Assembly: GCA_041640595.1 (NCBI GenBank)
Contig: JBEPZY010000006.1
Location: forward strand, 128,001 to 192,000
Length of the DNA stretch: 64,000 nucleotides
Direction of reading: 5' to 3'
Source: Gemmatales bacterium
GTDB taxonomy: Bacteria; Planctomycetota; Planctomycetia; Gemmatales; HRBIN36
A program made the position numbers and the translations under genes. The notes beneath the pieces were generated by a model. It made no database searches, was not told the DNA's origin, and saw only the letters and a list, made by a program, of their open reading frames with translations. Below are positions 1-64,000 of this stretch, one piece after another (the stretch's first letter is position 1; each line of letters starts with the position of its first letter).

Positions 1-141
1 AATCCTTTCCGCTCAATCAGATCGTTGCAAAAGCCCCCATTTTGACCGGAACGGGGCCGCTTAGCAGTTTAGCACCCCGGTCATCTGGGCGAACACAGGT
101 GAGCAACCCGGAAGAATTCGGCACCGGTTTGCTTTACCCGT

Positions 142-456
142 TTAGAACCGCCGATTCCACTGGGAACCCGGATTTGCTTGGTGTGCAGGGGGATGCCGTT
201 CGGACTCCTCAAGCAAAAGGCGTTCCCGTTCCGCACGAGTAGCCTGTTCCATGGCCCGGCCCCAGAGGAAGTAGTGGAGCACGCCGAGTAACGCTAAACC
301 GCCCACCACGGCGAAAAACCAAAGCGCCCAGCCCTGAGTGCTGACGATGAGGAAAACCACCAGCCCCAGCGCCAGCGAAGCATTCAGCATGACTAACAAC
401 CAGCGATCACGACCGTCAAATGGTGGCGGTGGTACATAAAAGCCGTTACCCTTCAT
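142..456 (-). CDS. Small membrane protein with two predicted TM helices
   Basis: 104-aa ORF, GGGAG RBS, two hydrophobic stretches, 20 bp downstream of the next gene on the same strand. Confidence 0.7.
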   Translation of the reverse strand: MKGNGFYVPPPPFDGRDRWLLVMLNASLALGLVVFLIVSTQGWALWFFAVVGGLALLGVLHYFLWGRAMEQATRAERERLLLEESERHPPAHQANPGSQWNRRF

Positions 457-476
457 AACATTGCTCCCGCTACAGT

Positions 477-2210
477 TCAGGGCGGTGCAAGCTGGGCGAA
501 GTATTTTTTCCAGGCCGACGCAGATCGGCCAAAGTCTTTCCCCGTCAACGTCCTAAGTGCCAGGTAGGCGGTGGCAGCTACTTCGGCATCTTTGTCCTCA
601 AGCAAACGCACCAGATCCGGTCCCAGACTTTGTTCGTCCCGCAACGCCACTGCCCAGGCAGCAGCGCGACGCAGTTCTGGATTGGCATGTTGCAAATAGG
701 TCCTCAGGCTTTCCACGCTCAGCCGTGTCATTCGCTGAACCAGCGCCCGGCGGAACTCGAGTTGCTTAGTCGGTTGATTTGTCCGCGAAATAGCCTCAGC
801 TAGTGCCAGGGTGTACATGCCACCCGCACTGCGCGTTACCTCTTCCAGTGCAGCGCGCTTCTCCGCGTCAGAGCCGGTAATGAGGCTTTCCGTCCACTCA
901 GCCACGGTTACCGGTCGGCGAGGTTTTGCGGGGCTATCTGTAGCGGAACCATCATCCCCGCCCTGACCAGGTTTACTTGGTTTGGTCAGTGCCTTGTCGT
1001 CTCCAACACGCAGCACCGCTTCACCACGGAAATGCGCCGTCAAGTCCGTGGCCAGGTTGCTTCGCTTCAAAAACAGTATTCCAAAAGCCGTGCAGGGAAT
1101 CGGCCCACATAGGTCTTTGTCATCCCAGGAGCCATTCGCAGCCTGAGTGCGCAGAAAATAACCGGCGCCCCACGCATGCCAGTCCCGACCGCTCAGGCTT
1201 TGCCAGTCGTAAACCATAGCAACCCGCTCGATACTCCAGAGCGTGTAAGGAATCGAACCGGCCCCGGGTCGAATCAGGGATTCAAACGGGGTTCCCAGCG
1301 CTCTGGCCAGATAAAAATTTCCACGGATAATCGCTGGGTCCTTGGTCGGGTCGGGAGGATCTCGCAGTTTTACCGAAGTGCCCGTTCCTTTGCCAGTGGT
1401 GGATAAAAGCGTCTCGCGCAATGCACCGTATCCGGTGGAAAGCCCCATCAGACCCGCAGCAGTCATGGAATACCTGGAAGCGTCGTTGGCCACATACATG
1501 TAGGGCCAGCCTCCATCCGGGTTCTGCATCCGACGCATGGTCTCCGCCGTTTTCCACAAAGCAGGGTCGGTAGGGACGCCGTAACGGCGTCCAATCCATA
1601 AGGCCATAATGGCGAACTGGGTGTTGGAGAGATCCCCCTCCTGGCCGTAACTCAGAGTGTAGTTGCTCGCGTTGTACATCTGCCCTGCTGCACGCAACTG
1701 TCGCAACTCCTCTATCAGCTGCGGAACTTCTTGGGCCGAAACACCGGGACATCGGTAAGTCCACAGTCCGTTTGCCAGTTGGGCCTTGACTAACCGACAG
1801 ACCAGCTGACGGATGAGGTCCTGGTCGTCCGGATCGCCAAAGCGATTCAGAGCCCACACTGTAGCCGACACATCATAAGTGCGACCGTGCAAAGACTGGT
1901 CCTGAATAGAGCGGCGGAGAAACTCAATGGCCCGTTCCACGGCTGGGTCTCGAACTGGCACGCCGGCTTCCATGAGCGCCAGCGCTGCCAGAGCTGTACA
2001 TCCTACCGTGTGGCCGCTCTGTCCCTGACCGCCTGGCATTTGATCCCAGGAACCATTCGCCGCTTGCGTTTGCCTCAAGAATTGCACCGCTCGAGCCACC
2101 GCACGGTCTATCTGGGGCTTCAGAGCACTTTCTGTGTCAACCGGCTTTTGCTGTCCCAGGCTCAGCGTCAACCACCCCAGCACGATAGCAGCTACCACAG
2201 CACGACGCAT
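477..2210 (-). CDS. Exported prenyltransferase/squalene-cyclase-repeat (QW motif) protein with C-terminal HEAT repeats
   Basis: Signal peptide; QW-type motifs QAANGSW (twice), QLANGLW, QNPDGGW; HEAT-like C-terminus (NPELRRAAAWAV, LLEDKDAEVAATAYLAL). Confidence 0.8.
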   Translation of the reverse strand: MRRAVVAAIVLGWLTLSLGQQKPVDTESALKPQIDRAVARAVQFLRQTQAANGSWDQMPGGQGQSGHTVGCTALAALALMEAGVPVRDPAVERAIEFLRRSIQDQSLHGRTYDVSATVWALNRFGDPDDQDLIRQLVCRLVKAQLANGLWTYRCPGVSAQEVPQLIEELRQLRAAGQMYNASNYTLSYGQEGDLSNTQFAIMALWIGRRYGVPTDPALWKTAETMRRMQNPDGGWPYMYVANDASRYSMTAAGLMGLSTGYGALRETLLSTTGKGTGTSVKLRDPPDPTKDPAIIRGNFYLARALGTPFESLIRPGAGSIPYTLWSIERVAMVYDWQSLSGRDWHAWGAGYFLRTQAANGSWDDKDLCGPIPCTAFGILFLKRSNLATDLTAHFRGEAVLRVGDDKALTKPSKPGQGGDDGSATDSPAKPRRPVTVAEWTESLITGSDAEKRAALEEVTRSAGGMYTLALAEAISRTNQPTKQLEFRRALVQRMTRLSVESLRTYLQHANPELRRAAAWAVALRDEQSLGPDLVRLLEDKDAEVAATAYLALRTLTGKDFGRSASAWKKYFAQLAPP

Positions 2211-2268
2211 GGTCGGGATCCCCTGCCTAAGTAGGTACCAGGTACCAGAACCACCTTGCTCTTGACTT

Positions 2269-2277
2269 ATTCTAGCA
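2269..2277 (-). promoter_or_regulatory. Possible extended -10 promoter (TGcTAGAAT) for the 477-2210 gene
   Basis: Minus strand TGCTAGAAT about 60 bp upstream of the ATG. Confidence 0.35.
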
Positions 2278-2408
2278 AGGCGTCTCGTTATTTGGATTCC
2301 CTTTTTTGCCAGACGGGCGTATCATGTAGGATGCGGACTGGACGACGACTGATATATTTGATTGCGGCTCGAGGTGCTTTTTGCCAGGAATGAACCGGAG
2401 AGGCAAGT

Positions 2409-2648
2409 ATGGCGTACATAGAACGGAAAAATGAACTCAAGCGGCGTCGGCATCGTCGCTGGAAGATACGCAAGCTCCGTGCTAAACTGGCCCAATGCAA
2501 GGACGTGGAACAGGCTCGTGCTATCATCGCCAAAATTAAAAAACTCAGCCCCCTCTATCCCCTCGACTTTTTACAGCAGCAATTACCGGCCAATCTCCGC
2601 GCGGCTTTGTCCAGCCCGTCAGCAATGGCCAGCCCTTCCTCCGGCTGA
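2409..2648 (+). CDS. Small basic protein, DUF6800-like
   Basis: GGAGAGG RBS; ERKNELKRRRHRRWKIRKLRAKLA...IIAKIKKLSP pattern. Confidence 0.7.
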   Translation: MAYIERKNELKRRRHRRWKIRKLRAKLAQCKDVEQARAIIAKIKKLSPLYPLDFLQQQLPANLRAALSSPSAMASPSSG

Positions 2649-2847
2649 GTTGTAATTTACTTGCTAACTTCTGAGGCCAAGCCCTCTTTCGGTCATCGCC
2701 CACTGACCACGCTTCCCGAGCGCCCTACGAGGTTGATGAACACGTTGCATCGGCCCGGCAGATGGGCTTTGCTAATTGCACACCGCCTGGTATCCCGAAC
2801 CCTATCCTGCAGCAATTTCACCGGATGGCTTTACAGGAGCAGAGGAG

Positions 2848-3351
2848 ATGGTATTTGTGCCTATGTCGCCCGAAAGCCTGGAGTGCGCGGAACCTTCCCA
2901 GCGAGTCATCGAACGGATCGGCACTGATGTGCCTGACCGAGGATTCGTCATCTTACGCCTGTCGGCAATGGACGGAAGTCGCGTTATTGAGCTTTACCAG
3001 CCGGAGGTGATCATTGGCCGGCACTCTCGGGCCGATATTCGTATTCCCTGCCGCGACGTCAGCCGCCGTCATTGCCGGCTGGTGTTCGAGTCCGGACAGT
3101 GGTACGTCGAAGACCTGGGCAGTTTGAACGGCACCTACGTCAATGACGAGGCGGTGCAACGGGCGTTGTTACTGCCCAACTCCCTGCTCCGAGTGGCCCG
3201 GCACTCGTTTGTGGTTACCTGGCCCCAGCTGGATACAACGGTGGATTGTCCTAACCCGGAAGCCCACCTTTCTGAACTCCCTGACCGCCGCGCTCGCCAG
3301 GTACTGGAAAGTATTGCCGAACAGCTGCCGGAACAGACCACGCCCGCCTGA
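2848..3351 (+). CDS. FHA domain protein
   Basis: IGR, VSRRHC, DLGSLNGTYVN FHA motifs; start chosen at ATG 2848 with AGGAG upstream (ORF open from 2776). Confidence 0.85.
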   Translation: MVFVPMSPESLECAEPSQRVIERIGTDVPDRGFVILRLSAMDGSRVIELYQPEVIIGRHSRADIRIPCRDVSRRHCRLVFESGQWYVEDLGSLNGTYVNDEAVQRALLLPNSLLRVARHSFVVTWPQLDTTVDCPNPEAHLSELPDRRARQVLESIAEQLPEQTTPA

Positions 3352-3517
3352 CCGATTTGCTGGGCCATTCCATTACGGGCAACCTGACGGGTTCCCCCCA
3401 TGCCTGCTCCATGAAATTGAGCCTGAAGCGAGCGAATCTGCGGCGTTATCGCGCAGTGTGGTCAGGGAACATCTCTTTCTTCGCGGCGACGAACCATGGT
3501 ATGAATGAGCTTTCGGT

Positions 3518-4819
3518 TCACCGCACGGCGTAGAAAACGAGACCACTCAGCAATTTTGGATAGAAATACGTACTCTTCGGCGGCATGCGTTCTCCGTGCC
3601 CGGCCAGGCGAACTACCTCTGCCATGCTCACCGGCGGCACCAGTGCTACCAGATCGCACTCGCCGCGGTGAAGCGAGTTGACGGCCAGTTCGGCCTGATG
3701 AACGTACTCAAAGCGAAGCTGGTTCTGGCTATATGGTCGCAGCAACGCCCCCAGCACCAATTCGTGCAGGATACTCACCGCCAAACTCCGCCAGGCTGGA
3801 CTACGCTGCGGTAACAGTTCTGCCAACCGCTCACCGCGCCGTAGCCGCGCCAGCTGCCAGACTCCGTCGGAGGTACCCAATCCTAAAAGACTCTGATCCG
3901 TGTCGCTCTCGATGAGTTCGCCGAGTTCATAGCCAGCGGATTCTCCCTGGCCGAAATGTTCCAGGTCAAACTCATCGCGCAAAGCCCGGGTCAGAGTGTC
4001 GGCGTCCAATCGTTGCAATCCGGACACCAGCCGATGCGTGGGCAGAATCAGCAAACCAGGATCGCTCATGCCCACCAATGCCATGAGCACATAATTGGCC
4101 GGCGCTGTATCACCGGTAAGCAAGCCCGCAGCTCGCAGCTCCTCGCGATAACGCAAGGCCGTCTCGTAACGGTGATGCCCGTCGGCTATGTACACGGGTA
4201 GCGGATAAAGCAATCTCTGCACCTGTGTGATACGCTGCGGATCCATGATGCGCCAGAGTCGGTGCACTGTTCCTGCTTCGTCGCTGGCTTCCAGTGGTGG
4301 TAAGCGCTGCACCGCACTGTCGAGCAACTCCTGCGCCTGACCGCTGTCATCGGGATAAAGTCCGAACAAAGGGCACAAATTCATCCCCGTCGCTCGCAGC
4401 AAGCGGAGGCGATCTTCTTTCGGGCCGGGCAGCGTTTCTTCATGGGGAAATATTTTCCCCTGGCCGAACGGTTCCAGCCGCACCGCCGCGAGAAAACTCC
4501 GGCGGATGTAGGTGCGATTTTTCCAGCTGAATTGCTGGTGATAAACGTACAATGCCGGTTCCGAATCTTGCCGGAGGATGCCCTGCCGTTGCCATTCTCG
4601 CAACAAAGTCGCGGCACGAGTGTAGCGATTGTCAGCCTCATTATCGGTTGGTTCGACGCGATTCAGAATCAAGCGCACCACGTTGTATGGATGCCGCTGG
4701 TAAAGTTTTTCCTGCAGCGTTGCATCAATCACGTCATAAGGTGGTGCGGTTACCGCGCTGAGAGTGCCGACGTGTCCCAGGTCGTATCGCCAGGCGCGAA
4801 AAGGTTGTATCTCGGGCAT
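3518..4819 (-). CDS. DUF1015 family protein
   Basis: PF.AWRY, APPYDVI, PHEET, IADGHHRYE, PKSTYFYPK motifs; start at MPEIQPF. Confidence 0.9.
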   Translation of the reverse strand: MPEIQPFRAWRYDLGHVGTLSAVTAPPYDVIDATLQEKLYQRHPYNVVRLILNRVEPTDNEADNRYTRAATLLREWQRQGILRQDSEPALYVYHQQFSWKNRTYIRRSFLAAVRLEPFGQGKIFPHEETLPGPKEDRLRLLRATGMNLCPLFGLYPDDSGQAQELLDSAVQRLPPLEASDEAGTVHRLWRIMDPQRITQVQRLLYPLPVYIADGHHRYETALRYREELRAAGLLTGDTAPANYVLMALVGMSDPGLLILPTHRLVSGLQRLDADTLTRALRDEFDLEHFGQGESAGYELGELIESDTDQSLLGLGTSDGVWQLARLRRGERLAELLPQRSPAWRSLAVSILHELVLGALLRPYSQNQLRFEYVHQAELAVNSLHRGECDLVALVPPVSMAEVVRLAGHGERMPPKSTYFYPKLLSGLVFYAVR

Positions 4820-4846
4820 GCAGTTCAGCTCCAGCAATAGGCGTGG

Positions 4847-6436
4847 TCAGGGGCGATTCATTCCCACAAAGCTACCCTCATTCTCGCGTACCAGCGACCA
4901 GAGGAAGTTGCCGAGGTTGGGACTATCATAATAGAAGCCCACGGCGTGGATGCGCACTCGCCGCACTGCCCCGTCTGCCTGAGCTGCTGGAGCTTGTGGC
5001 GTATTCCACTTGCGGATGGCCACTAACAGCCGCGGTGCCAGCAATCGCTCCCGCTCGACGTTGCTCAGAGCCAGTTCTTGCGGCGTCAGATCAGGAGCTT
5101 CGGTTGGCAGTCCGTCGGAAAACAAAATAATCGTGTCCAGACCCAGCGGGCGATGCCGAAAGGCTTCCGCAAAAGCCGCATGCAGATTCGTCCCGCCAGC
5201 GGGCTGAATGGTCTGAAGCGCTTGCAATACCTGTTGCGGTGATTTATCCCGGTCAAAAGGCAGCCATGCCCCTGCTTTGCCCAGCGGATAATGCACCTGG
5301 CTGGAAAAGGTGATGACCTGAAAGCTCTCCAGGTGTGGCATGCTGGCAAGCACATGGCGCACCGTCTCGCAAACCATTGGCCACTTGGTTGGGTCATCCG
5401 TCTGCGGATCGCGTTTGCCCATGCTGCCGGAAGTATCCACCAGGAAAATGGCCCGGCGACCGCTCAAATCGACGCCGGCGAATCGAGCTTCGGCCTGGCG
5501 AAGTTGGGCGCGGAGTGTTTCGGCTTCCTTTCGACCCGCTGCTACCTGATGATGCGCCAGCACCAGTAAATCTGACAAGCGCTGATTCTCTTGCCGTTGC
5601 AGTTTCAAGCGCTGCTGCAAGTCATCGTTTTCCTTACGGAGCTGATGGCCGGTCTCGGTGAGCGTGGCGAACTGCTTCTCACGCATTGCCAGCTCCGACC
5701 GCAGCCGGGCAAGCTCCGCCTGGAGTTGCTGGACTTTTTGTTCCGCCTGGTCGCGGCTAGTGCTTAGTTGAGTGGCCTGGCTTTGCAAATCCCGGCGTTC
5801 CTTTTCGAGCGTGGCCAGGTGCTCGTTCAGCGTTCGCACTTGTTTGTCCAGATCATTGGCGCGAGTGGCCAGCAGTGCCGATTCTGCATGCAAACTGGCC
5901 AGGGTGTGGCGTAACTTCTCGGCCAGGCGACGTTCTTCGGCCAACTGCTGTTGCATCTGTTGCAACTGGCGATCAGTGCTCTGGAGGCGGTGCTCGGCTT
6001 GCTGGAGCTTGACAGCGAGTTGCTGGGCCTGCTGCTGGCTGCGATGCAGTTGCTCAGCCAAATCCTCGCTCACCATCTCCAGCAACTGCCGCATGGCTCG
6101 TTCCCCGCGAAGCTGCTGTTGCAGTAATTCTTTTTGTTCCAGCGTTTGCTGCCGGGCCTGTTCTGTTTTCGCTAACGTTTCCTGCGTCTGGGCGAGCTGC
6201 TGTTCTTTTTGTTGCAAGTTTTGTTGCGCCAGGTTGAGTTGACCAAGTAACTGCTCCAGCTGGCTCTGCGTTTCATTCAGACGGCTATGGGCAGCCTGCA
6301 GATGGGAAGAAACGCGGCTGGCCTGCCAGTAGCTCAGAAACATCAGGAAAATCACGGCACCCAGGGCGTTACAGATCACGTCCACAAGCGACAGGTTGAA
6401 AAAGGGCGGATAGCGATGGCGATAGCGGTTTCGCAT
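4847..6436 (-). CDS. Membrane-anchored coiled-coil vWA-domain protein with ExbD/MotB-like N-terminal TM segment
   Basis: Basic N-terminus then FNLSLVDVICNALGAVIFLMF; long Q/E/L-rich coiled coil; vWA MIDAS DTSGS, GGTN, FSDG. Confidence 0.85.
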   Translation of the reverse strand: MRNRYRHRYPPFFNLSLVDVICNALGAVIFLMFLSYWQASRVSSHLQAAHSRLNETQSQLEQLLGQLNLAQQNLQQKEQQLAQTQETLAKTEQARQQTLEQKELLQQQLRGERAMRQLLEMVSEDLAEQLHRSQQQAQQLAVKLQQAEHRLQSTDRQLQQMQQQLAEERRLAEKLRHTLASLHAESALLATRANDLDKQVRTLNEHLATLEKERRDLQSQATQLSTSRDQAEQKVQQLQAELARLRSELAMREKQFATLTETGHQLRKENDDLQQRLKLQRQENQRLSDLLVLAHHQVAAGRKEAETLRAQLRQAEARFAGVDLSGRRAIFLVDTSGSMGKRDPQTDDPTKWPMVCETVRHVLASMPHLESFQVITFSSQVHYPLGKAGAWLPFDRDKSPQQVLQALQTIQPAGGTNLHAAFAEAFRHRPLGLDTIILFSDGLPTEAPDLTPQELALSNVERERLLAPRLLVAIRKWNTPQAPAAQADGAVRRVRIHAVGFYYDSPNLGNFLWSLVRENEGSFVGMNRP

Positions 6437-6528
6437 GGCTTACCTCCGCAGAAATTAGCTCATTCCGATCGGTCAGGAGGCAATGCCCCAGTTGGCGATC
6501 AGTGCTGACCGCTGTCAGCAGGGATAGC

Positions 6529-7638
6529 TTAAGGTGAGCCGGCTTTGACCTGCATGTGCGGCAGCCGTGACCAATCGCCGTCAGGCACAGGCAGCTGGTG
6601 CGGGCAAATCTCAGAAAGGGCCGGATTTTCTGCCAGCCAGAGAGCGGCAGTGAGGTAACTTTCCTCAGGCAAGTCCCGTACCACCTGTGAAAATCCCAGT
6701 GCCTCATAGACCTGACGGAAAAACGCGGGTAATTCGCCAGCGCGTGCTGTGAGCCAGACCTCCGGCATTGCTTGCTGGCGTAACGTAGCAAGGAAATTCG
6801 CAACCGCACGCGCCGACTGCTGCGCTAGCGTCAAGCAGCTCCGCTGCACCAGTTCGGGTGTCAGAGTTAACCGGCAATGGAAATCCGGGGTGGTGATGTT
6901 CAGCGTATGCCGGTGCTGGGTCAGTCCAGCCCAGTGGGCCTCAATTTGCTCATACAAGCACTGATCGGCTTCGGGAGTGCGTCGTGGGTCGCGGCGGAAA
7001 TCCCGAATTGCCAGTTCGCTGGCCGCCAGCATCACCCGTTCCAGCCAAACTCGCCTGCCCAGTTCGCGCAACCGCAGACGTTGGCCGACATAGACTTCCC
7101 CGGATTGAATTTGCCCTGACGTAATCACGCAGGCCCAATCGTCCACATCCACCAGACAGAGCACCCCGGCCGGGACGCCTTCTACCAATCCGGCAACCAA
7201 CCAGACCAGGTCCTGCCAGAGCGCGATCGGAGACGGCAGGCCCGCAGCCTGCAATTCCCGCACGAGAAAAGCTGCCTGCTCACTCTGCAAATAAGCGGGA
7301 ACCAGCAGAATAGTACGACCCGCCTGCTGCCCATGCGGTCGCAACATCTCCGCTATTAGCTGCACCAGTTGCCGGGCGGTGAGACGTTTTCCTCCTGAAT
7401 ACCAGACCTGGCGAGGGTACAGTTCCGGCAAAAAGTCGTAGAGTATCTGTCGAGGTTCCTGTCGGTGTCGCTTCCAGGCAGGCCAGCCCAGTTGCCACAG
7501 CCGGCCAGCCCGTGTGATGGCCAGCGGGACGCGAAAACTGTTTTCCTGCAGGCAAACCGGTTGCGCAGCACTCGCGCCCGAGGCGAACCACACCCGTAGC
7601 CACCTTGCCGTCAACTCCACCAGCAACACTTTTGCCAC
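6529..7638 (-). CDS. Degenerate Hsp70/actin-fold nucleotide-binding-domain protein
   Basis: VPAYL..EQ....AAGL, LVDVD, ELG..W...V, DPR...ADQ.LYEQ pattern of the Hsp70 NBD; canonical phosphate-1/2 motifs are altered. Confidence 0.65.
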   Translation of the reverse strand: MAKVLLVELTARWLRVWFASGASAAQPVCLQENSFRVPLAITRAGRLWQLGWPAWKRHRQEPRQILYDFLPELYPRQVWYSGGKRLTARQLVQLIAEMLRPHGQQAGRTILLVPAYLQSEQAAFLVRELQAAGLPSPIALWQDLVWLVAGLVEGVPAGVLCLVDVDDWACVITSGQIQSGEVYVGQRLRLRELGRRVWLERVMLAASELAIRDFRRDPRRTPEADQCLYEQIEAHWAGLTQHRHTLNITTPDFHCRLTLTPELVQRSCLTLAQQSARAVANFLATLRQQAMPEVWLTARAGELPAFFRQVYEALGFSQVVRDLPEESYLTAALWLAENPALSEICPHQLPVPDGDWSRLPHMQVKAGSP

Positions 7639-7656
7639 CGCTCCATCTCCCTGTGC

Positions 7657-8526
7657 TCAGCCCTTGACGACACGCCCTGGCCTGAGAGTCTCCTCGAGCG
7701 CTTCACCATCTGCGGATGGTTCTTCCGTTACCAGCTCCAGCCGATAGAGCCGGGCGATCAACCGGTGCAGAACATATTCCTGGCACTGCAGAACCAGGTC
7801 ATCGTCGCGGCGTTGCACAGCATGCAACAGGAAAAGTAAAACCAAGCTCAGCAGGAGCGCGACGAACGTCGTGTCGAAAGCAATAGCCAGCGAGTAACTG
7901 GTGTGCGTTAGAAAATCCCGCAGACCCTGTTCGACCTGGCTGGGATCGCTGGCCAGGGAAGGTGCGCCGACCAGGGCCATGCTGATCCCGCGCACTGTCC
8001 CGACAAAACCTAAAGCGGGGATCGCCCAGGCCAGGTAATGCACAGTACTCAGAGCCACCGCCCGCCTTTCCGCTTCAATTTCTGCCTGAGCACGCACCAG
8101 TTCCGCGGCTTGCTGTGCCGAGCGACTGACGGCAAATTTTTCCAGGGCCATTCGCAACAATCGCCCTAACAAATAGCGACCCCGTTCGTCGAGCTGTTCC
8201 ACCCTGCGTTGCAGTTGCGGAGCGTCTTCCGGCAGAATTCGCAGCGTCGGATCATCGGGAAGCCAGGACAGATGCAGGGCTCGCAATTGGCTTCCGCTTT
8301 GCCAGTAATGTTGCAATAGAATCAGCCCTGCCCAGACAAAACAAACGTAACAGGCCGACTGTTCCCAACCCAGGAGCATGCGGCCCAGGCGTTGCGGAGT
8401 GAATAACATACTTTCCCCGCCGGCCGAGCCGTATTGCCACAGCGGCAAACAAATCGCACCGACTACCAGGACCGCCACCACCAGAAACGCTGTTTCCGAG
8501 ACCCCGCTCCATCCGCGCTGATTCAT
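7657..8526 (-). CDS. MotA/TolQ/ExbB proton-channel family protein
   Basis: IPALGFVGTVRGI and LAIAFDTTFVAL TM motifs; GGGAGGAG RBS. Confidence 0.9.
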   Translation of the reverse strand: MNQRGWSGVSETAFLVVAVLVVGAICLPLWQYGSAGGESMLFTPQRLGRMLLGWEQSACYVCFVWAGLILLQHYWQSGSQLRALHLSWLPDDPTLRILPEDAPQLQRRVEQLDERGRYLLGRLLRMALEKFAVSRSAQQAAELVRAQAEIEAERRAVALSTVHYLAWAIPALGFVGTVRGISMALVGAPSLASDPSQVEQGLRDFLTHTSYSLAIAFDTTFVALLLSLVLLFLLHAVQRRDDDLVLQCQEYVLHRLIARLYRLELVTEEPSADGEALEETLRPGRVVKG

Positions 8527-9164
8527 CTGTCTCCTCCCGAACTGACCGGAGCTTCTTTGCTCCCGTTGATTTAATCGCTGACCTACTTGATATCTTACTG
8601 CGCCGGACTAACCTGTATATGCCTGCGACGAAAGTTCGTCAGGGCAGCTGCGCAATGAAACCCGAGTAAAATCGCTTTCGCTTGCAAAAACCCACGGTCC
8701 GCCACTATCCTGGCCAGACGCGCAAGCCGATGGTTTCTCGCTCGCAGCTAACAAAATCCTTCGGCCATTTCCATTTGGCCCTGGAGCTGTGCAACTGCGC
8801 TCGAGCGAGGCAGAGTTCACATTGACAACACCATCCTGACCGGCCGATGGAACAGGCCAACCGGCTCCGGGCCAGAATACTTTCATTTGCCTGCAACACA
8901 CCGGTGCCGAACGATAAGCAAGCCCGAGCACGGTGCCCGATGCGTGGAGCGATCAGATAATGCGAGCCAGGACGAACCACAAAAAGCGTATGCACAGCCA
9001 CCGGTGACAATCCATATTCACCGTTGTCTATCTGCCACCATTGACGCCGGCGGTCGAAAGTTCGATATTGTTTAGGAACGATGAAAGTGCAATGATCGGC
9101 GAACCACTCATTTCTCGCCCGACGCCGTACCACGGGCCGAAAAGCTATTAGAAAGGAGCACCGC

Positions 9165-10334
9165 ATGGGCTTCAAACAAACCGATGAACATCGCAGTGGT
9201 AAAGGTTCGTATCACCAGATCGGGTTGGTGCGAGGGCAGTTCGGCGATATTCCGGAGGATGAATGGTTGAAATTCATTGCGGAGGTCGGTTTTGATGGCT
9301 GGGAGGAAGCGTCGTGGGAGCTGGATTTGTCGCGCTGTGCAACCGATGCCGGGGCGGAAGCTTATGCCCGCGAGCGCGTTGAGAAGGCACGCAAATACGG
9401 TCTGGAAATTTTCACCGTCGCTGTGCACCTGCAGGGACAGGCCCTCGGCGATGAACCCAGCGCCAAGACTTTGCAATTCGTCGGCGGAGAAGCGCTGGAG
9501 GCTTACAAACGCTGGCGTGCCGCCGGCAACAATCCACCACGCACCGATCCTTACTACGTTCCCGAGGATGTCGGCCGACTGATTCATAAGCAGGCTCTGG
9601 AAGCGTTGTGCAATGCCGCTCGTTATGCGCATTATCTGGGCAAGTTGCAGAATCGCCGCGTGTGTCTGCCCGGCTTTACCGGTTCGCCTGCCCATTGCTG
9701 GAGCCACTGGTTTGAGTTTCCACCGTTGCCACGCAGCCTTGGTGGGTATCCGATTCCCGATGTGCGCGAGGTGAGCCTGGAGCTGCTGGTGGAGCGGTTT
9801 GCGCCGTTTCTGGATGTATGCAAGCGGTATGGCGTGACGTTTGACCTGGAATGCCATCCCAGCGAACGGGCTATGGGCGACCTCGAAAGTGCCGGTGATT
9901 ATCTCCGCGCCATGGACAAGGCCGGTTACAGCAGTGTGGTCGGTTTCAACCTGGATGGCTCCCACATGGAATGGCAGGGCGTGTCGGTGATCGAGTTCAT
10001 CCGCGAGTACGGCGACCGTATCCATTGCGCCCACATCAAGGGAGTCTGGGTCGCCAAAGAACATACTCGTGCCGGTCGGCTCGGCGGTCACCGTCCCATG
10101 GGGCACAAATTCAACGGCTGGAACTTCGTAACCGCCGGCTCCGCTCGCGATGCCAACTCCGTCGAGGAGATCATTATCGAACTCAATCGCGCTGGTTATG
10201 ACGGCGCCATCAATATCGAGTGGGAAGATAACGACGTGGAAAAACGTGCCGGTGCTCGCTATGCTCTGGCTAATGTGCGTCGTGCCGATCACCCGCCCAG
10301 TCGCTCTCGCCACGACGAAACTTTGCGCGTTTGA
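9165..10334 (+). CDS. Sugar phosphate isomerase/epimerase (xylose-isomerase-like TIM barrel)
   Basis: GFDGWE, LECHP, FNLDGSH, HCAHIK, GYDG..NIEWED motifs; AAGGAG RBS. Confidence 0.9.
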   Translation: MGFKQTDEHRSGKGSYHQIGLVRGQFGDIPEDEWLKFIAEVGFDGWEEASWELDLSRCATDAGAEAYARERVEKARKYGLEIFTVAVHLQGQALGDEPSAKTLQFVGGEALEAYKRWRAAGNNPPRTDPYYVPEDVGRLIHKQALEALCNAARYAHYLGKLQNRRVCLPGFTGSPAHCWSHWFEFPPLPRSLGGYPIPDVREVSLELLVERFAPFLDVCKRYGVTFDLECHPSERAMGDLESAGDYLRAMDKAGYSSVVGFNLDGSHMEWQGVSVIEFIREYGDRIHCAHIKGVWVAKEHTRAGRLGGHRPMGHKFNGWNFVTAGSARDANSVEEIIIELNRAGYDGAINIEWEDNDVEKRAGARYALANVRRADHPPSRSRHDETLRV

Positions 10335-10578
10335 TCCGCTGCTCCAAACCTCCGGCGACCCTGACTCATTCGTACTGAATACGACGGGCCATTGCTAGCG
10401 CCCGCGTGACAACTGCTCAGCCTTGTCCTGACTGCGGCAAAGTCTGCCAGGCCATTATGGCGACTGCTCAGCTTCTGCCGAGCTGAACGATTCCCGCGGC
10501 AATCTGGCCGGATAAAATGGCTCGAAAGCGGCGTTGTTACGGTTGTGCCCCTGGTCATACGCCTTCGGAGTCGTCGCA

Positions 10579-12834
10579 ATGGAGGGAATCCTTTACCAGG
10601 AAATAGCGGGTCGGCTGGTATTGCATGCCATGCCCGTGTTGCTGGCGGTGCTGGCAATTTTCGCCATTGCCTATCGCTATTACAGTGCATTTCTGGCAGC
10701 GAAAGTGGCAGTCCTGGACGACCGTAATCCCACGCCGGCTCATCGCCTTTACGATGGCCAGAATTACCATCCGACCAGTCGCTGGGTGCTGTTTGGGGTA
10801 CAGTTTGCCGCGATTTCCGGAGCAGGCCCGCTGATTGGTCCGGTGCTGGCTATGCAGTTTGGTTATCTCCCAGGGTTGTTATGGCTGGTGATTGGCGTAT
10901 GTCTGGCGGGTGCGGTGCAGGACATGCTCGTTCTGGCGGCGTCGGTTCGGCGTGGAGGCAAATCGCTAGCGGAAATTGCTCGCACCGAGTTAGGCCCCTG
11001 GGCAACGGTGGTGGTGAGTGCAGCCATTTTGTTCATCGTGGTCATTGCTCTGGCTGGACTGGGAATGGTCGTGGTCAAAGCGTTAGGCGGAGAAGAAGTA
11101 CCTCTGTCTGCCGGGATGCAAATCCGTCTTCCAGAAAACGCCGAGCTCGTCCAGGAATCCGCCAATGGCGATGCCTTGCGCTACCGTTTTCCGGAAAACT
11201 GCGCTTTGCGTTATACACCGCAGGATCCCTGGCGGACAAGGCCGGAGAGTTTTCTTCTGCGGGTGCCCAGGGATCAACCACTCGCTGTCGAGAACGGCCT
11301 GATCACGCTCCCCGCCGGTTGTCGGCAAATTGTCCCGGGCAGTTCGTGGGGCACGTTCACCATTGCCTGCACCATTCCCATCGCGCTGCTGGTTGGTTTC
11401 TGGATGTACCGTCTCCGTCCGGGAAAAGTGGTAGAAGCTTCGCTGGTAGGAGCGGTTGGTGTGATAGCGGCCACGATTCTGGGTAGCTGGATTCCTGGTT
11501 CGCCGCTCGAACCTTACTTTTCGCTGACCCGTGAGCAAACCATTCTGGCGATGTGCACCTATGGTTTCATCGCTTCGGTGTTACCGGTCTGGCTGCTGTT
11601 GGCGCCGCGGGATTACCTGTCCAGTTTCCTGAAAATTGGAACGATTCTGCTGCTGGTAGTGGGAGTCCTGGTGGCCAACCCGCCGCTTCGACATCCGCCG
11701 ATCAACGAGGTATTCCTCGCCGGCGGCCCGACCTTCAAAGGCAGCGTATTTCCGTTTGTGTTTATCTGCATCATGTGCGGGGCGATCAGTGGTTTTCACT
11801 CTCTGGTATCGTCAGGTACCACTCCGAAGATGGTGGACAAGGAAAGCGACATTCGCCCGGTCGGTTACGGAGCGATGCTGATGGAAGGCTTAGTCGGTGT
11901 GGTGGCCCTGATTGCTGCTGCTTCCCTCGACCCAAAACTCTATTTCGACATGAACACCGACCTCAGTGAGGTTGCCCAGTATCAGCAGCAGCTCGACGAA
12001 CTCTACCGCCGTTTGAGTCAATCACGCGAAGCAAAAGACCCACTGCACCAGGCTGGAGTGCAGGATTTGCATCAATTAGCAGTGCCGACGCACGACCTGG
12101 CCGAGGTCGAACGGATGGTCGGCGGCGAGGCCTTACGCGGACGCACCGGTGGAGCGGTGACGCTTGCCGTGGGCATGGCCCTGATTTTCACCGATGCCCT
12201 GCGCTGGACCGGTCTGGCTATCGAACAGGTCATGAAATACTGGTACCATTTCGCGATCATGTTCGAGGCCCTGTTCATTCTCACGACAATTGACACCGGG
12301 ACGCGCATTGCTCGCTTCCTTTTGCAGGAAGCGCTGGGCAAAGTTTATCGCCCGTTTGAGAGAACGGACTGGCTGCCGGGAGCGGTGCTGGCAACGGCTG
12401 TGGTAACGATGGCCTGGGGAGCGTTGATCTGGACGGGTTCGATCAGTACCATCTGGCCGATGTTCGGCATCGCCAATCAACTGCTGGCGGTCGTTGCTCT
12501 GGCCCTGGTTACGACGCTGCTTATTAACTCTGGCCGCGGTCGGTACGCCTGGGTGACTTTGCTGCCGATGCTGTTTGTCATCAGCACGACGATGACGGCG
12601 GGAGTACAGATGATCACCCGGCAATTCCCGGCGATGATCGCCCAGGGGGGCAGCCGTGCGCTGGCCGGGTATTTGAACATCGGCCTGACGTTGTTCGTCA
12701 TGCTCTGCGTCGTGGTGCTGTTGCTGAATGCGGTGGTGCGCTGGGTGACGGTCTGGCTTACCGCTCCAGTGGCACTGGTGCAGCAAGCATCCGCCCCAGC
12801 ACCGGCTGATCCGTTCCGCGAACCGGGCGGTTAA
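10579..12834 (+). CDS. cstA: Carbon starvation protein A family transporter
   Basis: TPAH..DG, FAAISGAGPLIGP, CGAISGFHSL.SSGTT, GRTGG, WYHFAIMFEALFILTT.D.GTR, IWP.FG.ANQL. Confidence 0.92.
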   Translation: MEGILYQEIAGRLVLHAMPVLLAVLAIFAIAYRYYSAFLAAKVAVLDDRNPTPAHRLYDGQNYHPTSRWVLFGVQFAAISGAGPLIGPVLAMQFGYLPGLLWLVIGVCLAGAVQDMLVLAASVRRGGKSLAEIARTELGPWATVVVSAAILFIVVIALAGLGMVVVKALGGEEVPLSAGMQIRLPENAELVQESANGDALRYRFPENCALRYTPQDPWRTRPESFLLRVPRDQPLAVENGLITLPAGCRQIVPGSSWGTFTIACTIPIALLVGFWMYRLRPGKVVEASLVGAVGVIAATILGSWIPGSPLEPYFSLTREQTILAMCTYGFIASVLPVWLLLAPRDYLSSFLKIGTILLLVVGVLVANPPLRHPPINEVFLAGGPTFKGSVFPFVFICIMCGAISGFHSLVSSGTTPKMVDKESDIRPVGYGAMLMEGLVGVVALIAAASLDPKLYFDMNTDLSEVAQYQQQLDELYRRLSQSREAKDPLHQAGVQDLHQLAVPTHDLAEVERMVGGEALRGRTGGAVTLAVGMALIFTDALRWTGLAIEQVMKYWYHFAIMFEALFILTTIDTGTRIARFLLQEALGKVYRPFERTDWLPGAVLATAVVTMAWGALIWTGSISTIWPMFGIANQLLAVVALALVTTLLINSGRGRYAWVTLLPMLFVISTTMTAGVQMITRQFPAMIAQGGSRALAGYLNIGLTLFVMLCVVVLLLNAVVRWVTVWLTAPVALVQQASAPAPADPFREPGG

Positions 12835-12859
12835 TCCACTAAGCGAGGAAGCATCGGCA

Positions 12860-13606
12860 ATGTATCCGCTCTGGTATCAGACGCTGATGCACCGCTTGTG
12901 GTACCCGCCGGTGAGCACGGCCATGAACGTGCTCTTCAGTGTGCGCACCTGGGGCAGGCAACGTGTGCCGATGAACGGTGGCCTGCTCGTGGTTGCCAAC
13001 CATCAGAGTTTTTTCGATCCGGTACTGGTCGGCATGGCCGTGCGGCGTCGGTTGTGCTATCTGGCCCGTAAAACTCTTTTTCGCAACCCGCTGTTCAGCT
13101 GGTTGATACGCAGTTTCGGAGCGATCCCTATTGACCAGGAAAAACCGAGCCTGGAGGGCATACGCACGGCTCTGGAGTTGCTACGTCGGCAAGAGGCTGT
13201 CGTGCTGTTTCCCGAAGGGGAACGCACGCCGCACGGGCAGATGCAACCGCTGAAACCAGGAGTGGCGTTACTGATTCGGCGAGGTCAGGTGCCGGTCTTG
13301 CCTGTTGCCATTGCTGGTGCCTACGAAATCTGGCCCCGCCATTCTCCCCTGCCGATACTTTGTCCGCTGTGGTCCCGGCGACGTTGCCGGCAAACTGGAG
13401 CCCACCCGTCGATTGCCAAATCGGTTTCCTCAGCAACGCAGTCGCACCAGCCGGGTCGTCGGGGGATTGCTGTTGTGGTAGGCCAGCCCATTCCCTTTGC
13501 CGACTTCGAGAACCTTCCGAACGAGGCCATTCTCGCACGATTGCATCAGGTTTTGCTCGACCTTTTCCATCAGGCTGAGCAACGGCGTTTTGTTTGCCTG
13601 GAGTGA
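12860..13606 (+). CDS. plsC: Lysophospholipid acyltransferase (PlsC-like)
   Basis: NHQSFFD and FPEGER motifs. Confidence 0.88.
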   Translation: MYPLWYQTLMHRLWYPPVSTAMNVLFSVRTWGRQRVPMNGGLLVVANHQSFFDPVLVGMAVRRRLCYLARKTLFRNPLFSWLIRSFGAIPIDQEKPSLEGIRTALELLRRQEAVVLFPEGERTPHGQMQPLKPGVALLIRRGQVPVLPVAIAGAYEIWPRHSPLPILCPLWSRRRCRQTGAHPSIAKSVSSATQSHQPGRRGIAVVVGQPIPFADFENLPNEAILARLHQVLLDLFHQAEQRRFVCLE

Positions 13607-13740
13607 AAATCCCGACCCGTTTGGCGAAGAAGAATCTATTCCGTCGCAAACAACCCGCACATTCCGACCTTTCGCCGGGTGCACATGCAAACTGCAGCAC
13701 CGCCGAATTCGTCCCGCCCGACTTCGGCAGTCTCGTATGT

Positions 13741-14283
13741 TCATTCCTCGCACGAATCGGCTTCTGCTTGCAGCCGGGCGATGTATTCGATCTCCTCGCG
13801 GAGAGATTCCGCGGCAGGGACGGTGGTATTGTCCGGATGGAGACAAAACAGGTCCCAGGGCTCGTTTTTGTAGCCCCACTGACGCACATACCAGGTGCCA
13901 TCGTCATCCTGCAACAACGGAAAGACGACACATTGATACGGCTTGTAACGGTATTTATCACCTTCAGCGGCGCCGAGTTTGTGCAAGACGCAGCCTTGGT
14001 TGAAGAACACGCACCAGCCCTTGACTACAGCAACCAGCGGCAAACCTGCACGCCGACGCCGCGTCAAATACCCTCGCCGCTCCACATGGCGGCGAGCTTC
14101 CGGTCGCAACATTGGCAGCACTCGTGGCAGATGCTTGTTCAAAAGCTCGATTTCCGATTCCACCAGACCAGGCCGGCCATTTCGACAGCACAGGCCCTCA
14201 CAACCTCGACCGAAAGTACACTCAAAGCGGGCCTCATGCAGGTTCTGTATCTGCACGACCGGTAAGGAAGTTTTCGCGGGCAT
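13741..14283 (-). CDS. Cys-cluster protein, DUF3109/YkgJ-like
   Basis: C..GCEGLCC..G, CVFF..GC.LH, KP..C..FP Cys pattern. Confidence 0.8.
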   Translation of the reverse strand: MPAKTSLPVVQIQNLHEARFECTFGRGCEGLCCRNGRPGLVESEIELLNKHLPRVLPMLRPEARRHVERRGYLTRRRRAGLPLVAVVKGWCVFFNQGCVLHKLGAAEGDKYRYKPYQCVVFPLLQDDDGTWYVRQWGYKNEPWDLFCLHPDNTTVPAAESLREEIEYIARLQAEADSCEE

Positions 14284-14385
14284 GCTTCCGAGCCAGTATT
14301 ACGATCTTTGCTGGCGGCGACCGTTTTTTGAGCAGAAGTGGGACGGAGAAAGTGGCCCCAGCAGCCAGGCATTGCCAGCGCTATG

Positions 14386-16107
14386 TCACGACAATCGCTG
14401 CAAAGCGTTACGGATTTCACTCGCAGCGCGATGAGCAGCCTGCTCGACGGGGACGGTAAAGCTCTCGCTCTGGTGCCGCCATTTCATTTCCACCTCGCCC
14501 CGTTGCAGGGTTTTTTCGCCGATGACAATCCGCAACGGTAGCCCGATGAGATCGGCGTCTTTGAATTTGAAACCGGCACGAGCATCCCGGTCGTCGAGCA
14601 ATACTTCGATGCCCTGCTCGCTTAGCTGGCGGTAAATGCGTTCGGCAGTCTGCTGGACTTCCGGTTGGGCGACGTTGAGCGGTAACACCAGCACCTGATA
14701 CGGAGCCAGGCTTACCGACCAGATGATCCCGTTTTCATCGTGACTGGTTTCGATGAGTGCCGCCAGAATGCGGTTGATACCAATCCCGTAACAACCCATG
14801 ATAATCGGATGTGCCTGGCCTTTTTCGTCCAGGTATTGAGCACCGAGCTTGGCGGAGTATTTGGTACCGAGTTTGAAAACGTGTCCGATTTCGATACCCC
14901 GGCGCAAGCGTAGTACGCCGGAACAACGCGGACACGGATCGCCATCTCCAGCGATCCGCAGATCGGCGACCAGGCTGGGCTGAAAATCGCGGCCCGGCTG
15001 AACGCCTACCAGATGGTAGTCCATTTCGTTAGCACCAGTAACTCCGCCTGCCACGAGCAAGACGGCTCGATCAGCAAGGAGGCGTACTTTCAAGCCGATG
15101 GGCCCGGCAAAGCCCACCGGAGCACCGGTAACTCGTTCGATGGTTTCCGGGTCAGCGAGTTCGACGCGACTGACTCCAAGTGTGCGGCGCAACTTGTTTT
15201 CGTTTACCTCATGGTCGCCGCGAACCAGCACCGCCACCGGTTCACCATCGGCCAGGTAGATCAGCGTCTTGATCATTTGCTGCGGCAGGCACTGCAAAAA
15301 ACCGCTGACTTGCTCGATGGTGCTGCGTCCCGGCGTGTGGACTTTGCGGAGTTCCTTTGCGAATAACGGTGCAGCAGCCACCTCGCGATCGCCGATCTCC
15401 GCACGTTCCAGGTTGGCAGCATAGCGGCACTGTTCGCATTCCACCAGGGCATCTTCGCCGGTCTCGGCCAGCACCATGAACTCGTGGGAAGCCTCGCCGC
15501 CAATCGGGCCGCTTTCCGCTTCGACCACCACATATTTCAGACCGCATCGGTCGAAAATGCGGCAATAAGCCTGGTACATTTTTTCGTAACTTTGATTGAG
15601 ATGCGGCACATCTACGTCGAAACTGTAGGCATCCTTCATCAGAAATTCGCGGGTTCGCAGCACTCCAAACCGCGGCCGGGGTTCGTCGCGGAATTTGGTC
15701 TGGATTTGATAAAAAATGACGGGCAACTGACGGTAAGAATTGATATGGTTGCGAACCAGGTCGGTAATAACCTCCTCATGAGTAGGGCCGAGCACCAAAA
15801 GCGCCCCTTTGCGATCGCGCACTTTCATCAGGGTGTCGCCATAATCTGCGAATCGGCCCGTCTCCTGCCAGAGTTCTGCCGGATGAATCGCAGGCATCAA
15901 CACTTCCAGGGCGCCGCTGCGATCCATTTCCTCACGGACAATACGAATAGCTTTTTGCAAAGCACGGAAACCCAGCGGCAGATAGGTGTACGCCCCGGCA
16001 ACCAGTTGCCGGATCAATCCCGCCCGCACCATCAAACGATGGCTGGGCACCTGGGCTTCTGCAGGGTCTTCCTTGAGTGTGGGAATAAATGTCTGCGACC
16101 AGCGCAA
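14386..16107 (-). CDS. proS: Proline--tRNA ligase (bacterial type with INS editing domain)
   Basis: LGPTHEE, FRDE.RPRFG..R.REF.MKD, GIEIGH.F.LG, MGCYGIG, YbaK-like insertion; TTG start with GGAGG RBS. Confidence 0.97.
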   Translation of the reverse strand: MRWSQTFIPTLKEDPAEAQVPSHRLMVRAGLIRQLVAGAYTYLPLGFRALQKAIRIVREEMDRSGALEVLMPAIHPAELWQETGRFADYGDTLMKVRDRKGALLVLGPTHEEVITDLVRNHINSYRQLPVIFYQIQTKFRDEPRPRFGVLRTREFLMKDAYSFDVDVPHLNQSYEKMYQAYCRIFDRCGLKYVVVEAESGPIGGEASHEFMVLAETGEDALVECEQCRYAANLERAEIGDREVAAAPLFAKELRKVHTPGRSTIEQVSGFLQCLPQQMIKTLIYLADGEPVAVLVRGDHEVNENKLRRTLGVSRVELADPETIERVTGAPVGFAGPIGLKVRLLADRAVLLVAGGVTGANEMDYHLVGVQPGRDFQPSLVADLRIAGDGDPCPRCSGVLRLRRGIEIGHVFKLGTKYSAKLGAQYLDEKGQAHPIIMGCYGIGINRILAALIETSHDENGIIWSVSLAPYQVLVLPLNVAQPEVQQTAERIYRQLSEQGIEVLLDDRDARAGFKFKDADLIGLPLRIVIGEKTLQRGEVEMKWRHQSESFTVPVEQAAHRAASEIRNALQRLS

Positions 16108-16493
16108 GGTTAGCTTCCTCCCATGACCGGTGGCTTCGCTTTAGTTCGCGCCAATTTTACCGTCAGCGGGGACGATTTTGATTTTGTACCGAGCGTAATT
16201 TTGGCCAATGATTCGCGCCGATGCACCTGCCCCAGGTCTGGCCGACTTGCTACCAGCCTGGGTATTTTTTGCGAGAGTGCATGGCCGGGTTGCAGAGCCA
16301 ATCGAAGATTTTACACACTGGCAGTGTATCGCGCTTTCTGGCCGCAGAAAGGCCGAATTCCTCGCTGCAAACCACACGACCGCTGAAAGTCTGAACCGTG
16401 AACGCAACTGCGACGTACAATTCACAAGAACCGACAGCCGTCTTACATTCCAGCTGGCCGTGAAACCGCTATTTCCCGCCTGGGAATCCCGCC

Positions 16494-17042
16494 TTGCCGC
16501 CGGATGCTTTTGCTGTACCGAGTCTGGAAGGGCTTTATCGCTTGTTCGGCGATGAATCGTGGCCGGGCTATGTTCCTGTGCCGGCGAATGAAGTTCCGCC
16601 GCCCTATGATCGCCTGCTTGTTCACCACGAGCACATGACTGTGACCATGGAAGCGTTTTACGGCGGTCTCGTCACGTTGCACGTCCTGGCACGCCGACGC
16701 ACCGACGACTGGTACGCTCGAAAGATTCTGCTGCTACGGCAAAGCCAGGTAGTGCAGTTCGGAATCGTGCGAATCCATCTCAGCCTGTGTGCGGAAGAGG
16801 TACGTGCTGCCATTCTGCGCGAGGATACGCCCCTGGGACATATCCTCATCCGGCACAACGTGCTGCGGTACATCGAGCCGGTAGCGTTTCTGCGGGTGGT
16901 ACCCGACCCCGCTATGTGCGGCTGGTTCGGGCTGGCAGAACCTCGGGAAACTTACGGCCGGCTCGCCATCATCCATTGCGATCATCAACCGGCGGTCGAG
17001 TTGCTGGAAATTCCCGCTCCGGTTACTATACCGGCGCGCTAA
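16494..17042 (+). CDS. Chorismate-lyase/UTRA-fold-like hypothetical protein
   Basis: LLVHHEHMTVTME, R.ILL, TPLGHIL, YGR pattern resembling UbiC/DUF98; start uncertain. Confidence 0.6.
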   Translation: MPPDAFAVPSLEGLYRLFGDESWPGYVPVPANEVPPPYDRLLVHHEHMTVTMEAFYGGLVTLHVLARRRTDDWYARKILLLRQSQVVQFGIVRIHLSLCAEEVRAAILREDTPLGHILIRHNVLRYIEPVAFLRVVPDPAMCGWFGLAEPRETYGRLAIIHCDHQPAVELLEIPAPVTIPAR

Positions 17043-17210
17043 CCACCAGGACGAATGCGATCCATTGCGGCGTGTTGGTACTACGGCCATTCGACAATTC
17101 GTGGTCAGTCGCTAAAAATTACCGTGAACCGGCTTGCGTGGCTAACACCAGCGGTCGCCTGATCCGGGCCTTGTCCATTCGCGGCAGCACTGTCAGGGAG
17201 CAAAACTGTC

Positions 17211-17714
17211 ATGCGCTTCTGGATGACGCTGATCCTGGGAACGGTAGTGGTTAGTGCTTCATTGACCTGGCTTTATTTGCGAATGGAAGCGGCACCGCGT
17301 CCGGCCATTCAATTGCAATCCGAAAGCGGTGCCCTACCCCGGGTAGAGTTCCCCAATCACGAGGTGGTCGGCGACCCGAAAACCGTCGCACTGCAGCACG
17401 ACAAGTCCGAATTGGACAAGGAATATCGCATGACCATCTCGGTTGCCAATCGCGGTGAGGGACAACTGCATTTGAGGCTGGTGCGGAAAACGTGCGGTTG
17501 CGTGCAGCAGGTCTTTTTAGACGATGCTCCTATGCCCGAGGGATTTCCGTTCACGTTGGACCCGGGTAGCCAGAAACAGCTGGCGGTGGTGTGGAAGTAT
17601 TCTCGCGGTCTGGCAGAACCGGATCGCGACCGTCGGTTTGCCGTAGAATTCGTCACCAACGATCCGGAGGCACCTGTCTTCCGCGTGGAAATTGCAACGC
17701 ACGTTGTCCGCTAA
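17211..17714 (+). CDS. Membrane-anchored Ig-like DUF1573-type protein
   Basis: N-terminal TM; N.G...L.L....TCGC, L.PG, F.TNDP motifs. Confidence 0.75.
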   Translation: MRFWMTLILGTVVVSASLTWLYLRMEAAPRPAIQLQSESGALPRVEFPNHEVVGDPKTVALQHDKSELDKEYRMTISVANRGEGQLHLRLVRKTCGCVQQVFLDDAPMPEGFPFTLDPGSQKQLAVVWKYSRGLAEPDRDRRFAVEFVTNDPEAPVFRVEIATHVVR

Positions 17715-17752
17715 CGGCAAGGCTGCCGTGATTCATTACCAGGAGGGGAAGT

Positions 17753-19537
17753 ATGCCCGCCTTTGCGGAACGTATAGCAATCGTGCTGGTTCTGCTGGCC
17801 TTACCGGTGGCCATTTTCCTCGCGCCAGCAGTTTATCTTTCCTACCTAATCCCCGAAAATGATCCGCCCAAAATCTTACCGCGTCCGGTCTCGCAGAAAC
17901 TACCTGATCCGGCTGAGCAAGTGTTACAAGCCTGGCGTGATCCTGAACCGGGACTGGTGCTGGCTTTTTCCGGGCAGATGTACGGTTATCTGCAACCGTG
18001 CGGGTGTGCGCGACCCCAGGTGGGAGGGCTGGAACGGCGTTACCAATTATTGCAACGGTTACGCCAATCCGGCTGGCCGGTCGTTGGTTTCGACCTGGGC
18101 GACCTGGCCCGAATTCGCTACGAGCTCAAACAAGGCGTCTTCGCTCTGGCTGAACAAGCCCGCCTCAAATACGAAACCGCCTGGAAAATGCTCAAGGAAT
18201 GTGGCTGGCAGGTGGTCGGCATCGGGCCGGAAGAAATTCGTTTCCCGCTCGAAGATGTTTTCGGCTGGGCGTTGAACGATCGGCCCCCGGTTTTGGTTTG
18301 CAGCAACCTCGACTGGCCGGACTGGCGGGATACTGGAGCCTATCGGCAATGGCACGTGTACGAAGTGCCGCTTGCCGACCACAGCACCAGAAGCAATCAA
18401 ACTCGCCCCCCGACCGAAACCGCCGTACCGCCTGAAGGCTCAGCGTCAAATTCGCGGTCAGCATCGCCTCGCTGGCGAATCGTTTGCCTGGCTGTGATTA
18501 ATGAAAGCGTAGTATCGGAGTTGAAAAAAGAGTTGCCTCAGGATGCGGAAATTTTCAAGCGCCTTCAGCCGGCCGAGCATGCCCTGGCTCGGCTCTGGCC
18601 GGAAGTAAGTAAATGCCAACCCAATCTCGTGGTGCTTCTCCATCACGGCACCGATTATGAGGCACGTGCACTGGCAGAGCAGTTCGGTGGGATAGATATC
18701 GTGCTTAGCCGGGATACCGCCGATGTGGCTTCTTCGATAGCTGTATCGCTGCCACCCAGCCAAACGGCAACCTTCCCGCGTACGCCTGCCATCAATAATC
18801 GTTTGCTGGTGCGAGTCGGGCACAAGGGAAAAGCTATCGGACTGGTGGGCGTGCGACCGGTGAAAACCACTGCCGAATCATCCAGCCGCGAACCATCCCA
18901 TTCCGGTGCAGCATTTGCCTATCGGTTAGACTACCGCATGGTCGAATTGACCGAGCCACTCGAACTGCCGCCCGACCAGACCAACCCGGTTCGGGAGGCC
19001 ATGCGCGAATATGTGTATCAGGTTTACGCCCGCGACCTATTGCGACGTTGGGTGGAACAGCGGCAGGCGACACACCCGCAACAGTTAGACCAGCCCGGTG
19101 CGGTCTTTGCAGGTACGGAGCGCTGTGCCGAGTGTCATCGTAACGCTTGCCGGGTCTGGAATCAGTCCAAGCACAGTCAAGCCTACGCCGCCCTGGTCAA
19201 ATACGGTGAGCCGAAAACAACCGACCAGCGATCCGGCAAGATGGTCGGCCGGCAGTACGACCCGGAGTGCGTTATCTGCCACACCACCGGCTTTGAATAC
19301 AAGAGCGGTTTCCGTAATGAGCAGGAAACGTCGCACTTGCTGGCCAACGGCTGCGAGAATTGCCACGGGCCAGCCAGCCTGCATGTCCAGTTTCCGCAGG
19401 ATTCGAAATACTGGCAACCGCTCCGCCGTACTGCCAGCAACTTCGTCAACGCCTGCCGGTCCTGCCACGATTCAGAAAACGATCCCCATTTCGATTTCAG
19501 CAAGTACTGGCCCCAGATCGTCCATAAAAAGGACTAA
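17753..19537 (+). CDS. Tetraheme c-type cytochrome (c554-like C-terminus) fused to a degenerate 5'-nucleotidase/metallophosphoesterase-like domain
   Basis: CAECH, CVICH, CENCH, CRSCH; N-terminal G.L.PCGC...GGL.RR, DLGD; N-terminal TM. Confidence 0.85.
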   Translation: MPAFAERIAIVLVLLALPVAIFLAPAVYLSYLIPENDPPKILPRPVSQKLPDPAEQVLQAWRDPEPGLVLAFSGQMYGYLQPCGCARPQVGGLERRYQLLQRLRQSGWPVVGFDLGDLARIRYELKQGVFALAEQARLKYETAWKMLKECGWQVVGIGPEEIRFPLEDVFGWALNDRPPVLVCSNLDWPDWRDTGAYRQWHVYEVPLADHSTRSNQTRPPTETAVPPEGSASNSRSASPRWRIVCLAVINESVVSELKKELPQDAEIFKRLQPAEHALARLWPEVSKCQPNLVVLLHHGTDYEARALAEQFGGIDIVLSRDTADVASSIAVSLPPSQTATFPRTPAINNRLLVRVGHKGKAIGLVGVRPVKTTAESSSREPSHSGAAFAYRLDYRMVELTEPLELPPDQTNPVREAMREYVYQVYARDLLRRWVEQRQATHPQQLDQPGAVFAGTERCAECHRNACRVWNQSKHSQAYAALVKYGEPKTTDQRSGKMVGRQYDPECVICHTTGFEYKSGFRNEQETSHLLANGCENCHGPASLHVQFPQDSKYWQPLRRTASNFVNACRSCHDSENDPHFDFSKYWPQIVHKKD

Positions 19538-19889
19538 CCAGCCGGCTGGGTGCCTCTCGAATACCGGCTCTCGCACATCGGCATAGAAGTTTCACTGCTG
19601 GCGTGAACTGGGCCGACGTGGTTACCTCTCCGGCAAAACTCCCGTACAACTGTCTAGCATTCCCATTTGCCAGCACCACACGCGCCCCGATTGCCTAATT
19701 GTCCGCTGATGAAGCGCACCTTCCGATAAAACGACTACTGTCCGGCCAGGCCACCGGTTGTTCATTACCGGTCAGCCTGGCCTTGATGGAGCAGCCACGC
19801 TCTACTTTGGTCGGCTGTACTTGTGCGTTAGGTCATGGTTCTGGACAGGGCGAATGCCGTCCGTTGAGCCTGGAAGAGACGCCCCAAAC

Positions 19890-20756
19890 TTACGGCAGGG
19901 TAATGTCCACTTTGACTTCTTCGTCCGCTTTGAGCGTCAGGTCCTGCACTTTCTTGGATTTTCCAAGTTTCTCGTGCCAGACCCAGAGTTCCAGTTTGCC
20001 GTCTTTCGGTACGATGACGTGAGGAATGCGGTACTGCCCATCCTTATCACTTACCGCTGCGTAAGGATGACTGAATTTCCAGATATAGGCTTTCATAAAT
20101 CCGCTGTGAATGCCGCAGGTAACCGTGCGTGGTTCACGGTCATTGGCAGGAACATCCAGCTCTCGGTTTTCCCCGGGTTTGAGCCGCACGGGTTGCAGTC
20201 CGGAAATGTTCGAGTCATGGTCAATAGGCTTGTGCCCCTTGTCACTGTCATTCCAGACGCGGAGTTTGGAATCCGGAGGCAATAGTAGGACACGCGGCTC
20301 AAACTGACAGCTCGGCTGACGTAAATCAACAAATTCCGGCCCCTTCTCGGGACGTTCCAATTTTTCGAGCGGAGGCATGCGGTAACCGGTGGCCGGTCGC
20401 ACGTAGACTACCGCATACCGGACGCCTTTCTTGTCGCTGGATTCATCCACATACCAGCCTTCGCCCGGCACCTCTTTAGGGCAATCGCCCTTGTCCTCCA
20501 GCTTTGTGGGAACAAAAACCACTTTTGCTTCCGCTTCCGGCCCGGTGTAGGTGACGCGACCAACGATCGCCTTGGCATAGCCCGCGGGCTCAATGGTAGT
20601 GACTTTAGGTGGTTGCGGTTTATCCGAGGTGCCAGCCGGTGCCTCTGTTTTCGCACCGGGTTTGCTTCCCCCGCCACATCCGGCCAGAATGACACCAAGT
20701 GCCAGTAAGCCGGTCACACGAGCCAGCATCGTTGCGGATGTTCGAGTCATGAGCAT
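19890..20756 (-). CDS. Lipoprotein with cupredoxin-like and carboxypeptidase-regulatory-like domains
   Basis: Lipobox LAGC; C.F.P.V, HDS, CGIHSGFM, HPYAAVSD..G.Y.I, VWHE. Confidence 0.7.
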   Translation of the reverse strand: MLMTRTSATMLARVTGLLALGVILAGCGGGSKPGAKTEAPAGTSDKPQPPKVTTIEPAGYAKAIVGRVTYTGPEAEAKVVFVPTKLEDKGDCPKEVPGEGWYVDESSDKKGVRYAVVYVRPATGYRMPPLEKLERPEKGPEFVDLRQPSCQFEPRVLLLPPDSKLRVWNDSDKGHKPIDHDSNISGLQPVRLKPGENRELDVPANDREPRTVTCGIHSGFMKAYIWKFSHPYAAVSDKDGQYRIPHVIVPKDGKLELWVWHEKLGKSKKVQDLTLKADEEVKVDITLP

Positions 20757-20797
20757 TCACTCCTTCGGATGGCGTTGCGATATGTCCCAGTGTGCGA

Positions 20798-21598
20798 TTA
20801 TTGCGCAGGCTTGATTTCAATCTTACCCAGGTCGGTAGTCTGGCCAGCTTTGATGTCAATGGGTTTACCATCGCGGCCAGCCGCCCCGCCGAGGTAGCCG
20901 ATCGCTTCATGCCAGATGACCAGGTTCCAGGTACCGGCCGGGGCATTCTTGATCGTGAAATGGCCAGTTTCATCAGTTACAGCGAAGTACGGATGGTCGA
21001 ACATCCACAGATAAGCCCGCATCCAGGGATGTGCGCCACAGCTTATAGGCAATGGACGGTAAGTCTCCGGCTGCAGTTCAAAAACGTGACGCTGCCCTGG
21101 CGGAATCTGAATATTGAAGTTGTTGCGGAATCCCGTGATCACCACATTGTGGGCGATGGTCATGGGATTGTTGGCCACAAGCTTCTGTCCCGCCCTCATG
21201 GTAACCACATGCGGATCAAACGCGCAGGTTGGCTGATCGAGGATAACGGTATCGCTGGCCGGTTTTTGCAGAGCCGGATGCACCGGTATTGTTTGCCCCT
21301 TGGCCGGTTTGAGAAAAATCACCGCCCAACGGACGCCGCGAGTTTTCGGATCAACAACCCACTGCTCGGTCAACGGATTGCCTTTCGCCAGGCAGGCAGG
21401 CTCTTTGACATCAGGAATGGGCTGACGTTGGGGTATCGGTTCGCCGCCGTAAACGACTTGCCCGGTGACGTTACCCCAACCCTCTTGCAGGTTTGCACTG
21501 GCCAAGGGCAAGGATTGGCCCAAATACATCGCGGCTGAAACTGCGGATGCAGCTGCGGCAAAAAGTATCTGCCAGTATATTCGGCCGTAATGATTCAT
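20798..21598 (-). CDS. Exported cupredoxin-like / carboxypeptidase-regulatory-like domain protein (paralog of the neighbouring gene)
   Basis: GGAGG RBS before MNHYG; CAFDPHV, HNV, CGAHPWM, HPYFAVTD..G.F.I, IWHE. Confidence 0.75.
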   Translation of the reverse strand: MNHYGRIYWQILFAAAASAVSAAMYLGQSLPLASANLQEGWGNVTGQVVYGGEPIPQRQPIPDVKEPACLAKGNPLTEQWVVDPKTRGVRWAVIFLKPAKGQTIPVHPALQKPASDTVILDQPTCAFDPHVVTMRAGQKLVANNPMTIAHNVVITGFRNNFNIQIPPGQRHVFELQPETYRPLPISCGAHPWMRAYLWMFDHPYFAVTDETGHFTIKNAPAGTWNLVIWHEAIGYLGGAAGRDGKPIDIKAGQTTDLGKIEIKPAQ

Positions 21599-21644
21599 AG
21601 TTTTCCTCCGTCGCGTGCTGAGCGAAATCCCAAGTTTTACAGGG

Positions 21645-24600
21645 TCACGGTTTTTGCGGTGGGGAGCCATTGCGGAGAGTAAATCGTGGCGGGCCAGCTT
21701 CGATGGCACGCGGAGGTGGCTGCTCCAAAAATCCCCAGCTCATCACGGCATCGCGCACGGCACGCACTCGACCGATAGGCGAGAGCAGCCACGATTCCAG
21801 GGCATTGTATCCCAGACCGCTTCCGAGGGCATCCAGTGCCTGGCGGTTTTCGCCATCGCGAACCAGCGCTTCTGCTATGGGATAGGCGGGATCGTTGGGG
21901 AAATAGGCCGGCATGCTTGTATAGGGCAAAAATCGCCGCGGATTGGCCACCCAGCGTTCCACATAGTCCGGCCGTAACCGATACGGTGCCAGCGACAAAT
22001 CGGGGCCCATGCTTTCCGGATTAGTGTTCGTGGTGGGGATGCGCCCGATATTGTGGCAGTTCAAGCATAGGCTGCGATGTGTCAACAACTGCCAGCCAGT
22101 GGCGAAATAATCCTGACGCTCGGCCGGCAAGCGATCGCTCTGCCCTGCTGGGGAACCTTTCGCCGACAGTGCCCGTTCCAGCAGTCGGCGGTAATGTTGG
22201 CGCAACTGTGCTTGTTCCGACGGGTCGCGTTGCGGCGGTAAGGCAGCGACATAATCCAGACCAAGCTGCGGGTTGTTAATTCGGTCCACCGCAATGAAGT
22301 AATTGACCAGTGCCTGGCGTTCTTCCAAACTCAAATCGAAAACCGGCATCCGGACGAAATGGGCCACCGGCGGCCGCATCGGATACGGTTGCCGCAGGAA
22401 TTCCAGCAACCAGTCCGGTTGCACTTTTTGCCCTTCCCGCAACAGAGGCGGTGGAACACTGCTGAGAATCCGCGTGCGGTCGCTGCTCAGGCGCAACTGC
22501 TGCGGTGTGCCGACCAGTGCCGGTCGTGTCTGCAAGCGTGCCAGGATTTCGGCGAACTGACCACCGTACACCGGTACGATGTCCTGATGCGAATCTGCGC
22601 CGATGGGTATTTCCAACCTCTCCCCTGCCGGTATGGTCATGACACTGCCATCTGCCTGTCGGAATCGAAACGCCTCGTACAGCTCCAGGCCCACCAGCGT
22701 TTGATTGTCCTCGGTAATCTTCTCCTCGAGCCAGATGGGTAAGCCAAAAGCTATGCCGGGTCTCGTCTCCGAATAAACCGGTCCGTTCGACTTGGCCCAG
22801 GCATTATGCTCGAGGAAGGAGAAATCGGCACGGAGATTGGCATGTTGCGGCGTCCAGGTTTTGCGGAGCGCCTCCAGAACCGATTCTCCTCCGACAGTCG
22901 CCTCGGGTCGAATTACAAAACGACCCGGTTTGGCGATGTGGCAGCCAATGCAGTTATAGCGCTCCATCAATTCCGTGCCACGAATTTCGTTGTAGCGATC
23001 CTGACTGGGGTGATGCACGAATTTTTGGGGGATAGGTTCGGCGGTCAGGCCCAGGATGAAGGTCATGACCGCCTCGATAGCCTGCTCTTCTTCACGAAAG
23101 GCGCGTTTTCGGTAGGCCTCGATGATTTTCGCATTTTCCGGGTCGTCTGGATTTTGCAAGGCTTCCATTTCCTGTTGCGTGGGCCGGGCCACGGAGAATC
23201 GGAATTGCGGCATGCGCAGGCGCTCTTCATAGGGCCGATCTTTGAGCCGACCGTAATCGTAACTGCGCGGCTCACGCAGTTTCTGGTAGAGGAAACCTTC
23301 ACGCCGCCCCATCATCACGGCGTCTTCATAGAACGGGTCATAATGGAAGAATTCGGGGTTTTTCGGAGTCATGTTATCCGCTTTTGCAGAGCCATGCGTG
23401 CTGTTCGCGGCATGAGCCTGGCTCCGCGTCAGGTGGAAATGCTTGTGCAAATAGGAGGCGATTTGCTCGAAGGCGAGCTGTTCCGGGTCTTTCTTGCCCC
23501 AGTCATTAAGTGGCGTGCCGATGGGTTTGGCTTGCTCGAAACCCGGAATGTCGTGGCAACCGTAGCACCCATAGCGAGCGATCGTCTTGCGACCGAGATA
23601 CCATTGCAACCTGGATTTCGGATCGGCCCCACGCCACGGGGAATCCTTAGGAAGCTCCGCATCGCTCAGCAGGGCCCATTCGTCCGCGTCGGGGCGTAAT
23701 CCCGCCAGATCGTCCCGCTGGAAGGCAGCTTTCAGGCCGCGTTCCACACTGGCTCGCGCCAACGATTTGTTGCCCTCCAGATACATGCGGACCAGGCTTT
23801 GCAAGGCCTTTTCGTCGGCCTGAACCGTAACGTGGTCCCACAACAAAGCCCCGTCGGCGTGCAGTGCCGGCCGAGTGTCATCGCTCAACAACCAGGCGAT
23901 GATGTCCACCTTCTCCTTAGCCTCCGCCAGCGGGTCTTTGGGATCGCTGCGGAATTGCGGTTTGGGCATACGTGTCCGGGGCGAATACGCCTTGGGATCG
24001 GTGAGCCAGTTATACAACCATTTTGCTGCTTCCGGATTGCCGGCAAATTTGGCTTTCAACTGGGTCAGATTTGGTCCGTAATCGCTGTCGGTGACGAGTC
24101 GGCCATCTTCGTTATAGACCCGCAGGCTGGGCTTGTCGTGCGTATGGCAGGCCAGACAGCCACGCAAGGCGAAGAGTTTCTCACCATTGGCGGCGTCGGG
24201 CTTGTAGTTGCCCAGTTCAGGCGGTGGATAAGGTTTCTTGTGTCCGGCTTCGCCCAGAGGATACGGCATCTTTTCCAGGTATTGCCGACTGTGCTCCAGC
24301 AGCCGCAAACGTTCCTGCACTTCCAGGTAAACTGGCCGGACCTGTTTCCTGTGCAGACGCTTGTAAAGCCCAGGATCGTTGCTGGCCAGCAATCGGTTTA
24401 CCAGTTCCTTTGCCGGTAACGCTTCGGGAAGTTCCGGATCATAACGGTCTGCACCATCGGCGACACCAGCCAGGGCACGTTGCAGTTCACGCAACTTGGC
24501 TTCCTGGTGGCCAGCCTGATGCGCCTGTAAGAGCAAACTTTCGTAACGGCGGCTCTCGAAAAACAGGTAAAACGTCATCGCCTCGATTTCCGCGTCCGGA

Positions 24601-26258
24601 TAACCACGTTCCTTTTCCGGTAACAGGCTCTCATCGTTCGGCTGGTAATCAGAAAGGCCGGTCGGTGTGTTGTTATGCTGGCCGAAGAAATGGGGCATGC
24701 GCGTGTCATACCGGAAAGAACGCGGCGAGCGAATCCAGCGGGCGACCCAGTCGGGCGACAATTTGGTATGGATGAGTCGCAATCCCGGCCCAACTTTGCG
24801 CAAGGTTCCCGGCGGTTCGCTCAGGGTGCTGAGCAGATAGCTTCGCTCCGCGGCAGGCAATTCTTCCAGCGGCGGATATGGCTCCAGACGCAAATCGGGA
24901 CCGACACGGCGACCGGACTTGTAGCCGCTAATTTCATGGCAACCAAAACAACCCAGCTCACGCACCAGGCGATATCCCTGCAGCAGTTTCGGAGCTTCCT
25001 CGCGGCCATCGCTACGCTTCAATGACATGACCTCATGATGACACTTCAGGCAACTCGCCTCAATGAACCGCATGGGCACCATGGGATAATCCCAGAGAAA
25101 ATTCGGATGCAGGCTCGGATGCCAGTGATAATCCTCCTCCCAGCGGCGGAATTTGTCAGCGTAAGTTTCCTGGCGATTGCCATCGGTTTTGCCGGCATCG
25201 GGAAAGTGATACGCGAAGTTGAACGAAGTTGAGCCGCCCTGGCCAGAATGGCAAATGGTGCAGCCGAACTTCTCCACCGGATGCGGACTATTCGAGCCGA
25301 CAAATAAATCCAGCCGCGGATGATTGCAGAGCACGGCGATCTCTGCCGCCGACAATTTGGACTCGGTGAGCGAGGCCAACCGGGATTTCTCGAAACCCAG
25401 TCGATCTATGTTGGTGTGGCAGCTGGCACAGCGATCAACCCGCTGCACCTGCTTGAAGTTGTAATCAATCAGCAAGCCGTCCGGCACGTCCTGACGAATC
25501 TTGAACGGCGAAGCAAAGGCATCCAGAATCGGCAAGGCACGGATACGGGCATAGACATCCAGTTGCCGCTGTTCCTGCAGTCGAGTGAGACGGTCATATT
25601 CGCGGAGATTGGCCTCCAGCTGACTGTACACCCGTTGCAAGGGTTCGCGCTGTTGAGCGATTTCCGCCTCCGCCTGTTCGATCTGGCGCTGCAGGCGGTC
25701 GAGTTCCTCTTCCATTCGGGTGATTTCCGCCTGTTTGTCGCGGACGCGCTGTTCCAGCTCCTCCACAACTGCCGTAGATAAACCCTGAGCGTAAGCGGCA
25801 TCACGCTGGCTGATGATGGAGTCGCGGATAGCCTTTTGCTCATTGATAGTGATACGCAGTCGGAAAGCTCTTTCCCGCACGCCTTCCTGTTCGAGTTTAC
25901 GGCGAATCTCACGGATGCGATCGTTTTCGGCCGTGTTCACAATCTGCTTGGCCTGAGCGAGAAAATCTTTGGGCGGCAACTCACCGCTGATGGCAACGCC
26001 GTAAAACTCCCGGGCTTTGTCTAAAAACTGCTCCTTCAAACGTTCATACTCCTGCTGATTGCGCTGGAAGTCCGCCTTGGCCTGCTGCTCAAGCAGTTCG
26101 ACTTCGATCTGGCGGCTGCGACGTTGCCAGTGCTTCCACTCGCGGCGATGGTCCACGGCTAGCATGACCAGCGTCGCGATCAGCAATCCCAAACACGACA
26201 GGCCGAAGATAATGTCGAGTTTCCGCAAATCGCGGTAAGTTTGATCCAGGGCAGCCAT
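21645..26258 (-). CDS. Giant membrane-anchored multiheme cytochrome c (8 CxxCH) associated with the Rieske/cytochrome b complex
   Basis: N-terminal TM and coiled coil; CASCH, CTICH, CLKCH, CFGCH, CLACH, CYGCH, CIGCH, CLNCH; several GP.L...MP class I cytochrome c signatures. Confidence 0.9.
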   Translation of the reverse strand: MAALDQTYRDLRKLDIIFGLSCLGLLIATLVMLAVDHRREWKHWQRRSRQIEVELLEQQAKADFQRNQQEYERLKEQFLDKAREFYGVAISGELPPKDFLAQAKQIVNTAENDRIREIRRKLEQEGVRERAFRLRITINEQKAIRDSIISQRDAAYAQGLSTAVVEELEQRVRDKQAEITRMEEELDRLQRQIEQAEAEIAQQREPLQRVYSQLEANLREYDRLTRLQEQRQLDVYARIRALPILDAFASPFKIRQDVPDGLLIDYNFKQVQRVDRCASCHTNIDRLGFEKSRLASLTESKLSAAEIAVLCNHPRLDLFVGSNSPHPVEKFGCTICHSGQGGSTSFNFAYHFPDAGKTDGNRQETYADKFRRWEEDYHWHPSLHPNFLWDYPMVPMRFIEASCLKCHHEVMSLKRSDGREEAPKLLQGYRLVRELGCFGCHEISGYKSGRRVGPDLRLEPYPPLEELPAAERSYLLSTLSEPPGTLRKVGPGLRLIHTKLSPDWVARWIRSPRSFRYDTRMPHFFGQHNNTPTGLSDYQPNDESLLPEKERGYPDAEIEAMTFYLFFESRRYESLLLQAHQAGHQEAKLRELQRALAGVADGADRYDPELPEALPAKELVNRLLASNDPGLYKRLHRKQVRPVYLEVQERLRLLEHSRQYLEKMPYPLGEAGHKKPYPPPELGNYKPDAANGEKLFALRGCLACHTHDKPSLRVYNEDGRLVTDSDYGPNLTQLKAKFAGNPEAAKWLYNWLTDPKAYSPRTRMPKPQFRSDPKDPLAEAKEKVDIIAWLLSDDTRPALHADGALLWDHVTVQADEKALQSLVRMYLEGNKSLARASVERGLKAAFQRDDLAGLRPDADEWALLSDAELPKDSPWRGADPKSRLQWYLGRKTIARYGCYGCHDIPGFEQAKPIGTPLNDWGKKDPEQLAFEQIASYLHKHFHLTRSQAHAANSTHGSAKADNMTPKNPEFFHYDPFYEDAVMMGRREGFLYQKLREPRSYDYGRLKDRPYEERLRMPQFRFSVARPTQQEMEALQNPDDPENAKIIEAYRKRAFREEEQAIEAVMTFILGLTAEPIPQKFVHHPSQDRYNEIRGTELMERYNCIGCHIAKPGRFVIRPEATVGGESVLEALRKTWTPQHANLRADFSFLEHNAWAKSNGPVYSETRPGIAFGLPIWLEEKITEDNQTLVGLELYEAFRFRQADGSVMTIPAGERLEIPIGADSHQDIVPVYGGQFAEILARLQTRPALVGTPQQLRLSSDRTRILSSVPPPLLREGQKVQPDWLLEFLRQPYPMRPPVAHFVRMPVFDLSLEERQALVNYFIAVDRINNPQLGLDYVAALPPQRDPSEQAQLRQHYRRLLERALSAKGSPAGQSDRLPAERQDYFATGWQLLTHRSLCLNCHNIGRIPTTNTNPESMGPDLSLAPYRLRPDYVERWVANPRRFLPYTSMPAYFPNDPAYPIAEALVRDGENRQALDALGSGLGYNALESWLLSPIGRVRAVRDAVMSWGFLEQPPPRAIEAGPPRFTLRNGSPPQKP

Positions 26259-26420
26259 AGTGTTCCCTCACGGGACTGCCAGCGACCCGCTTTCGCTGGT
26301 AGAGTGAATCAGGCCAGCTGGCAGCCAGTCCGATGCGCGGCAGACTTGCGTTTGCCGCAGGTGCAGAGCGTATCGGGTTTCCGCAGCGGGATGAATTTCT
26401 CCGTTCCCCCGACAATACGC

Positions 26421-28052
26421 TCAGATGTTGAAGAAGTATTCGGGAATGCCGATGATGTATTTCAGGTTGAAAGCCCAGCGCAGGATCATCTTGATCGGCA
26501 ACGCTGCCATCACCAGAAGCAGATTCACCATCACGAAGTAACGGGCGAACCCCATCCGTATGAAGAACTGTCGGAAGATCGTTTTCGCCAAAAGCGGGGG
26601 TAATACCAGGAAGTATAACAGCACCAGCACGATGCCGGGCAATTCTCGCATGAGAATCACGCCACCGCTTGCCGGGCTCGGCCAAACAATGTTCAGCATC
26701 CGCACCCAGAAGTACTCCGACAAATCCACGTTGTTGAGCGGGACGAGCTTGCTTTTTGTCCAGGTTTCGAACGGGCCAAAGAAGTTCCAGTTCGGCCCAC
26801 GCAGGAAAGTGCCCAGGAAAATCAGGGTTACCCACAGCACGATAAATCCGAAACCAAATGTTACGATGGCAAACGGCCGCTCAGCAAACGTGAAATAGCC
26901 GTTCCCCTTCTGGTTGAAATCAATGTACGGAATAGCCATCAACCCAAAGATGATCAGCGATGGAAAAACCACCCCGGCTAACCACGGATCGTAGTAAACC
27001 AGCATCTCCTGCAAACCAAGGAAATACCACGGTGCCTTGGACGGGTTCGGCGTTTTTGCACTGGCAGCCGGCTGTTCCAGGGGAGCTGGCAAACCCACCG
27101 ACCAGATGATCAGCACTACCGTCACGATCACCATGCAGATGAGCTCGGTGTAAACCAGGTCCGGCCAAACCAGCACTTTTTCCTCTTCCAGCTTTTCCAG
27201 CGTGGGCAATCCCTGAGCGGTACGCTGATCGTTGATGACCGCGCGGCGCAACGCAAACCAGCTGAAAAATCCCACCAGGTACACCATGCCGACAATGGGC
27301 ACGTTGTCGGGCTTGATAATGATCTGGCGAAAATCGTAGTCGGTCATGCCCAGGCCACCGAGCACCAGCGAGGCTATGAGCAACGCCCACCCGACATTGA
27401 GCCGTGTCAGCTTCTCTCGCCATAAGTAAAACGCCCCGAAAATACCGACGGACAGGAAGAAGTAATTGACCGGTCCCAACCCGTCGAGAATGAGCGACGA
27501 AAAGCTCACCAGCAGCAACCAGGTCGTCAGCCGCCGCAGTGCATCCATGCCGAACAGCACCGCTCCAAAGAAACGGTTTGCCAGGGCTTGCGTCTGACTG
27601 CCAGCCGCAACCAGAACCGCATCGAGAATCAACGCCACTAACGCCACCCAGTACACCACGATCAGCGGCAGACGAATGGCCAGGTTAACCGTGCCCACCA
27701 GGCCGAGAGTTTCCAGGCCGCGCCGCAATCCAGCGTCCACAGTGTTACGAATCCACAAGGGCAGAGTCGGGCCCAGACCGACGAAATAAATCAACGCCAA
27801 CACAGCGAGCAGACCGCTGACCGCCCACCACAAGCGTGCTGCTCGCCGGGCCAACTCTGGCGAGCGCTCCCCCGGCAAGGCATCCATCGCTTCGTCGCTG
27901 GCCAGATCAGGCGAGGCTTGCCGTGATCGCTTTTGCCAGTACCAGGCGAAGCCGGCATTGCACACAGCCAGGATGGCATAAAACCAGCCCAGTCCAGTCT
28001 GGACAGACGCAGTAATATCCGGCCCCGAATGGGCCATCGCCGCCAGAATCAT
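26421..28052 (-). CDS. Cytochrome b C-terminal (subunit IV/PetD/QcrC-like) protein with long polytopic N-terminal extension
   Basis: VWPDL, PL..PA....TP...KAPWYFLG (PEWY-equivalent), ERP motif. Confidence 0.88.
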   Translation of the reverse strand: MILAAMAHSGPDITASVQTGLGWFYAILAVCNAGFAWYWQKRSRQASPDLASDEAMDALPGERSPELARRAARLWWAVSGLLAVLALIYFVGLGPTLPLWIRNTVDAGLRRGLETLGLVGTVNLAIRLPLIVVYWVALVALILDAVLVAAGSQTQALANRFFGAVLFGMDALRRLTTWLLLVSFSSLILDGLGPVNYFFLSVGIFGAFYLWREKLTRLNVGWALLIASLVLGGLGMTDYDFRQIIIKPDNVPIVGMVYLVGFFSWFALRRAVINDQRTAQGLPTLEKLEEEKVLVWPDLVYTELICMVIVTVVLIIWSVGLPAPLEQPAASAKTPNPSKAPWYFLGLQEMLVYYDPWLAGVVFPSLIIFGLMAIPYIDFNQKGNGYFTFAERPFAIVTFGFGFIVLWVTLIFLGTFLRGPNWNFFGPFETWTKSKLVPLNNVDLSEYFWVRMLNIVWPSPASGGVILMRELPGIVLVLLYFLVLPPLLAKTIFRQFFIRMGFARYFVMVNLLLVMAALPIKMILRWAFNLKYIIGIPEYFFNI

Positions 28053-28139
28053 GGCTCGTATTCCCCGCTCTGCCGTCGTCTCGTTGCTCGCATGGAATTA
28101 GCCAGCTACATCGGTCAGGTGCGATGGCGCGGTGAACAC

Positions 28140-28910
28140 TTACAGCGGCCCGCTGATACCGCCATCTTTACGGACACGCCAGAAGTGAATGGCAATCAGA
28201 GTCGCCACCACCAGTGGAAACGCGATGCAGTGCAAAACGTAGAAACGCAGCAGAGTCATCTCGCCGACAAAGCGTTGGCCCAGAAGTAAATAACGGGCAT
28301 CGCTTCCCGAATGAATCAGGTAAGTGCCGACGTAGAGCAATTTCGCGCCCGGCCCTTCGTGGCCGAGGAACGGCGTGGCTCGCGCCATGTTGCTGCCGAC
28401 CGTGATCGCCCAGATCGCCAGCTGATCCCAGGGCAAGAGGTACCCCGTGAAGCTCAGAAGTAAAGTGAGCACCAGCAGGATCACGCCCACAACCCAGTTA
28501 AATTCCCGCGGCGGTTTGTAACTTCCTGTCAGGAACACGCGGTACATGTGCAGCCAGATGGTGATGACCATTGCGTGCGCACCCCAGCGGTGCATTTCCC
28601 GCAACACGCCCAGTGTTACCACCTGGCCCAGCGAAACAATGTCGTTGTAGGCATGTTCCAGCGTCGGGCGGTAGTAGAACATCAGCAGCACACCGGTCAC
28701 CGTCTCCACCAGGAACAGGAAGAACGTAATCCCGCCCATGCACCAGGTGTAGCTTAGAGCGATTCCCTGTTTGCGAATCGAGACCGGATGCAGGTGCAGG
28801 AAGAAATTGGTCAGCACCACCACGACGCGGTTACGCCGGTCGCGCGGTGCTGGATGACGGAAGATGCTTTTCCAGATTTGCGTATTGCGGATATATTCAC
28901 CGATAGCCAT
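28140..28910 (-). CDS. petB: Cytochrome b6-like (split cytochrome b N-terminal) subunit
   Basis: [13 protein letters not shown]...LH, REFNW, TGY.LPWDQ, LRFY.LH...H, GISGPL C-terminus. Confidence 0.95.
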
Positions 28911-28960
28911 AGTTGCTCCAGTCGCAAGGGGCGCCAGTGATTATCCGAGCAGGCTGTGGC

Positions 28961-29524
28961 TTACGAGAACCGAATGGCTGCTTCCGGATCGTCCCACTGC
29001 CCGAGTTCCTTCTGGAATTTGCGGCTTTTGTCCACCAGGATTTGTCCATCGTCGGCCAGAACAATGCGGTAGCGTTCCAATGGCCGTGGTGCGGGCCCCT
29101 CGAAGTTCGTGCCATCTTTCATGAAGCCGCTACCGTGGCAGGGACATTTGAATTTCTGCTCGTTCTCTAACCAGTTGGGAGTACATCCGAGGTGCGTACA
29201 TACGGTACTGAGCGCGAAGATTTCTACGCCTTTGGGCGTGCGCAATCGCACGATCCACACCCCGTATTCTTCCTTAAACCGTTCCACCACTTTGTCGTCT
29301 TCGTACTGATCGGGGTAGCCTGCTTTGAAGCTCATGGGCGGTTCCATGGAGGCATTGGGAAACAGAAACCGCAACGTCCACAGGAACCAGGCGGTCATGG
29401 TGGCGGTGAAGGCAATCCAGGCGGTCTGGAACCAGCTCAGCAGAAACCAGCGTCGTGTCGGTTGTCCCGTGGTGGTCGGTTGTTTAGTAGCAGTCGCCGC
29501 TTGGCTCGGCGCTGACTGGCTCAT
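28961..29524 (-). CDS. Rieske 2Fe-2S subunit of the quinol:cytochrome c oxidoreductase
   Basis: Tat-like TRRWFL anchor; CTHLGC and CPCHGS boxes; GPAPRPL. Confidence 0.95.
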   Translation of the reverse strand: MSQSAPSQAATATKQPTTTGQPTRRWFLLSWFQTAWIAFTATMTAWFLWTLRFLFPNASMEPPMSFKAGYPDQYEDDKVVERFKEEYGVWIVRLRTPKGVEIFALSTVCTHLGCTPNWLENEQKFKCPCHGSGFMKDGTNFEGPAPRPLERYRIVLADDGQILVDKSRKFQKELGQWDDPEAAIRFS

Positions 29525-29761
29525 GTTTTCCTCCTCGGCCCGCTACACTCACGCACGCCGTCCGGCAGGGTCTCGAAGCGAAGGACTTGCTGAGTCTTAA
29601 TTCGTTGCCCGCCAGATACCATCAGGCTTGGACCAGCCAGATCGGCCAGGGAAGTGCGTGTAGCCTGGCGGAGCGTGCGGAAGACTGGAAATAGCTTTCC
29701 TGCAATCGTTCGCAATGTTTTAGTGGCACGCGGGCAAACGTCAATCCATAAAAATAAGCAT

Positions 29762-29778
29762 TAGCAAAAACGATGCCG
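29762..29778 (-). promoter_or_regulatory. Putative sigma54 (-24/-12) promoter of the Rieske/cytochrome b operon
   Basis: Minus strand CGGCATCGTTTTTGCTA, with exact GG-N10-GC spacing. Confidence 0.6.
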
Positions 29779-30148
29779 CCTTCAGTTCAGCTTGCATTCC
29801 CGCAAACGTCCTGTATGCAGCCCTTGCGAACTTCTGGCCCGTCTGCATTCGGGCAGGTAAATTGCGCCCGTTTATTGCCGTGCGACGACACCCGCGGGAT
29901 TCCGAAAATTGCGAATCGAGCACGACAGGTTTGCCATTCTCTGGAAGCAGCCGCGAACTTTTCTCTCCCTTCTCCCGTCAAACTCTCGGTATGCGGAAAT
30001 TTGCAGCTTCTCCGATTTCCTGTTAGCCAGCTTTGATCCTGGCGTCTGACAATTGGCAGGACCTGGAGACATGTGGATAGCCAGCGGCGGTTGCACAGGG
30101 ACACCGCCAGACACCGAGAGACGGCCAAACGTGGAGGGAGGTGAAACC

Positions 30149-31240
<1,092 letters not shown>

Positions 31241-31813
31241 CAGCTTACAGCGCTGACTTCCACCACCGTCTGGTCAGTCGCTCGATGTCAAGTCGAAGAC
31301 TGCCGCAATGACAGGGCACCCGCTCTAACTTCCACCTTCAGCGTTCATCTCTCTCGAAAGAATTTCGCGGAAAACCATAGAACGCAGTGGCAAGATGCGA
31401 AGACCGATGTGAATCCGCCAACTAGCGGCGACCGTCGCATTCACTGCGCTTCCGCTCAACGACGCAAACTCTTGGCGCTACCCAGCCGCCGTAGCAGAAA
31501 CAGTTCGTTGACGTAGCCGCTGGAAATAACCTAAGTCCCTGGCTCCTCGAACTACTAAAACGCTTTAGCGTGTTTGCAGGAAAAACGCCTTTCCGCGATT
31601 GCAAGGTAAGCATCGTTCAACTATGCATAACTAGCGAGCGGCTAACTCCAGAGCACGACCCAGCACGGTGTCCCGGCACATCGTTCCAGAATGAATAACC
31701 GACAATCCCGGTGACGGATTATGGAGCAAGTAGCGATCCCTGGCGGCTGGTCGTTCGTCATATTTTTGACCAGAGCGCTGACGCAAGCGGTTCACAAATC
31801 GGAGGCGGTACCC

Positions 31814-32836
31814 ATGACGGCCATGGCAATCGTGTCCAACCATGCCCGGCGTAGCGGGCGGAAGCTGATCGTGGCAGCGTTGCTCCTGGCAACGGTATCC
31901 TGGGTCTGGGCAAGCCCACCGACCGCAGCAAGGAAACCCCATAAGGCTCCGTGCGGCGATTATGGTACGGCTATCGAGTTCGAGCCCACGCCGAAAGACG
32001 CCGCTCGCCGAGCTGCTGCCGAGGAAAAACTGGTCATGGTCTTGCATGTTTCGGGCCATTTCGAAGACCCCGGGCTGACCTGAAACAATGCCGAGGCACT
32101 CCGGGTGAGCGCCCTGGCTGATCCCCGCGTGGGCGAGTTTGTGCGGGAGCATTTTGTGTGTTCCTTCCAGAAAGTCGGGACGTTTCGCATTGTCGGCGGG
32201 CAGAAACAGGGCGGGAACGTGGCCACGTATTTCTGCGCTCCCGATGGCCGGGTCTTGCACGTCATTCCGGGCCCGGTTGGAGCGGAGCAATTTCTAGCGG
32301 AAGCCCGCTGGGTGGTTGACAGCGTGCGGCGCGGACTCCAGGAAAGCAAAAAGACAGGTAAGCTGTTCAAAGTGCTGTTCCGCGAATACCATGCCGAGCG
32401 GTTACGCAACCAGTATGGCCTGGTGGTGGAGCCGGCACGCTTTGATGTGGATACGGAAGCGCCGGGGGCACTCAGTTACCGCGATCCCACCGGTCGGCCC
32501 CTTGCTCCGGTGTTGCTGCCGCCGCCTCTGCACGGGCCGGATGTGACATTCGGCCAGGATCTGTTGCAACAACGGCAAGCCAAAGAAGCCGCCCATCCGC
32601 TGGCGCAGACAGTTCCCGGTATTGATGGGCGTCGCTGGGCACTGGGACCGCTCGCGCAAGCGCATCGGTTGCTGGCTGCCCATGCCCTGCAGCCGATTGA
32701 CAAACTCTACGGCACCGTCTTCGAGAACATCCTGGGCGAAAAAATTTCCACCAAGCCGGTCGAAATTGTCACGCCATTCCCTTGGCGTCCCGAAGGCAAA
32801 CGCGGCCAACCGCTGCCATTACCCGCACGGCCCTAA
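31814..32836 (+). CDS. Probable exported thioredoxin-like selenoprotein (in-frame TGA at 32081-32083 read as Sec)
   Basis: ORFs 31721-32083 and 32105-32836 are in frame and separated only by TGA; GGAGG RBS at 31801; signal peptide; hairpin directly after the TGA. Confidence 0.7.
32090..32118 (+). promoter_or_regulatory. Candidate bacterial SECIS hairpin
   Basis: GCCGAGGCACTC-CGGGT-GAGCGCCCTGGC: 12-position stem with two A.C mismatches; G second in the loop; loop starts 18 nt after the TGA. Confidence 0.55.
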
Positions 32837-32959
32837 ATCGGACAGGTGGCGGCCCCTGTTCAAACCCTCTCTTACACTGGATTGTGCGCGAGACACAGCC
32901 GCTGAGTTATCCTGGCCTGATGCCGTCACTATGTAGTGCCTGCGTAGAAGGACAAGCAC

Positions 32960-33364
32960 TCAGGCGCGGACTTTACGGGCGAGGCGGAGCATGGCGCGGC
33001 AGCGTTCCCGTTGTTGCATCAGACGCCGTCGCTCCTGAGGCGAAACCGTGGCCGGCACTGGTTGCGCCAGTTCGGATTCCAGAGCAGCGGCGTCCAGTTC
33101 GCTGGCGGGAATGGCTCGCGCGGTCAGGAGCGTTACCGTGTTGCGCTTGATCTGCACAAAGCCGCCGTCCACGAAATACTGCCGTACTTCTTCGCCCCGC
33201 CGCAAACGCAATTCGCCGAATCCTAACCGTCCCACCAGCGGAGCGCGACCGGGTAACACGCCGAGTTCGCCATCATAAAGTGGCACGGCCACGAAATCGG
33301 CTGATTCATCCACCACAGTGCGTTCCGGGGTAATCACCAGACAGTGCAATCGTTCCGCGGCCAT
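32960..33364 (-). CDS. atpC: ATP synthase F1 epsilon subunit
   Basis: VITPE, GELGVLPG, FVDGGF. Confidence 0.95.
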   Translation of the reverse strand: MAAERLHCLVITPERTVVDESADFVAVPLYDGELGVLPGRAPLVGRLGFGELRLRRGEEVRQYFVDGGFVQIKRNTVTLLTARAIPASELDAAALESELAQPVPATVSPQERRRLMQQRERCRAMLRLARKVRA

Positions 33365-33427
33365 GCTGCAAATCTCGCTGAGACGTACCAGGGCCTGGTG
33401 AGGCCCAATGCTTTTCGGAAGACCATC

Positions 33428-35945
<2,518 letters not shown>

Positions 35946-35991
35946 AAGTTTGCCTCTCCCGATCCTCAGCGCACAGCAAGATTGGTTGCGT

Positions 35992-37680
35992 TTAGGCCGG
36001 CGGCTTGAATTGCGTCTGGAAGAATTCGATCGCCTTGACCAGACCGGCTTCGATTTCCGGCGTGATCTTCTTTTCGCGGATGAGAGCGTTGCGGACCTCC
36101 GGCACCTGTTCGCGCATGAAGCGTAAAAATTGTTCTTCCCAGGCGGCGACGTGGCGGATAGGCACGGAATCCAGGTAACCGCGTGTGCCGGCGAAGATGA
36201 TCATCACCTGATCGGCGACGTGCATCGGTTTGTATTGCGGTTGCTTGAGAATTTCCACCATGCGGTAACCGCGGTCAAGCTGCGCCTGCGTCGCTTTATC
36301 GAGTTCGGTGCCGAGCTGGGCAAACGCTTCCAGTTCACGGAAGGCCGCCAGGTCCAGTCGCAGGCTCCCGGCCACCTGTTTCATAGCGGGGATCTGTGCT
36401 TTTCCGCCGACACGCGAGACCGAAATACCCACGTCAATCGCTGGTCGCACGCCGGCAAAGAAAAGGCTCGGTTGCAAATAAATCTGGCCGTCGGTGATCG
36501 AAATGACGTTGGTGGGAATGTACGCGGAGACCTCGCCTTCGAGCGTTTCGATGATCGGCAACGCTGTCAGTGAGCCACCGGATTTCGGCAGCTTAGCCAG
36601 CTTATGCCCCGGATACTCGGGGAGGACCACCTCCTGAGCGTGCTTCTTTTCCAGGGGGCCTTTGAAAACGCGAGGCGAGCCATCGGGGTTACGCACCGCC
36701 GAATGTTCCGCCGTCACCTCTTTATCCGGGACGGATTCGGGAACGATCACCCAGTGTTCAGCTAACTTGGCCGAGCGCTCGAGCAAGCGGGAGTGGCAAT
36801 AGAAAATGTCGCCAGGATATGCCTCGCGCCCTGGTGGACGACGCATCAAGAGCGACAGTTGCCGATAAGCCGCCGCCTGTTTGCTCAGGTCATCGTACAC
36901 GCAAAGAGTATCGCGGCCCTGTTCGTACATGTAATACTCGGCCATAGCGCAGCCGGCGTAAGGAGCGATATACTGCAACGCTGCCGGGGCCGACGACGAC
37001 GCAACCACGACAATGGTGTAATCCATTGCCCCGTGTTGCCGCAAAGCCTCGATCACCTGGGCAACGGTGGATTCCTTCTGGCCGATGGCGACATACACGC
37101 AAATAACGTCCTCATCCTTCTGGTTGATGATGGTGTCCACGGCGATGGCAGTTTTGCCCGTTTTGCGGTCGCCGATAATGAGTTCCCGCTGGCCGCGACC
37201 GATCGGCGTCATCGAATCAATGGCTTTGATGCCCGTCTGCAAGGGCACGTTGACGGGTTGCCTTTCGGCAACACCGGGAGCCGGCGATTCCACCAGACGT
37301 GTGTACGGGGTAACAATCGGTCCTTTACCGTCGAGGGGATTGCCGAGCGGGTCGACCACCCGGCCGATCATAGCATCGCCGACCGGCACTCGCAACAATT
37401 GCCCAGTAGCCCGCACCTCATCGCCTTCACGAATCTCCAGGTAATCACCGAGGATGATCACACCGACCGAAGTTTCCTCGAGGTTGAAGGCCAAGCCCAT
37501 GACGCCGGTACGAGTGAACTCGACCATTTCGCCGGACATCACCCCGCCCAAACCATAGACGCGGGCAATGCCATCACCGACTTCCAGAACCCGGCCGATT
37601 TCCCGCGCTTCCAATTCCGCGCGATATTGTTCAATCTCCGCTTGCAGAACAGAAACGATCTCGTTGGGTTTGAATCGCAT
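35992..37680 (-). CDS. atpA: ATP synthase F1 alpha subunit
   Basis: [38 protein letters not shown]. Confidence 0.98.
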
Positions 37681-38302
37681 AGGAAGCCCTCGCCAGAAGT
37701 TCTTTTTCGAGTTTGCTCAGTCGGCTGCGGACCGAGCCGTCGAAGACCCAATCGCCGATCCGTACCACCAGTCCACCAAGCAATTCAGGCTCGACGCGAT
37801 TGGTCACCAGTGGTTCGAGCCGGAAGATGTCGCGGAGTTGACCAGCGATCCGCTCGAGGTAAGCTTCCCCCAGAGGGACGGCGGACTGCACTTCCACGCG
37901 GACCCGGCGTGCTTCCCGGTCACGCAGTTGCCGATAGGCACGCACGATGGTTCGCAATAACGGCAAGCGGTCGTGGTCGTTGAGCACCAGCAGGAAGTTT
38001 AATACCAGCGGATGTGCCCGACCGGTAAACAACCGGGAAATGGTTTCCGCCTTCCGCCGACGGGAAATGATGCCGCTTGTAAGAAAAAGTTCCAGTTCCG
38101 GAGCACTGGTGAACACGTCATCCACCAGGGAATCCAGTTCTTCCAGAACCTGTTCTTCGGCCTGCTGGGCACGAGCAGCGCGAAGCAATGCCTCGGCATA
38201 CACGCGGGCGATCTGCTGGCCGCGAATGTCCAGCACGGTCGGATAGACAGGTCGATCCGCGACCTGTGGCTTGGGATAAGTATGCTGGTGCTCTTCAGTC
38301 AT
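37631..38302 (-). CDS. atpH: ATP synthase F1 delta subunit
   Basis: [13 protein letters not shown]...[16 protein letters not shown]. Confidence 0.95.
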
Positions 38303-38363
38303 GTGAGCTGGTCATCTGAATTCCAAGGAGGGAAAAATCGAGGCAAGCAGCACTGCCAGCAAA

Positions 38364-39053
38364 TCAGGGCTGGTAATTGCCCACCAGTGCCATGTGTTCG
38401 CGTTCGTAAGCCTCGCCGTGTTGCCGTAACTCTGCGAGTGCCTCATCCAGAAGCCGACGATGATCCTCTTCGCTCAGCGACCTGCGGATAGCCTTTTCCG
38501 AAACCAACACGGCCAGGCGTACCGCAGATTGCCAGAGTTCCTGCAAAGCCTGGTCGCGAGCTCGCGCCAGTTCACGCAGCAGTCGTTCGCGCTCGGCCTG
38601 GACTTCGGCCAAACCGCGTGCGCGAATCTCCTCGGCAGTGCGCTCGGCATCGCGGCGGGCTTCGTCGAGAATTTCCCGCACCTTCTCGCCGGCTCGTTGC
38701 ATTTCCTGCTGCAACTGGGATCGGATACGTTCGGCTTCCGCACGGGCTTGTTCAGCCTCCTGCAGAGCCCGGCGGATGCTTTCTTCGCGCTTGCGCAGGC
38801 CTTCGAGCATCGGTCGCCAGGCCAGTTTGCGCAGCACCACCAGCAGCAGGCCGAACACGACCAGGCTCCACACCGCCAGGTCGAGCGAGAAGGATAAAGG
38901 TCCTTCCTCGCCCTCAGCATGGCCATGCCCGGCTTCCGCGGCACCAGTGCAGTCCGGCATCAGCAACCACCAGGTCGCGCACCAGGCCAGCACCACAACC
39001 CCACGGGCCAGCCAGTCGGCTCGACCCCACCAGCGCTGTAGGCCCGAAACCAT
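38364..39053 (-). CDS. atpF: ATP synthase Fo b subunit
   Basis: W.L.VF..L...L.K.AW.P...L..R.E.I plus coiled coil; start at MVSG with GGAGGA RBS. Confidence 0.93.
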   Translation of the reverse strand: MVSGLQRWWGRADWLARGVVVLAWCATWWLLMPDCTGAAEAGHGHAEGEEGPLSFSLDLAVWSLVVFGLLLVVLRKLAWRPMLEGLRKREESIRRALQEAEQARAEAERIRSQLQQEMQRAGEKVREILDEARRDAERTAEEIRARGLAEVQAERERLLRELARARDQALQELWQSAVRLAVLVSEKAIRRSLSEEDHRRLLDEALAELRQHGEAYEREHMALVGNYQP

Positions 39054-39146
39054 CGAATCTTTCCTCCACTTTACAAGGCAGATAAGCACCAAGCCGGCCG
39101 AAGGCGGCGTTTTCTTCTGTCGGGCTGTACCCTGGCCAGCCGCTGA

Positions 39147-39461
39147 TTAGGCCTTGACCGCCATGATGATGCACACGATCAGGGCGAAGAAAGTCGCACC
39201 TTCCAGCAGCGCGGCAATGATCAGCATACCGGTCTGAATGCGGGGTGCGATTTCCGGCTGCCGGGCCATGCTTTCCAGAGCGGCCTGGCCAATTCGACCG
39301 AATCCCCAGCCAGCACCGATCAGCACCAGCGCTGTGCCAAAGCCAGCACCGACAGCGTTCCCGTAAAACTGATGGGCCCCCTGATCTACCGCCAGTGCGG
39401 GCATGGCCAGCACCAGCAGCGCAATCATCACCAGACCCACGCTTGCGAGCATCTGCTTCAT
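39147..39461 (-). CDS. atpE: ATP synthase Fo c subunit with N-terminal leader
   Basis: GAGWGFG, ARQPE loop, LLEGA; start at MKQML with GGAGG RBS. Confidence 0.95.
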   Translation of the reverse strand: MKQMLASVGLVMIALLVLAMPALAVDQGAHQFYGNAVGAGFGTALVLIGAGWGFGRIGQAALESMARQPEIAPRIQTGMLIIAALLEGATFFALIVCIIMAVKA

Positions 39462-39655
39462 CGTTCCTCCTTTCTGTGCATCAATGTCTTGTGGCACCGC
39501 TTCTAGTGCCAGTCTATCGCGTGCTCCGCCAATTCCCAGAAATGGGAATGCAGTATCCCATTCGTTTAGCAAGCAAGAGAATCGCAGCCAGAGATGGTCG
39601 CCAGCGGTGGCGGCAGGCCCACCGATTGGCAAGAGGATGTCCCTGCACCTTTCGC

Positions 39656-40687
39656 CTAATGTTCCATGTGCAGCTGGAAGCCGAGGAAAAGCGCAGTCAG
39701 GAAGGTGAAAATGAACGCCTGCAAAAACGCAACAAAGATTTCCAGCAAACTTAATGCCACGACGCCGAACACACTTCCCAGGGTAACGATCCCCCAGACG
39801 ACTGGCCCGGCGTTTTTGGCCATGACAATGAACGCCATGATAAACGCCAGCACGGTGTGGCCGGCGAAAATGTTAGCGAAGAGTCGCACAGCCAGAACGG
39901 TGGCCTTGATGAAATGTCCGAGGAACTCAATGGCGACGATCATCACAATCAGCGGAAAGCCGAAGATCAATGGAATTCCCGTGTCCGGAACATGGGCGCG
40001 GATGTATCGCCACAATCCCACGATCGGAGCCAGTAACCAGGGAACCCGGGACGACGCGGAATCCGGTTGGGACGATCCCCGATGGCCATGCTCCGCGTGC
40101 CCGACCGGGTGGTGAGTTGCCGCTGGAGATTCTGCTGGGCGTTCTTCGTGCATGGGATGCTCATGGTGGTCGGAATGTTCATCGTGGCCATGATGCCCAC
40201 CGTGTTGGAGCTGGTATTGGATTGCCGCACCGTGAATCAGCAGGAAACTGCAAAAGGCCAGCGCTCCGGTTACGCTCAAATCACCGGTGGGCGACCCCAG
40301 AAACGGTATCATGCCCAGCAGATTGCAAAACAATATGAACAGGAAAACAGTCCAGATGTACGGAACAAAGCGGTCGGCGTCCCGCTCACCAATATACGGT
40401 TTGGCCACCTCATCACGCAGGAAGGTCAGGATCGCCTCAAAACAATTCCAGAAGAACCCTCGGGGTGGCCCACCGCTGCGAGCACGCCGGGCGATCGGCA
40501 CGTAAATCGCCACAAGCAATAGCGCCGCCAGCAACTCGATCACCATGAATTTGGTGATCTGGAGCGGCTTTTCCCGAAACGGAAGCGGAATGGCCGGCAG
40601 GTGAATTTCCACTTTGCCGGTCAGGCTGTTGTCGAAAAATGTCCAGACGGCACTGTCTTTCGAATGTTCAAGAGGGCTGTGAGCCAT
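39656..40687 (-). CDS. atpB: ATP synthase Fo a subunit
   Basis: F.FIL.CNLLGM.P, LAVRLFANIFAGH, E.FVA.LQA.IF. Confidence 0.96.
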   Translation of the reverse strand: MAHSPLEHSKDSAVWTFFDNSLTGKVEIHLPAIPLPFREKPLQITKFMVIELLAALLLVAIYVPIARRARSGGPPRGFFWNCFEAILTFLRDEVAKPYIGERDADRFVPYIWTVFLFILFCNLLGMIPFLGSPTGDLSVTGALAFCSFLLIHGAAIQYQLQHGGHHGHDEHSDHHEHPMHEERPAESPAATHHPVGHAEHGHRGSSQPDSASSRVPWLLAPIVGLWRYIRAHVPDTGIPLIFGFPLIVMIVAIEFLGHFIKATVLAVRLFANIFAGHTVLAFIMAFIVMAKNAGPVVWGIVTLGSVFGVVALSLLEIFVAFLQAFIFTFLTALFLGFQLHMEH

Positions 40688-40780
40688 ACCGGTTCAAGTT
40701 CTTTTAGGTGCATGCTGAGCGTAGCCGCGCTGAGAAAGCGGGACGCTAGCAAGTTTAGTACCGATTCTCGAAGCAATCGC

Positions 40781-41197
40781 TCACCGGTTTGGAATTTTGC
40801 GGATGGTGAAGACTAGTTCGACACCCAGCGTTGCCAAATATGCAGCCGCCAGGGGCACCCAGAAAGCCAGTCCATCGCCCCACGAAGCTGTAAAGGCCAG
40901 CACCAGGGCACCGCCGAGAGTCAATACCAGGCGAATCCCCGTGCCCATCAGCGCCAGCAAAGGAAAGTTCCCGCCCGATACTCGAGCGGCCCTGGCGGTG
41001 AAAATGTGAGCGGTCAGCGCAGGAATGAGCACCAGAGCCAGGGCAGCGATTACCGGCACAGAGGAATCGCTTGCGCTGGCCCCAACTGCCAGACCACCGA
41101 TCATCGCCGCGGCTATAGATACCGCAGCAAGCAAGCCGATTTCGAGCAGTTCGCCTATCGCGACGAGCCGCCCGGAGGTTCCCTCAGGAGCAACCAC
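40781..41197 (-). CDS. ATP synthase protein I-like 4-TM membrane protein
   Basis: Hydrophobic ORF with GTGIRL directly upstream of atpB; start uncertain. Confidence 0.65.
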   Translation of the reverse strand: MVAPEGTSGRLVAIGELLEIGLLAAVSIAAAMIGGLAVGASASDSSVPVIAALALVLIPALTAHIFTARAARVSGGNFPLLALMGTGIRLVLTLGGALVLAFTASWGDGLAFWVPLAAAYLATLGVELVFTIRKIPNR

Positions 41198-41376
41198 AGA
41201 TGGGTCATTCCTACAGCAAAGCCCACGATTACTCCGAGGATCACCATCCACGGGCTTGTTCCCCAGCGATAATCGAGCCAGGCCCCCAGCGCAATGGGTA
41301 TGACCATCTCCAACCCGATCTGGCCCAGGGCGAAGTAGCGTCCCAGTTCCCGAGGACCGACGTCGCTCCTTCTCAC
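41155..41376 (-). CDS. AtpZ/AtpI family protein
   Basis: G.E.V....LGAWLD..W.TSPW..ILG...G...G; GTG start with GGAG RBS. Confidence 0.85.
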   Translation of the reverse strand: MRRSDVGPRELGRYFALGQIGLEMVIPIALGAWLDYRWGTSPWMVILGVIVGFAVGMTHLWLLLREPPGGSSR

Positions 41377-41698
41377 TGAGTTGCTCCGCCATCTTCCCCG
41401 TCTTGGGCAATTCGCTCCAGTGGCTAATCCCCATGCCAGTCGGCTTCTTTCACGCTGGGGCAAGCAATACCAGCTGCCGCGTGCGTCCCCGGCCTGGCTA
41501 GCTGTTTGCCTGGCCGGTATTCGTGGCGTGTGGAAAGCTATTCTGGAACTGCTCCCGCGAAAGTCAACCGGTACCCGGAAAATTTTTCCAAACTCACCGA
41601 GTCCGGCCAAATTTTATAGACCCAAGAGGCTGCCTCTAAACGACTTCCGCAGCTTAATCGCTCAGCGAGCCGATTGGCGAGAATTATCCGCTTCGCAC

Positions 41699-42466
41699 CT
41701 ACCGTGGCAATTCACCGGCCACAGGCTGGTCGCCAAGACCCAGGAACTTCTCGATCGCTTGTTCAATAAACATCGCCATTTCCGGTTCGCTCAGCGAGAG
41801 CAGTTTCCGCGCTGTACCGTCGTGAAGCAGCGCGTTCAAATCATACCCTGAATCCGGCTCCGCCTCGCAAGATTCCGATTCGGACTCCTGTTCCGAGGAC
41901 TGATCATCAGGTTTTGAAGGCTGACGCACACACCGGGCACCCACGTAGAGCTGGGCGATCTGCTCAACCGGTAGCACCACGCTGCCGGGCCAGGGAAACG
42001 GTCGGTGCCGCACGCGCAACGTTTCATGATCCACGACGATTTCCGTGCGGTTAACCAGACTCGCCAGGGTAAAGTAAGTGAGCCAGACACCAACAGCCAC
42101 GTGTGCGATGGGAAAAACGATCATGAGCCAATTATTACCGGGCCAAGCCAGGACTTGGTAGTACCAGAAGATCAGAAAGCTATCCCACGCAATGCAGAAG
42201 AAAATCAGGAATACGGCCGACCAGCTAAACCAGGGCCATAATATGCGTAATTGCGTTCCGCTGTCTTCGACGGTGAGTTGATGCGGTTGCGGAGCGACTG
42301 GCCGTGGGCGATTTGCCAGGCCCGCACTTTCCGCGGAACCTTGTTGCGGAACGAAATCGCGAAGGTTAACCAACGCATGGCAACGCCGACACTTCCCGAC
42401 CATCTGGTCGAGATTCATGTCCTCGCTGCGTAGCATCTCCCCGCAGCTGGGGCAAATGACCTGCAT
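41699..42466 (-). CDS. Membrane protein with N-terminal zinc ribbon and probable PH-like C-terminus
   Basis: CPSC...CRRC, two TM segments; GGAG RBS before MQVIC. Confidence 0.75.
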   Translation of the reverse strand: MQVICPSCGEMLRSEDMNLDQMVGKCRRCHALVNLRDFVPQQGSAESAGLANRPRPVAPQPHQLTVEDSGTQLRILWPWFSWSAVFLIFFCIAWDSFLIFWYYQVLAWPGNNWLMIVFPIAHVAVGVWLTYFTLASLVNRTEIVVDHETLRVRHRPFPWPGSVVLPVEQIAQLYVGARCVRQPSKPDDQSSEQESESESCEAEPDSGYDLNALLHDGTARKLLSLSEPEMAMFIEQAIEKFLGLGDQPVAGELPR

Positions 42467-42771
42467 AGGGGCTCCATTCATAGACGGGTGGTTTTTCGCA
42501 ATTCGCCAGCCCTTGGCGAAGTTTACGCTTGCCTGGGCCGAACTTTTTGGGTGCGTTGTTCCGCAGCGATTTAGTATTCCGGCGATAATCACCCGTCCGT
42601 ATCGGGAAGCTGTTTTTCTTCTCGGGATTGCAGAGTCTCTTCGCTTCGCTTCTTCCGAAATTGGGCATGGCCAGGGGCAGTTTTGCTCCATGCGGGTTCG
42701 GTCGCTGCTTGTCATGCGCTTTTCAGCAGGCCACGGTCGGCGAACATCCAAGCGTCAAGCCGACGCAAGTC

Positions 42772-43542
42772 TTAGTCGGACGGCGGTTGCAAGGCGCCTA
42801 CAAGCTGGGCCAGACGGTTGTCCTGAGGGTAACTGTGGCCCAAATGCTGACGGAAACCCTCGGCATAAGCCACGCCGACACGTTCGCCTTGCTGCCTACC
42901 CCAACGCCGCATCGCTTCCAGATATTCGTCCATACCGTGGTGTTTCAAGAGCCATTGCCGCTGGCTGGCGTGGCAGGCCAGCATTTGTGTCTTGCGGTCT
43001 ATGACGCTGCTTATATCCACGTAAAACTGAGCGGGCACTGGTCGGCCGAATAAATCCTTCCCCTCGATCGGATCGCAGTAATACAGGTGGGGGATGTGGT
43101 CTAAAGGAGCCAGTGCCGGATCGGGAGCGAAGTTCGGCACCGGTGCCGCAAAACAGGCAGCCCGGACTATCTGGCTGGTCACCTCGTGGTCGAGGAGGTA
43201 GTCCGTAGGACAATGCGTGAACACCATTTGCGGGCGTACTTCGCGCAACAGCCTTGTCACCTTGACCAGGGTGCGTTCCTGGTAGAAAATCAGCAGGTCC
43301 CGCTCTTCCAGGCAATGATACCGGCCCCCGATGAGAGCGGCAGAACGTTCGCCTTCCGTGCGGCGAATGGCACTGATTTCTTCTGGCGGCAACTCCGCCG
43401 AACCACAATCGCCCGGCGTCATGCTGGCGATATGCACAACCGCCTGGTGTTCGTTGGCGAGTCGAATCAGCGTACCTGCACACAGAAATTCCGCGTCGTC
43501 GGGATGCGCGAAAACCGCCAGCACAGTTATCGGCATAGTCAT
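42772..43542 (-). CDS. PIG-L/LmbE family deacetylase
   Basis: AHPDDAE, R..E, DH, HASQ, YAEGF. Confidence 0.92.
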   Translation of the reverse strand: MTMPITVLAVFAHPDDAEFLCAGTLIRLANEHQAVVHIASMTPGDCGSAELPPEEISAIRRTEGERSAALIGGRYHCLEERDLLIFYQERTLVKVTRLLREVRPQMVFTHCPTDYLLDHEVTSQIVRAACFAAPVPNFAPDPALAPLDHIPHLYYCDPIEGKDLFGRPVPAQFYVDISSVIDRKTQMLACHASQRQWLLKHHGMDEYLEAMRRWGRQQGERVGVAYAEGFRQHLGHSYPQDNRLAQLVGALQPPSD

Positions 43543-43907
43543 CCCCTTTACCAGGACCTTCCGGTGCTGCTACGTCCCTCGATGCATCCGAATGTTCCTC
43601 CCACGGCAATTGGTAAGCTGGCCTTCCTTGCCAGCGCCACACTCTCGTTCGCGTTCACCCTGTGGAGCCGTTGGCTTTCCAAGCAATAGTGAGACCCGAG
43701 TGCCGTGCTCTGGTTCACGCTCGCCCTGTTCCCAGCCTTTCGTATTCTGGGAAACCTTGCGCTATTAGCCAAGGGTTCCAGTCCAGTGTTCAGGAAAAGA
43801 CGCGAGCGAACATCCGAAATCTGGGAAACTCATTCACGTCCGCCCAGCCATACAAAAGAAAGTCCTTGCAGGGACGCCAGTTGTGTGATGGAACGGGCAA
43901 AAATCAC

Positions 43908-43924
43908 CGGCACGGCTTTTGCTA
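43908..43924 (+). promoter_or_regulatory. Putative sigma54 (-24/-12) promoter of the cytochrome c oxidase operon
   Basis: CGGCACGGCTTTTGCTA, with exact GG-N10-GC spacing and close to the TGGCAC-N5-TTGCW consensus. Confidence 0.65.
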
Positions 43925-43974
43925 GTGTGCATTCCACTGCTCAGCAACCCCGGCACCTGCCAGCCAGAGGTTGC

Positions 43975-44002
43975 TTGACATCGAATCATCGCCACCTAAA
44001 AC
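43975..44002 (+). promoter_or_regulatory. Possible sigma70-type promoter of the cox operon
   Basis: TTGACA-N16-TAAAAC. Confidence 0.35.
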
Positions 44003-44069
44003 AATTGGTCAATGCTGCTGACACGCGGCCAGCTAAACTGGCCGAATAGCTTTCAGGAGGCTTGTGGGG

Positions 44070-45218
44070 ATGTCCCGTCCTGCATACTGGCTGATTGGTA
44101 CCCTGGCCGGCCTCGCATTATTTTTCGTCGGCTGTGATGACCGTTACCCGGAGGATTTGGAATACTACTTCAGCGATCATACCCGTCGGGCCGACCCGGC
44201 CACCAAACAGCCCAGTCCGGAGCAACTAACACAAGCCCAGCTCACACCCGAAAAGCTCCAGGTGTTAGCCGGGTTGCTCAAGCCCATTTTCGGCACACCC
44301 GCCCATCCGAAAGTGAACGTAAGCCAAGCTGGTTTGGATTTGCCCGATGATCCCGAATTGGCCGGGCTCGACGAAACCACCCTGGCGGAAGGTAGCCGAT
44401 TGTATCGCCGCTTCTGCATTCACTGTCACGGCATCGTTGGTGACGGACGTGGCAGCACGGGTCGCTGGCTCAATCCACCACCGCGGGATTTCCGCACCAT
44501 CTGGTTCAAGTTCCGCTCCACCTACGATCCGAGTGGGGCACTGGCACTGCCTTCGCGAGAAGACCTGAAGCGGACCATCCGGCAGGGAATCCCCGGGGCG
44601 AGCATGCCTTCGTTCGCGCTGTTGTCGGAAGATGAGCTCGAGGCCCTGGTCAGCTACGTCATTCACCTCAACATTCGGGGCCGAACCGAGCACGCTCTGG
44701 GCAGGATTCTGCTGGAGAGCCCTTCGCCGAGTGCCGGTGAAGCGGAGGCAAGGGAAGTTCTGCCGGAGAGCTTGCAAGCCATTGTGTCCAGCTGGACAAC
44801 GCAGAGAAAGAAAGTTAAACCAGTGCCGCCGGCCCCGCGCTGGCCGATAATTGAAACTGCCAGCACACCCACGGAAGCGGCGGAGTTGATGCAACGTGCA
44901 CGTGATCTGTTCGCCAACAAAGGTGCCTGCGTGCAATGCCACGGCATTGACGGGCGTGGCGATCCGCGCGAGGTGCCTGATAACGCAAACCGACGCGATT
45001 TCTGGGGCAATCCGCTTCCGCCGCGGGATTTGACTCAGGGTGTGTTCCGCGGTGGCAGTCGGCCCCAGGATTTATTCTGGCGAATTCGCTTGGGCATCGC
45101 TGGTACGGATATGCCCGCCACCGAGGAAAAGCAACTCTCTGACGAGGAAGTCTGGCTCCTGGTCAACTACGTACTTGATATGGCGCGGATTCAACCGCCC
45201 AGCAAACTCGCTGAGTAA
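44070..45218 (+). CDS. Diheme cytochrome c lipoprotein
   Basis: Lipobox FVGC; CIHCH and CVQCH, each followed by PRD and MP; AGGAGG RBS. Confidence 0.92.
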   Translation: MSRPAYWLIGTLAGLALFFVGCDDRYPEDLEYYFSDHTRRADPATKQPSPEQLTQAQLTPEKLQVLAGLLKPIFGTPAHPKVNVSQAGLDLPDDPELAGLDETTLAEGSRLYRRFCIHCHGIVGDGRGSTGRWLNPPPRDFRTIWFKFRSTYDPSGALALPSREDLKRTIRQGIPGASMPSFALLSEDELEALVSYVIHLNIRGRTEHALGRILLESPSPSAGEAEAREVLPESLQAIVSSWTTQRKKVKPVPPAPRWPIIETASTPTEAAELMQRARDLFANKGACVQCHGIDGRGDPREVPDNANRRDFWGNPLPPRDLTQGVFRGGSRPQDLFWRIRLGIAGTDMPATEEKQLSDEEVWLLVNYVLDMARIQPPSKLAE

Positions 45219-45236
45219 AACTGCCGGAAGGGAGAA

Positions 45237-46100
45237 TTGTCCGTGCGGCTGCAAAAACTGCTCTGGACGCTGCTATTTTTGAGTGTGCCGATATTCGGCG
45301 TGGTCTCGTTCTGGGTCTGCGACCGGTACCAGGCTTTGTGGCCCGCTAATGTCTCCGAGATTTATGGCCGCAAGATTGACCACCTCTTTGACGTGATCAT
45401 GTGGATCACCGGCATCTTTTTCGTGGGCACGGAATTGCTCCTCGTTTACGCCATGTTCACCAGCAAAGATCAGGACTCCCAGGAGAAAGCCGATTTCGTT
45501 CACGGTAACCGCACGATGGAAATCGGCTGGACGCTCATGGCAGCGGCGATCCTGATTTTCGTGGCGTTTTATCAGATTCCCACCTGGACAGAAGTCAAGG
45601 TGCAGAAACCGAAGAAGCCGGCCGACGCCCATATCACCGCCAGTATGTGGATGTGGCAGGTGCGTTATCCGCTCTGGGATGAAAAAGCCCAAGCTCCGAG
45701 GAAACTCGATGTTGTCCAGCCTGCCCTCTCGGAAACTTTCGAGCTGGTTAACGAGCTGCACATTCCCGCTAAGGAAACTGTGCTTATTTACGTGACTTCC
45801 AGAGACGTCATTCATTCCTTCTACGTGCCAAAGATGCGTGTCAAACAGGATGCTGTGCCTGGCCTGCTCATTCCGGTCTGGTTTGATGCCGCCCGACCAG
45901 GCAACTACGAATTTTACTGCGCGGAACTCTGTGGCCCTGGACATTACATGATGCGCGCCCGCGTGGTGGTGCACGAATCGCGTAAGGAATACGAGCAATG
46001 GTTGCGCGAGCAGACGGAGCGATTGCGGGCACCGACGCCTCCGCCGCAAGTTGCCGCTTCCTCCACACCGACCGAGTCGCTTTCTCTGGCCGGCAAGTAG
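45237..46100 (+). CDS. coxB: Cytochrome c oxidase subunit II
   Basis: DVIHSF...CAELCGPGHYMM CuA motif; two TM helices. Confidence 0.96.
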   Translation: MSVRLQKLLWTLLFLSVPIFGVVSFWVCDRYQALWPANVSEIYGRKIDHLFDVIMWITGIFFVGTELLLVYAMFTSKDQDSQEKADFVHGNRTMEIGWTLMAAAILIFVAFYQIPTWTEVKVQKPKKPADAHITASMWMWQVRYPLWDEKAQAPRKLDVVQPALSETFELVNELHIPAKETVLIYVTSRDVIHSFYVPKMRVKQDAVPGLLIPVWFDAARPGNYEFYCAELCGPGHYMMRARVVVHESRKEYEQWLREQTERLRAPTPPPQVAASSTPTESLSLAGK

Positions 46101-46192
46101 TGCCCCGCTCAGGCTGCTGGAGCACAACGCATCAATTTTGCCAATGTATCTTTGTAAGGAACGGCGTCCCGCCTAACCGAGGGTAGCTAAAC

Positions 46193-47998
46193 ATGCAAGC
46201 CACGAATACGGAGCACCATGAAGGCCATCATGGCCACGAACTGAGCTTCATTCGCCGCTATATCTTTTCCACCGACCACAAAATCATCGGGTTGCAATTC
46301 TTTTTCACCGCCTGGGTCATGATGATCGTGGGCGGGTTGCTGGCATTGCTCATCCGCTGGCAGCTGGCGTATCCCGATGCCGAGGTGCCGTTGATTGGCC
46401 GCTGGCTCTGGCCGCACAACGCCGGCAAAATGACTCCCGAAGCCTATGTTTCCGCTGTTACCATGCACGGTTCCATCATGATATTTGCAGTCGTGATTCC
46501 GATGACCACGGCCGCTTTCGGCAACTACCTGATCCCGTTGCAGATCGGCTTTCGGGACATGGCGTTTCCGACGCTGAATATGCTTTCGTACTGGTTTATC
46601 TGGCCGGCACTAGCCTGTTTTATCGCCAGCTTCTTCAGTGCCAGCGGCCCGGCCGGCTCAGGATGGACGGCCTATCCGACGTTGAGTGTGATTCAGCAGG
46701 CGGCTCCGGGTTCTGGGACTGGGCAAACACTGTGGTATCTCGGCCTGCTCTTTGTCGGCGTGTCCTCGATGATGGGTTCGGTCAACTACCTGACCACGAT
46801 CATCAATTGCCGAGCGCCGGGCATGACTTTCTTCCGTTTGCCAATGACGACCTGGTCGCTGTTCGTAACGGCCATTTTGCAGGCGTTTGCTTTGCCAGTG
46901 CTCACGGTAGCCCTGATCCTCGGGCTGCTGGATAACCTGGGCTTCACCTCGTTTTTCGTGCCGCAGAACTTCGACGGCAACTGGATTGTCAACAACTTTG
47001 CCCGACGATCGGCGGGTGGCCAGCCGCTGTTGTTCCAGCACCTGTTCTGGTTCTACTCGCACCCGGCCGTTTACATCATGGTGTTGCCGACGATGGGCAT
47101 GGCCTCGGATATTATCGCCACCCATGTCCGCAAACCTTTGTTCGGCTATAAGCCAATGGTTTATTCGATTCTCGGCATCGCCGGGTTGGGATTTATCGTG
47201 TGGGGACATCATATGTTCGTCAGCGGTATGAATCCGACCCTGGGCACGGCGTTCATGGTCGCCACCATCATGATCGCCCTGCCTTCCTCGGTGAAGGTCT
47301 TCAACTGGATTTTCACCCTCTGGGGAAGTAAACCGGACTGGAGCACGGCACTGTTGTTTGCACTGGCATTCGTCGCCTTCTTCATCATCGGTGGGTTGAG
47401 CGGCATTTTCATGGCCTCCACACCGACCGACATTCACATTCACGACACGTACTTCATCGTGGCCCACTTCCACTTTGTCATCATGCTGGGCGGTATGTTT
47501 GCGATCTTTGCCGCCACCTATCACTGGTTCCCGAAGATGTTCGGCCGCAAGATGAACGAGACGCTGGGCAAGTTGCACTTTGTGTTCTCGTTCATCCCGA
47601 TCTTCATCGGCTTCTATCTGATGCACCAGGTGGGTCTGCTGGGGCAACCGCGTCGTTATGCCGACATCCGACCGATGCTGGACACGGAAGCCGGTTATGC
47701 CATCATCCTGATGAATAAGATCAGCACGCACAGCATATTCGTGTTTGCGGCAGCGCAGGTAATTTTCGCGTTCAACCTGTTCTACAGCATGTTCTTTGGC
47801 GAGAAGGTTGACCGCAACCCGTGGCGATCGAACTCGCTGGAATGGGAAGCCCCTTCGCCCCCGCCGCATGGCAATTTCGAGCGTACCCCGGTGGTTTATC
47901 GCGGCCCTTACGAATACAGCCATCCTGCCGCGGAGCAGGACTACTTGCCGCAGACTCACCCACCCATTCCGGGTGAAGAGGAGCACACCGGCCATTGA
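46193..47998 (+). CDS. coxA: Cytochrome c oxidase subunit I, A2 type
   Basis: STDHK, WFYSHPAVY (YS motif of A2), WGHHM, HDTYF.VAHFH, PRR. Confidence 0.97.
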   Translation: MQATNTEHHEGHHGHELSFIRRYIFSTDHKIIGLQFFFTAWVMMIVGGLLALLIRWQLAYPDAEVPLIGRWLWPHNAGKMTPEAYVSAVTMHGSIMIFAVVIPMTTAAFGNYLIPLQIGFRDMAFPTLNMLSYWFIWPALACFIASFFSASGPAGSGWTAYPTLSVIQQAAPGSGTGQTLWYLGLLFVGVSSMMGSVNYLTTIINCRAPGMTFFRLPMTTWSLFVTAILQAFALPVLTVALILGLLDNLGFTSFFVPQNFDGNWIVNNFARRSAGGQPLLFQHLFWFYSHPAVYIMVLPTMGMASDIIATHVRKPLFGYKPMVYSILGIAGLGFIVWGHHMFVSGMNPTLGTAFMVATIMIALPSSVKVFNWIFTLWGSKPDWSTALLFALAFVAFFIIGGLSGIFMASTPTDIHIHDTYFIVAHFHFVIMLGGMFAIFAATYHWFPKMFGRKMNETLGKLHFVFSFIPIFIGFYLMHQVGLLGQPRRYADIRPMLDTEAGYAIILMNKISTHSIFVFAAAQVIFAFNLFYSMFFGEKVDRNPWRSNSLEWEAPSPPPHGNFERTPVVYRGPYEYSHPAAEQDYLPQTHPPIPGEEEHTGH

Positions 47999-48032
47999 CC
48001 GTACCAAAGTCCCCTGCCGGAGTCGGAGTAGC

Positions 48033-49010
48033 GTGACTGGTCAAGGCACCGGTTATTGTTTCGGCTTGCATTTGTGGAGCCTGCTGACAGCGCTGGCAAC
48101 TATTCCGCTGTTGCTGGCTGGCGGCACAGTAACCACCATGCGCTGGGGTATGGTGGACGATACCTGGCCGACTTCGCCCTGGTACTTGCTGGCTAACTGG
48201 TCGGAAGCGCTGGCGCGGGGACTGGCGTTTGTTGCAGAACACGGTCATCGGCAACTCGGTTGGCTGGTGGGCGGTCTGACGCTTGTGTTAACTGGCTGGA
48301 CGTGGTTGACGGCCAAACAACGGCACACGCGTTTGCATAACTGGCTGGCATTGGCGTGCTTGCTCGGTGTCGCCTTGCAGGGGCTTCTCGGCGGTCTGCG
48401 TGTGCTTTACGAGGTGCCCATCGGCCGGGAACTGGCCATGCTGCATGGCATCATCGGGCAGGTTGTCTTCACGCTCCTGGTGGCTATGGCAACAGTCCTT
48501 TCGCCGAGCTGGCTAGCCGGTGAAACGGTGCCCGTGTCTGGCCGCAACAAGATGCTGCGTCTGGCTGGATTGACCCTGGGGCTGCTCATGGCCCAGCTGG
48601 TAGTGGGAGTATGGCTTAGGCAAGCTGGTGGCCGAACCAGCTGGCCGATCGTCGTGCATTTGGTGCTGGCAGCAGGAATTTTGTTCCACGCAGTATTGCT
48701 ATACGTGAAAAGTCAGTCGCTGGAGCCAGGCGCATATCGCTATCTTCGCTGGCCTGGTTTCTGGTTAGGAGTGCTGGCGGGAATCCAGGTCCTGTTCGGC
48801 ATGGGGAGCTGGATGCTGGGCGGCGGTGATGGAGGCTTAAGCCGGGAAATCTCCCCAGAACGTGCTCTGGTGGCGACGGGGCACATGCTGATCGGGGCAC
48901 TGTTGCTGGCGGCATCGGCTACGATGGCACTGCGCATAGCGCACCACCTGAGGGAAAGCGTTTCGACCGTTGCGATTCCATCTCCCCTGGCCCTGGGAGG
49001 GCAGCCATGA
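48033..49010 (+). CDS. ctaA: Heme A synthase (COX15/CtaA family)
   Basis: EHGHR, Q..LGG.RV, LHG, and later His motifs; GTG start with GGAG RBS. Confidence 0.85.
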   Translation: MTGQGTGYCFGLHLWSLLTALATIPLLLAGGTVTTMRWGMVDDTWPTSPWYLLANWSEALARGLAFVAEHGHRQLGWLVGGLTLVLTGWTWLTAKQRHTRLHNWLALACLLGVALQGLLGGLRVLYEVPIGRELAMLHGIIGQVVFTLLVAMATVLSPSWLAGETVPVSGRNKMLRLAGLTLGLLMAQLVVGVWLRQAGGRTSWPIVVHLVLAAGILFHAVLLYVKSQSLEPGAYRYLRWPGFWLGVLAGIQVLFGMGSWMLGGGDGGLSREISPERALVATGHMLIGALLLAASATMALRIAHHLRESVSTVAIPSPLALGGQP

Positions 49011-50038
49011 AAGTGGTGCCCGCTTCGTCTGGCACCTGGTCTGGTGAGATCCTTGTGCCATTAGTCCCGGCGAAAGAATCAGCCGGAGACAGGGTAACGG
49101 TGCCTGATGGTGTTTCGCTTCAGGTTGGTGGCGTACAGGTTTCCGGTGCAGAAGAAACCCGCCGGGAGATTCGTAGCAGCTGGTGGAGCGATTGGGCCGA
49201 ATTGTGCAAGGTCCGCTTGAACAGCCTGGTGCTGTACACGGTAGTGGTTGGATATGTGAGCGGTTCCGCCTGGCAGGGCGGCTGGACAGGAGCGGGTTTG
49301 TTGTGGACGTTGCTGGGAACGGCATTATTGGCGTTTGGTGCATCCGTGCTCAATCAGTATGTGGAACGGGATTTGGATGCTCGCATGGTGCGAACGCAGC
49401 GGCGACCGCTTCCTGCCGGCAGGGTGCGACCGGAGTCGGCATTGCGAGGCGGAGTGCTGCTTGCATGTGCGGGCCTGGTCGTGCTGGTCGCCGCTACTCC
49501 GCCGATTACGGCTCTGCTTGGTGCTACCACGCTGGCGCTGTATCTGGGCGTTTACACGCCACTGAAGACCCGCTCCACGCTGAACACGGTGGCGGGTGCT
49601 ATAGCTGGTGCACTGCCCCCGCTGATCGGTTGGAGTGCGGCCCGCGGCGAACTGGAATGGCCAGCCTGGTCGTTATTTTTGATGCAGTTCTTGTGGCAAT
49701 TCCCCCATTTCTGGGCGATCGTGTGGCTATATCGTGAGGATTACGCTCGTGCCGGCATGAAAATGGTACCGGTGCTGGACCCGAATGGGCGCATGACCGG
49801 GCGATTGCTGGTCAACCATTGTCTGGTGTTGGCAGCCGCGAGTTTCAGTCCCGTGCTTACCGGACTGAGCGGGACGCGCTATCTGGTAGCTGCTGTTGTG
49901 CTTGGCGCAGCTTTCGTGCTTTCGGCATGGTGGTTTTTGTTGTCGCCGAATCGCGCTCGTGCTCGCTTGGTGCTCTGGACATCGCTGGTCTATCTTCCAG
50001 TCCTTTTCACCATTTTGCTGATAGACGGCACTGCCTGA
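49007..50038 (+). CDS. ctaB: Heme O synthase (protoheme IX farnesyltransferase)
   Basis: N...ERD.D..M.RT..RP.P.G, YT.LK, WQFPHFWAI. Confidence 0.95.
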   Translation: MKVVPASSGTWSGEILVPLVPAKESAGDRVTVPDGVSLQVGGVQVSGAEETRREIRSSWWSDWAELCKVRLNSLVLYTVVVGYVSGSAWQGGWTGAGLLWTLLGTALLAFGASVLNQYVERDLDARMVRTQRRPLPAGRVRPESALRGGVLLACAGLVVLVAATPPITALLGATTLALYLGVYTPLKTRSTLNTVAGAIAGALPPLIGWSAARGELEWPAWSLFLMQFLWQFPHFWAIVWLYREDYARAGMKMVPVLDPNGRMTGRLLVNHCLVLAAASFSPVLTGLSGTRYLVAAVVLGAAFVLSAWWFLLSPNRARARLVLWTSLVYLPVLFTILLIDGTA

Positions 50039-50119
50039 CTGCATCATTTTCTGGAGGCAAGGACGACACAGCATTCCCGAAACGCAATAGCCAGCTGAGA
50101 CAAGAGGAGATAGATAGCC

Positions 50120-51172
50120 ATGGCAGCTCTAGAACATGCCTTGCATGGGGAAGAACCGCGAGCGATGGGGTTGCCTTTACCCAACTCCAAACTCGCGATG
50201 TGGCTGTTTCTGGCAACGGAAATCATGTTCTTTTCGGGCCTGATTGGGGCCTACATCGTGCAACGGTTCGGAGCGCCACACTGGCCCAGGCCGGAGGAAA
50301 TGCATCTGGTCGTGGCCCTGGGAGCCTTCAATACTTTCGTGCTAATCTGCAGTTCGGTTACGGTAGTGCTGGCGCTGAAGGCGTTGCATGAAGAGAAGAC
50401 GCAGCAGGCCGCGATGTTTTTGCTGGCGACATTCCTGCTCGGCGGCGTGTTCATGGTGGTCAAAGCTATCGAATACACCGACAAATGGCGGCATCACCTC
50501 CTGCCGGGACAGGTAATCGAAAGCGTACCGGCCCTGGTGCAGGAAGCACTGGCAGAGCGGCGGCAGGTTGCCCAGCAGCAAAAGAAAAAGCCCGAAGAGG
50601 ACGCCGTTTTTGTCGCTTTGGATCGTTTCTACCGTTACAACATAGGGAATGCTCGCTTGCAACCTGCGCAAGCGCTCAAGTGGTACAATGACGTTCGCAA
50701 CGCATTTCCCCAAGCCGGGCTACCAGACATCACACGTGGTGAAGAAGTGGCCGAGACGGTGGGAAGACTTGTTCAGACCCGTCGCGCCGAACTGAAAGAA
50801 AAGCGTACTGCTCACGACCCCCTTCTGGAGGAACTCGAAGCCTTGTCGTTGGCCGCTCACGGTATTCCCATGAGCAGACGGCAGCAAGCCGTTCACTACC
50901 ACTACTTATCGGAGCAGAAATACCGGGAAGCGCATCTGCCCGAGTTGCGGCTGTACGGAAACACGTGGTCATCGTTTTATTTCACGCTGACGGGCATCCA
51001 CGCGCTGCACGTGCTCGGCGGCATGGTGATCTTCGCCGTGCTCCTGGTGTTTTACCTGCTGGGTCGGCTTGGCCCGGATAAGGCCATCTGGGTCGAAAAC
51101 GCCGGTCTTTACTGGCACTTTGTGGACATCGTCTGGATTTTCCTCTTCCCGCTGCTATACCTGATTGGATAG
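50120..51172 (+). CDS. coxC: Cytochrome c oxidase subunit III with large soluble insertion
   Basis: [31 protein letters not shown]. Confidence 0.93.
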
Positions 51173-51193
51173 GAGAACGAGGGAGAAATCCAC

Positions 51194-51520
51194 ATGACTG
51201 CGACTCATGAAACCCACGCCCATCCGAATTACCTGGCCGTTTTTGCCGCTCTGGTAGTGCTGACCGGCATCTCGGTCAGTTCGGAGTACTTTCTCGGAGC
51301 CGGCGCAGCCCACGTGGTCAACGTGCTGGTGGCGGTATGTAAGGCCGTGCTGGTGGCTATGTTCTTCATGCACCTGAAGTACGATTGGTTCAAGGTGTAC
51401 TTCATGGTGGTTCCGACGCTCATTGTCGGCATCGTGCTGGTATTGACGCTGATGCCGGACGCCACGTTCTCGCAATACCGCAACTTGCTGGGCGTGCCCC
51501 CGCCGATTGTTGCGGATTAA
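51194..51520 (+). CDS. Cytochrome c oxidase subunit IV family protein
   Basis: Y..VF..L..LT, KA.LV..FFMHLK. Confidence 0.9.
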   Translation: MTATHETHAHPNYLAVFAALVVLTGISVSSEYFLGAGAAHVVNVLVAVCKAVLVAMFFMHLKYDWFKVYFMVVPTLIVGIVLVLTLMPDATFSQYRNLLGVPPPIVAD

Positions 51521-51545
51521 CTGCCTACACTGGTGCCGATTGGCG

Positions 51546-52649
51546 ATGCAATGCCGTTCCTGGCTATGGTGGAGTTTGCTGAGCATTGCCATCGCCGGTT
51601 CCATTGGATATGCGCTTTTCGCGCAGTGGGGCAGGTTCCGGACAGGTTCGGAGCGGGAAACCGCAACCGACGAGTACCTCCGCCTGCCGCCAGCCGTGTT
51701 CCTGGAACGTAGCGGTCGCACAGTCAGCACCCGCGATCTCCAGGGGCAGGTTACCATTGTCGGTTTCTTCTTCTCCTGCTGTCAGGCGTCGTGTCCGAAA
51801 ATCTGCCAGGCCATGCAGGATTTGCAATGGCAGCTTCGCGGCACGGATGTTCGGCTGGTGCTGATCAGCGTGGACCCGGAAACCGATCGCGCCGACCGAT
51901 TGCGCCAGGTCGCGGACAGTTTGCAGGCCGACCCCGAACGCTGGTGGTTCCTGACGCAGCCGGAACCAGATTCGGAAAGGTTGTACGCCTGGATCGAAGA
52001 AGGGTTCGGACCAGCCGCTAAGCCAAAGCACCTGAGCTGGTATCACGCCGCACCACGCGGTTGGGACATCGCCCACAGCAACCGACTTTTTTTGCTGGAT
52101 CGACAGGGGCGCATCCGCGACAGTGAACTAGTCGTGCGGCTGGAAGGAGAAAACTCCCCGCTGTTCGTTGTAGATGACGAAGCTGTGCAGAGCCTCGCCG
52201 AAAAAGCCCGTCGCCTTGCTGGCAGTTCCTGGTTATCTCTCCGCTGGCTGCCGACGGTCAACGTTTCGCTCAACGCCACCAGCCTAGTGCTGTTACTATG
52301 CGGGTTCACGGCCATTCGCTTCCGCCGAATTGCATGGCACCGGCGATGCATGATCGCGGCGGCTGTGGTGTCGGCTCTGTTTCTGGCTTCGTATGTTTAC
52401 TACCACTGGCGCGTCGGCCACACGCGCTATCCGGGCGAAGGTTGGGACAGAACTGTGTACCTCGTTATTCTCGCCTCACATATCATCCTTGCTGCCAGCC
52501 TGGTCGTCCTGGTGCCGATGGTCTTATTCCTGGCAATACGTCAGCGCTGGGGCGGACACCGAATTTTGGCCCGGTGTACCTTGCCGATCTGGCTGTACGT
52601 TTGTCTAACCGGTATTGTGGTCTATGCGATGCTGTATGGCTTTCGCTAG
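51546..52649 (+). CDS. SCO/SenC copper chaperone fused to DUF420 membrane domain
   Basis: C.ASCP (CxxxC), ISVDPE.D, HS...FL.D..G; C-terminal N..S...H...M...S..FL..Y...H...H..LA...H...R...PIW.YV..TG. Confidence 0.88.
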   Translation: MQCRSWLWWSLLSIAIAGSIGYALFAQWGRFRTGSERETATDEYLRLPPAVFLERSGRTVSTRDLQGQVTIVGFFFSCCQASCPKICQAMQDLQWQLRGTDVRLVLISVDPETDRADRLRQVADSLQADPERWWFLTQPEPDSERLYAWIEEGFGPAAKPKHLSWYHAAPRGWDIAHSNRLFLLDRQGRIRDSELVVRLEGENSPLFVVDDEAVQSLAEKARRLAGSSWLSLRWLPTVNVSLNATSLVLLLCGFTAIRFRRIAWHRRCMIAAAVVSALFLASYVYYHWRVGHTRYPGEGWDRTVYLVILASHIILAASLVVLVPMVLFLAIRQRWGGHRILARCTLPIWLYVCLTGIVVYAMLYGFR

Positions 52650-52714
52650 CGGCCAGGCACAGCGCGACCGATTCTCGGACAGTGAACGTTCCCAGCTCAT
52701 GAGGAGTGCGCTCC

Positions 52715-53824
52715 ATGATTTCCACTCGTCATGCACCGGTTATGCTGATCACCGCCACGCTGGCTTTGCTGGCTGGTGTGTCGGTATCGCTGCCGGCCAA
52801 TGCGGATAAAACCGCTCCGGTTTATGCGGACCGCCAGAACCTGCTTTTCTACTACGATGCCAAGGGAGAGCTTCGCCCCGTAACGACGCCGCAAGAGTGG
52901 GACATTCGCCGTCAGCATATCCTGGCCAACATGCAGAAAGTCATGGGACCCTTGCCGAAACACGATCCCGATTTGCCGCTGGAAATTCAAATCGTGGAGG
53001 AGGTGGCCACGCCCAAATATGTTCGTCGCAAAATCACGTACCAGTCCGAGAAAGGCGACCGGGTCCCCGCCTACCTGCTGATACCGCGACAACGCACCGG
53101 CAAAGTGCCAGGCGTCGTTTGTCTGCATCCCACCAATCGCGAACTGGGTAAAGGCGTGGTTTGCGGTCTGGGCGGTTTACCGCATCGCCAGTATGCCGTC
53201 GAATTGGCCGAACTCGGCTTCGTGACCATCGCCCCGGACTATGTCAACATGGGCGAGTACAAATGCGATCCCTACCAGCGTGGCTACATCAGCGCCACCA
53301 TGAAAGGCATCGTTAACCACCGCCGCGCAGTGGACGTGTTGCAAAGTTTGGCGGAAGTGGATGCGGCTCGGATTGGCGCTATCGGGCACTCCCTCGGTGG
53401 GCATAACAGTATTTTTCTGGCTGTCTTTGATGAACGCGTCCGCTGCGTGGTTTCCAGCTGCGGTTTTTGCAGTTTTCGCACCTATATGATGGGCAATCTT
53501 CGCGGCTGGAGTCATGCCGGATATATGCCGCTCATCCTCAAGAATTACGACGCCGACCCCAAGAAGATGCCCTCCGAGTTTACCGAAGTGATTGCTGCAC
53601 TGGCTCCGCGTCCGTTCCTGGCTGTTGCTCCGCTCAAGGACTCGAATTTTGATGTCGAAGGCGTTCGAGAGTGTATTCGTGCCGCGGAACCGGTCTATAA
53701 ACTTCTGAACGCTGGTGACCGTCTCCGCGCTTTGTATCCCGATGCGGGACACGACTTCCCTGATGACGCCCGCCAGGAAGCGTATCGCTGGCTGCAACAC
53801 CATCTCACCGCCACAAGCCGCTAA
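52715..53824 (+). CDS. Exported alpha/beta hydrolase (dienelactone hydrolase-like)
   Basis: Signal peptide; GHSLGG nucleophile elbow; APRP, D, GHDF. Confidence 0.88.
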   Translation: MISTRHAPVMLITATLALLAGVSVSLPANADKTAPVYADRQNLLFYYDAKGELRPVTTPQEWDIRRQHILANMQKVMGPLPKHDPDLPLEIQIVEEVATPKYVRRKITYQSEKGDRVPAYLLIPRQRTGKVPGVVCLHPTNRELGKGVVCGLGGLPHRQYAVELAELGFVTIAPDYVNMGEYKCDPYQRGYISATMKGIVNHRRAVDVLQSLAEVDAARIGAIGHSLGGHNSIFLAVFDERVRCVVSSCGFCSFRTYMMGNLRGWSHAGYMPLILKNYDADPKKMPSEFTEVIAALAPRPFLAVAPLKDSNFDVEGVRECIRAAEPVYKLLNAGDRLRALYPDAGHDFPDDARQEAYRWLQHHLTATSR

Positions 53825-54230
53825 CCGTGTTCGTCGTGGGACCTCTCAGCGGCAACCCCTGATTTGGTTCCATCATAACGCCGTGAGCGGGTAACTGCTA
53901 CAGGAAAAATCGCATCCCTGGCTAATTCCAACCGTCATCGTGCGCAGACTCTCCAGCGTAACGACCAACCTCCCAGCCAATCTGGCTCACCACAGGGTGA
54001 ATGAGTTGCTCTCATGTCGTCAGGACAGCAGCGAACGAAATGGATGGTGCAACGTAATTGCAGCCTGGTCTGTCTCCGCTGCGGTCTATCCTTCCAAACG
54101 GCCATCTCCGAGGCGTTGTTCTTGCGTCAATCACAGCAAGGGTATCCCAATTACGAACCAGTTATTCCGAACGGCCGATATAGAGGCATTGCCGCTGCAC
54201 GCCGATACGTGTCATTGTTGTTTATGGGGA

Positions 54231-54598
54231 TTACTCGATCGGTAATCGGCGGATGTGAATGCGAGTGTCCTCAAGAACAACAACACTTCCTTGCTCGAGA
54301 GCGTCCGTGAACCTCGGCAGATTAGTAAGAAGCAAGCGAAGCTGCTCGTTCGGTCTGCGTCCAAACAGCCGCCGGAACAGAATTACCGACGGCTTGTTGC
54401 TGTTTCGGTGAGCCAGGATCACGCTAAAATCCGTGTCTGCCGAAACGGGACACGTTCTTCGGAGGCCGCACGGTCGAATGCTTCCGCGTCTTCAGCCGCT
54501 TGCAGTCCGTATTCGCGAACGTGGACTGTGTCGTGTCCGGCTTGGCGTAGCCCCTCCGCCACTGGAGGCGAAAGAGCATTATCTACCAGGAATTTCAT
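54231..54598 (-). pseudogene. Frameshifted DUF5615 PIN-like (VapC45-type) toxin
   Basis: [10 protein letters not shown]...GHD..HV...D...FDRA..E.RV in one frame, then VSADTDF...PSVILFR in a shifted frame; one base missing near 54447-54449. Confidence 0.8.
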
Positions 54599-54822
54599 GG
54601 CGTTGTTAGAGGCAATTCACGTTCTTGCACTGCCTCTGCTGCATAGTGCAGTGCTTCGCGGATGTCTTCCGCTTCCAGGTCGGGATAAGCGGCCCGGATC
54701 TCGTCCACGGCCACCCCGTCCGCCACCATTGCCACGACCGTCGCCACTGGCATTCGCAGGCCTCGAATGCAGGGAGTTCCTCCCATCTGGTCCGGGTTGA
54801 CTGTAATGCGTGCGAACTTCAT
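54595..54822 (-). CDS. DUF433 antitoxin (VapB45-like)
   Basis: RI...P..MGG.PCIRG.R..V...YP.L..EDI..AL.YA; ATGA overlap with the toxin gene. Confidence 0.92.
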
Positions 54823-55176
54823 TGCAAGCTCCCATGCGTGCAGAAAATCAGTTTCGCCGGAAGCGTTGATTGAACTACGCGTCCGTGATTCATTATCACT
54901 TTGAGGGCAGCAAGCTGAAGCCCAACCAACGGAATCGCCAACACTAAGCGGAAATCTGAGACATCCGTGCTACTCCTATGCGCCACCGGAAGGCTGCGGG
55001 GGCTACCAATGGCTTTCCACGCCGGTTCTGGACATCACCGGAACAACGCTTGAAACCACGTACAGCTTTCACCAGCCTTTTTCGGTCCGGAATGCCAAAC
55101 CCATGCCAAAATCAAGGATGAGCGAACTGTTGCGTCATGCCTCCGTCCTTGCTTACTGCATGCCGGTTCTTCAGAG

Positions 55177-55249
55177 TGACCCCGACGGGATTCGAACCCG
55201 TGTTACGGCCTTGAAAGGGCCGTGTCCTAGGCCTCTAGACGACGGGGCC
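55177..55249 (-). tRNA. tRNA-Glu(TTC), CCA not encoded
   Basis: GGCCCCG acceptor, CGGCC-CTTTCAA-GGCCG anticodon arm, GGTTCGAATCC T-arm. Confidence 0.96.
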
Positions 55250-55360
55250 ACCAGCTGCTCATTCTCGGGCTACACACGTGACCAGAGGCGAACCATACTG
55301 GCCACCTGTGCCCTCAGGCGGATTCTTCCCGCGGCAGTCTTGGCCGCGTCAAGCGACCAT

Positions 55361-55388
55361 ATTTTAGCGCTGCACCGCTTGCCGTCAA
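55361..55388 (-). promoter_or_regulatory. Sigma70 promoter of tRNA-Glu
   Basis: TTGACG-N16-TAAAAT on the minus strand. Confidence 0.6.
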
Positions 55389-55446
55389 CTGCTTTGCCCG
55401 CCGACTTTTCTTCACGGCACCAGGTGAGTTTGCTGGAGCACGGCCG

Positions 55447-55475
55447 TTGACGGGTTGGGCGGGTGTGATTAAACT
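55447..55475 (+). promoter_or_regulatory. Sigma70 promoter of tRNA-Arg
   Basis: TTGACG-N17-TAAACT. Confidence 0.6.
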
Positions 55476-55562
55476 TTTCTGCGCGGTAAACGTGCTGCCT
55501 GCTTCGGGCAAGGAAGATTTCCCAGTCGGGGATTGCTGCTGATTTCAGCTTCCAACATCCAG

Positions 55563-55636
55563 GCGCCCGTAGCTCAACTGGATAGAGCAGCGGACTACGG
55601 ATCCGCAGGTTGGGGGTTCGAATCCCTCCGGGCGTA
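55563..55636 (+). tRNA. tRNA-Arg(ACG), CCA not encoded
   Basis: GCGCCCG/CGGGCGT acceptor, GCGGA-CTACGGA-TCCGC anticodon arm, GGTTCGAATCC T-arm. Confidence 0.96.
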
Positions 55637-55910
55637 TTGCGAGCAGGCGAACGAATGGATTGGCTTCGACCGGTTGAGCTAAAGCGGCATTTAGATTTCG
55701 TCATGGTGTAGCTTCTAGCCCCAGGGTGAGCCAGAATGTGGCGTTGTTTTTGTACGTTACGTTCCCCGAAGTAACACCACATCGGGACAGGAATGCGTGC
55801 TGGTTTTAGGCTGAGGAATATGCTCGTATGAGAAAATCATCTGCTCAAGATGAGTGCAGCGCGTTGGAACTTGAGATGGTTGCCGGTGAGGTATTTGGCG
55901 ATAGTTATGG

Positions 55911-56402
55911 TTAGGTAGTCTGAATGAGTGCGGCCCGTTGGAACTGTAGTCGGCGTTCGCGGAGTTGTTCGGCGATTTTTTCGAGTGCGGCTTTTTTGGT
56001 CCTGCAGCCGACCAGTTGCAGGCGTTGTGCCAGGGCCAACGCTTCATCGCGAGAGAGCTGTTTGTCCAGTTGCCGCAGGACACTGTCGAGTTGGGCGAAG
56101 GAGAACTGCGGTTGGGTAATTTGTTCTTCGAGTTGTTGCAAGGCTTGCTGGGCAGCGGCAAGTTTGCTCTCGTCGAGAGGTTTGGCAGCGCGGCTGCGGG
56201 AACGACCGGTGGGCAGGACGCCCGTGCGCTGATAGGTCTCCGCCTGGTGCAGGAAATCGGCCCACTGGGCGATGGTCCAGCCGGCGAAGGGGGCCAGAGC
56301 GGTGGCAGCGCGTTGCAGGTCGTCGGCAGCGGTTTTGCTCCCTGCAGCACGGACGGCTTCAGCGAGTGCCTGCACATATTGCTGCAATGCCGCTACGTGC
56401 AT
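55911..56402 (-). CDS. Helical hypothetical protein with possible C-terminal HeH/Rho-N-like motif
   Basis: 163-aa ORF overlapping the ParA stop, AAGGA upstream; LSRDEALALAQRLQL...TKKAALEKI. Confidence 0.7.
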   Translation of the reverse strand: MHVAALQQYVQALAEAVRAAGSKTAADDLQRAATALAPFAGWTIAQWADFLHQAETYQRTGVLPTGRSRSRAAKPLDESKLAAAQQALQQLEEQITQPQFSFAQLDSVLRQLDKQLSRDEALALAQRLQLVGCRTKKAALEKIAEQLRERRLQFQRAALIQTT

Positions 56403-57912
56403 TTTCGATATCCTTCATTCGTAGCAAGAGTCCTTGGGCCAGGTCGCGGAAGTAATCGCCCAGCCCTTGCCGGGAGCGCGTGAAAAAGGTACGCAATTCT
56501 GCTGTCGAAAACTGGGCGCTTTCGGGGATACCGTCCGGCCAGACAAAGACCGGGCCGACCCAGCTGTCCTGACATTGCTTAGGCAAACTGTTCAGGATGG
56601 CCGCCTGAGCCCGGATAGGGGCGTTATTGCGGCGTATGACGAAATTGGGCACGACGGCCAGCACCTCCAGGTGCGGACAAATCGCGGGTACGGCTTCGGG
56701 AGTGTGGTCGCCTTCAGGAAATGTTGCATCACTGCCGCGGGCCAGAATCTTCAGGGTGCGTAGCACCCGGATTACCCCGTTGGCGGAGAGCTTGTCGAGC
56801 CGCGTTGGAATCAGCACGTAATCGCAGCAGCACAAGGCGTTGATGCAGGCCGTGCTCAGACGCGGCGGGCAATCGAGCAATACGAAATCGTACTTTGGCC
56901 AGGCCGCCGGATCATGCAGAGCGCGCCGCAGGATCAGGCGGACATCCATGTCGGATCGGCCTTCGAGCCAGCGGGTGAGCAACAGCTCTTCTGTTGGCTG
57001 CAGCGTATCCTCGGCAGCGACGACGTGATAGGCACCGGACTGATCGCACCAATTGTCAGGAACGAGCACGCGGCGACGAAGCTCCTCAAAACACGGCTCC
57101 TGCAACCGTAAAAAATTGTCCACCAGCAAGCGACTTCGCCACGCCTCTTCATAGCGTGTCCCCAAACACAACGCCGAGAGCGACCCCTGATAATCCAAGT
57201 CCACCAGCAGCACGCGCAGTCCCATTTCGCACAACGCCGCACCGAGATAAGCCGCGAGCGTAGTCTTGCCGACGCCACCTTTGAGGTTGACCATAGCCAG
57301 GATGCGCATGCGTCGGCGAGTCAGCGGGACAAAGGCGGGCGAATTCTCCACTGGCTGCCGCTGCCAGATACGCCCATCGAACTGCTCCAGGCTCTGTCGC
57401 GCTTCCAGACGCTGTCGCAGGCTGTCCCGCTCCGTCTTCACCTGGTGCAACGCATCGAGATATTGCTGCTGGCTTTCCCTGGCTCCTTCGAGTTCTTCGC
57501 TGAGTGCCTGGATAATCTCACGGTCTTGCAGTTCGCGCTGGCGACTCTGTTCCAGCGCCGTCTGGGCACAGACCAGTTGCTGATGCAACTGCTGCACTTC
57601 GCGCAGCGATGCTTGTAAACGCTCCCGCAAGGAAGCGGTTTCGCTGCGCGCCTGCGTATAGCTTTGCTGAAGCTGGCGTAATTCCAGTCGCAGGTCGGCA
57701 TTCTGCTGGCGTAACTGAGAAGTTTCCCGTTCCAGTTCTTCGTTGCGGAAGCGTAACGCCAATTCGGTGTCCCGCGAACTCGGTTTGCGTAACCAGAACC
57801 AGGAGTAAATCAGCAGCGTTACCGTCGCCAGGATGCCGAGCAGGAACGCGGCGACGATTTCCGGATTCTGCCGGAGCCAATCCGTCAACAATCGCCACAA
57901 ATCCGTCCACAT
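56359..57912 (-). CDS. ParA/Soj family ATPase with N-terminal TM anchor and coiled coil
   Basis: NLKGGVGKTT, VLLVDLDYQGSLS, YDFVLLDCPP; hydrophobic N-terminus and about 140-aa coiled coil. Confidence 0.9.
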   Translation of the reverse strand: MWTDLWRLLTDWLRQNPEIVAAFLLGILATVTLLIYSWFWLRKPSSRDTELALRFRNEELERETSQLRQQNADLRLELRQLQQSYTQARSETASLRERLQASLREVQQLHQQLVCAQTALEQSRQRELQDREIIQALSEELEGARESQQQYLDALHQVKTERDSLRQRLEARQSLEQFDGRIWQRQPVENSPAFVPLTRRRMRILAMVNLKGGVGKTTLAAYLGAALCEMGLRVLLVDLDYQGSLSALCLGTRYEEAWRSRLLVDNFLRLQEPCFEELRRRVLVPDNWCDQSGAYHVVAAEDTLQPTEELLLTRWLEGRSDMDVRLILRRALHDPAAWPKYDFVLLDCPPRLSTACINALCCCDYVLIPTRLDKLSANGVIRVLRTLKILARGSDATFPEGDHTPEAVPAICPHLEVLAVVPNFVIRRNNAPIRAQAAILNSLPKQCQDSWVGPVFVWPDGIPESAQFSTAELRTFFTRSRQGLGDYFRDLAQGLLLRMKDIENARSGIAAICAGTR

Positions 57913-58259
57913 GGCCAGTACTCCCGAGGCCCATCGGTCGGCGTTGGCGCTTGTTGTAGGCAGCCGCCGTCAACGAGCAAGTGTCCTGTTCGCTAACGCT
58001 GCCGCATTCGGTAACCTGGGGTCTAGGGAAGCGGGATATTCAGTCCATGGGATGCAAGCCGCGCATAGAACCGCCGGCCGAATCGGTGAGAGCCTCGTAG
58101 GCAACGAGGGATCGGTTTCACGCTACCAATAGCACGCAGGAGCCACGAGACGACTATGCCGTGAACTCCCGTGCTTTGCTCTCTTGGTGGTTTAGCCTTA
58201 CGAGGTGGCAAGTCAGTGTAGTCGGTCGAAAAGCGGGTATGGGACTGGCCGCGACATGG

Positions 58260-58288
58260 TTGCGACACGCAGACCGAGCCGGTACAAT
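58260..58288 (+). promoter_or_regulatory. Sigma70 promoter of the kinase gene
   Basis: TTGCGA-N17-TACAAT. Confidence 0.5.
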
Positions 58289-58360
58289 ATGAGTAACTGT
58301 AGATTAAGCCTGGGCAGCGAAGCCGAGTAGTCCTAACACGCTAACCGAGGAGACCTGGCG

Positions 58361-61300
58361 ATGAGCCAGCCGGCCGGTCGTCCGCCTGGGAAACGAGTTA
58401 CCGCATTACCAGTGTCTGGTTCGAACAATCCCCAGGCCGGTTCCCCATCGGCATCTCCAGCGTCCTCCAACTCACCTCCTGCTGGTCCTGGGCTGACAGC
58501 CCAGAAAGGGCAGATGTTTGGCCAGTACCGTGTGCTTGCCAAGATTGGCGAAGGCGGCATGGGCGCTGTGTATCGGGCGGTGCACGTGCATCTGGATAAG
58601 ACGGTAGCGTTGAAAATTCTGCCGCCCAATCGTTTGCAGAATCAGGAATTGTTGGCCCGTTTCCAGCGGGAAATGAAGGCCGTTGGCCGTGTCGAACACC
58701 CCAATATCGTGCGGGCCCTGGATGCTGGGCAGGTCGGCAATGCTCATTATCTGGCCATGGAATACGTGGACGGCCTGGACGTGGCCAAGATCGTGCGTAA
58801 GACCGGGCCGTTGCCTGTGCCAGAAGCGTGCGAAATCATCCGACAGGCCGCGCTTGGCCTCACTGCTATTCATGCCCACGGACTGGTCCACCGCGACATC
58901 AAACCAGGTAACCTGATGCTGGCGCGCCAGCCCGTTGGTCCACCGATTGTCAAAATCCTCGACCTGGGTCTGGCACGGTTATCGGACATGCACTGCGGCG
59001 AGGCCGGCGGCATCGAAAGTCTGACCGCCAGCAACGTTATTGTCGGCACGCTCGATTACATGGCTCCGGAACAGGCTTCTCACCAGGCCGTGGATATTCG
59101 TGCTGATATCTACAGCTTAGGAGCGACCCTCTACACACTGCTCACGGGCAAACCGCCCTTTTCCGGCCCGCAATACGACAGTCTCATCAGCAAACTGCGG
59201 GCGTTGGCAATAGAAGAACCGCCTCCCATTCAGACCCTGCGAGCTGATGTTCCGTATGAGCTGGCCCTGGTAATCGAACGGATGATGGCCAAAGACCCCA
59301 ACGCTCGCTTCAGCACGCCGCAGGAAGTGGTAGCGGCACTCGAACCGTTCTGTGCTGGCGCTGACCTCGCGCCGCTTCTGGACGGAAAACTGCCCCAGCG
59401 CAGTCCAGCCGCTCCCGTTGCCGTGGCGCCGCCCACACCGGTCCCAGGTACGCAGACGCTATCGGCTAGCCCGGTGACAACCGAAGGCGTGGGTTTACGC
59501 GAATTAATCGGCCGTCGCCGTCGCCGCAATGTTCCGTCCTGGGTGGTCGTAGCCGGCGTGCTCGGAGCCGGGACCGTGTTACTGGTGTTGCTGACCGCTT
59601 TTTTCCTACTGCGGGGTCGTCGCGCACCGGAAGAGGAATCAGTTCGGCCGCCAGCTAAAACCTCGCCGACATCTGCCCAGACGGTAAATATGCCCGCCCC
59701 CGGTACTAAACCCACATCGCCCCCCGGCCAGCGTAAGCCGGTAACCTGGATTATTGGACGCAATATCTCTTCCATCGAGGAAGCTTTATCCAGCGCCCTG
59801 GATGGCGATACGATTCAGCTCCCTGCAGGGCAGTACGCACTTTCCGCAACGCTGGTGTTGAACAAGCGAATTACTCTGCGAGGGGATGGGCAGGACCGAA
59901 CGGTGGTGTATTCGAAGGTCCCCGGAGAGTGTGTGCGCGTAACAGCGTCCGGCGTGCAGATTCAGAACCTGACCCTGGAATATACCGGCGACCAGCCCGC
60001 GAATATTGTCGCGGTTACTGGCCAAGACTGCACTATATCCGAATGCGGCTTTCGCGGGGCGCGAGCAGTCAGAACATCAGGAATACCCCCGGTGACCCAT
60101 GGCGCGGGCGTCAGGATAACCGACGGCGCCTCGGCCTCGATAAATAATTGTTCTTTTCGGAACAATGAAAGGGCTGGGGTTGCAGTTATAAATGCTGCTA
60201 AGGCTCAGATAACAGCTAATACCTTCGCACGCTGCTTTGATGGCGTGCTTTTTTTCAAGGCCGGAGAGGGGCTACTCGAAAACAATCGCTGCGAGGATTG
60301 TAGTGCTTCCGGAATCGCCATTGAAGAAACTGGTGGGCAACTATTTGTCACTCGCAACACTTGTGCTGGAAACGCCCAGGGAATCTTTGTTCGCGACTCC
60401 GTCGCGATCCTGGACGGTAACGATGTTTCTGATAACAAGCTGCACGGGTTCGTCATCGGGGGACCGAACAAACCGACCCTGCGGCGCAACATTATTCAAA
60501 ACAACGGCGCATACGGGATCTATTGCGAGGGCGTCGTTCCGAACATAGAGCCGAACAATATCTTCTCCGGCAATAAGAGCGGGGACGTTTTTCCCCGGGG
60601 TATCTTGCAGTTGGCTGAGCCGCCGCAATCGCCGGCCCGTCCACCAGTTGCTTCCTCGGAGCCGCCTTCATCTAAGCCAACCCAGGAGGAGCAACCCGGC
60701 AAGCCCAGGGTAATTCGCACCTGGCAGGTGGGAAAAGATGCGGCGACTTTGGAAGAAGCAGTGCAGAAAGCGCAAGCCGGAGATATTGTCTTACTGCCCG
60801 AGGGGAAATTCGTGCTCGCCCGCGAACTGGTCATTGACAAGGCATTGACACTGCGTGGCGCTGGCCGCGATAAGACGCACGTCATTTCCACCGCCGCGAA
60901 TTTTGGAATCCAATTCACCGGTCAAGGGCCGTGGACGGTCGAAAATATCCAGTTTACGCATACCGGAAACGCCCCGGCCGACGTGCTGCTCGTCTCCTCG
61001 GGTGCACTCGCCATGAATGAATGTGGTATAACCGGGGGCAAAAAAGACGAAACCAGCCCTAACCGAGGCCATGGCTTGAACGTCCAGCAAGCTGACGCCA
61101 TCTCTGTGAACAATTGTGTTGTGAAAGGCGTTGATTTCATCGGTATTCTAATTGTCGGCCAGGAACGGGGGCAGTACACCATCACTTCTTGCTCGGTTGA
61201 GAATTGCGAGCGGGGTATTGTAATAAGTTCCGGCAAGTTCCAGATTACCAAATCTACCGTGGAAAAGTGTCGGAACGTCGGTATCCTGATACGCGGAGAA

Positions 61301-61855
61301 TCAACAACAGGGCAAGTGGAAGGTTCCATAGTTCGTGGAAATGGCAGCCATGGGGTGGAGGTATGCGACCGTGCCCGCGCTGGTCTGCACAAGAACCAAG
61401 CCATCGCTAATGCCTTGCATGGCCTTGCTGTTTACGACGAAGCTGATGTACATATGGAAGGCAACGTGTGTACTGGCAACGGTCACTTCGGCATCGAGTA
61501 TCACATTGATGCGAAAGGACTATGCAGAGACAACACGTGTACCCAAAACCGCGTTGGCATTGGCCTGGGCATGCGAACCACAGCCCGGGTACAAAACAAC
61601 GTTTGCAAGCAAAACAAGATACATGGCATCTGGGTCCGGGAGTCTGCCACCCCGATCATCGAGAAGAATTCATGTTTGGGAAATGGTGTATCCGGGATTG
61701 CATGTATCGGCCAATGCAGCCCGACAATAGCGGCTAACCGATGTGTGGGCAATCATCAGTACGGCATTCATATTGGCGATTCGGCCAGACCGAAGATTGC
61801 TAAGGACAACATCCTGACACCGAATGGGGCTGGGCCGATTAATCGTGCCCCATAG
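58361..61855 (+). CDS. Hanks-type Ser/Thr kinase with TM helix and two right-handed parallel beta-helix domains
   Basis: GEGGMG, VALK, HRDIKPGN, DLG, GT.DYMAPE; TM near aa 395-418; two 'GD.I.L..G' starts followed by N/G-rich PbH1 repeats. Confidence 0.93.
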   Translation: MSQPAGRPPGKRVTALPVSGSNNPQAGSPSASPASSNSPPAGPGLTAQKGQMFGQYRVLAKIGEGGMGAVYRAVHVHLDKTVALKILPPNRLQNQELLARFQREMKAVGRVEHPNIVRALDAGQVGNAHYLAMEYVDGLDVAKIVRKTGPLPVPEACEIIRQAALGLTAIHAHGLVHRDIKPGNLMLARQPVGPPIVKILDLGLARLSDMHCGEAGGIESLTASNVIVGTLDYMAPEQASHQAVDIRADIYSLGATLYTLLTGKPPFSGPQYDSLISKLRALAIEEPPPIQTLRADVPYELALVIERMMAKDPNARFSTPQEVVAALEPFCAGADLAPLLDGKLPQRSPAAPVAVAPPTPVPGTQTLSASPVTTEGVGLRELIGRRRRRNVPSWVVVAGVLGAGTVLLVLLTAFFLLRGRRAPEEESVRPPAKTSPTSAQTVNMPAPGTKPTSPPGQRKPVTWIIGRNISSIEEALSSALDGDTIQLPAGQYALSATLVLNKRITLRGDGQDRTVVYSKVPGECVRVTASGVQIQNLTLEYTGDQPANIVAVTGQDCTISECGFRGARAVRTSGIPPVTHGAGVRITDGASASINNCSFRNNERAGVAVINAAKAQITANTFARCFDGVLFFKAGEGLLENNRCEDCSASGIAIEETGGQLFVTRNTCAGNAQGIFVRDSVAILDGNDVSDNKLHGFVIGGPNKPTLRRNIIQNNGAYGIYCEGVVPNIEPNNIFSGNKSGDVFPRGILQLAEPPQSPARPPVASSEPPSSKPTQEEQPGKPRVIRTWQVGKDAATLEEAVQKAQAGDIVLLPEGKFVLARELVIDKALTLRGAGRDKTHVISTAANFGIQFTGQGPWTVENIQFTHTGNAPADVLLVSSGALAMNECGITGGKKDETSPNRGHGLNVQQADAISVNNCVVKGVDFIGILIVGQERGQYTITSCSVENCERGIVISSGKFQITKSTVEKCRNVGILIRGESTTGQVEGSIVRGNGSHGVEVCDRARAGLHKNQAIANALHGLAVYDEADVHMEGNVCTGNGHFGIEYHIDAKGLCRDNTCTQNRVGIGLGMRTTARVQNNVCKQNKIHGIWVRESATPIIEKNSCLGNGVSGIACIGQCSPTIAANRCVGNHQYGIHIGDSARPKIAKDNILTPNGAGPINRAP

Positions 61856-61999
61856 TAAGCCACCAAGCAAGGTGAGCGATACTCGAGTTTCCCCCCAGTT
61901 AAGTTTCCAAGGACGCTGGCACCAGCTATCAGCAGCGAACAAGTAGGAATTTCGGCCCAGCTGAGCCTGCCGTTACGCGGAGTGCGGAAGCACCGAAAC

Positions 62000-63163
62000 T
62001 TACCTTCCCCAGGGGCGGCGGAAACGACGACCGGCGAGGAAACTTTCCAGCACGCCGCTCGCCAGGTTATCCGCGGAACAATACACGGCCAGCCCTTGGC
62101 ACGCCGCTGCCAGCCGCTGTACGAACCGCGTCAGGCCGAAATAGAACGGATCGTCCACCAACGCCACCGTGCTGATCTGAATCCCCTCGCGGCGACATTG
62201 AACGGCCTCCTGAATGGTCAGGCGAGCAGTTTTCTCCGAGGGCGGATACAGCAGCACCACCTCGGTGCCTTCGATATGGGCAGTGGGTTCGCCGTCGGTG
62301 ATGCACAAAATCTGCCTGTTCGCGCAAGGCTGTCGGCGTAATCGTTCGCGGGCAACTCGCAGACCGGCCTGCAAATTGGTGAAATGTTCGGGGACACGTG
62401 GCGGCGGATTTTCCAGGGAAAAACGCAAATAAACCCGACTGTCGAAAATGCTCACCTCTTTCGGTGCTGCCAGCAGCAAGGCGCGCTCTGGCAAGGGCGT
62501 GGTGAACGTGTAAAAACCGATGATTTCCAGGAAATCTTCCGGATACCTCTGCCGCACCAGTTCCCGCAATGCCAGAGCGACCCGCTTCGCCTGCAGGAAT
62601 TTGCCGAAACGTCCCATCGAACCGCTCATGTCCAATAGCACTACGGTGGCACAGCGGCTGGTTTGCAAGGTCTCCTGAACGACAAAATCTTCTTCCTGCA
62701 AACGCAGATGGGGTTGGGGACCGAACTGGCGAAACTGCTCTGCTTGCCGGTGTAAGGCGTTTTTCAGGGTCTCGTGAACCGCGACCAGCGACAGTGGGTC
62801 GCCAAACTGGTAGGGCCGTGTTTCCTCGGGTGTTACCTCTCCAGTGCCCCGCCAGCCAGTCTCGTGGCGACCGGAAGCGTCGCGCCGCTGGATGATGAAC
62901 AGATCATGCAGTGCCTTCTGGGCGATGCGTCGCAATCCCTTGACGGTGACAACGAGCCGGCCTCGCTCTTCTTCGCTGAGGTAACCTTCCCGGATGAGTT
63001 GTTCGACCAGCCAGCGATCTTCTTCGGGCAAGCGCTGGAGTTGCCGTAGCAACCACTCGCCGTGCTCCAGCAAGGCCTCGCTGAGTTGATCAAACACTCG
63101 CTCCACGGCCAGGGGTTGAAAGGCATGACGGGGATCAAAGCGTTGAAATTCAAACAGTGGCAT
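62000..63163 (-). CDS. vWA domain protein (type usually partnered with a chelatase-like AAA+ ATPase)
   Basis: Y..GD.....V..T..NA, LLDMSGSM, TN...GL, ITDGEPT. Confidence 0.85.
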   Translation of the reverse strand: MPLFEFQRFDPRHAFQPLAVERVFDQLSEALLEHGEWLLRQLQRLPEEDRWLVEQLIREGYLSEEERGRLVVTVKGLRRIAQKALHDLFIIQRRDASGRHETGWRGTGEVTPEETRPYQFGDPLSLVAVHETLKNALHRQAEQFRQFGPQPHLRLQEEDFVVQETLQTSRCATVVLLDMSGSMGRFGKFLQAKRVALALRELVRQRYPEDFLEIIGFYTFTTPLPERALLLAAPKEVSIFDSRVYLRFSLENPPPRVPEHFTNLQAGLRVARERLRRQPCANRQILCITDGEPTAHIEGTEVVLLYPPSEKTARLTIQEAVQCRREGIQISTVALVDDPFYFGLTRFVQRLAAACQGLAVYCSADNLASGVLESFLAGRRFRRPWGR

Positions 63164-63383
63164 AATCGGGTTTCCTCAAGCCCGGGTTTTTTCCTCGATG
63201 ATCAGTTTACCACCCTGCGGTATCGGCGACACGGGACGGGTTTCTTGTCGAACCACTTTCCATTGCGAGGCGAAAAATTCGACACAGTGAGCCAGGAAAC
63301 TGGCGGTGGCTGTTTTACCGTCCGGCCGGCGCACGTATGCCGCGAATGTTCTTGGCCAGGCCAAGCGAATTCGGCCAGCGTAA

Positions 63384-64000
63384 TCACGTCTGGCTGGCAA
63401 CGCGGCGACCCAAAACAAGCAGGGTGATATCGTCGTGTTGATGGGGGTTACCCGCGCAATGTTGTTCCAGCGCTTTGATCAGGTGTCGGGCACCCTGGGC
63501 TGGCGAGGCTGGGGGAGCGGTCTTGATTGCCTGGAGAATGCGATCCCGACCGAAATGTTCCCCCTGAGCGCTAGTAGCATCCAGCACACCGTCGCTGAAC
63601 AAGTAAACAACATCTCCCGGCATAAGCGACACCTCGCATGCCCGGTAGGTGGCATCGGTAACGATGCCGATGGGCAAACCGATGTCATCACCCGTGGCGA
63701 TCTCCTCGACGCGATCGTTCTGGTTTCGGCGGAGAATAGGAGGCAGGTGTCCGGCGTTGACCAGCACCAGTTTGTGCGACTGGGTATCGAGCACGCCCAG
63801 GGCGAGAGTGACAAACCGGTCGGCCAGGCCGGCCTGGTGCAAAGATTGATTCAGCATGGCCACAGCCAGATGCGGTGCCGGTTGCGTCAACACGCAATAG
63901 CGAACGTCGGCAGTCATGCGGGCCATCAGCAATGCAGCAGCCACACCTTTCCCGGCGACATCGCCAACTGCCAGCACCCATCGCCCATCTCCCAGCGGCA
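63384..64000 (-). CDS. SpoIIE/PP2C-family phosphatase, C-terminal part (5' end outside window)
   Basis: GDVAGKG..AAL, F.T, NAGH, SDGV, DDIT. Confidence 0.92.
   Translation of the reverse strand, partial: PLGDGRWVLAVGDVAGKGVAAALLMARMTADVRYCVLTQPAPHLAVAMLNQSLHQAGLADRFVTLALGVLDTQSHKLVLVNAGHLPPILRRNQNDRVEEIATGDDIGLPIGIVTDATYRACEVSLMPGDVVYLFSDGVLDATSAQGEHFGRDRILQAIKTAPPASPAQGARHLIKALEQHCAGNPHQHDDITLLVLGRRVASQT

Follow-up and report, generated by a model that had tools for sequence, protein, structure and literature searches.

Which protein serves the channel encoded by a MotA/TolQ/ExbB-family gene whose immediate partners are genes for an Hsp70-like protein and a vWA protein? The question is raised by a locus in the window, by which we mean the whole 64,000-nucleotide stretch of Gemmatales DNA analysed here (positions 128,001 to 192,000 of contig JBEPZY010000006.1, assembly GCA_041640595.1). 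With moderate confidence, we take the vWA protein to be the partner of the channel in an ion-driven motor of the MotAB/ExbBD/TolQR (5:2) type, a housekeeping machine of the envelope that the trio would form on its own.

The locus and its channel gene

The three genes all lie on the minus strand in the order channel, Hsp70-like, vWA and are separated by gaps of 18 and 92 bp, an arrangement already described in a sequence-only reading of this DNA, whose coordinates proved exact when re-read from the ORF list. The channel gene (7657..8526, minus strand) encodes 289 residues with four predicted membrane helices and is the proposed A subunit, which would act as a pentamer. The gene for the Hsp70 NBD-fold protein (6529..7638, minus strand) has a GTG start and encodes 369 residues, and that for the transpore-helix, coiled-coil and vWA protein (4847..6436, minus strand) encodes 529 residues, the proposed B subunit and a putative homodimer. 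A Shine-Dalgarno-like GGGAGGAG (8531..8538, minus strand), read from the sequence, is found 5-12 nt 5' of the channel-gene ATG. Upstream of it lie ~640 bp in which the ORF list holds no convincing gene, ending at a divergent plus-strand gene. RNA-library contigs span the three genes and likewise this upstream intergenic stretch.

The MotA/TolQ/ExbB motifs reported as intact in the first gene are borne out by profile searches and by conservation. The channel matches Pfam MotA_ExbB (PF01618) over residues 121-224 with 32.2 bits (cut-off 22.9; E 1e-7), and the whole-genome profile search gives 32.4 bits for the same family. Its TM3 motif is AIPALGFVGTVRG, and its pore threonines are T177 (7996-7998, minus strand) and T220 (7867-7869, minus strand), accompanied by an extra acidic residue, D218 (7873-7875, minus strand). 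G173, G176, T177, V178 and T220 are invariant in all 15 sequences of a channel alignment that takes in two canonical ExbB proteins encoded elsewhere in the genome, and P170 is present in at least 90% of that alignment. Among distinct Gemmatales channel relatives, P170, T177, D218 and T220 are each found in 91 of 91.

The genome holds seven MotA_ExbB matches. Its four ExbD matches adjoin two other ExbB genes and its single MotB_plug match adjoins the MotA gene on contig 4. With every ExbD or MotB gene thus placed next to a different channel gene, none is left over as a B subunit for the channel of the trio. As had been claimed, Pfam detects no ExbD, TolR, MotB or TonB gene among the neighbouring genes, which encode a DUF1015 protein, an FHA protein, a xylose-isomerase-like TIM barrel protein and CstA.

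A motor built from these three proteins predicts that their genes co-occur in other genomes, and they do. Each is single-copy in the Gemmatales genome, and the order channel, Hsp70-like, vWA is kept at 63 of 67 unique Gemmatales loci with at least 3.3 kb downstream, a count that overstates independent support because the related genomes are kin. Two of the four non-syntenic loci carry all three genes with frame breaks. In genus g4 the genes are found at three separate places and all of them are retained in 5/5 genomes. Of 41 related genomes, 40 encode a relative of the vWA protein. The flanking genes are not conserved, four of the neighbours being found at 0 of 100 loci and an FHA gene at 4 of 100.

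Anchor, stalk and head of the vWA protein

The vWA protein begins MRNRYRHRYPPFFNLSLVDV, in which an 11-residue basic cytoplasmic tail precedes a membrane helix formed by residues 12-37 (FFNLSLVDVICNALGAVIFLMFLSYW; 6326..6403, minus strand). The basic tail and the intramembrane aspartate, Asp19 (codon 6380-6382), can both be read in the translation as originally noted. Conservation of this residue, on which the sequence-only reading had staked its motor, is nearly complete: of 78 distinct Gemmatales relatives, 77 have D19 and one has a gap there, and both D19 and G26 are invariant in 26/26 sequences of a set that adds paired and other single vWA forms from distant Planctomycetota.

The description of this anchor as ExbD-like stands for its motif and position only, sequence comparison having shown no homology. 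The genome's own ExbD reads LNLTPLLDV and its aspartate, too, is residue 19; in both proteins the residue is equally far from the N-terminus and from the point where the helix begins. An hhalign comparison with the genome's four ExbD proteins yielded a probability of 0.12% (E 0.46, 5 columns) and Pfam ExbD (PF02472) had no match at E<=10 among 26 N-termini, homology tests for which a 25-residue helix may be too short. Pfam likewise gave no ExbD hit for the whole vWA protein at E<=0.1.

Residues 38-318 (5483..6325, minus strand) form a Q/L/A/E/R-rich, proline-free coiled-coil stalk. Their hydrophobic period is 3.50, with a power of 224 compared to 9.8 +/- 10 in shuffles, and 0 of 1000 shuffles match this heptad power, which places the ~280-residue coiled coil of the sequence-only reading far above chance. 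The AF2 monomer consists of helices 15-182 and 192-318 and the vWA domain, 328-526, for which the pLDDT is mostly >90. In this model the stalk is interrupted at residues 183-191 (pLDDT 43), and the heptad register stays in phase through the break. A straight parallel dimer would give a stalk ~40 nm long. Alternatively, given the break in the AF2 model, the stalk might fold back as a hairpin and leave the vWA head near the inner membrane, although the continuous heptad register speaks for an unbroken rod.

The vWA domain (residues 328-526; 4859..5455, minus strand) is matched by Pfam VWA_2 with an E of 8e-13, and ~210 of its columns align to solved vWA domains in Foldseek (E 1e-8 to 1e-6). Its MIDAS, which had been called intact, is complete and consists of D334 (5435-5437, minus strand), S336, S338, T416 (5189-5191, minus strand) and D441 (5114-5116, minus strand). 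All five residues are invariant in 21/21 aligned relatives and are present in 73-74 of 75 relatives in a larger count, the others being gaps.

The Hsp70-like protein

Pfam finds no match at E<=0.1 for the protein encoded by the middle gene, and its fold is apparent from structure and profile comparison. The AF2 model has a pLDDT of 89 and a pTM of 0.88, the top listed Foldseek matches are the NBDs of mortalin, DnaK and BiP (E 1.3e-19, TM 0.74), and hhalign against the genome's DnaK gives a probability of 93.4% and an E of 2.6e-7 over 312 columns. When the two are aligned, GIDLGTTNS of DnaK is paired with LLVEL-TARW, in which E8 takes a place held by Asp in 15 of 18 relatives, and DLGGGTFD is paired with DVDDWACV; the KR..GR stretch of DnaK falls opposite a gap and its VGG opposite TAR. 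Because the phosphate-binding glycine loops are degenerate, the protein is probably not an ATPase. Its earlier characterisation as a dead Hsp70 fold is borne out for the fold and is probable for the loss of activity.

Neither a substrate-binding domain nor an FHA domain is found in the 369 residues. Relatives of ~500 residues, collected with HMMER, have a C-terminal FHA domain in 31 of 32 scanned; the Gemmatales relatives are 369-428 residues long and are without it.

The sequence-only reading made this protein a cytoplasmic adaptor. Complex prediction of the channel with the Hsp70-like protein returned a median score of 0.37, with 0.00 for the best of three controls, and was classed as 'weak support' for the pair. 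At least 80% of contacts recur between runs and the partner pLDDT is at least 78, and the prediction gives no interface. In a benchmark, 116 of 157 solved complexes attained the mark used, as did 2 of 215 mismatched pairs; those that did so at scores <=0.60 comprise only 18 of the 157 together with both passing mismatches, counts that apply only roughly to a prediction made with custom alignments. The adaptor role is weakly supported.

A candidate motor and its relatives

In the motor that we propose, the MotA/ExbB-like protein would form a pentameric channel and two copies of the vWA protein would put their N-terminal helices into its pore. Asp19 would there face the ring of threonines formed by T177 and T220, taking up and releasing protons, and the resulting rotation or pulling would travel along the long parallel coiled coil, over the wide periplasm, to a periplasmic vWA head. 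The head would grip a ligand through its metal site, probably an outer-membrane or wall-associated protein, and the Hsp70-shaped protein, having lost the glycine loops for ATP hydrolysis, would bind the channel from the cytoplasmic side and serve it as a scaffold or clutch. The motor may serve in envelope tethering, remodelling or uptake. The planctomycete periplasm is unusually wide, and no TonB, TolB or OmpA/Pal domain is recognisable in the genome; a motor of this kind may help to explain how the envelope is energised in planctomycetes without recognisable Tol-Pal or TonB parts. A further-reaching version, which we regard as unlikely, makes the trio the principal connection of the energised inner membrane to the outer envelope in Gemmatales. 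A homodimeric axle of ~40 nm would then use its MIDAS to pull or turn a partner in the outer membrane or the wall, in processes that may include budding division, envelope invagination and macromolecule uptake, and the dead Hsp70 would be a cytoplasmic clutch that replaces the kinase/FHA control of other phyla.

To our knowledge, few kinds of 5:2 ion-driven motor have been recognised, namely the flagellar stators, Ton, Tol, gliding GldLM and Zorya, and each of them opened its own research field. The trio resembles ExbB-ExbD, TolQ-TolR and MotA-MotB in that its A subunit is a family member with GxxGTV and threonine pore residues, its partner is N-in and single-pass, with a helix that carries an aspartate close to its cytoplasmic end, and the genes are arranged as an operon. 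It differs from all three in its partner, where a coiled coil and a vWA domain take the place of an ExbD/TolR periplasmic domain, a MotB plug or an OmpA domain, and in its channel, which has four helices and the additional invariant D218 beside the second pore threonine. Unlike the Ton and Tol systems, it includes no TonB- or TolA-type third protein. If the proposal is true, a pore subunit that is at once a long rod and an adhesion head would represent a new way to carry proton-motive force across the periplasm.

The same proteins might form an operon without a motor, a reading to which we give a small but real chance. The vWA protein would be a membrane-anchored coiled-coil adhesin or scaffold whose aspartate is structural or oligomerising, and the MotA-like protein a separate channel or sensor; indeed, only synteny, conservation and analogy link the proteins to one another. 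However, an invariant charged residue is unusual in a single-pass helix, the channel keeps its threonine ring with no other B subunit to use it, and all three genes are co-retained even where they are unlinked.

TonB and TolA bind to the outside of the channel pentamer. It is quite unlikely, in our estimate, that the vWA protein does so too, as a force transducer, with an unrecognised small protein as the true B subunit. A helix that lacks detectable ExbD homology would suit such a placement, and a first membrane-tethered vWA family, which occurs in Planctomycetes, works outside the channel according to section 8 of Williams-Jones et al. (Mol Biol Evol 2025;42:msaf138, PMC12204202). That family, however, is described there as having an SHLS motif with a conserved His and as adjoining tolR-like genes (PMC12204202). 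The translation of residues 12-37 contains no His and hence no SHLS-type motif, and the invariant Asp is found instead; moreover, neither a tolR/exbD gene nor a conserved extra small ORF accompanies the trio. We retain the reading in which the vWA helix enters the pore.

Defence was offered as an option by the sequence-only reading. An anti-phage system resembling Zorya, in which a MotA-like/MotB-like sensor motor would act together with effectors, is very improbable. Zorya ZorAB is likewise a MotAB-like 5:2 ion-driven motor with a long coiled coil, and the NCBIfam model ZorA_2 gives a faint match (11.2 bits where the cut-off is 100; E 0.14), but the Zorya coiled coil is on ZorA and cytoplasmic whereas that of the trio is on the B-type subunit and predicted to lie outside the cytoplasm, no nuclease or ZorC/D-like gene is linked, PADLOC assigns 0 families to the channel, 0 to the Hsp70-like protein and only coiled-coil-type matches to LmuB and JetC to the vWA protein, and the genes, single-copy and at varying genomic places among unrelated neighbours in 40 of 41 related genomes, have the distribution of a housekeeping set.

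The proposed motor, which had been called uncharacterised, is not undescribed, and its design is not new: its core, a TolQ-like protein with a 'transpore-helix' vWA protein (TPH-vWA), has been predicted computationally (PMC12204202), where TPH-vWA is the second vWA family and is presented in section 8 and Fig. 4c-d as a computational prediction only. The Gemmatales form is a stripped-down variant. As in the TPH-vWA sets, a tolQ/motA-like gene is tightly linked to a membrane-tethered vWA gene, here at 63 of 67 loci, tolR/exbD genes and the SHLS motif are both absent, and a conserved helix Asp (D19) is combined with a threonine ring in the channel; AF3 models of the published TolQ-like/vWA sets place an Asp pair within the Thr ring (PMC12204202). 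The published genes are predominantly heterologous pairs and the lineages named are mainly Proteobacteria and Verrucomicrobia (PMC12204202), whereas the trio belongs to Gemmatales and has one vWA gene, two complete ones being found at 0 of 93 unique Gemmatales loci, which implies a homodimer. Neither an Hsp70-like partner nor Gemmata is mentioned in the main text and one supplementary file of that paper (PMC12204202).

Of the forms encountered, the Gemmatales version is the simplest: it has three genes, only one of them for an axle, and neither kinase nor FHA genes are linked to it. Its minimal gene set and near-universal presence in Gemmatales genomes recommend it as a clean system in which to begin experiments. 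Kinase, phosphatase, PEGA/FGE and TPR genes, none of which is linked to the trio in the window, flank the motor genes at three loci of other Planctomycetota (L121, L124 and L133). The link between the trio and the TPH-vWA seed proteins (Idiomarina) is indirect and runs only through the paired-type planctomycete locus L121. There, genes for a channel (E 7e-58 against the family profile) and an Hsp70-like protein are followed by two for shorter vWA proteins, of 333 and 363 residues in total compared to the ~280 coiled-coil residues of the Gemmatales stalk alone. The L121 proteins are homologous to the three proteins of the window, both of its vWA proteins share the N-terminal motif, and its layout is of the published type.

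Linkage and retention of the three genes

The trio proposed to form an ion-driven motor of the 5:2 type lies on the minus strand and consists of a MotA/ExbB-family channel gene (7657-8526, 289 aa), a gene for an Hsp70-like protein (6529-7638, 369 aa, GTG start) and a vWA protein gene (4847-6436, 529 aa). Each is present in one copy in its genome, and the gene coordinates reproduce exactly the 18 and 92 bp gaps given in the sequence-only reading. A Shine-Dalgarno-like GGGAGGAG, read from the sequence, precedes the channel gene, and upstream of it are ~640 bp with no convincing gene, followed by a divergent gene.

We found the full trio, in the same order, at 63 of the 67 loci whose sequence runs on for 3.3 kb or more past the channel gene; these genomes are kin, and the counts are therefore not independent. 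Two of the other four loci have all three genes frame-broken, the third lacks the Hsp70-like one and the fourth holds just the channel gene. Two complete vWA genes occur together at none of the 93 unique loci left after duplicate removal, from which the 67 are drawn. Of 41 genomes of this order, 40 encode a relative of the vWA protein, and the exception is rated 100% complete. In species-representative genomes a pattern scan returned at least 577 confirmed channel relatives, and among the best 80 of these most titles are Gemmatales-type; the five labelled Alcaligenaceae, one labelled Kuenenia and one labelled Singulisphaera are all MAGs with doubtful labels. In one genus the trio is dispersed over three distant sites, with every member retained in 5/5 genomes. 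Retention without linkage points to a functional connection that goes beyond inheritance as an operon.

A wider operon was considered and rejected, as the flanks vary among 100 related loci. The DUF1015, divergent TIM-barrel, CstA and HEAT/prenyltransferase-like genes are found at none of these. The DUF1015 gene (3518-4837, minus strand) starts 9 bp past the vWA stop codon, and co-transcription is possible at this locus; its absence from all 100 loci places it outside the system. Some 1.5 kb separate the vWA gene from that of a 191-aa FHA-domain protein (2776-3351, plus strand). Domain-level matches to the latter occur in the flanks of 4/100 loci, at varying distances, and it is thus probably an unrelated neighbour. 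In other phyla the Hsp70-like partner carries a fused FHA domain.

The Asp19 helix, the stalk and the vWA head

Seven MotA_ExbB matches are found in the genome of the window. All four of its ExbD matches sit in two ExbB-ExbD-ExbD clusters, and its sole MotB_plug match adjoins the contig 4 MotA gene, which leaves the channel of the trio with no orphan B-type subunit to pair with. Matches to the Pfam models for TonB_C, TolB_N and the OmpA-family domain were not found in this genome, which is 95.5% complete, so that the partners of its own ExbBD motors are also unrecognised. The same genome holds a second non-canonical pair on contig 3, in which a 411-aa MotA/ExbB-like protein (6467-7702, minus strand; E 1.5e-19 to the profile of the window's channel family) is followed by a 505-aa protein (4943-6460, minus strand). 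The N-terminus of the latter resembles a transpore helix (LSVLLCTLGS), with Ser in the Asp position and an Asp lying seven positions before it; the protein lacks a vWA domain and is of low complexity over a long middle part.

The N-terminus of the vWA protein comprises an 11-residue basic tail and a hydrophobic helix (residues 12-37), with Asp19 seven residues in. The conservation asked of this residue is borne out: of 78 distinct N-termini from Gemmatales, 77 have Asp19 and one has a gap. Moreover, when the vWA pair of L121, a locus of a distant planctomycete, and three single forms of other Planctomycetota are included, D19 and G26 are the sole invariant residues besides the start Met (26/26). 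An ExbD of the same genome reads MELNLTPLLDV and likewise has its Asp at residue 19. The likeness to ExbD claimed for this anchor stands for the topology, the position of the Asp and the short L-D-V motif, and fails for family membership. Comparison of the N-terminal 60 residues with the four ExbD of the genome in hhalign detected no homology (probability 0.12% over five columns), and Pfam ExbD was among the matched families for none of 26 vWA-protein N-termini at E<=10. With both the profile-profile comparison and the Pfam scan empty, ExbD homology was rejected, and the likeness is therefore one of motif and position only.

The AlphaFold2 model of the vWA protein has helices at 15-182 and 192-318, followed by a well-predicted vWA domain (328-526). 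The coiled coil of about 280 residues described from the sequence is confirmed by a hydrophobic heptad period of 3.50 residues across 38-318 (power 224 against 9.8 +/- 10 in shuffles, with 0/1000 shuffles equalling it), and this region is devoid of proline. The monomer model breaks at 183-191, and a hairpin, which would be ~20 nm long with the head close to the inner membrane, is a possible alternative to a continuous rod. The two halves are almost in phase, however, so that the heptad register continues through the break, and we therefore favour a continuous stalk, ~40 nm in length if it is a straight parallel dimer, as calculated from the textbook helical rise. In databases the helical region matches nothing but the coiled coils of SMC, Rad50, JetC and LmuB; these matches cover the coiled coil only, and we take them as compositional.

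The vWA domain matches VWA_2 of Pfam (E 8e-13) and aligns with solved vWA domains over ~210 columns. Its MIDAS is indeed intact, with D334, S336, S338, T416 and D441 invariant in 21/21 sequences and present in 73-74 of 75, the rest being gaps. The ESM Atlas offered nothing beyond unnamed clusters and generic vWA clusters of Planctomycetota, Pseudomonadota and Bdellovibrionota, which we regard as leads and not as evidence.

The channel and the Hsp70-like protein

The reading of intact MotA/TolQ/ExbB motifs in the first gene is upheld by a Pfam MotA_ExbB match of 32.2 bits, over the curated cut-off of 22.9, and by the pore residues. In an alignment of the window protein, its relatives and two canonical ExbB of the same genome (n=15), the pore motif G173-x-x-G176-T177-V178 and the second pore residue, T220, are invariant in 15/15, the two canonical ExbB included, and P170, G173, G176, T177 and T220 are each found in 91/91 distinct Gemmatales relatives. 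A hallmark of the clade is the acidic D218 adjoining the second Thr, again in 91/91 distinct Gemmatales relatives, whereas the two canonical ExbB have F and N at this position. Among 13 non-canonical planctomycete channels, position 218 is D in nine, E in three and N in one. The channel also has a conserved cytoplasmic loop, RILPEDA, at residues 96-102. The three loci of a sister family in the same class (L126, L127 and L128) encode channels of this clade with E rather than D beside the second pore Thr, followed by two proteins of ~275-303 aa that match the transpore-helix profile barely or not at all (best E 0.003) and may be yet another partner type.

The product of the second gene matched no Pfam, NCBIfam or PADLOC family. 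Its AlphaFold2 model, built from 18 relatives (pLDDT 89, pTM 0.88), has as top structural matches only Hsp70 nucleotide-binding domains, those of mortalin, DnaK and BiP (E ~1e-19, TM ~0.74), and profile comparison with DnaK of the same genome gave a probability of 93.4% over 312 columns. In this alignment GIDLGTTNS of DnaK is opposite LLVEL-TARW, DLGGGTFD is opposite DVDDWACV, the basic KR..GR stretch is opposite a gap and the adenosine-site VGG is opposite TAR. Since the phosphate-binding and adenosine motifs appear degenerate, calling the Hsp70 fold "dead" seems reasonable for catalysis. D164 and D166 remain invariant, and the substrate-binding domain is missing. HMMER relatives form 194 clusters; among the 42 scanned for domains, of 150 listed, a C-terminal FHA domain is found in 31 of the 32 proteins of 473-549 aa and in none of the ten of 372-470 aa.

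In a phylum sample of 301 genomes, 39 have matches to the channel profile and 24 to the Hsp70-like profile, and the two are adjacent only in G306, the genome of the window aside. The Hsp70-like partner is therefore lineage-restricted within this sample, and its phylum-wide pairing with the channel was rejected. The remaining Hsp70-like matches lie within long proteins elsewhere, some of them kinase fusions. At L135, a locus of another planctomycete, the MotA/ExbB domain is the C-terminus of an 843-aa protein (5186-7717, plus strand). Genes nearby encode a DnaJ-type zinc-finger protein and a Ser/Thr kinase fused to a full Hsp70 domain (840 aa; 11899-14421, plus strand).

Complex prediction for the channel and the Hsp70-like protein, with our own alignments, gave a weak pass (median score 0.37; best of three controls 0.00). 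Of 157 solved complexes 116 pass this mark, against 2 of 215 mismatched pairs; with scores of 0.60 or less, however, just 18 of the solved complexes pass, as do both of these mismatched pairs. At least 80% of contacts recur between runs, and the partner has a pLDDT of at least 78.

The motor model and related predicted motors

As far as tested, the motor reading is well supported. We lean, somewhat beyond even odds, towards its proposed form as the most likely one, a pentameric-channel motor with homodimeric vWA helices driven through Asp19 and a Thr ring. The channel pentamer would enclose a homodimer of the vWA-protein helices, and rotation or a power stroke would be produced as Asp19 gains and loses protons facing the T177/T220 ring. 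The coiled coil would relay this motion to a periplasmic vWA head, which would grip a partner through its metal site. The Hsp70-shaped protein may dock on the cytoplasmic side, the weak pass in complex prediction being the sole direct evidence. Defence, one of the roles first suggested, finds no backing: nothing specific came from PADLOC or NCBIfam, and a distribution like that of housekeeping genes, together with the missing defence hallmarks, speaks against a role in immunity.

The kind of motor is not without precedent, as its design was already predicted in a 2025 paper (PMC12204202). From genome context and AF3 models only, its text describes tolQ-like genes that lack a tolR/exbD companion and stand in tight linkage with genes for membrane-tethered vWA proteins, whose "transpore helix" bears a conserved Asp predicted inside a Thr ring. 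The paper has these genes "predominantly in heterologous pairs" and names chiefly Proteobacteria and Verrucomicrobia as carriers; the window matches that description in every tested feature except pairing. The main text and one supplementary text file of PMC12204202 make no mention of an Hsp70-like partner or of Gemmata. An eLife 2020 vWA survey (PMC7159879) is on MoxR/GTPase conflict systems, with a MotA count of 0 in the search listing, and a full-text literature search found no experimental study of such a motor.

L121 bridges the paired form of PMC12204202 and the single form of the window. Its channel (E 7e-58 to the Gemmatales profile) is accompanied by a 472-aa Hsp70-like protein and two short vWA proteins, of 363 and 333 aa, which share the N-terminal motif of the window protein, and the genes are preceded by a TPR gene and a PEGA/FGE-sulfatase-like gene. 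At two further planctomycete loci (L124 and L133) an FHA protein, a Ser/Thr kinase, a PP2C phosphatase and a PEGA protein surround a channel and a single vWA gene. The Gemmatales variant is a reduced, order-wide one: it has only one axle gene, its stalk is very long, its pseudo-Hsp70 lacks FHA and signalling genes are missing. A clear picture of this variant is what is new here, and it would offer a convenient entry point for experiments.

Contigs from four RNA-library runs, of hot-spring or freshwater origin, span 3400-9400 of the window, the trio included, and represent a strain 95-99% identical. In the best run 30/30 bins are covered; the upstream intergenic stretch is covered at similar depth, so that DNA carry-over may account for the coverage of the trio, and we rejected it as a sign of transcription. 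The strain carries C>G at 6385, changing Val18 to Leu, the residue of most relatives, and the Asp19 codon is unchanged among the strain differences listed.
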